From NCBI GenBank assembly GCA_003345595.1, contig PRDI01000087.1, positions 1-24,729 of the forward strand: a stretch of DNA of 24,729 nucleotides, in the 5' to 3' direction. Origin of the DNA: Candidatus Thorarchaeota archaeon. GTDB lineage: Archaea; Asgardarchaeota; Thorarchaeia; Thorarchaeales; Thorarchaeaceae. Shown here one piece after another: positions 1-24,729 of this stretch. The stretch's first letter is position 1; each line of letters opens with the position of its first letter. The notes beneath the pieces are model-generated. The model made no database searches, was not told where the DNA came from, and was given only the letters and a program-made list of their open reading frames with translations. The position numbers and the translations under genes were made by a program.

Positions 1-723
1 CGTGCCGCCGCCAGTGGGGCATATCACAGCATCCGGGACGCTCCATGCAAGCTGTTCGCATATCTCAAATCCCAGCGTCTTTTTTCCCTCAACCCGATAG
101 GGCTCCTTAGTGGTGGACAGGTCGGTCCAATCCCCGCCCGAGAGCTTCATCTTCGCCGAACAGTCTGCGATGGTGCCCTTAACCTCAGTCGCTTCTGCCC
201 CGTACAGACCGCACTCGTTGAAGAAAGAAGATGGAGTGTCAGCAGGCATGAACACATGGGATCTTACACCAGCAGCTGCGCAGTAGGCACTCATCGATAC
301 TGCTGCGTTGCCTGCTGACGGGAGAGCAAAGGACCGTGCTCCGAGCTCAAGGTGTTTCGACACAGCAGCACAAAGCCCCCGGTCCTTGAACGAGGAGGTA
401 GGATTTCGCGATTCATCCTTTATCATCAGGCTCGTCAGTCCTACCTCGGAGTACAGTCTTCTTGATCGTATCAGGGGAGTCCAGCCCTCGCCCAAACTGA
501 CGATGGAGGACTCGGAGCGAACAGGCAGCAATTCCGAGTAACGCCACATGGTTGACAAATGAGATGGAAAACCCGCTGATGACACTAGTTCCCTCACGTG
601 CACCATGTCATATCTTGCGAACAAAGGTGAACCACATGAACAGTACGACACAGTCCTGCTTTCCTGATACTTGCGCCCGCAAGCTGGACACTGGAGCTCT
701 ACAAGACACGAGGCCGATTGCAT
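1..723 (-). CDS. thrC: Threonine synthase (PLP-dependent), 3'-truncated by window edge; absent from ORF track
   Basis: Manual translation from ATG at 723: MQSASCLVELQCPACGRKY..YCSCGSPL (Zn ribbon)..MWRYSELLP..SLGEGWTPL..KDESRNPTSSFKDRG (PLP Lys)..PSAGNAA..EPYRVEGKKTLGFEI..PTGGGT. Confidence 0.88.
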   Translation of the reverse strand, partial: MQSASCLVELQCPACGRKYQESRTVSYCSCGSPLFARYDMVHVRELVSSAGFPSHLSTMWRYSELLPVRSESSIVSLGEGWTPLIRSRRLYSEVGLTSLMIKDESRNPTSSFKDRGLCAAVSKHLELGARSFALPSAGNAAVSMSAYCAAAGVRSHVFMPADTPSSFFNECGLYGAEATEVKGTIADCSAKMKLSGGDWTDLSTTKEPYRVEGKKTLGFEICEQLAWSVPDAVICPTGGGT

Positions 724-796
724 GGAGTGATTTACAGCAAACCTCAGAGATATATGTGGTTGTCTTCTATTTTAGCCCGTCTACGACCAAGTTGGT

Positions 797-1990
797 GTGC
801 CTTTGACTGAGTTGGGAAGACCAGTAATGCCGTTCGCCGCTATTGTTGGAATGGAGAAGCTGAAACTGGCTCTTATGCTGAATGGAGTCAACCCGAAGAT
901 TGGGGGTGTGCTCATTTCAGGACCCAAAGGTACAGGCAAGACGACTGCGGTCAGGGCACTCGCAGATCTGCTGCCAAACGTGGAAGTCGTAGAAGACTGC
1001 CGTTTCGGCTGTGGCCCTTCAAGTGAGTTTCTGTGTCTCGAATGTGAGAAACGCCGCGAACAGGGCGAGGAGCTCAAGAGTCTGACAAGGAAGATGCGAG
1101 TAGTCAACCTCCCCTTGTCCACAACTGAAGACAGACTCATTGGTGCTCTCGATATTGAACGAGTTCTGAAAGACGGTATTCAGGCGCTAAAACCGGGCAT
1201 ACTTGCTGAGGCAAATCAGAACATACTCTATGTAGACGAGGTGAATCTCCTTCCTGATCATCTGGTTGATGATTTGCTCGATGCGGCAGCCACGAAAGTG
1301 AACGTGATCGAAAGGGAAGGGGTTTCAGTTTCGCATCCCTCTGATTTCGTCTTGGTTGGCACCATGAACCCCGAGGAGGGTGAACTGCGACCGCAACTCC
1401 TTGACAGGTTTCCTCTTCATGTTGAGGTTGGCGCTGGACTGTCTGTCGACCAGAGGATGGAACTCGTTAGAAGAAACCTTGCATTTGAGAAAAACCCCAC
1501 AGCATTCAGAGAGCAGTGGGCCGAGGACCAATCCCGACTGAGGGGGAAGATTGTCACTGCCAAGGAACTCCTGGAGCATGTCGTTCTCTCTGAGACTGGA
1601 CTCAGAGCGATTGCGATGGCGTGTGACGCGCTGGAGGTTGACGGCGTCAGGCCGGACATAATCATCAGCAAGACCGCAATCACCAATGCCGCCTTCGATG
1701 GACGAGAGGAGGTGTCCTTGGACGACCTGAAGCTCGCAGCACAGCTTGCCCTCAGCCATCGGACAAGGAGAGGAGGGCTGCTCGAACCTCCATCGTCAGA
1801 TGAAATCGACCGGGCTATTACAAGAGCTGTAGACGTCACAAGAAGAGAAGACAAGCGAGCATCTCCATCTGAAACACCTGAAGAGCCGGGGGAGAAATCA
1901 GAAAAGCGAGCCAAAGGAATGTTCGGTCGACAAGCAGGAATGGCTAAGGCCGGCAGCGACGATGTAAAAAAAAAGCTCCTCGGCACATAA
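797..1990 (+). CDS. chlI: ChlI/ChlD-type (Mg/Co chelatase family) AAA+ ATPase; probable N-terminal part of a frameshifted chlD-like gene. Start is GTG797 or ATG827
   Basis: PFAAIVG, Walker [29 protein letters not shown], Walker [28 protein letters not shown]; acidic/Pro-rich C-terminal linker like the ChlD linker. Confidence 0.9.
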
Positions 1991-2003
1991 TGAGGCCACG
2001 AGG
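1966..2003 (+). promoter_or_regulatory. Candidate -1 programmed frameshift/slippage signal: A9 run (A_AAA_AAA_AAG) plus downstream hairpin
   Basis: A1966-A1974 read as GTA AAA AAA AAG in frame 0. The -1 frame is open from 1948 (TAA at 1945-47) into ORF 1990..3468. CCTCG(1978-82)/CGAGG(1999-2003) stem begins 5 nt after A_AAA_AAA. Confidence 0.7.
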
Positions 2004-3468
2004 TAATCCATTCAAGGGCACCATCTGTGCAATCATGATGGTAGTAGTGACCACATATTCTGCCTGGGTGTTCTTCAGTCCCATCAACACTTATTTCGGG
2101 CAGCGACCAGGCGTGCTTCCATCTCTACCAGTCATCCTGGTTGACACATTTGTGTACGCGCCCATCATGTATCTGCTAGTTCGCAGATGGCTTAGGACTA
2201 TGATGAGAAGGAAGGGAGGTCTCGCGGCGGGAATTGACTTCGTCGAAACTGGAGACGCAAAGCCTGAACCAGGAGATCAGTGGGGGCGAGCGACACGACC
2301 GTACAGCCCTGTGACACCGTCTAGAATCACAGGATCAAAGTCAGACTTGCGCAGCACGCCTGAAGGACTAGGTATCGACTTCTTTTCGACAACACCCGAT
2401 TTCACGGCAGGTGAGGAGCTCTTCGACCCTTCAGAACTGAGCTCCAGAGTGACGAAACGAGCATCCGTTGCATCGGGAGGTAGGCTGCGCATGCGCGTGA
2501 GCTCACGAGCCATGGGTTCAATGAAGGCTTCTGAGAGTGCGCAAAGAGGTAGATTGTTACGTTCGAGAATACCGCGGGGTGAATGGTTCAGCCTTCACGT
2601 TCCGTCCACTCTTGTGGCAGCACTGCTCAGGAGAGGCAAGACCGGGGCAAGGCAGGGTCCTCTAATCCAGCGGGAAGACCTGAGGGAGAAGGTGTTCTCC
2701 GGAAGAGCCCCCCTAACAATCATCTTGGTCATTGATGTCAGCTTGTCCATGAAGGGCAGCATGGTCGAGGTTAGGAAGATAGTGAATAGGATAGAACAGG
2801 AAACACGGGGCTCCAGAGATCGGGCAGGGATAGTGGCTTTCAAAGACAGTGGCGCTGTCGAGGTCCAGGCTCCGACTTCAAACTGGAATAGAATCTATAG
2901 AGCGCTCGTTGCTCTTAGGATTTCAGGATTGACGCCATTAGCGCAGGCACTGATGAAGGCTCTAGATGCGATAAAGCGAGAGAGGATGAGGAATAGCAGC
3001 ATCGAGCCCCTGGTAGTGCTCATATCAGACTTCGCCCCGAACATACCTCTTGCCCGGTCATTGGATGGAAATGCGACCGTGTACTCTCCTGTAGAAGACA
3101 TGATCAGAGCTGCCAGGCTTCTTCGAAGAGAGAGAGTACGACTCGTCGCTGTCAACGTTGACACACAGGAATCAGCATGGTCAAGATTTCTCAAGAGGCC
3201 CTATCACGAGGCCGTGGAGCTGGCCGCAATGCTCCGGGCAAGAAAGGAGGGCTTGGCTGATCCTGTGGAAGCCGTCTTGGCGGTTCCAGAGTTCCGCAAG
3301 TCCTTTGGAGCATACCTTGTCGCCAGAATTGGTGGCGGAAAGGCATTCCTTTCGAGCGAACTCACTGCTAAGAAGTCAGTCTTGGGCACCTTTCTGAACG
3401 CGACCAGTAGCCAGACGCGACACAGACCTGAGGATTTGCGCAAGGCCGAGTCGTACATCGCACATTAG
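1990..3468 (+). CDS. ChlD C-terminal-like vWA (MIDAS) protein with two N-terminal transmembrane helices
   Basis: Two hydrophobic segments (about aa 10-30 and 46-65); ChlD-like pre-vWA motif RGRLLRSRIP..STLVAA..EDLREKV; MIDAS elements DVSLS, GLTPLAQAL, VVLISD; TAATG stop/start overlap with upstream ORF. Confidence 0.85.
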   Translation: MRPRGNPFKGTICAIMMVVVTTYSAWVFFSPINTYFGQRPGVLPSLPVILVDTFVYAPIMYLLVRRWLRTMMRRKGGLAAGIDFVETGDAKPEPGDQWGRATRPYSPVTPSRITGSKSDLRSTPEGLGIDFFSTTPDFTAGEELFDPSELSSRVTKRASVASGGRLRMRVSSRAMGSMKASESAQRGRLLRSRIPRGEWFSLHVPSTLVAALLRRGKTGARQGPLIQREDLREKVFSGRAPLTIILVIDVSLSMKGSMVEVRKIVNRIEQETRGSRDRAGIVAFKDSGAVEVQAPTSNWNRIYRALVALRISGLTPLAQALMKALDAIKRERMRNSSIEPLVVLISDFAPNIPLARSLDGNATVYSPVEDMIRAARLLRRERVRLVAVNVDTQESAWSRFLKRPYHEAVELAAMLRARKEGLADPVEAVLAVPEFRKSFGAYLVARIGGGKAFLSSELTAKKSVLGTFLNATSSQTRHRPEDLRKAESYIAH

Positions 3469-3540
3469 TCATAAATTCCAGTTCATCGGTGAGGCTGGCA
3501 TCGCGATTGTTTTATCAGGATACCAGGACACCCAGACAGA

Positions 3541-3647
3541 GGCGCACTCAGCCCGACATTCGCCTGGTGTCATAGTGAGTGAGGAGAGCCCAGTAGGGTT
3601 TTCGATGAATCCACTTTTCATGCATCATGGCACAGGGCTGGTGCGCC
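3541..3647 (+). ncRNA. Candidate structured RNA (5' leader or sRNA) with long closing stem; strand uncertain
   Basis: ggcgcac-t-cagccc (3541-54) pairs with gggctggtgcgcc (3635-47); inner gtgtcat/atggcac and further helices; TTTTATCA TATA-like box ~25 nt upstream. Confidence 0.45.
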
Positions 3648-3680
3648 CCTCGCAGAAGACCAATTAAGGAGTCGCTTGAG

Positions 3681-4739
3681 TTGCTACATGGTAAGCTCCC
3701 ACCAGACGTGCTAGAACGCTTGGTGTTCAATCACCTTGGCAAGATAGACCCGGACGTAGTACTCGGGCCCGGCACTGGCAGAGATGCCGCATTGTTGCGC
3801 GTTGGCAACATGGTCCTTGTAGCGTCCACCGATCCAATCACGGGCTCCATTGAGGACGTTGGTTGGCTCTCGGTACATGTGAACGCAAATGATGTTGCTG
3901 CCTTTGGGGTGGCTCCCAGATGGTTCTTCTTGTCGATCATGCTACCATCAGGCAATAAGGCGTCATCCATCGGACGGATAATGGAGCAGGTCGATGAAGC
4001 GGCAAAGTCTCTGAACGTATCCGTGGCAGGGGGACACACTGAGGTAACCCCGAGCATTGACAGACCAATCGTCGCGGGATTCATGTTGGGTCTCGCGAGA
4101 CAAGGCCAGTACGTAGTGCCGTCGGGTGCCCGACCAGGGGACTCAATTGTTCTTACCAAGACCATTGGCATTGAAGGCACTGCCATAATTGCTGCTGAAG
4201 GAGCACCGATGCTTGTGGAAAGAGTAGGAAGGAAGGTCATCAGCGAGGGTCGTAGTCTTCGCAGCCAGATTAGTGTGGTCAGAGAGGGACTGGCCGCATT
4301 CCAGAGTGGACACGTAACAGGCATGCATGACCCCACCGAGGGAGGAGTGGCAGGCGGAGTTCACGAACTCTGCGACTCAAGCGAGGTTGGTTGCGAAATA
4401 GATTCTGATACACTTCCAATCCACCCATCAACTGAAGCGTTGTGTCAAGAACTCGGCATTAACGTCCTGGAACTGATTAGCAGCGGTTGTATGTTAATCA
4501 CTTGTGACCCAGAGCACGCTAACGATGTGGTCAGCGCAGTTCAGTCTACGGGAGTCGCTGCCAGGGTCATTGGGACCCTCGTATCAGATCCAGCCCATCG
4601 CGTCCTTACCTCGCGTAAGGGTCTGAGAAGACTGCCTCGGCCAAAAACCGATGCGCTGTGGGGCGCACTCAGAAAGATAGAGGACGCACGAAATCACGCA
4701 AGAGGTCGATCAAGGCATCGCTCACGCCCTCCACAGTGA
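3681..4739 (+). CDS. AIR synthase-related (PurM/HypE/ThiL superfamily, PurM-like) protein
   Basis: GKLPP, GPGTGRDAA, STDPITG, HVNANDVA, GGHTEVT, MHDPTEGG motifs; start reassigned to TTG3681, preceded by AAGGAG. Confidence 0.85.
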   Translation: MLHGKLPPDVLERLVFNHLGKIDPDVVLGPGTGRDAALLRVGNMVLVASTDPITGSIEDVGWLSVHVNANDVAAFGVAPRWFFLSIMLPSGNKASSIGRIMEQVDEAAKSLNVSVAGGHTEVTPSIDRPIVAGFMLGLARQGQYVVPSGARPGDSIVLTKTIGIEGTAIIAAEGAPMLVERVGRKVISEGRSLRSQISVVREGLAAFQSGHVTGMHDPTEGGVAGGVHELCDSSEVGCEIDSDTLPIHPSTEALCQELGINVLELISSGCMLITCDPEHANDVVSAVQSTGVAARVIGTLVSDPAHRVLTSRKGLRRLPRPKTDALWGALRKIEDARNHARGRSRHRSRPPQ

Positions 4740-5460
4740 ACGGCGACAAAGAAACATTCCCGTTGACTAACACCTCATGCGCGTCTGTGCCAGGCCTAGG
4801 TTCTATCTCAATGCCGCGGATCCAGTAGTAGGGGCTGCCTTGGGGATCCATCCTGCGTTCAACCTCATTCACCATCCGGGCAGATGTTGGTTTCGTGATC
4901 ACAAGTCTGGTAGTTTTCTTAATCTCGTGGGGGAAGTTCAAGTTCAAGACATCCACCCCTTTGGGCATGCCGAGCTGAAGCACCAGATCGATGAGTCTGT
5001 TGGTGAACTGACAGACATATTGGCTGTCTGTTTTGGAACCGGACGGCGTAAACCACTCGTCTGAATGGCCTTCTTGGGAAACCGCAATGGCGGGAAACCC
5101 TCGGATAGCGGCCTCGATGGCCCCGCACACAGTGCCGCTCGTCAGAATGCTCTGGTACCCAACGTTGGCGCCGGAATTGATGCCTGACACAAACAAAGCG
5201 ATATCCTTGGCGAAGTACTGAGCTATCACAACAGAGTCAGCCGGCATACCGTCGTGGGCGATTAGTGTGTACCCGTCCATCGCACACTCGCGAGTGAACC
5301 GTATCGGACGATTGAAAGTAAGTGCCTTCCCCGTTGCACTGCGCTGCCCGTCAGGCACAACCACGATCAGGTCCACTCGACTCTTGAGCGAATCTGCCAA
5401 GCTAAGGAGGCCTTGACTCAAAGGACCATCATCATTGATTAGACAGACCTTGTGCAACAA
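4669..5460 (-). CDS. surE: 5'/3'-nucleotidase SurE
   Basis: INDDG, VVVPDGQRSATG, GMPADSV, SGINSGANVG, SGTV..A.EA, LNLNFP, DPQGSPYYW, GTD motifs. Confidence 0.93.
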   Translation of the reverse strand: MLHKVCLINDDGPLSQGLLSLADSLKSRVDLIVVVPDGQRSATGKALTFNRPIRFTRECAMDGYTLIAHDGMPADSVVIAQYFAKDIALFVSGINSGANVGYQSILTSGTVCGAIEAAIRGFPAIAVSQEGHSDEWFTPSGSKTDSQYVCQFTNRLIDLVLQLGMPKGVDVLNLNFPHEIKKTTRLVITKPTSARMVNEVERRMDPQGSPYYWIRGIEIEPRPGTDAHEVLVNGNVSLSPFTVEGVSDALIDLLRDFVRPLSF

Positions 5461-5523
5461 TCAGCTCTCCGGGGAATGGTTACCACCCGGCTCGGCTGAT
5501 CTGCTGATAAGAATGACGGATTG

Positions 5524-5566
5524 AAAAAGGAAAGGGAGGAGAGAAGCAGCCCACGGTTGCCCCTCC
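5524..5566 (-). terminator. Hairpin plus pyrimidine/U tract downstream of histone gene
   Basis: Minus strand reads gaggggcaacc..gggctgcttctc then ctccctttccttttt. Confidence 0.45.
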
Positions 5567-5598
5567 ACCCACCTCACTAGTCGTACGCTTGAGCGTTT

Positions 5599-5769
5599 TC
5601 AGAGGTCCTCAGGCTTCAGAGTCTTCCTCTTGTTGCCTTCGGTCCGCTTCCCTGCGTGCTCAAGCAGTTCCTTGACCTTTGCGTCAAGAGCACCGTAGAA
5701 CTCAGAACTGACCTGCAGGTCATGGCTCTTAGCGAATTCCTGCACCTTTGACTTGACTATAAAGCTCAT
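5599..5769 (-). CDS. Small histone-fold protein, 56 aa (short alpha3 / face-to-face-like prokaryotic histone); absent from ORF track
   Basis: MSFIVKSKVQEFAKSHDLQVSSEFYGALDAKVKELLEHAGKRTEGNKRKTLKPEDL; RKTxxxxD clamp; upstream GGAG and own TATA box. Confidence 0.88.
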   Translation of the reverse strand: MSFIVKSKVQEFAKSHDLQVSSEFYGALDAKVKELLEHAGKRTEGNKRKTLKPEDL

Positions 5770-5820
5770 TTTTGCACTTCGCTCCTAGAGGAATGCTGGC
5801 CAAACTAGGCAGGCGCCCCG

Positions 5821-5834
5821 CTTATAAGCCTTAT
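5821..5834 (-). promoter_or_regulatory. BRE/TATA promoter of histone gene
   Basis: Minus strand GATAAGGCTTATAAG ~50 nt upstream of ATG; similar YTTAWNA boxes precede surE, wecB, HAD and the dpp genes. Confidence 0.55.
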
Positions 5835-5950
5835 CAGAAGACAGTCCTCAGCGGCGCTCTTGCACCTAATTTGGGGCATTTCCGGCCAATTGATGTTTGC
5901 TGCAATGATGACTGGCTAGTATAAACGATTTGCAACACTAATCGACGTTG

Positions 5951-7036
5951 TCAGGCGAGTTTACGCTGAAGGATGCTGAGTATCTTCTGGGATGCATCAC
6001 CGGATCCGAACGGACAGGGTCTAGTACCTAGTTGCCCTGACGCCAAGACATCACTAATCATCTTTGGAAAAACCCCGGGATCCACTCCAACTACCGTCGC
6101 ATGGCCAGACTCAACAGCCTCAGGTCGCTCTGTCGAAAGCCTGAGAACGAACACCCTCTTGTTGATAGATGGGGCAGTCACTTCCTCTTGTATCCCTCCT
6201 GAATCAGTGACAACATATGAGCACATGTCCATCAGATACAAGAAGTCGAGGTAGCCCACAGGTTCTACCATCCGAATCTGACTTGAGCTCTCCAGTAGGC
6301 CCAAGAGCCCGAACTCTCTCAGGCGGGCGACTGTTCTCGGATGCACAGGGAATATGATTCTTGCGCGAAGTGACAAGAGCCCTCGGATCAAACCCTCAAG
6401 AATGGGCTTCTTGTCGACGTTCTCAGCCCGGTGAAGCGTAAGAAGTACAAATCCCCCACGCTTGACCCCAACCAATGGGCTCTTCCGCTTGCGAGCCACC
6501 GGCAGATTGGCCTCAATAGCGTCGATGACCGTATTACCTGTCACAAAGATCTCGCCCATAACATTCTCATGTCTCAGAGTTTCTGCTGAATGTTCAGTGG
6601 GTGCAAAGAGGAAGTCCGAGGCATGATCCGTGAGCCGCCTGTTGTACTCCTCAGGCATTCGCTTGTCATAGCTCCTCAGACCTGCTTCGACATGAGCCAG
6701 CGGTATCCTCATCTTTACTGCTGCCAGTGCTGCAGAGAGAACTGCATTGGTGTCGCCCAACACAACAACAACGCTTGGCGTTTCGGCAAGTAGCTCCTTC
6801 TCTATCCCGATAAGTGCCTTGGCTGTTTGTTCTGAGTGAGTTCCCGATCCGATATTCAGGTTCGCGTCGGGCTCGCGGAGGCCGAGGTCTGCGAAGAAAG
6901 AGTCACTCATGTACTGGGTGTAATGTTGGCCTGTGTGCACGAGAAAGTAGTCTACTCCCCGCCTGTCACACTCCTTGATGATCGGTGACATCTTCACTAT
7001 CTCGGGTCTTGTCCCGACAACAAAACATGGCTTCAC
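5951..7036 (-). CDS. wecB: UDP-N-acetylglucosamine 2-epimerase (non-hydrolysing)
   Basis: GTRPEIVKM, HTGQHY, GDTN, HVEAGLRS, PEEYNR, TGNTVIDA, TLHRAEN, TDSGGIQEE, TERPE. Confidence 0.95.
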   Translation of the reverse strand: MKPCFVVGTRPEIVKMSPIIKECDRRGVDYFLVHTGQHYTQYMSDSFFADLGLREPDANLNIGSGTHSEQTAKALIGIEKELLAETPSVVVVLGDTNAVLSAALAAVKMRIPLAHVEAGLRSYDKRMPEEYNRRLTDHASDFLFAPTEHSAETLRHENVMGEIFVTGNTVIDAIEANLPVARKRKSPLVGVKRGGFVLLTLHRAENVDKKPILEGLIRGLLSLRARIIFPVHPRTVARLREFGLLGLLESSSQIRMVEPVGYLDFLYLMDMCSYVVTDSGGIQEEVTAPSINKRVFVLRLSTERPEAVESGHATVVGVDPGVFPKMISDVLASGQLGTRPCPFGSGDASQKILSILQRKLA

Positions 7037-7090
7037 GCGAATCGGCCCGGACCATCTAGATGGACATTACTTCATAAGGATGGCGGACAA

Positions 7091-7777
7091 CTAGCCTCTG
7101 CGCTTCGATAGACGTGAATCAACTATTGGCAGTATCCCATCCAAAGAACTAACGACAACCTTCGCGCCAGCAGAGATCAGGGTCTTTCGATCGGTTTCAC
7201 CGGTCGTTACCCCCCAGAACTCGATACCAGCCCTAGATGCTGCAGCCCCATCTATGGACGCATCTCCCACGTATACGACCTGACTAGAACGCACTCGGAG
7301 ATTCCTCACGATTGTCCTGAGACCGTCAGGGTATGGCTTAGGGGTAGGTGACTCGTTTCGAGTCTGTATGATATCAAACAGATCCTCCAAGGGGATAACC
7401 TTCAGCATGATATCTACTGCAAACCGTCCATTGTTCGTGAGAATAGCCGTCTTGAGGCCGCGTTCTCTGACCTTTCGCACTGTTTCCAACGCACCCTCAA
7501 TCACTCTGGCCTCACCTGCCACACTGCCCTCGTACTCACTCAGCATCAAGTCCACCTCCGCCTCCATACGCTCCCAGTCGGAAATCGTCATTCCGTGCGA
7601 GAGGAAATAGCTCTTTGCTTTCATCGTCGAACTTGAGATTCCATCCGATTGGTCAAATACCCCTGGAGGCAGGCCTCTGGCGTGGTAGTACTCTTTTGTG
7701 TCCTTGCGCATTTCTTCTAAAGGGAGAGTCAGGACAGTCAGGGTTCCATCCAGATCGAATACCATGGCCTTCAGCAT
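7091..7777 (-). CDS. HAD-superfamily hydrolase (phosphoglycolate phosphatase-like)
   Basis: Motif I FDLDGT, II LTNN, III KPYP, IV YVGDASID. Confidence 0.88.
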   Translation of the reverse strand: MLKAMVFDLDGTLTVLTLPLEEMRKDTKEYYHARGLPPGVFDQSDGISSSTMKAKSYFLSHGMTISDWERMEAEVDLMLSEYEGSVAGEARVIEGALETVRKVRERGLKTAILTNNGRFAVDIMLKVIPLEDLFDIIQTRNESPTPKPYPDGLRTIVRNLRVRSSQVVYVGDASIDGAAASRAGIEFWGVTTGETDRKTLISAGAKVVVSSLDGILPIVDSRLSKRRG

Positions 7778-7920
7778 GGCTTATCCCATGCCCGAATCAA
7801 GGCGACCCGTACTTAAGCCTAGCCTCGCTTCGCGGCTGCCAGCAATCATCGATTCATCTGACTGTATTCGAATCAGAAGGGTGCATTTGCACCCATTCGC
7901 CCACTTGCAGCAGACACAAA

Positions 7921-8415
7921 TCAGGGTGAGTAAACCAGTGCCTTGATACAGGTAGCTTCCTTGTTCGCTGCTCGGACAACTTCCATCTTGACCTTGGGTG
8001 ATACACCTTCAGCAATCGCTCTCACGTATGGAAGGCACACGGAGTCGCAGTAGAGTTTGCCCTGTTTCATGAATTCTTCGTACTGGGGACAATACGGATG
8101 GTTAGTTTCAACCCTTGTTTCCGAAACCCACTTCGGCACCATCTTGGCACCCATTACGTTTCCCACCACCTTCCATGCATCCAGCGAGTCCCTCAGCGTG
8201 TCACCAAGTCCTAGACGAGTCTTCATGGTGGCGGCATCCTGTGCACCTAGGTTCCGGAAGATCTCTGCGACGGCATCAAGACCGGCTTGACCGAACCTAT
8301 CTTCGAGCACAGTCGGCATTTCGGTCATGAGCCTATTCAGGTTCCCTCTTAGTTCCTTCACCTTGTTTCCAGCCGGGATCAATCCTTTCACTGCGGCGGT
8401 CTTCGTGATTCCCAT
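7921..8415 (-). CDS. Hypothetical protein with ATC-hydrolase/V4R-like Cys-containing small-ligand-binding domain
   Basis: Start reassigned to ATG8415 (GGAG upstream); EDRFG..G..A..G..DA helix pattern, then YCP..YC...C..TC. Confidence 0.55.
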   Translation of the reverse strand: MGITKTAAVKGLIPAGNKVKELRGNLNRLMTEMPTVLEDRFGQAGLDAVAEIFRNLGAQDAATMKTRLGLGDTLRDSLDAWKVVGNVMGAKMVPKWVSETRVETNHPYCPQYEEFMKQGKLYCDSVCLPYVRAIAEGVSPKVKMEVVRAANKEATCIKALVYSP

Positions 8416-8709
8416 TTGCGGATTCTCCAGTATAAGAGCTTGAATGTCAGAGGAGTCGCAGTCTATCAATGGGTCGTATTAGGCTTCCTCTAGGTGACTG
8501 TATCGACGGAGGCGGCCTGACTGTGTCTCCCAACCGGACATCCTGCCCTGCACTGCGAAAACGGCTGGCAGTGTGGTCATGGACAGCAAGTCAGACCCCC
8601 AATCTTCTGCGCTGCAGACCCCTCTGGCTGATAACAGAAGTGTTCGTTCTGGTCTGTCGTGGACAATGTTCTTTAGTCGAGAATCGGCCGCAAGAACGGC
8701 GAATGGATT

Positions 8710-9729
8710 TTGGAGCTCGAAGGTATTGATCTGGCAAGCATGAGGAGCATGGTCCTCAGGTTCCCTGAGCTACTTGTCGCGAAGAAACCGGACATTCGTT
8801 TCCTGGAGAAAGCAAGGAGAGCCGGAGAATCAGGAATCAGCGGAATCTGCTTTGTTGGCATGGGTGGCAGTTCGATTGTCGGAGAGATCTGCCGGGGACT
8901 TCTGATTGAGCAATCCAACGTGCCAATACTCACTGTCAGGGATTACAGTCTTCCCAAAGTAGTTACTAAGAAGTGGGCAGTTATGGTAGTGAGCTACTCT
9001 GGTGACACAGAGGAAACACTGGCCTGCTTTGAGGAAACCCGGTCGAGAGGAGCCAAGATCTTTGTCATTACAACGGGGGGAACCCTCGCCGAACGTGCAC
9101 AAGGAAAGAACATACATGTGGTCCCGAAAGGACTTCAGCCACGGGCAGCCTTACCGCTGATGTTTTCCGCCATGTATCCCACTGTTGCGGCGCTCCTATC
9201 TCTTGAAACCACAGGCCTTGACGAGGTTTCAGCGAGTCTCCGACAACAAGCTCAGAACTGGGGAGCCACAATGGACTCTCCGTCGACACTAGCCGAGAAA
9301 CTGAAAGGTTCGGTGCCCCTGTTCATGGGATGGAAGCATTTGGTCCCTATTGCTTACAGAGCGAAGTGTCAGATGAACGAGAATGCCAAGACAGTTGCGT
9401 TTCACGGGGAGCTGCCAGAAGCAGACCACAACGAAATCGAAGCTGCCATGTCGTATAGCAGGCACTCGGTTGTTCCGGTCTTCCTTAGAAGCTGTTTTGA
9501 GGAGAGTACCATCAAAAGGCGTTTCGATGTGACTTCGGAAGTGCTTTCTGAGGCCGGATGCGAGTCAATCCACTTGAGGATCAGTACCGTTTCACCGCTT
9601 GAGGAATCGCTGGCGATGACTCACTACCTCGACATGACATCAGTTGAGCTTGCAGATTCTCTTGGCATTGATCCACTCAAAATTGACAGGATCGCACATC
9701 TCAAGAGGAAACTTGCCTCCGATTGGTAG
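8710..9729 (+). CDS. Bifunctional phosphoglucose/phosphomannose isomerase (double SIS domain)
   Basis: GMGGSSIVG, SYSGDTEET, TTGG, QPRAA, QMNENAK, PEADHNEIE. Confidence 0.92.
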   Translation: MELEGIDLASMRSMVLRFPELLVAKKPDIRFLEKARRAGESGISGICFVGMGGSSIVGEICRGLLIEQSNVPILTVRDYSLPKVVTKKWAVMVVSYSGDTEETLACFEETRSRGAKIFVITTGGTLAERAQGKNIHVVPKGLQPRAALPLMFSAMYPTVAALLSLETTGLDEVSASLRQQAQNWGATMDSPSTLAEKLKGSVPLFMGWKHLVPIAYRAKCQMNENAKTVAFHGELPEADHNEIEAAMSYSRHSVVPVFLRSCFEESTIKRRFDVTSEVLSEAGCESIHLRISTVSPLEESLAMTHYLDMTSVELADSLGIDPLKIDRIAHLKRKLASDW

Positions 9730-9793
9730 CGACTCAAATCGTTCAAACTGAATCTGTCACAATCTAAGGGTAAAGAAAGTCTCCTTCGTTGGA

Positions 9794-9828
9794 CAAGAAA
9801 AAGAGGAGAGGGAACCGGAGTCCCCTCT
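9794..9828 (-). terminator. Hairpin (9 bp, cUCCGg loop) plus pyrimidine tract after SBP-1
   Basis: Minus strand agaggggac-tccg-gttccctct, followed by a T-rich tract. Confidence 0.6.
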
Positions 9829-9837
9829 TTGTCAATA

Positions 9838-11667
9838 TCACTTCTGTCTTAGCAGGACGTATCCTCCGACTAGGATGACGACAGCAGCGCCCACTGCGCC
9901 TGCGATAATCGCCAGTGTTAGGTTGGGCTGAGTCGTGGTGGTTGTCGTAGTGGTTCCGGTGGGTGTCCTGTCAGGACCGTAGAAGTAGTTGGGGTTCCGA
10001 GTCTCCTCACAGGCCTCCCCTGCGAAGTAAGTAGACACGTTGAAAGGCCCTGACGTCACCATTGCCTCAGTTGGAGGCTGTGGGTTCCACGTATTCCAGT
10101 TGGCTATGCCAATGTTCTCGAAAACATGCTTCGGAATAATGGGCTTGTAGCCGACGACGTGGAGGTGCCAGTATGACTCAGTGCCGAACTCAACTACAAC
10201 TTGGTATGTTGTTGTCTGATAGGCTGCAGTCATTTCAGTCAGATCGGATCCATACGGGTTGCCGCTTGTATCACGATAGTAGTTCAATGTGAATGCTACG
10301 TCTTCAGCTGTCAGGGGGTGACCATCAGTCCAGCTCGCGTTCTGAATCAGGTTGAAGACAAATCGGGTATGACCCTCGGGTACGCTCTCGTCGTCTGCAT
10401 GAGTACTGGCCGTGTACGATTCAGCCAGCCACATCACATCGATCCCTTGCGGGTTTTGAACAATCAGACTGTCATATAGCTGATTCAGCACATTCTGAGT
10501 GTACGCAGACGTGCTAGCCATGTGGTTGAACGTGTCAAGGTCCAGAGGATTGCTCCATCTGAATGTGCCACCAAAAGGACCACCTTGAGAATCCTTCAGG
10601 TGCACCTTGTAGTTGGTCCAGAAGCCTGGCACGCCATCGTTCACGTCGTTAACGAAACCTTCGAACTTGTCAGTCCTGTACGCTGAAAGCAGGATGTTCT
10701 CGTAGCACATGATCTGTGGGCATTCGTAGACCCAGATCTTCTGCATCTCTATAGCTGCCTCATAGACCTCATCATAGTCGGTCGAGTGAAGTAGCTGATC
10801 TCTCCAAGAGTCGTATGATGCGTTTCTGAAGTTTGCGAAGTTCCAGTAGGGTTCGTCAGCATACTCAGACCAGAACTCATATGCGAGCCAGTCGACGTCC
10901 ATGTTGTTGAAGCTTGAACCCAGAAACACTATGTCATAGTCGCCATGGAAATACAGACGGTTCAGATACTCATAGAAATCGGTGGCCTGAGAGTCGCCAT
11001 TAACATGCAGCGAGATGAGCGCGTCAGCTACCACTTCTCCAACTTGGACGGCGATGTTGGAGCTTTGGGAGCATTCAACAAGGATGTCAAAATCACTGCC
11101 GTCAGGTGCTTCTCTGAACCCATCAGCATCAACATCTGCAAAGCCTGCATCATCAAGCATCTGGTTGCCCTGAGCGACATTGGCTTCATAGTACGTGTAG
11201 GGCAGGAGACCCTCAATGGAGAACGGGTTTACTTTCGCCACGCATGAGTCAAGTGGCTCCGACAGCCCGTCCCAGACCTGGTCAGAGATCCTCTCCTTGT
11301 CGACAGCAAAGGCTAGAGCCCTTCTGAAGGCCGTTATGTTGAGAGGGTACTTCGCGGTGTTGATTGTCACATAGCCGTACCCGTTCCTGAGTACGTTTGC
11401 GACCTCGACGTTTTCTGCCGCCTGCAGAGATGGCAGGTGGGCAGGATCTACTTGTTCGCCAATGAGGTCAATCTCATTCGCCAACAGTGCGAGGACTTGT
11501 TGATCGTCGCCAGTGATGACCCGAAAGACGAGCTTGTCAACAAAGGGCCCTGCCTTCGAATCAAACGATCCTGTCTGCGCTGAAACAAAAGCGGGCGACA
11601 CTGCCATCAGCGCAAAAGCGACGACCAGAGATAGAGAGAGAATCCTCTTTGCAGTCGTGCGATTCAC
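9838..11667 (-). CDS. Oligopeptide/dipeptide ABC substrate-binding protein (family 5), circularly permuted, with N-terminal signal and C-terminal Thr linker + TM anchor
   Basis: FRRALAFAVDK, LDDAGF, GGTF, LYDSL, WTDGHPLTAEDVAFT, IIPKH, TSGPF, RNPNY; tail TTTTTTTT-TM-RQK. Confidence 0.93.
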   Translation of the reverse strand: MNRTTAKRILSLSLVVAFALMAVSPAFVSAQTGSFDSKAGPFVDKLVFRVITGDDQQVLALLANEIDLIGEQVDPAHLPSLQAAENVEVANVLRNGYGYVTINTAKYPLNITAFRRALAFAVDKERISDQVWDGLSEPLDSCVAKVNPFSIEGLLPYTYYEANVAQGNQMLDDAGFADVDADGFREAPDGSDFDILVECSQSSNIAVQVGEVVADALISLHVNGDSQATDFYEYLNRLYFHGDYDIVFLGSSFNNMDVDWLAYEFWSEYADEPYWNFANFRNASYDSWRDQLLHSTDYDEVYEAAIEMQKIWVYECPQIMCYENILLSAYRTDKFEGFVNDVNDGVPGFWTNYKVHLKDSQGGPFGGTFRWSNPLDLDTFNHMASTSAYTQNVLNQLYDSLIVQNPQGIDVMWLAESYTASTHADDESVPEGHTRFVFNLIQNASWTDGHPLTAEDVAFTLNYYRDTSGNPYGSDLTEMTAAYQTTTYQVVVEFGTESYWHLHVVGYKPIIPKHVFENIGIANWNTWNPQPPTEAMVTSGPFNVSTYFAGEACEETRNPNYFYGPDRTPTGTTTTTTTTQPNLTLAIIAGAVGAAVVILVGGYVLLRQK

Positions 11668-11983
11668 TTTTAGTTAGCCTCCTCACTACCGAGTCGAAAT
11701 GATATATCAATCACTGAACGGATGTGATTAAAGCGTGCTTATGTTTTGTTCAGCACATTAACGGCTTGAATGAGTAGCCTTAATAAGAAACGGCCATATC
11801 GCTGCCGATTTGCGTCGACACGAACGCTTAAAAGGCGTAACCCTGCCGTCGGGCGGCTTTTTTGTGGGTGACTTGGGGCATGTTACGCGTATCAAACATA
11901 GATGGTTGGGCGTGCCTAGGAACAGGCACAAGGATTCATCCAGTCTGAGCAAATGAGTTGTACCAACCATGAGTCAGCTTGTT

Positions 11984-12526
11984 TCATCCCGCAGTGTAGC
12001 CTTCGTGACTGAATACCAATACACGAATAGACTCGGACCGCGACTGGAACAGGTGGTAGAACATGGTGACACGTACATTGAAAGCCCACTCTCCTGCGCT
12101 TGAGGCGTTATACAGGACTTGTTTATCGAGCAGTTCCGTGATCGTGCTACCCACAGTGACGTTCTTGTTGTACCCCGATGTTAGGACGCGTTCAGCACCT
12201 GTGACTGACCTTTCGAAGGATGTGTAGTTCAGGGACCTGGCGTTGACAGAAACCCTTACCGAGAGATACATCATGTACGCCTCGCCACTTGCCACTTGCG
12301 GCGCTCCTACATTGAAGACGAATACCAAGGCTGGATTAACCGACTCATTGGTCGGGTCCAATGCATAAATCAGGATGTCTTCTAGGTCGAAGTGAAGGTG
12401 CTGAATGATGATGCCGCTTCCAGTGTAGAAAGATGTGGTGGAAACGAGGCCAATGCCACTTGTTACACCAAGGATGATCGTAATGGCGATTACTGCGTTC
12501 TGTGGTCTTGTGTTGGACAGCATCAT
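11984..12526 (-). CDS. Hypothetical membrane-anchored beta-rich protein (LEA_2/WHy-like pattern)
   Basis: Single N-terminal hydrophobic helix, alternating beta-strand pattern, N-X-S/T sequons (NES, NYT, NVT, NAS). Confidence 0.6.
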   Translation of the reverse strand: MMLSNTRPQNAVIAITIILGVTSGIGLVSTTSFYTGSGIIIQHLHFDLEDILIYALDPTNESVNPALVFVFNVGAPQVASGEAYMMYLSVRVSVNARSLNYTSFERSVTGAERVLTSGYNKNVTVGSTITELLDKQVLYNASSAGEWAFNVRVTMFYHLFQSRSESIRVLVFSHEGYTAG

Positions 12527-12591
12527 TCGTCGGAAAGGCGCTTCGTCCTGATGGATATCACCCTTGCGCTTGGCGCATCAGTTACATGCAA

Positions 12592-13461
12592 TCAAGAGGA
12601 ATAGAGTGCCAGCGCCACTATATGCATTAACCAAGGGAATAGACCTAACAATGCAGGCAATGGTATCCCGGGCAGGGCTTCTCCCGGACGTGCGATTACT
12701 GTGGCATTGATGAAGATGCCGAGTCCAGTCAAAGCCAAAGTCATCACTGTCACGTAGGCTGGAAAGAACACGAGTGAGTGGGTGGCGATGAGCGAGTAGA
12801 CGATGTAGTCGCCAACTCCGATTGACACTAGGCCAGACTTGATGCGGGTGTAGTCGAATGGGTCAGACCCTATATGATCAATAACCTGCTCTGTCTTAGT
12901 CGCTGGCGAGTACCGAATCAAGAAATAATCCTCCACGATGATTGACGCAATGAGCACAATCATGCTACTGGTGACCATCGTAATGCCCAGGAAAGTACCA
13001 AAGATGCTTCCATAGAATGCTACAAACACGTTCTTCAGAACAGGCGGAATGACATCTATCATAACAAGCACGATAGATATCATCGAAACGCCCAGCGACA
13101 CAAACAGTACGACGCCCTGCAATATGTCTGTCGACCCTTTGAACAAGACGAGAAGCAATGCCTGACCCAGAAAGATGGAGACAAATCCAAGAATCGGCGA
13201 AACGAGAAACGCCACGACAAGGCGCTTGGCACCGTGCCCTTCCCTTTCGACGACCCAGAATAGGGCCAACACAACAATCACTCCCAGACCAGTAGACACA
13301 ATCGCCTGTGTCGCCAGCTGAACGGGGGTGAAGCGATATGAGCCACCAACTATCTCTCCAATCAGAGAAGTGTCAAGCACAGAGAGTACTATGACAGAGC
13401 CTATGACTAAGGGCAGCACCGACAATAATAGAAGCAAACCGCGCTCCTTGTCTAGCTTCAT
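12592..13461 (-). CDS. Presenilin/signal-peptide-peptidase (A22, GxGD) intramembrane aspartyl protease homolog
   Basis: ~9 TM segments; IVEDYF (first catalytic Asp position), SIGVGDYIVYS (GxGD), ALPGIP/PALL near C-terminus; start reassigned to ATG13461. Confidence 0.75.
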   Translation of the reverse strand: MKLDKERGLLLLLSVLPLVIGSVIVLSVLDTSLIGEIVGGSYRFTPVQLATQAIVSTGLGVIVVLALFWVVEREGHGAKRLVVAFLVSPILGFVSIFLGQALLLVLFKGSTDILQGVVLFVSLGVSMISIVLVMIDVIPPVLKNVFVAFYGSIFGTFLGITMVTSSMIVLIASIIVEDYFLIRYSPATKTEQVIDHIGSDPFDYTRIKSGLVSIGVGDYIVYSLIATHSLVFFPAYVTVMTLALTGLGIFINATVIARPGEALPGIPLPALLGLFPWLMHIVALALYSS

Positions 13462-13583
13462 ATCGAGTTTCCTGCAAGACTGCAAGCAGTCGGGCGATAA
13501 AGAGGATGCTTTTGAAGCAATCCGCATCCAATTGGCATCACTCCGAGCGAATCAGCTAGTCCAGAAACGAATGACAAAGGCAG

Positions 13584-13615
13584 AAAAAAAGAAACAAGGG
13601 GACCTCAGTCCCCTT
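13584..13615 (-). terminator. Hairpin plus U tract after SBP-2
   Basis: Minus strand aaggggac-tgag-gtcccctt-gtttcttttttt. Confidence 0.7.
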
Positions 13616-13625
13616 CTGTACTAGC

Positions 13626-15452
13626 CTACTTCTGTCTCAGCAGGATGTATCCACCAACGAGGATAACCACAGCCGCACCGACTGCACCTGCGACAATAGC
13701 CAGTGTTAGGTTGGGCGGAGTTGTGGTGGTCGTCGATGTGGTTCCGGTTGGTGTCCTGTCAAGACCGTAGAAGTAGTTGGGGTTCCAAGTTTCCTCACAG
13801 GCTTCGCCTGCGAAGTAACTAGACACGTTGAACGGTCCTGAGGTCACCATCTCCTGAGTTGGAGGCTGCGGGTTCCATGTGTTCCAGTTGGCTGCGCCAA
13901 TCGCCTCGAATACGTGCTTTGGAATGATTGGCTTGTAGCTAACGGTGTGTAGGTACCAGTATGACTCGCCAGCGAACTCAACAACAAGCTGGTAGGTGGT
14001 TGTCGAATATGCTGCTGTCATCTCAGTCAGGTCTGAACCATATGGGTTGCCTGGTGCCTCACGGAAGAAGTTCAACGTGAATGCTACGTCTTCAGCTGTT
14101 AGAGGCTCACCATCAGACCAGGTTGCATTCTGGAGGATGTTGAATGTGAACCTGGTGTGACCTTCCGGCACAGCCGGATTGTCGCTGTGAGTCTGGGCAG
14201 TATACGACTCAGCCAGCCAGTTCACGTCAGCACCGCTTGAGTCCTGAATGATCAGACTGTCGTATAACTGGTTGAGCACATTCATGGTGTATGCGGATGA
14301 GCTCGCCATGAAGTTGAACGTGTCAAGGTCCAACGGGTTGCTCCATCGGAACGTGCCGCCAAACGGGCCACCTGAAGAGTCCTTCAGATGTACCAGATAG
14401 TTGGTCCACCAACCGGGAACACCTGCGTTGACGTCATTGACGAAACCTTCGAACCTGTCAGTCCTGTAAGCCGACAGCAGAACGTTCTCGTAGCAGATGA
14501 TCTCTGGGCAGTTGTAGACCCAGACCTTCTGCATCTCTATGGCTGCCTCATACACTTCATTGTAGTCTGTCGAGTGAAGCAGCTGGTCCCTCCATGCGTC
14601 ATAGGAGGCATTGCCCCAGCATGGGAAGTTCCAGTATGGTTCGTTGGCGTATCCAGACCAGAACTCGTACCCAAGCCAGTCAACGTCCATGTTGGTAAAG
14701 CTCGCACCGAGGAATACCATGTCGAAGTCGCCGTGGAAGTAGAGACGGTTCAGGTATTCGTAGAAGTCAGTTGCCTGGGAGGTTGCCTGAACGTGAAGGG
14801 CGGTCAAGGCCTGCGCAGCTTTCTGGCCAACTTCAATGGCTATGGGTGACGACGAAGCGCACTCGACAAGGACATCAAAGTCGTCGCCGTGAGGTCCCTC
14901 ACGGATAGTGTCGTTGTCGATATCAAGGAAGCCCGCTGCATCCAGCAGCTCTGCACCCTTGGCAACGTTCGCCTCATAGTAGGTGTAGGGCAGAAGGCCC
15001 TCACATGAGAATGGGTTCACCTGTGGCACACAGGAGTCCTGTGGCGAGGATAGACCATCCCATACCTGATCCGATATCGCTTCCTTGTCAAGAGCAAAAG
15101 CGAGGGCTCTCCTGAAGGAAGTGTAGTTAAACGGATACTTGTTGGTCTTGATAACGAGGTAGCCGTACCCATTCCTGAGTACGTTCACCACGTCGATGTT
15201 CTCTGCCGCCTGTAGAGCTGGCAGATACGTGGGATTGACCATCTCACCGATAAGGTCAATCTCGTTGTTCTGGAGCGCTAGCACCTCTTGGTCTTCTCCT
15301 GTTATGACCCTGAACACAAGCTTGTCCACATACGGTCCACTCTTTGAACCGGACACTGCGAGTGAAGTCACAAACAGTGGTGAAACTGCCATCAGGGTAA
15401 AAGCAGCGACCAGTGAGATAGCAAGCACTCTCTTTGCACGACTGCTAAACAT
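13626..15452 (-). CDS. Oligopeptide/dipeptide ABC substrate-binding protein (family 5), paralog of 9838..11667
   Basis: Same motifs in the same order; long identical blocks; near-identical C-terminal anchor. Confidence 0.93.
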   Translation of the reverse strand: MFSSRAKRVLAISLVAAFTLMAVSPLFVTSLAVSGSKSGPYVDKLVFRVITGEDQEVLALQNNEIDLIGEMVNPTYLPALQAAENIDVVNVLRNGYGYLVIKTNKYPFNYTSFRRALAFALDKEAISDQVWDGLSSPQDSCVPQVNPFSCEGLLPYTYYEANVAKGAELLDAAGFLDIDNDTIREGPHGDDFDVLVECASSSPIAIEVGQKAAQALTALHVQATSQATDFYEYLNRLYFHGDFDMVFLGASFTNMDVDWLGYEFWSGYANEPYWNFPCWGNASYDAWRDQLLHSTDYNEVYEAAIEMQKVWVYNCPEIICYENVLLSAYRTDRFEGFVNDVNAGVPGWWTNYLVHLKDSSGGPFGGTFRWSNPLDLDTFNFMASSSAYTMNVLNQLYDSLIIQDSSGADVNWLAESYTAQTHSDNPAVPEGHTRFTFNILQNATWSDGEPLTAEDVAFTLNFFREAPGNPYGSDLTEMTAAYSTTTYQLVVEFAGESYWYLHTVSYKPIIPKHVFEAIGAANWNTWNPQPPTQEMVTSGPFNVSSYFAGEACEETWNPNYFYGLDRTPTGTTSTTTTTPPNLTLAIVAGAVGAAVVILVGGYILLRQK

Positions 15453-15757
15453 TTTCTCTCTCTATCTCCTCCGAGTCGAAGACGGATTGGTCTTGCTGAG
15501 AAGGAATGCCTAATAAAAGGCTTATGTAGGGTTGGATACACATAGGGAGGATATGACTTTGGGGTCATTGCCTCGGGTCGCCAGACAGAGCCCAGTCAGA
15601 CAGCGTGAGCAGATCGCGAACTCATAGCTTAGAGAGGACGTCGGCTCGAGGCCTGCATCTTGCTGCAAGAAATACGGGAAATGGACGAAGCAAGGACAGG
15701 CCCATCTGTGGATTCGACATGTAGTGTTGACCTCTGGGTGTCTGACTCTTTTGCCGC

Positions 15758-17365
15758 CTATCGCTCCCTGAGCCGCGGGTTCAGAATTTGATCAAGGGTA
15801 TGGCCAACAAAGGTAAAGGACAGCGAGAGGACGGTTATCATTAAGCCCGGGAATATCACAATCCACCAGGCCCCATTGCTAAACCCGCCCGAGCCCTGAG
15901 CATCGGCCAGCATCCGACCCCAGCTGGGTTGACTCGGATCAGTCAGACCAAGAAATGCCAGTCCAGACTCAGAGAGAATAGCACCTACAACACCAAGAGT
16001 CACATCGGCGAACAAGATGGGTGTGACGTTGGGAAATATGTGACGGTAGATAATGTAGGTGTCCGACGCCCCAATCGCGCGGGCTGACTCCACATAGGCC
16101 TTGTTCTTTTCAGCCATGACTTGCGACCGTATGAGCCTCGATGTCCCAGTCCACCCCAACAGGGAAATCACAATAATGATGTTTATGATCGTGGGTCCCA
16201 AGAAAGCGGCCAAAACCATCATCAGGGGAAGTCCGGGTATCACAAGAAGGAAGTCGACAATACGCATGAGAATCTCGTCGATCTTTCCGCCAAAGTAACC
16301 TGCGGTCATTCCGACGGCAACACCTACAATCGAGGAAAGGGCAGTCGCCAATGTGCCAATCAAGAGAGAAACCCTACTGCCGTACACAAGCTGACTCCAA
16401 GCATCAGCACCCTTGTCCGTCGTCCCGAGGATTCCGAAGTAGTCGCCGAACGCGATCACACTAAGCTTGCGCACGCTGACTGTGACTGAACCGTTATAGT
16501 CCAAGTTTGTGCGCATGTTTCTGGACGGCACTAGACCAACTGCAAGGGTAAGTTCATTGCTGGGGTCAGTATGCTTCACTATACCTTCCCACCCCTCAAT
16601 AATGTCAAAGTAGTTGAGGTCAATCACACGCATCTGGTAGATGGATGCGTAGGGAGGGTATGACTGGTAGACTCGCCACCAGTTGCCAGCCGAGTCGACA
16701 AGCCACATGTATAGCTTGAACATCAAACCACCCGCTTCACGGGAGGCGAAGTCCCCTGTAGTCTCCGCCGCAAAGTCTATCGTGACATTGACATCACTAG
16801 GCAGTTTAGCGTAAGTCCAGTTGAATGAGTATGAGAAGTATACGAAGTCTAGGCAATCAGGCAGGTTGCCTGTGCTGTCAATCGGTGTGCGAAAGTGTAA
16901 TGTTTGGTTTGTCAGATGGGTCCAGGTCATCTCCACTCGGTTGAAGTCAGTCCCGCCCCCTGACGGCAGATAAGAATACGAGAACTGGTTCGGGGCAGTG
17001 CCGTTGACAACAAAGTCAGGGGTCAAGCCCATATTGGGGTCCTTGATGACGTCAGATGTCACGACTCCTCCTGGATCGAAGACCTGCATCCAAGCCGGAG
17101 CCAAGAAGCTCGGTGCAACCTTCGCACCCGGCGAAGGACTATACTGAACGAGATATGGGGCTCCAATGGCCATGCCAACGTATGCTAACAGAAGTGCTAG
17201 ACCTATGATACCAATCTTGTGGCGTCTGTACTCCTTCCAGAATGCCGTAGACGCACTGTACCAGTTGCTGTCGCGCCAGCTTTTCTTCATGCGTTTCTCA
17301 AGCGTCAAACCCAACACCTGCGGATTCGTGAGGAGCAGTACGATACCTGAGGTTGTAAGACACAT
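15758..17365 (-). CDS. oppC: Peptide ABC permease DppC/OppC-like with large extracellular insert; true start probably ~17290-17310
   Basis: LGTTDKGADAWSQLVYGSRVSL, GYFGG, DFLLVIP, YVESARAIGAS (EAA loop), HIFPN, SWGRML, LNPRLR. Confidence 0.9.
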   Translation of the reverse strand: MCLTTSGIVLLLTNPQVLGLTLEKRMKKSWRDSNWYSASTAFWKEYRRHKIGIIGLALLLAYVGMAIGAPYLVQYSPSPGAKVAPSFLAPAWMQVFDPGGVVTSDVIKDPNMGLTPDFVVNGTAPNQFSYSYLPSGGGTDFNRVEMTWTHLTNQTLHFRTPIDSTGNLPDCLDFVYFSYSFNWTYAKLPSDVNVTIDFAAETTGDFASREAGGLMFKLYMWLVDSAGNWWRVYQSYPPYASIYQMRVIDLNYFDIIEGWEGIVKHTDPSNELTLAVGLVPSRNMRTNLDYNGSVTVSVRKLSVIAFGDYFGILGTTDKGADAWSQLVYGSRVSLLIGTLATALSSIVGVAVGMTAGYFGGKIDEILMRIVDFLLVIPGLPLMMVLAAFLGPTIINIIIVISLLGWTGTSRLIRSQVMAEKNKAYVESARAIGASDTYIIYRHIFPNVTPILFADVTLGVVGAILSESGLAFLGLTDPSQPSWGRMLADAQGSGGFSNGAWWIVIFPGLMITVLSLSFTFVGHTLDQILNPRLRER

Positions 17366-17496
17366 CTTGCCAGTTGGCCAGATTTGCCAATGCCCAGAGT
17401 AAGGAGCCTGCGGCCTTTGGCATCCTTATCAACGTTATGCATTGAGCCATTCAAACCGCATCGGTTTAACTGAGAGTCAACTATGGGATAAAGTTG

Positions 17497-17529
17497 GGAG
17501 GAGAAAAGCAGAGCCCTGCCGGGCTCCGC
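17497..17529 (-). terminator. Hairpin (GNRA loop) plus pyrimidine tract after oppB
   Basis: Minus strand gcggagccc-ggca-gggctctgc-ttttctcctccc. Confidence 0.6.
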
Positions 17530-17546
17530 GCTTCACGTCAGCTTTT

Positions 17547-18605
17547 CTATGCGTACTTGATGCGTGGATCGAGCACACCATACAGCAAGTCTGCCACGAA
17601 GTTTGCCAGAATCGCAGTGATGGCGATGATCATGAATATTGCCTGTACAACCGGATAGTCCAGTTGGAATAGGCTGGTGAAGATGTATCTCCCTAAGCCG
17701 TACCATGTGAACACCGTTTCAGTCAGTGTGGCTCCATTAATGAGAAAGCCAAACGTGAGAGCGATTACCGTGACCATCGGCAACAGTGCATTCTTCAGGC
17801 CATGCTTGTATAGAACTTGGTTCTCATCTAGCCCCTTGGCCCTCGCCGTCAGGATGTAGTCTTCCGTCATCACGTCGATGAGGTTGTTGCGCATGTAGAG
17901 GAAGTAACCACCATAGCCGCCAACACCAAGAGCGATCATTGGAAGGAACAGGTGGTGAAGGATGTCTCCAGCCATGATGAGACCTCCGAACGGGCTGTCC
18001 TTTATTGTCGGCCATAGCTCGGTGTCAATTGTGCCGTAGAGGGGAAACGATATCAATCCACCTGTAACTGACGGCAAGTAGACCGCGAAGATCATCAACA
18101 GCATCATTCCAAACCAGAAGATTGGGAGAGCATAGATGAACAGCGCCACAGTCACCGCACTGACATCCTTCCGAGAACCGGGGTCAGCAGCGACCTTCAC
18201 ACCAGTCCAGATGCCCAGCATGATTGCTACAAGAGATGAAGTCCCCATCAGCAGCAAGGTGTTAGGCAGTCGTCCCATTATCTCATCTATGACAGGTTGT
18301 CCACTTATGAAGGACAGACCGAAGTTGCCTGTGAACATGTTGACCAGGTAGCGCCAGAACATGTAGATCCAGTCGAAGATGTCCGGGTCAGGCACTAGGC
18401 CAAATCTGAAGTAGAGCTGCTCAAGCATATCTCGCGTGAGATTGCGTCGCATCTCCTCACTTATCATCAGGTCCACAGGGCTGACGCCAAGTACAAGTGT
18501 TGGGAGTCTGAAGAGAAAGAAGTTGAAACATACCACAGCCACAATGAGTAGAAACATGTAGATGCTTCGTCTGATGACGTACTCTCGCAGACCCATTCTT
18601 GTCAC
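17547..18605 (-). CDS. oppB: Peptide ABC permease DppB/OppB; start probably ATG18596
   Basis: YVIRR, GNFGLS, RLPNTL, PIFWFG, HLFLP, EDYILTARAKGL, KHGLKNA, ETVFTWYGLG, DYPVVQ, LDPRIK. Confidence 0.93.
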   Translation of the reverse strand: MTRMGLREYVIRRSIYMFLLIVAVVCFNFFLFRLPTLVLGVSPVDLMISEEMRRNLTRDMLEQLYFRFGLVPDPDIFDWIYMFWRYLVNMFTGNFGLSFISGQPVIDEIMGRLPNTLLLMGTSSLVAIMLGIWTGVKVAADPGSRKDVSAVTVALFIYALPIFWFGMMLLMIFAVYLPSVTGGLISFPLYGTIDTELWPTIKDSPFGGLIMAGDILHHLFLPMIALGVGGYGGYFLYMRNNLIDVMTEDYILTARAKGLDENQVLYKHGLKNALLPMVTVIALTFGFLINGATLTETVFTWYGLGRYIFTSLFQLDYPVVQAIFMIIAITAILANFVADLLYGVLDPRIKYA

Positions 18606-18786
18606 TCCTGCGTTTACTATTGTGACAGTACCTAGCCTGACAATGTACTGACAGTATAGTGGAAGCTTGGGTCCCTAATAAGCCTGATGTTCAGAGAAAT
18701 CATGGCGACCTAGCAAGCTGATTCGACAGGGTCCTACAAGGATGGGAGTCCGGGCCCAGTGGGCCCAGACAGTACGGTGAGAGATT

Positions 18787-20367
18787 CTACCGCTCCCGAA
18801 GCCGCGGGTTGAGAACCTGATCAAGGGTGTGGCCAACAAATGTGAAAGCCAATGAAAGGCTTGTGATCATCAATCCAGGGAAGACCACAACCCACCACGC
18901 CCCATTGGAGAATCCCCCAGAGCCCTGAGCATCTGCGAGCATTCGTCCCCAGCTGGGTTTGCTCGGATCGGTCAAACCGAGAAAAGCCAGCCCCGACTCA
19001 GACAGGATCGCGCCCACAACACCCAGCGTGATGTTCGCGAAGAGGATCGGTGTGACATTGGGTAGCACGTGTCTAAAGATGATGTAAGTGTCTGAAGCTC
19101 CGATAGCCCTCGCAGACTCCACGTAGGCCTTATTCTTCTCGGCCATGACTTGCGATCTAATCAGGCGCGAAGTGCCCGTCCACCCTAATATTGCTATGAC
19201 AATGATAATGTTCTCAACGGTCGGTCCTAAGAATGCGGCCAAGACCATCATCAGCGGCAGACCGGGAATGACCAACAGGAAGTCAACGACACGCATTAGT
19301 ACCTCGTCTACCTTGCCGCCGAAGTAACCAGCCACCAGACCTACTATCACGCCGACGACTGTTGAGAGAGCAGTCGCAAGGACACCAATTGTCAGAGAAA
19401 CGCGAGAACCATAGATAAGCTGGCTCCAAGCGTCAGCACCCTTGTCTGTCGTTCCAAGAAGTCCGTAATAGTTCCCATAGCAGAACACGCTCAGCTTTGA
19501 AACCTTGGCGGTGACTGAGCCGTTATAGGTCCTCCATGGAAACTCACCCCCGAAGTACCTGAACTCCTTCGTAGGAGCGAGGCCTACTCCAATCGTCAGG
19601 AGATCGGTCGGGTCCTCTGGCTGAGCACCTGTCACCGGGTCTGGTACCATTCCACCCCAGCCAGCAAGGATATCAAACCAACTCAGGTCAATGTTTCGGC
19701 TCTGCGTTACAGAAGAGTAAGGCGGGAACGACTTGTAGACCATCTTCCAATTCCCAGACGAGTCTATTAGCCAGATGTATAGTTTGAACATCAGGCCGCC
19801 ATTCTCATTAGTGGAGAAGTTACCAGTCGTTGTCATGGAGAACTCAATGGTAATATTGACATCGTTGGGCATCTTCTCGGGGGTCCATTCGAGTGTTTTA
19901 TTGAAGAACACGAAGTCGCGGCAATCAGGCATATCACTCAAGGGGATTGGCGGGACAACGAAGTCAAGTGGGTGATAGGCCTCATGAGTCCAAGTAAGAT
20001 TCACATAACTAGGGTCAGAGCTGCCTGTCGAGGCGTGGTGAGCATAGCTGAATTCATCCGGGCTTCCTCTGTACTCGAACACGGGTGCATCTGCCAGATA
20101 TGGGTCAGTCATATACTCTTTCGAAACCACTGCATTTGGGTCAAAGACCTGCATCCAAACTGGAGCCATGAAGGTAGGAGCAATCGTCGCGCCTGGAGAA
20201 GGATCGTTAGTAGCAATCCATGGTGCGCCCACAGCCATCACAAGGAAAAAGAACATCAAGATGATTCCAAAGACTCCAATTCGGTGTTTGCGGTACTCTC
20301 TGAAGAAACCGCTCATACTGACGTACCAGTTGCTGTCTTTCCAGCTACCCCTTCGCGTTTCGGACAA
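18787..20367 (-). CDS. oppC: Second DppC/OppC-like permease with large extracellular insert
   Basis: TTG start with GGAGGT RBS; same motifs as 15758..17365. Confidence 0.92.
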   Translation of the reverse strand: MSETRRGSWKDSNWYVSMSGFFREYRKHRIGVFGIILMFFFLVMAVGAPWIATNDPSPGATIAPTFMAPVWMQVFDPNAVVSKEYMTDPYLADAPVFEYRGSPDEFSYAHHASTGSSDPSYVNLTWTHEAYHPLDFVVPPIPLSDMPDCRDFVFFNKTLEWTPEKMPNDVNITIEFSMTTTGNFSTNENGGLMFKLYIWLIDSSGNWKMVYKSFPPYSSVTQSRNIDLSWFDILAGWGGMVPDPVTGAQPEDPTDLLTIGVGLAPTKEFRYFGGEFPWRTYNGSVTAKVSKLSVFCYGNYYGLLGTTDKGADAWSQLIYGSRVSLTIGVLATALSTVVGVIVGLVAGYFGGKVDEVLMRVVDFLLVIPGLPLMMVLAAFLGPTVENIIIVIAILGWTGTSRLIRSQVMAEKNKAYVESARAIGASDTYIIFRHVLPNVTPILFANITLGVVGAILSESGLAFLGLTDPSKPSWGRMLADAQGSGGFSNGAWWVVVFPGLMITSLSLAFTFVGHTLDQVLNPRLRER

Positions 20368-20527
20368 AAATTGACCTCCGTCTTTAGAGTAGTAGACGAG
20401 CGACTTCTTTCGCGCTGGACCTCAACACGTCGCTCCTTTTCGGTTCAAACGCCAGCCCGCATGGGGAAGTCCCTTAAAAAACAGTTTGGTCCGAGTAAGC
20501 CAACATGACATGAGCCAAATGCTTCGC

Positions 20528-20845
20528 CTAGTCCTCTTCCCTACCAACTTCCTCCTCGAACGGGTCTTGGCCAGTCGCGTCAGCCTTGGCAGATGAACTC
20601 CTCGCCTGTCGGGCTTTGATTATGTCCTTTGTTCTCCTGGAGGCGGCCCATAGATCTGCAAAGACCATGCCTACCAGAAAGATGGATAGGACACCTGCCA
20701 GCGAAATCACAGCTCCAATGAAGCCTGTGGAAAACCACGGATGCATGTACACCAACAGCATACCCACGAGAATCAGTACAACTGGCACAAGGAGTATGCG
20801 CTTGCGAGGCTCGCGGTGTGTTTCAGGAAACGCCCTTACTGACAT
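20528..20845 (-). CDS. Small hypothetical membrane protein (2 TM, charged tail)
   Basis: Two hydrophobic segments, basic then acidic C-terminus; fills an intergenic gap. Confidence 0.6.
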   Translation of the reverse strand: MSVRAFPETHREPRKRILLVPVVLILVGMLLVYMHPWFSTGFIGAVISLAGVLSIFLVGMVFADLWAASRRTKDIIKARQARSSSAKADATGQDPFEEEVGREED

Positions 20846-21122
20846 ATCACTTGGGCGAGTGGATGAATACTGCTTTTACTCTTTTCTACCCGGTCGCCCA
20901 TCGACCATACACTCTAGCACTTTGTCCCAGCCCAATGTCCGTCACTTGACTGAGCTTCCTTCGATAGCTCGTCTGAGGCGGCTCATCCTTTGCGAATATA
21001 CAGGTCTGCCGCATGTCGTCGAAAGGAACATATTTAAGCCGACTGAAAAGCATCGACACTCCTGAAGGGTGAGTAAGGACCACACCCATGGTGACTTGAG
21101 AGCCCCGGCGGAGAATACCAAC

Positions 21123-22112
21123 ATGCCTTTGCTCGATATCAGATCCCTACGCATGTACTATCAGACACAAAAAGGTCTGGTCAAGGCTGTAGACAATGTT
21201 TCGCTACAACTGGAGGCGGGTGAGTCCCTTGGTCTCGCAGGCGAAAGTGGTTGCGGGAAGAGTAGCTTGGCGTACAGTGTCATGCAGCTTCTGCCGCCAG
21301 CCGCGAACATCGTTGGCGGTAACTGCTATTTCAAGGGTGAAGACCTTCTGCGAAAGAACGCAAGGGAAATGCGTGACATCAGATGGAAGAACGTCGCTAT
21401 CGTCTTCCAAGGAGCTATGAACGCTCTTAACCCGGTGTTTGAAATCGGTGACCAGATTGCGGAAGCCATTTTGATGCACGAGAACGTGACCGAGGAGGAG
21501 GCGCTAGACCGCTGCGCGAAACTGTTCGAGATGGTCGGGCTTGACCCGGGGCGTATTCACAACTACCCGCATGAGTTCAGTGGAGGAATGCGTCAAAGAG
21601 CCATGATCGCTATGGCGCTCGCCTGTAACCCGGACTTGGTCATCGCGGACGAGCCGACGACAGCACTGGACGTCACAATTCAAGCTCAGATACTGAAGCT
21701 CATGCAGAAGCTGCAGAAGGACTTGGGGCTCTCGCTCATGCTGATCACCCACGACCTTAGCGTGATCGCTGAAACCTGTGACAAGGTCGCAATCATGTAT
21801 GCGGGACGGATCGCAGAACTGGCAGATGTCGTGTCGGTCTTTAAGGACCCAATCCATCCGTATGCCACCGGACTCGTGGGCGCTATCCCAAGTATGGTGA
21901 AAGCTGAGAAGAAGACACTCAGCTCAATCCCAGGTTCTCCACCTGATCTTATTGACCCGCCAACTGGCTGTAGATTCCATCCTCGGTGCCCATATTCCCA
22001 AGACATATGTGTCAGGGAGGAACCCAGCTTCGATGAGATTGAACCAGGCAGATTCGTTTCTTGTCACTTCGCTGCGAAGCTCAAGGGCCAGATCAAGTTG
22101 GAACTGGATTAG
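21123..22112 (+). CDS. oppD: Peptide ABC ATPase DppD/OppD
   Basis: GESGCGKS, YPHEFSGGMRQR, IADEPTTALD, ITHD, C-terminal PTGCRFHPRC..C..CH; ATG21123 preceded by GGAG. Confidence 0.95.
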   Translation: MPLLDIRSLRMYYQTQKGLVKAVDNVSLQLEAGESLGLAGESGCGKSSLAYSVMQLLPPAANIVGGNCYFKGEDLLRKNAREMRDIRWKNVAIVFQGAMNALNPVFEIGDQIAEAILMHENVTEEEALDRCAKLFEMVGLDPGRIHNYPHEFSGGMRQRAMIAMALACNPDLVIADEPTTALDVTIQAQILKLMQKLQKDLGLSLMLITHDLSVIAETCDKVAIMYAGRIAELADVVSVFKDPIHPYATGLVGAIPSMVKAEKKTLSSIPGSPPDLIDPPTGCRFHPRCPYSQDICVREEPSFDEIEPGRFVSCHFAAKLKGQIKLELD

Positions 22113-22123
22113 GAGGATAGACA

Positions 22124-23185
22124 ATGACAACAGAAGAAGGCAGATACCTAACCCAGATTGCTGAGGTGTCCGAGGGACAGACTCTAGTTGCGGTAAAGGC
22201 CATGCGTAAGTGGTTCCCAGTCAACACGGGATTTCTCTCATCACTACTGTACAAGCAAGAGATGTACGTCAGAGCCGTGGACGGCGTCACCTTCGACATC
22301 AAGAAAGGTGAAATCCTTGTTCTTGCCGGCGAGTCTGGCTGTGGCAAGACAACAACTGGAAGATGCGTTCTCTACCTAGAGACTCCCACAGACGGCCAAG
22401 TTGTATACTCGGGAGTGGATCTCGCTACACTGGACAGAGCTGAGATGAAAGAACTCAGGAAGAGAATGCAGATCACCTTCCAAGACCCCTACGAATCGTT
22501 GAACCCCAAGCAGAGCATATTCAGCATCGTTGCCGAGCCGCTCACTGTCCACAAGATACCAATGACTCCCAGTCAAAGAAGGCAGAGGGTTCTGGAGGTG
22601 CTCGAGAGTGTTGCACTCACTCCAGCTGAAGACTTCATTGACAGATATCCCCACGAGCTATCTGGTGGGCAGCGACAGAGGATATCCGTTGCAAGAGCTT
22701 TGATCCTTCACCCAGAGTTCATGGTTGCTGACGAACCAGTTTCAATGCTGGATGTATCAATCAGAGCCGAGATCCTCAACCTGCTGTTGAAGCTCAGAAA
22801 GGACTTGGGTCTGACCTATCTCTTCATCACCCACGATCTTGCTGTGGCAACATACATTGCAGATCGAATAGCTATCATGTATCTAGGCAGAATCATGGAG
22901 ATAGGGCCTGCCCACGACGTGGCCTTCAGTCCCATGCATCCCTACACACGAGCATTGATCTCAGCTGTACCTTCCGGAGACCCGACAGTGAAGCGTCGTG
23001 TCGAATCGCTGAAAGGTGAGCCACCGAGCCCAATCAATGTTCCTCCGGGTTGTAGATTCCATCCAAGGTGTCCATATGCTCAGGAGATATGCGTCAGGGA
23101 GGTACCTGCAGACCGGGACATGGGTAGCGAGCACTATGTCGCATGCCATTTCGCTGGCGAGCTAGGCGAAAGTCCAATAGTGTGA
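22124..23185 (+). CDS. oppF: Peptide ABC ATPase DppF/OppF
   Basis: GESGCGKTT, FQDPYESLNP, YPHELSGGQRQR, ADEPVSMLD, PPGCRFHPRC; AGGAGG RBS. Confidence 0.95.
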   Translation: MTTEEGRYLTQIAEVSEGQTLVAVKAMRKWFPVNTGFLSSLLYKQEMYVRAVDGVTFDIKKGEILVLAGESGCGKTTTGRCVLYLETPTDGQVVYSGVDLATLDRAEMKELRKRMQITFQDPYESLNPKQSIFSIVAEPLTVHKIPMTPSQRRQRVLEVLESVALTPAEDFIDRYPHELSGGQRQRISVARALILHPEFMVADEPVSMLDVSIRAEILNLLLKLRKDLGLTYLFITHDLAVATYIADRIAIMYLGRIMEIGPAHDVAFSPMHPYTRALISAVPSGDPTVKRRVESLKGEPPSPINVPPGCRFHPRCPYAQEICVREVPADRDMGSEHYVACHFAGELGESPIV

Positions 23186-23263
23186 CACGTTCCTGCCACT
23201 TTCACGATGATTGCGCTAAGCGTTCAGTGCATGTGCCGTCGATAATCACTGGGAGGCAAAAAG

Positions 23264-23692
23264 GTGTCAGAACGACCGAGAGTATTGAAGGCCATAAGGA
23301 AGTGCCTCTCAGACGCTCACAGCTCCTTCCAGGAAGCCATGGATGTACTGGATGATATGGGGAGAGGATCGGTCGGAGTGGGGATGACTCCACTTGTTGG
23401 GGGGTTCGCCATGAAGGATCCCAAGAGTGGCTACAGAACAGCCCTCATAAGCCTGGATTCTGCGGAAAAGGCACTTCAACCTCTAGCTGTCCGCTTACGT
23501 GATGGCAGGGTCAACGCAACCCACTTCAAAGAGGAGCGTGCTATGAGCCTGCTTGGAGACCTGATCAATTTCGACTACGGCGTACTGATTAGCATGTTGT
23601 CTGAACGACGAGGAAGAGAGTCTGTGTGGTATCGACTGAGTGAACTCAGCAAGATAGCTGAGGAAGCCTATCAGCTGGTTTCGACAGAGTAA
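23264..23692 (+). CDS. Hypothetical alpha-helical protein
   Basis: 142-aa ORF, GTG start with GGGAGG RBS, amphipathic helical pattern. Confidence 0.7.
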   Translation: MSERPRVLKAIRKCLSDAHSSFQEAMDVLDDMGRGSVGVGMTPLVGGFAMKDPKSGYRTALISLDSAEKALQPLAVRLRDGRVNATHFKEERAMSLLGDLINFDYGVLISMLSERRGRESVWYRLSELSKIAEEAYQLVSTE

Positions 23693-23782
23693 TCCGTAGC
23701 TTACCTCATACCAGCTGACAAACGTAATAACGCTAACGTATCTATGGGCAATTGAAAGCCAGAAGGGTGTGAGAGAGCATCT

Positions 23783-24454
23783 ATGACTATACAACCTAGT
23801 GAGGAAGAGCTCTTCACACAGCTTCGCAGAGCCTCCCGCGTTCTTGAGCGGATGATTCAGTCGGTGCCCCGTATTAGCAGTGAACTGGGCCGCATGAAAC
23901 AGAACCATGCCTTGAGAGAACCACCGACCCAAGTCGTTTACAAGCGTCATAATCCGCGAACCATCGTGTGCATCACCTCAGCTCTCATCCAGAATGATCC
24001 GATCGCGGCAGCGTTGTCACACATCACACACACTTCCTCCATGCCATCTCTGCTACGGGCTGACGATCCCGCCGAATCACCAGATACCTGCGAAACTATC
24101 GTGGACACTCTATTGCCTGAGGTCATGAAACTAAGTGGCGATATTCTCGTTATCAATTTGAAGTATAGCCCCATGTCAGACCGTTTCGAGAATCTCAAGG
24201 CCGGCATAATCGGAACAAGATACATACTGGCAAGGAAAGACAAGCTCGAATCAATAGGGATTGGAATCAGAGGCGCGGGCATGGAAGTCTTCTATGATGA
24301 TGGTTTCTATGGTGGAGGGCTTCTTGCATACAGCTTGGTGAAAGCACTCAACAAGAAAGCCGACGCTACTGTAGTAGAAGTCACTCTCTCCAGGACTGCA
24401 GCTGAGAGTGCAACTGTAATCCAGTCCCTGCTTCGGGCAGTCACATCAGTCTAG
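23783..24454 (+). CDS. Hypothetical protein; N-terminal helix/coiled coil plus a possibly degenerate N-formylglutamate-amidohydrolase/Zn-peptidase-like fold
   Basis: 223-aa ORF; C-terminal FYGGGLL...VVEVTLSR resembles the F-x-GG..QxE-x-R pattern; no obvious His ligands. Confidence 0.6.
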   Translation: MTIQPSEEELFTQLRRASRVLERMIQSVPRISSELGRMKQNHALREPPTQVVYKRHNPRTIVCITSALIQNDPIAAALSHITHTSSMPSLLRADDPAESPDTCETIVDTLLPEVMKLSGDILVINLKYSPMSDRFENLKAGIIGTRYILARKDKLESIGIGIRGAGMEVFYDDGFYGGGLLAYSLVKALNKKADATVVEVTLSRTAAESATVIQSLLRAVTSV

Positions 24455-24458
24455 GTGC

Positions 24459-24729
24459 ATGACCATGCCAGTGGAGCTTCCTGATGAGAAGGAAACGACT
24501 CTGCCGTTTCCCCACGGTATCGAGGTTGAGCTCCAAGTCATTAGAAAAGACGGCTCGTGGATGAGAGGAGACGAGATCCTCACTGTCTTTGACAAAATGG
24601 TATCGGGAGCCAAGGGGCTACTAGACAAGAGAATACGTGCCGCGCAAGTGGACTCCGTGAAAAGGAAGTACAAACAGTCGTCCCAGACCGAAGAGGGCGA
24701 GAGAGGGTCAAGAGTTGTTGCAAGCTATG
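24459..24729 (+). CDS. Partial gene, probable glutamate-cysteine ligase-2 / carboxylate-amine ligase family; absent from ORF track
   Basis: MTMPVELPDEKETTLPFPHGIEVELQVIRKDG.. open to window end; GIEVELQV matches the N-terminal G-x-E-x-E strand of GS-fold ligases. Confidence 0.55.
   Translation, partial: MTMPVELPDEKETTLPFPHGIEVELQVIRKDGSWMRGDEILTVFDKMVSGAKGLLDKRIRAAQVDSVKRKYKQSSQTEEGERGSRVVASY

Follow-up and report, generated by a model that had tools for sequence, protein, structure and literature searches.

One Thorarchaeota gene very probably encodes both a soluble ChlI-like ATPase and a membrane-anchored AAA+/vWA protein by slipping one base within nine consecutive A's

The stretch of Candidatus Thorarchaeota DNA analyzed in this study (24,729 nt; hereafter, the window) contains a ChlI-like N-terminal part and a vWA-bearing C-terminal part that are adjacent, in order, and separated by one frame change. 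As shown in Table 1, the two parts are encoded by overlapping ORFs. The first ORF encodes 397 residues from GTG 797 or 387 residues from ATG 827, the latter being the length called in near relatives, and its tail consists of three Lys codons, four further codons, and TAA. Re-reading of the sequence verified the end codons and the run of nine A's (A9) as quoted in the first-pass annotation, together with the -1 offset of the second ORF: a TAA closes the -1 frame upstream, the frame opens at 1948, and the two frames overlap by 43 nt. When one A is read twice, a fusion of 890 residues without a stop is obtained, which agrees with the size of about 890 residues given in that annotation (880 residues if translation is started at ATG 827).

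Table 1. Features of the AAA+/vWA locus, with positions in the window
Feature	Position	Strand	Basis
Zero-frame ORF, ChlI-like AAA+ ATPase (putative short product)	797..1990	+	ChlI structure matches, E about 1e-96
Walker A of the AAA+ domain	920..943	+	Residues 42-49
Final -1-frame TAA, 5' limit of the shift window	1945..1947	+	Frame reading
A9 slippery run; in-phase A_AAA_AAA at 1966-1972 and A_AAA_AAG at 1969-1975	1966..1974	+	
-1-frame bridge of 15 codons plus, from the run to the first shared ATG	1975..2034	+	Protein-level conservation
Hairpin of the first-pass annotation; weak, not conserved, probably incidental	1978..2003	+	
Zero-frame TAA, end of the putative short product	1988..1990	+	Position fixed in orthologs
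-1-frame ORF: two TM helices, linker, ChlD-type pre-vWA segment, vWA, helical C-terminal extension	1990..3468	+	
Predicted TM helix 1	2017..2079	+	Hydropathy; AlphaFold helix 7-29, pLDDT 83-90
Predicted TM helix 2, with a basic, positive-inside stretch behind it	2122..2181	+	Hydropathy; AlphaFold helix 46-73, pLDDT about 90
vWA domain, MIDAS intact (DxSxS at 2734-2748, then T and D)	2719..3168	+	Pfam VWA/VWA_2; fold match

The best matches of the ATPase half are ChlI/BchI models and structures, and bpMoxR remains below its cut-off. The Walker A lysine, the Walker B DE, the arginine finger, the sensor II arginine, and four cysteines are conserved in 48/48 orthologs, as are the MIDAS residues D, S, S, and D of the vWA half, while the MIDAS T is found in 46/48. 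Among known structures, the vWA half matches 2x31_A (E = 3e-5), and the fold search confirms the vWA domain only. In a profile search, positions 2 to 350 of TIGR02442 align to the first ORF and positions 403 to 617 align to the second. The NCBIfam cut-offs were missed for TIGR02030 (395.6 versus 466.95) and for the two halves of TIGR02442 (460 and 109.8 versus 779.45). Basic residues are located on both sides of the predicted TM hairpin, which suggests that the AAA and vWA domains are both cytoplasmic. A scan of the window for promoters and terminators, which is ill-suited to archaea, gave results at chance level.

The gene is present in 69 of the 85 family genomes and in 15 of the 16 genera, and Thorarchaeota orthologs with 55 to 61% identity were found. 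We compared 74 distinct junctions from 15 genera, taken from family genomes and metagenome loci; related loci are non-independent samples, and the junction counts are not p-values. The conservation of the run and of the -1 offset in orthologs, which the first-pass annotation had proposed as a check, was borne out: the run is A9 in 55 junctions, A10 in 13, and A11 in 4, i.e., A9 to A11 in 72/74, with L005 (A8) and L021 (broken run) as the exceptions, and the offset is -1 in 66 junctions, in frame in 6, and +1 in 2. L067 has an N gap in its sequence and an offset of -1, and in L111 a single G is missing ahead of the run. The run occupies three codon registers, and an in-phase A_AAA_AAA is still found in 66/66 of the -1 loci. 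In the 2.73-Mb genome, the A9 of the window is the sole A/T run of at least 9, where 10.6 would be expected from the base composition. Among the Lys codons, AAA is in the minority (24% genome-wide, 41% in these genes), and 15 of 1463 Lys-Lys pairs are AAA-AAA. In the coding sequence of genome G000, every codon phase shows a 1.5- to 20-fold depletion of runs of at least 6 of any base, with A/T affected most; being equal across the phases, this avoidance is no argument for the ribosome.

When 48 full genes were aligned by codon, synonymous change was suppressed in a single window among 888, namely the junction (0.42; mean, 1.00; SD, 0.07), a signal whose Lys part arises partly by construction, as the alignment is anchored on the run, and whose stop-codon part does not. 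Among the 66 -1 loci, 60 share the position of the zero-frame stop (50 TAA and 10 TGA). In several orthologs the last -1-frame stop extends into the run and includes its first two A's, which would confine a shift to the run itself. The bridge that follows has a column identity of 0.86, against 0.84 in the AAA domain; read in the zero frame, these bases reach 0.49. Its synonymous sites are free past the zero-frame stop. It contains no ATG, GTG, or TTG in 51/66 loci; since the bridge codons are conserved as protein and mostly lack a start codon, they must be reached via a frame change.

Several loci deviate from the common pattern. L015 has an A9 plus a second in-phase A7 immediately before the stop, and in L021, from the same genus, the second site alone is present at the junction (about 1460 to 1500), i.e., the long run is broken by a synonymous AAG and the in-phase A7 directly before the stop is retained (a single assembly and a single-member cluster); this pattern looks like site replacement. 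Bin G030 contains two contigs (L007 and L050) that are 93.6% identical, one with A9 (split) and the other with A10 (in frame). The in-frame Thorarchaeota forms occupy four places on a quick tree, which is unrooted with an open backbone, excludes the CobN-linked paralogs, and is used here without drawing an order of events; these forms look like recent one-base gains or miscalls. Genome G000 also carries a second pair (L002, contig C129), in which a distantly related 338-residue AAA ORF is accompanied by a TM-bearing one; as the frame of the latter opens past the first stop, no overlap is available for a frameshift.

The hairpin downstream of the run, which had been proposed as the stimulator of the shift, can form but is weak (-7.5 kcal/mol; z = -0.69; 43 of 200 shuffles fold equally well), and its five pairs are complete in just 3/74 junctions, all of them from the species group of the window. 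A search for a 3' stimulatory structure over the 74 junctions gave mean z-scores of 0.0 (40 nt) and -0.3 (60 nt), with 2/74 below -2, and consensus folding of the aligned 3' sequences gives an empty structure. A conserved 3' stimulator is ruled out by these per-locus z-scores, the empty consensus fold, and the free synonymous sites. Shine-Dalgarno (SD)-like pairing 5' of the run appears to be enriched (76% versus 29% below -5 kcal/mol), which is due to the encoded amino acids: the observed energy is -6.24, and -6.19 is expected from these residues. The enrichment is thus fully accounted for, and a selected 5' SD stimulator was rejected.

The TAATG stop/start described in the first-pass annotation is present at this locus, but an ATG overlapping the zero-frame stop occurs in just 3/66 -1 loci, and no SD precedes it in a genome that otherwise uses such motifs; ATG 1990 of the downstream ORF is confined to the species group of the window. 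Nearly all loci have an ATG at codon 16 or 17, which sits within TM helix 1, and SD pairing at this ATG is below -5 kcal/mol in 0/66 loci. Conserved reinitiation, whether at the stop or at ATG 16/17, was rejected. The third, reinitiated TM-vWA product that had been suggested is possible in the species group of the window at most.

In other Asgard lineages, the corresponding gene takes several forms. Families f12, f8, and f10 and one Baldrarchaeia paralog have a single ORF of 833 to 900 residues with the same TM hairpin between AAA and vWA, and since such in-frame AAA-2TM-vWA orthologs exist, the predicted fusion corresponds to a natural architecture. Together with the comparative data, these orthologs strongly support the earlier proposal that the AAA+ and vWA ORFs are joined by a programmed -1 event that gives two products, one short and one long, as in frameshifted chlD genes. 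Twelve soluble homologs from Njordarchaeia, Baldrarchaeia, and families f6 and f33 (L043, L045, L137, L139 to L141, L143 to L146, L162, and L186) are split at a +1 offset, and an in-phase UUU_UUU_CGN is present in 12/12. This motif is known in influenza PA-X and has been proposed for HF1-like haloviruses (PMC5009743, PMC7230728). Family f21 has -1 splits at A10 to A11 in two linker positions. Seven in-frame genes retain the site (four with UUU_UUU_CGU and three with A10 to A11) and have a stop 2 to 15 codons into the shifted frame (L039, L142, L183, and L185; L147, L148, and L171, in the linkers); slippage in these genes would produce the short form, in the manner of E. coli dnaX. What the lineages share is selection for two products, for which the signal is exchangeable.

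Further sites were observed in related genes. L149, an in-frame gene, no longer has the CG that follows the U run elsewhere. Among the 14 in-frame genes of family f12 (L036, L037, L151, L152, and L188 to L197), 10 have an in-phase A_AAA_AAR about 27 codons past the AAA lid motif with a nearby -1 stop, which may yield a short form, and four are without it. A further paralog, L198 from family f9, has an A10 run 85 codons past the AAA lid on a truncated contig. Family f21 has a second system (L176 to L182 and L201), in which a stand-alone ChlI-like gene (frames of 343 to 353 codons) and separate vWA frames of about 960 to 1050 codons are found.

The large subunit ChlH/CobN (PF02514) was found in none of the 86 family genomes searched, including the 23 near-complete genomes, with positive controls; hemB and hemC were not found in the five genomes tested, four of which are 97 to 99% complete. 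In Asgard genomes that have CobN (G041 and G043), CobN is located near a different, soluble paralog of 660 to 685 residues. The ChlI-type gene gives one match per genome in 71 of the 72 family genomes with a match (at E 1e-40), and the exception carries two copies of the same gene; the short product would thus be the only small subunit. Because the large subunit was not found in any of the 86 genomes, the products are probably not chelatase subunits, and the protein would probably act as a membrane-tethered AAA+/vWA remodeller instead.

The conserved neighbors are threonine-synthase-like, HAD, and Snf7 genes upstream and AIR-synthase-like and surE genes downstream, which look like housekeeping genes. 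The Snf7 (ESCRT-III) gene is found three to four genes ahead of the AAA gene in 7/8 Thorarchaeota loci (L206 to L212 included), a proximity that may be plain synteny. The AIR-synthase-like (AIRS/AIRS_C) gene, at 3627 to 4739 of the window, is directly next in 9/9 Thorarchaeota loci and a few genes away in family f12, and a functional link to the AAA/vWA gene is possible.

The closest known system is the fs-chlD or "magnesium chelatase" recoding cluster described by Antonov et al. in 2013 (PMC3711429) and Kuznetsov et al. in 2022 (PMC9227772) and, according to the latter, also treated by Antonov in 2020 (doi 10.1093/molbev/msaa081). In both systems, a ChlI-like AAA+ ORF overlaps a -1-frame vWA ORF at a poly-A site with A_AAA_AAR, the A-rich slippery site in the overlap is under purifying selection, a short and a long product are described or predicted, and there is no separate chlI. 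The "stage 1" fs-chlD genomes (Spirochaeta thermophila and Brevefilum fermentans) are without the large subunit and the pathways (PMC9227772) and resemble Thorarchaeota, in whose genomes no large subunit was found. On the other hand, the host here is an Asgard archaeon, a group not mentioned in PMC9227772; two TM helices are predicted right behind the shift site; and the long form has 880 to 890 residues, above the 500- to 800-residue class of the Chelatase DB, owing to the TM hairpin and extensions. Downstream structure, which is usual though not universal in fs-chlD, is not conserved here, and sister Asgard lineages use the +1 UUU_UUU_CGN or carry the site in frame.

The AAA+ motifs and the vWA domain with MIDAS are shared with the Mg-chelatase ChlI/ChlD and Co-chelatase motors (PDB 6l8d, 8osf, 1g8p, and 2x31). 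These chelatases differ in that ChlH/CobN and hemB/hemC were not found here (86 and 5 genomes, respectively) and in that a membrane anchor is predicted. In MoxR/vWA motors (NorQ-NorD, CbbQ-CbbO, and RavA-ViaA), an AAA+ ring acts on a client with a vWA/MIDAS adaptor. NorD vWA chains are among the fold matches, whereas the ATPase here is of the ChlI type, the adaptor and the ATPase would come from one recoded gene, and a TM anchor is predicted. The dnaX gene (tau/gamma) also has an A-run site and supplies an AAA+ ring from short and long products of one gene, although it encodes a clamp loader and not a ChlI/vWA motor. E. coli dnaX has SD and hairpin stimulators, both of which are absent here. 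The site is a ribosomal A_AAA_AAG in E. coli dnaX, while in Thermus thermophilus the polymerase slips on A9 (PMC3711429). The only archaeal -1 case reported in a 2021 review is Saccharolobus solfataricus fucA1 (PMC8211752), which is likewise an archaeal chromosomal gene with two overlapping ORFs and a -1 site but encodes a glycosidase and is not a lineage-wide two-subunit arrangement.

Judging from the sequence data, one Thorarchaeota gene very probably gives a short soluble ATPase and a long membrane-anchored form via a one-base slip, and we regard it as highly probable that two products arise by a slip of either the ribosome or the RNA polymerase. The best explanation, which we favor with moderate confidence, is a ribosomal -1 slip combined with a co-assembled remodeller. 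Most ribosomes would stay in the zero frame and reach the stop four codons beyond the run, which would yield the soluble ChlI-like AAA+ subunit, while a set fraction would move one base back as tRNA-Lys decodes consecutive AAA codons and continue to the AAA-2TM-vWA protein of 880 to 890 residues; the run itself would be the signal, with neither a conserved hairpin nor a selected SD. The in-phase A_AAA_AAA in every -1 locus, the in-phase A7 retained in L021 despite its broken run (in a single assembly), and the codon-phased +1 UUU_UUU_CGN of the Asgard relatives argue for the ribosome, as do published reporter assays in E. coli, where shifting in chelatase cassettes reached 10% with 7 A's, 40% with 9, and 63% with 11 (PMC3711429). 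The lack of a selected 5' SD and of a 3' stimulator, which in the canonical cassette lies 5 to 9 nt downstream, argues against it, since classical -1 sites usually have such elements, as does the sharp floor of nine A's, which recalls the A9 of Thermus dnaX (PMC3711429), and the six in-frame and two +1-offset junctions also count against this explanation. If, instead, RNA polymerase slipped on the A9 template and added one A in a fraction of the transcripts, the long protein would be read in frame. Such slippage needs no stimulator, and none was found; it would tolerate the in-frame and offset variants, and it is consistent with runs of at least 9 in 72/74 junctions in any register, with the separate family f21 sites, which are all A10 to A11, and with the published signature of runs of 8 to 9 or more (PMC3711429). 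However, the longest run in L021 is 7, the related +1 site has just six U's and is strictly codon-phased, and the chlD signals in the literature are termed translational (PMC9227772), and we consider polymerase slippage possible but rather unlikely.

A switch at the DNA level, in which replication slippage toggles cells between A9 (short form only) and A10 (long form only), would fit the six in-frame junctions in four places of the tree, the bin with both A9 and A10 contigs, and a long product that is a membrane protein. The short-only state would then prevail 66 to 6, yet the vWA half is intact and conserved in nearly all loci; moreover, the in-frame proteins are single among split members of their 90% clusters (1/11 and 1/4), and the +1 UUU_CGN relatives are not simple repeats, which makes such phase variation improbable. 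It is very improbable that the locus comprises two translationally coupled genes for an AAA+ and a TM-vWA protein, with the A-run as a mere Lys-rich tail: 51/66 loci have no start before codon 16, the nearly universal ATG at codon 16 or 17, itself a point in favor of coupling, lies inside TM helix 1 without SD pairing below the threshold in any of the 66 loci, the codons ahead of the first ATG are conserved as protein, and the Lys codons shun the favored AAG, even though TAATG overlaps at this locus, GTG overlaps TGA in 10 loci, and overlapping stop-start pairs are frequent in this genome. Homopolymers are error-prone and a few orthologs are in frame, as would be expected from an assembly error in a continuous gene. 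This alternative, which the first-pass annotation had raised, is contradicted by the -1 offset, which recurs in 66 junctions of many independent assemblies and in near relatives, and both this error and a pseudogene are at odds with the fixed stop and the two intact halves. Near relatives that are 87 to 92% identical also have A9 and the split in independent assemblies, and none of the 14 members (451 to 492 residues) of the 90% cluster of the second ORF is fused, which makes an assembly error very unlikely; overall, the probability that we assign to an error or a pseudogene is negligible. DNA-level switching, coupled genes, and artefact jointly take a small share of the probability.

Under the ribosomal slip that we favor, the short and long forms would probably co-assemble through their identical AAA domains, with few vWA-bearing anchored subunits per ring. 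Such a ring would hold its client through the MIDAS, and ATP would drive the remodelling, with no chelatase large subunit involved. By analogy with the motors described above, the best reading is a mixed AAA+ ring in which a minority of anchored vWA subunits would allow a client to be remodelled at the membrane. More broadly, and only tentatively, the genes may represent an old Asgard AAA+/vWA machine, membrane-tethered or, in some lineages, soluble, with a non-tetrapyrrole client, whose short-to-long ratio would be set by re-invented and flipped recoding; in Thorarchaeia, stimulator-free sliding of the ribosome on Lys codons would act as a soluble-to-membrane switch. This wider reading covers the -1 poly-A sites of Thorarchaeia and family f21, the +1 UUU_UUU_CGN sites of Njordarchaeia, Baldrarchaeia, and two more families, and the in-frame genes that have kept a site.

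The recoding principle of chlD genes is already published, and what is unusual here is the anchor, the missing chelatase partner, and the differing slip signals among Asgard lineages. A search of titles and abstracts, with the dataset of Antonov 2020 outside its scope, found no paper on frameshifted chlD in Asgard or Thorarchaeota. In database annotation the locus is given as two genes, and the starts chosen remove the first TM helix. The finding bears on a question left open in PMC9227772, i.e., the role of ChlI/ChlD-like proteins without a large chelatase subunit, to which the membrane anchor adds a clue. Given its conservation throughout an Asgard family, the putatively recoded gene is well suited to tests of how the Asgard ribosome or RNA polymerase behaves on poly-A, and the broken run, the in-frame forms, and the +1 relatives are natural controls at hand.
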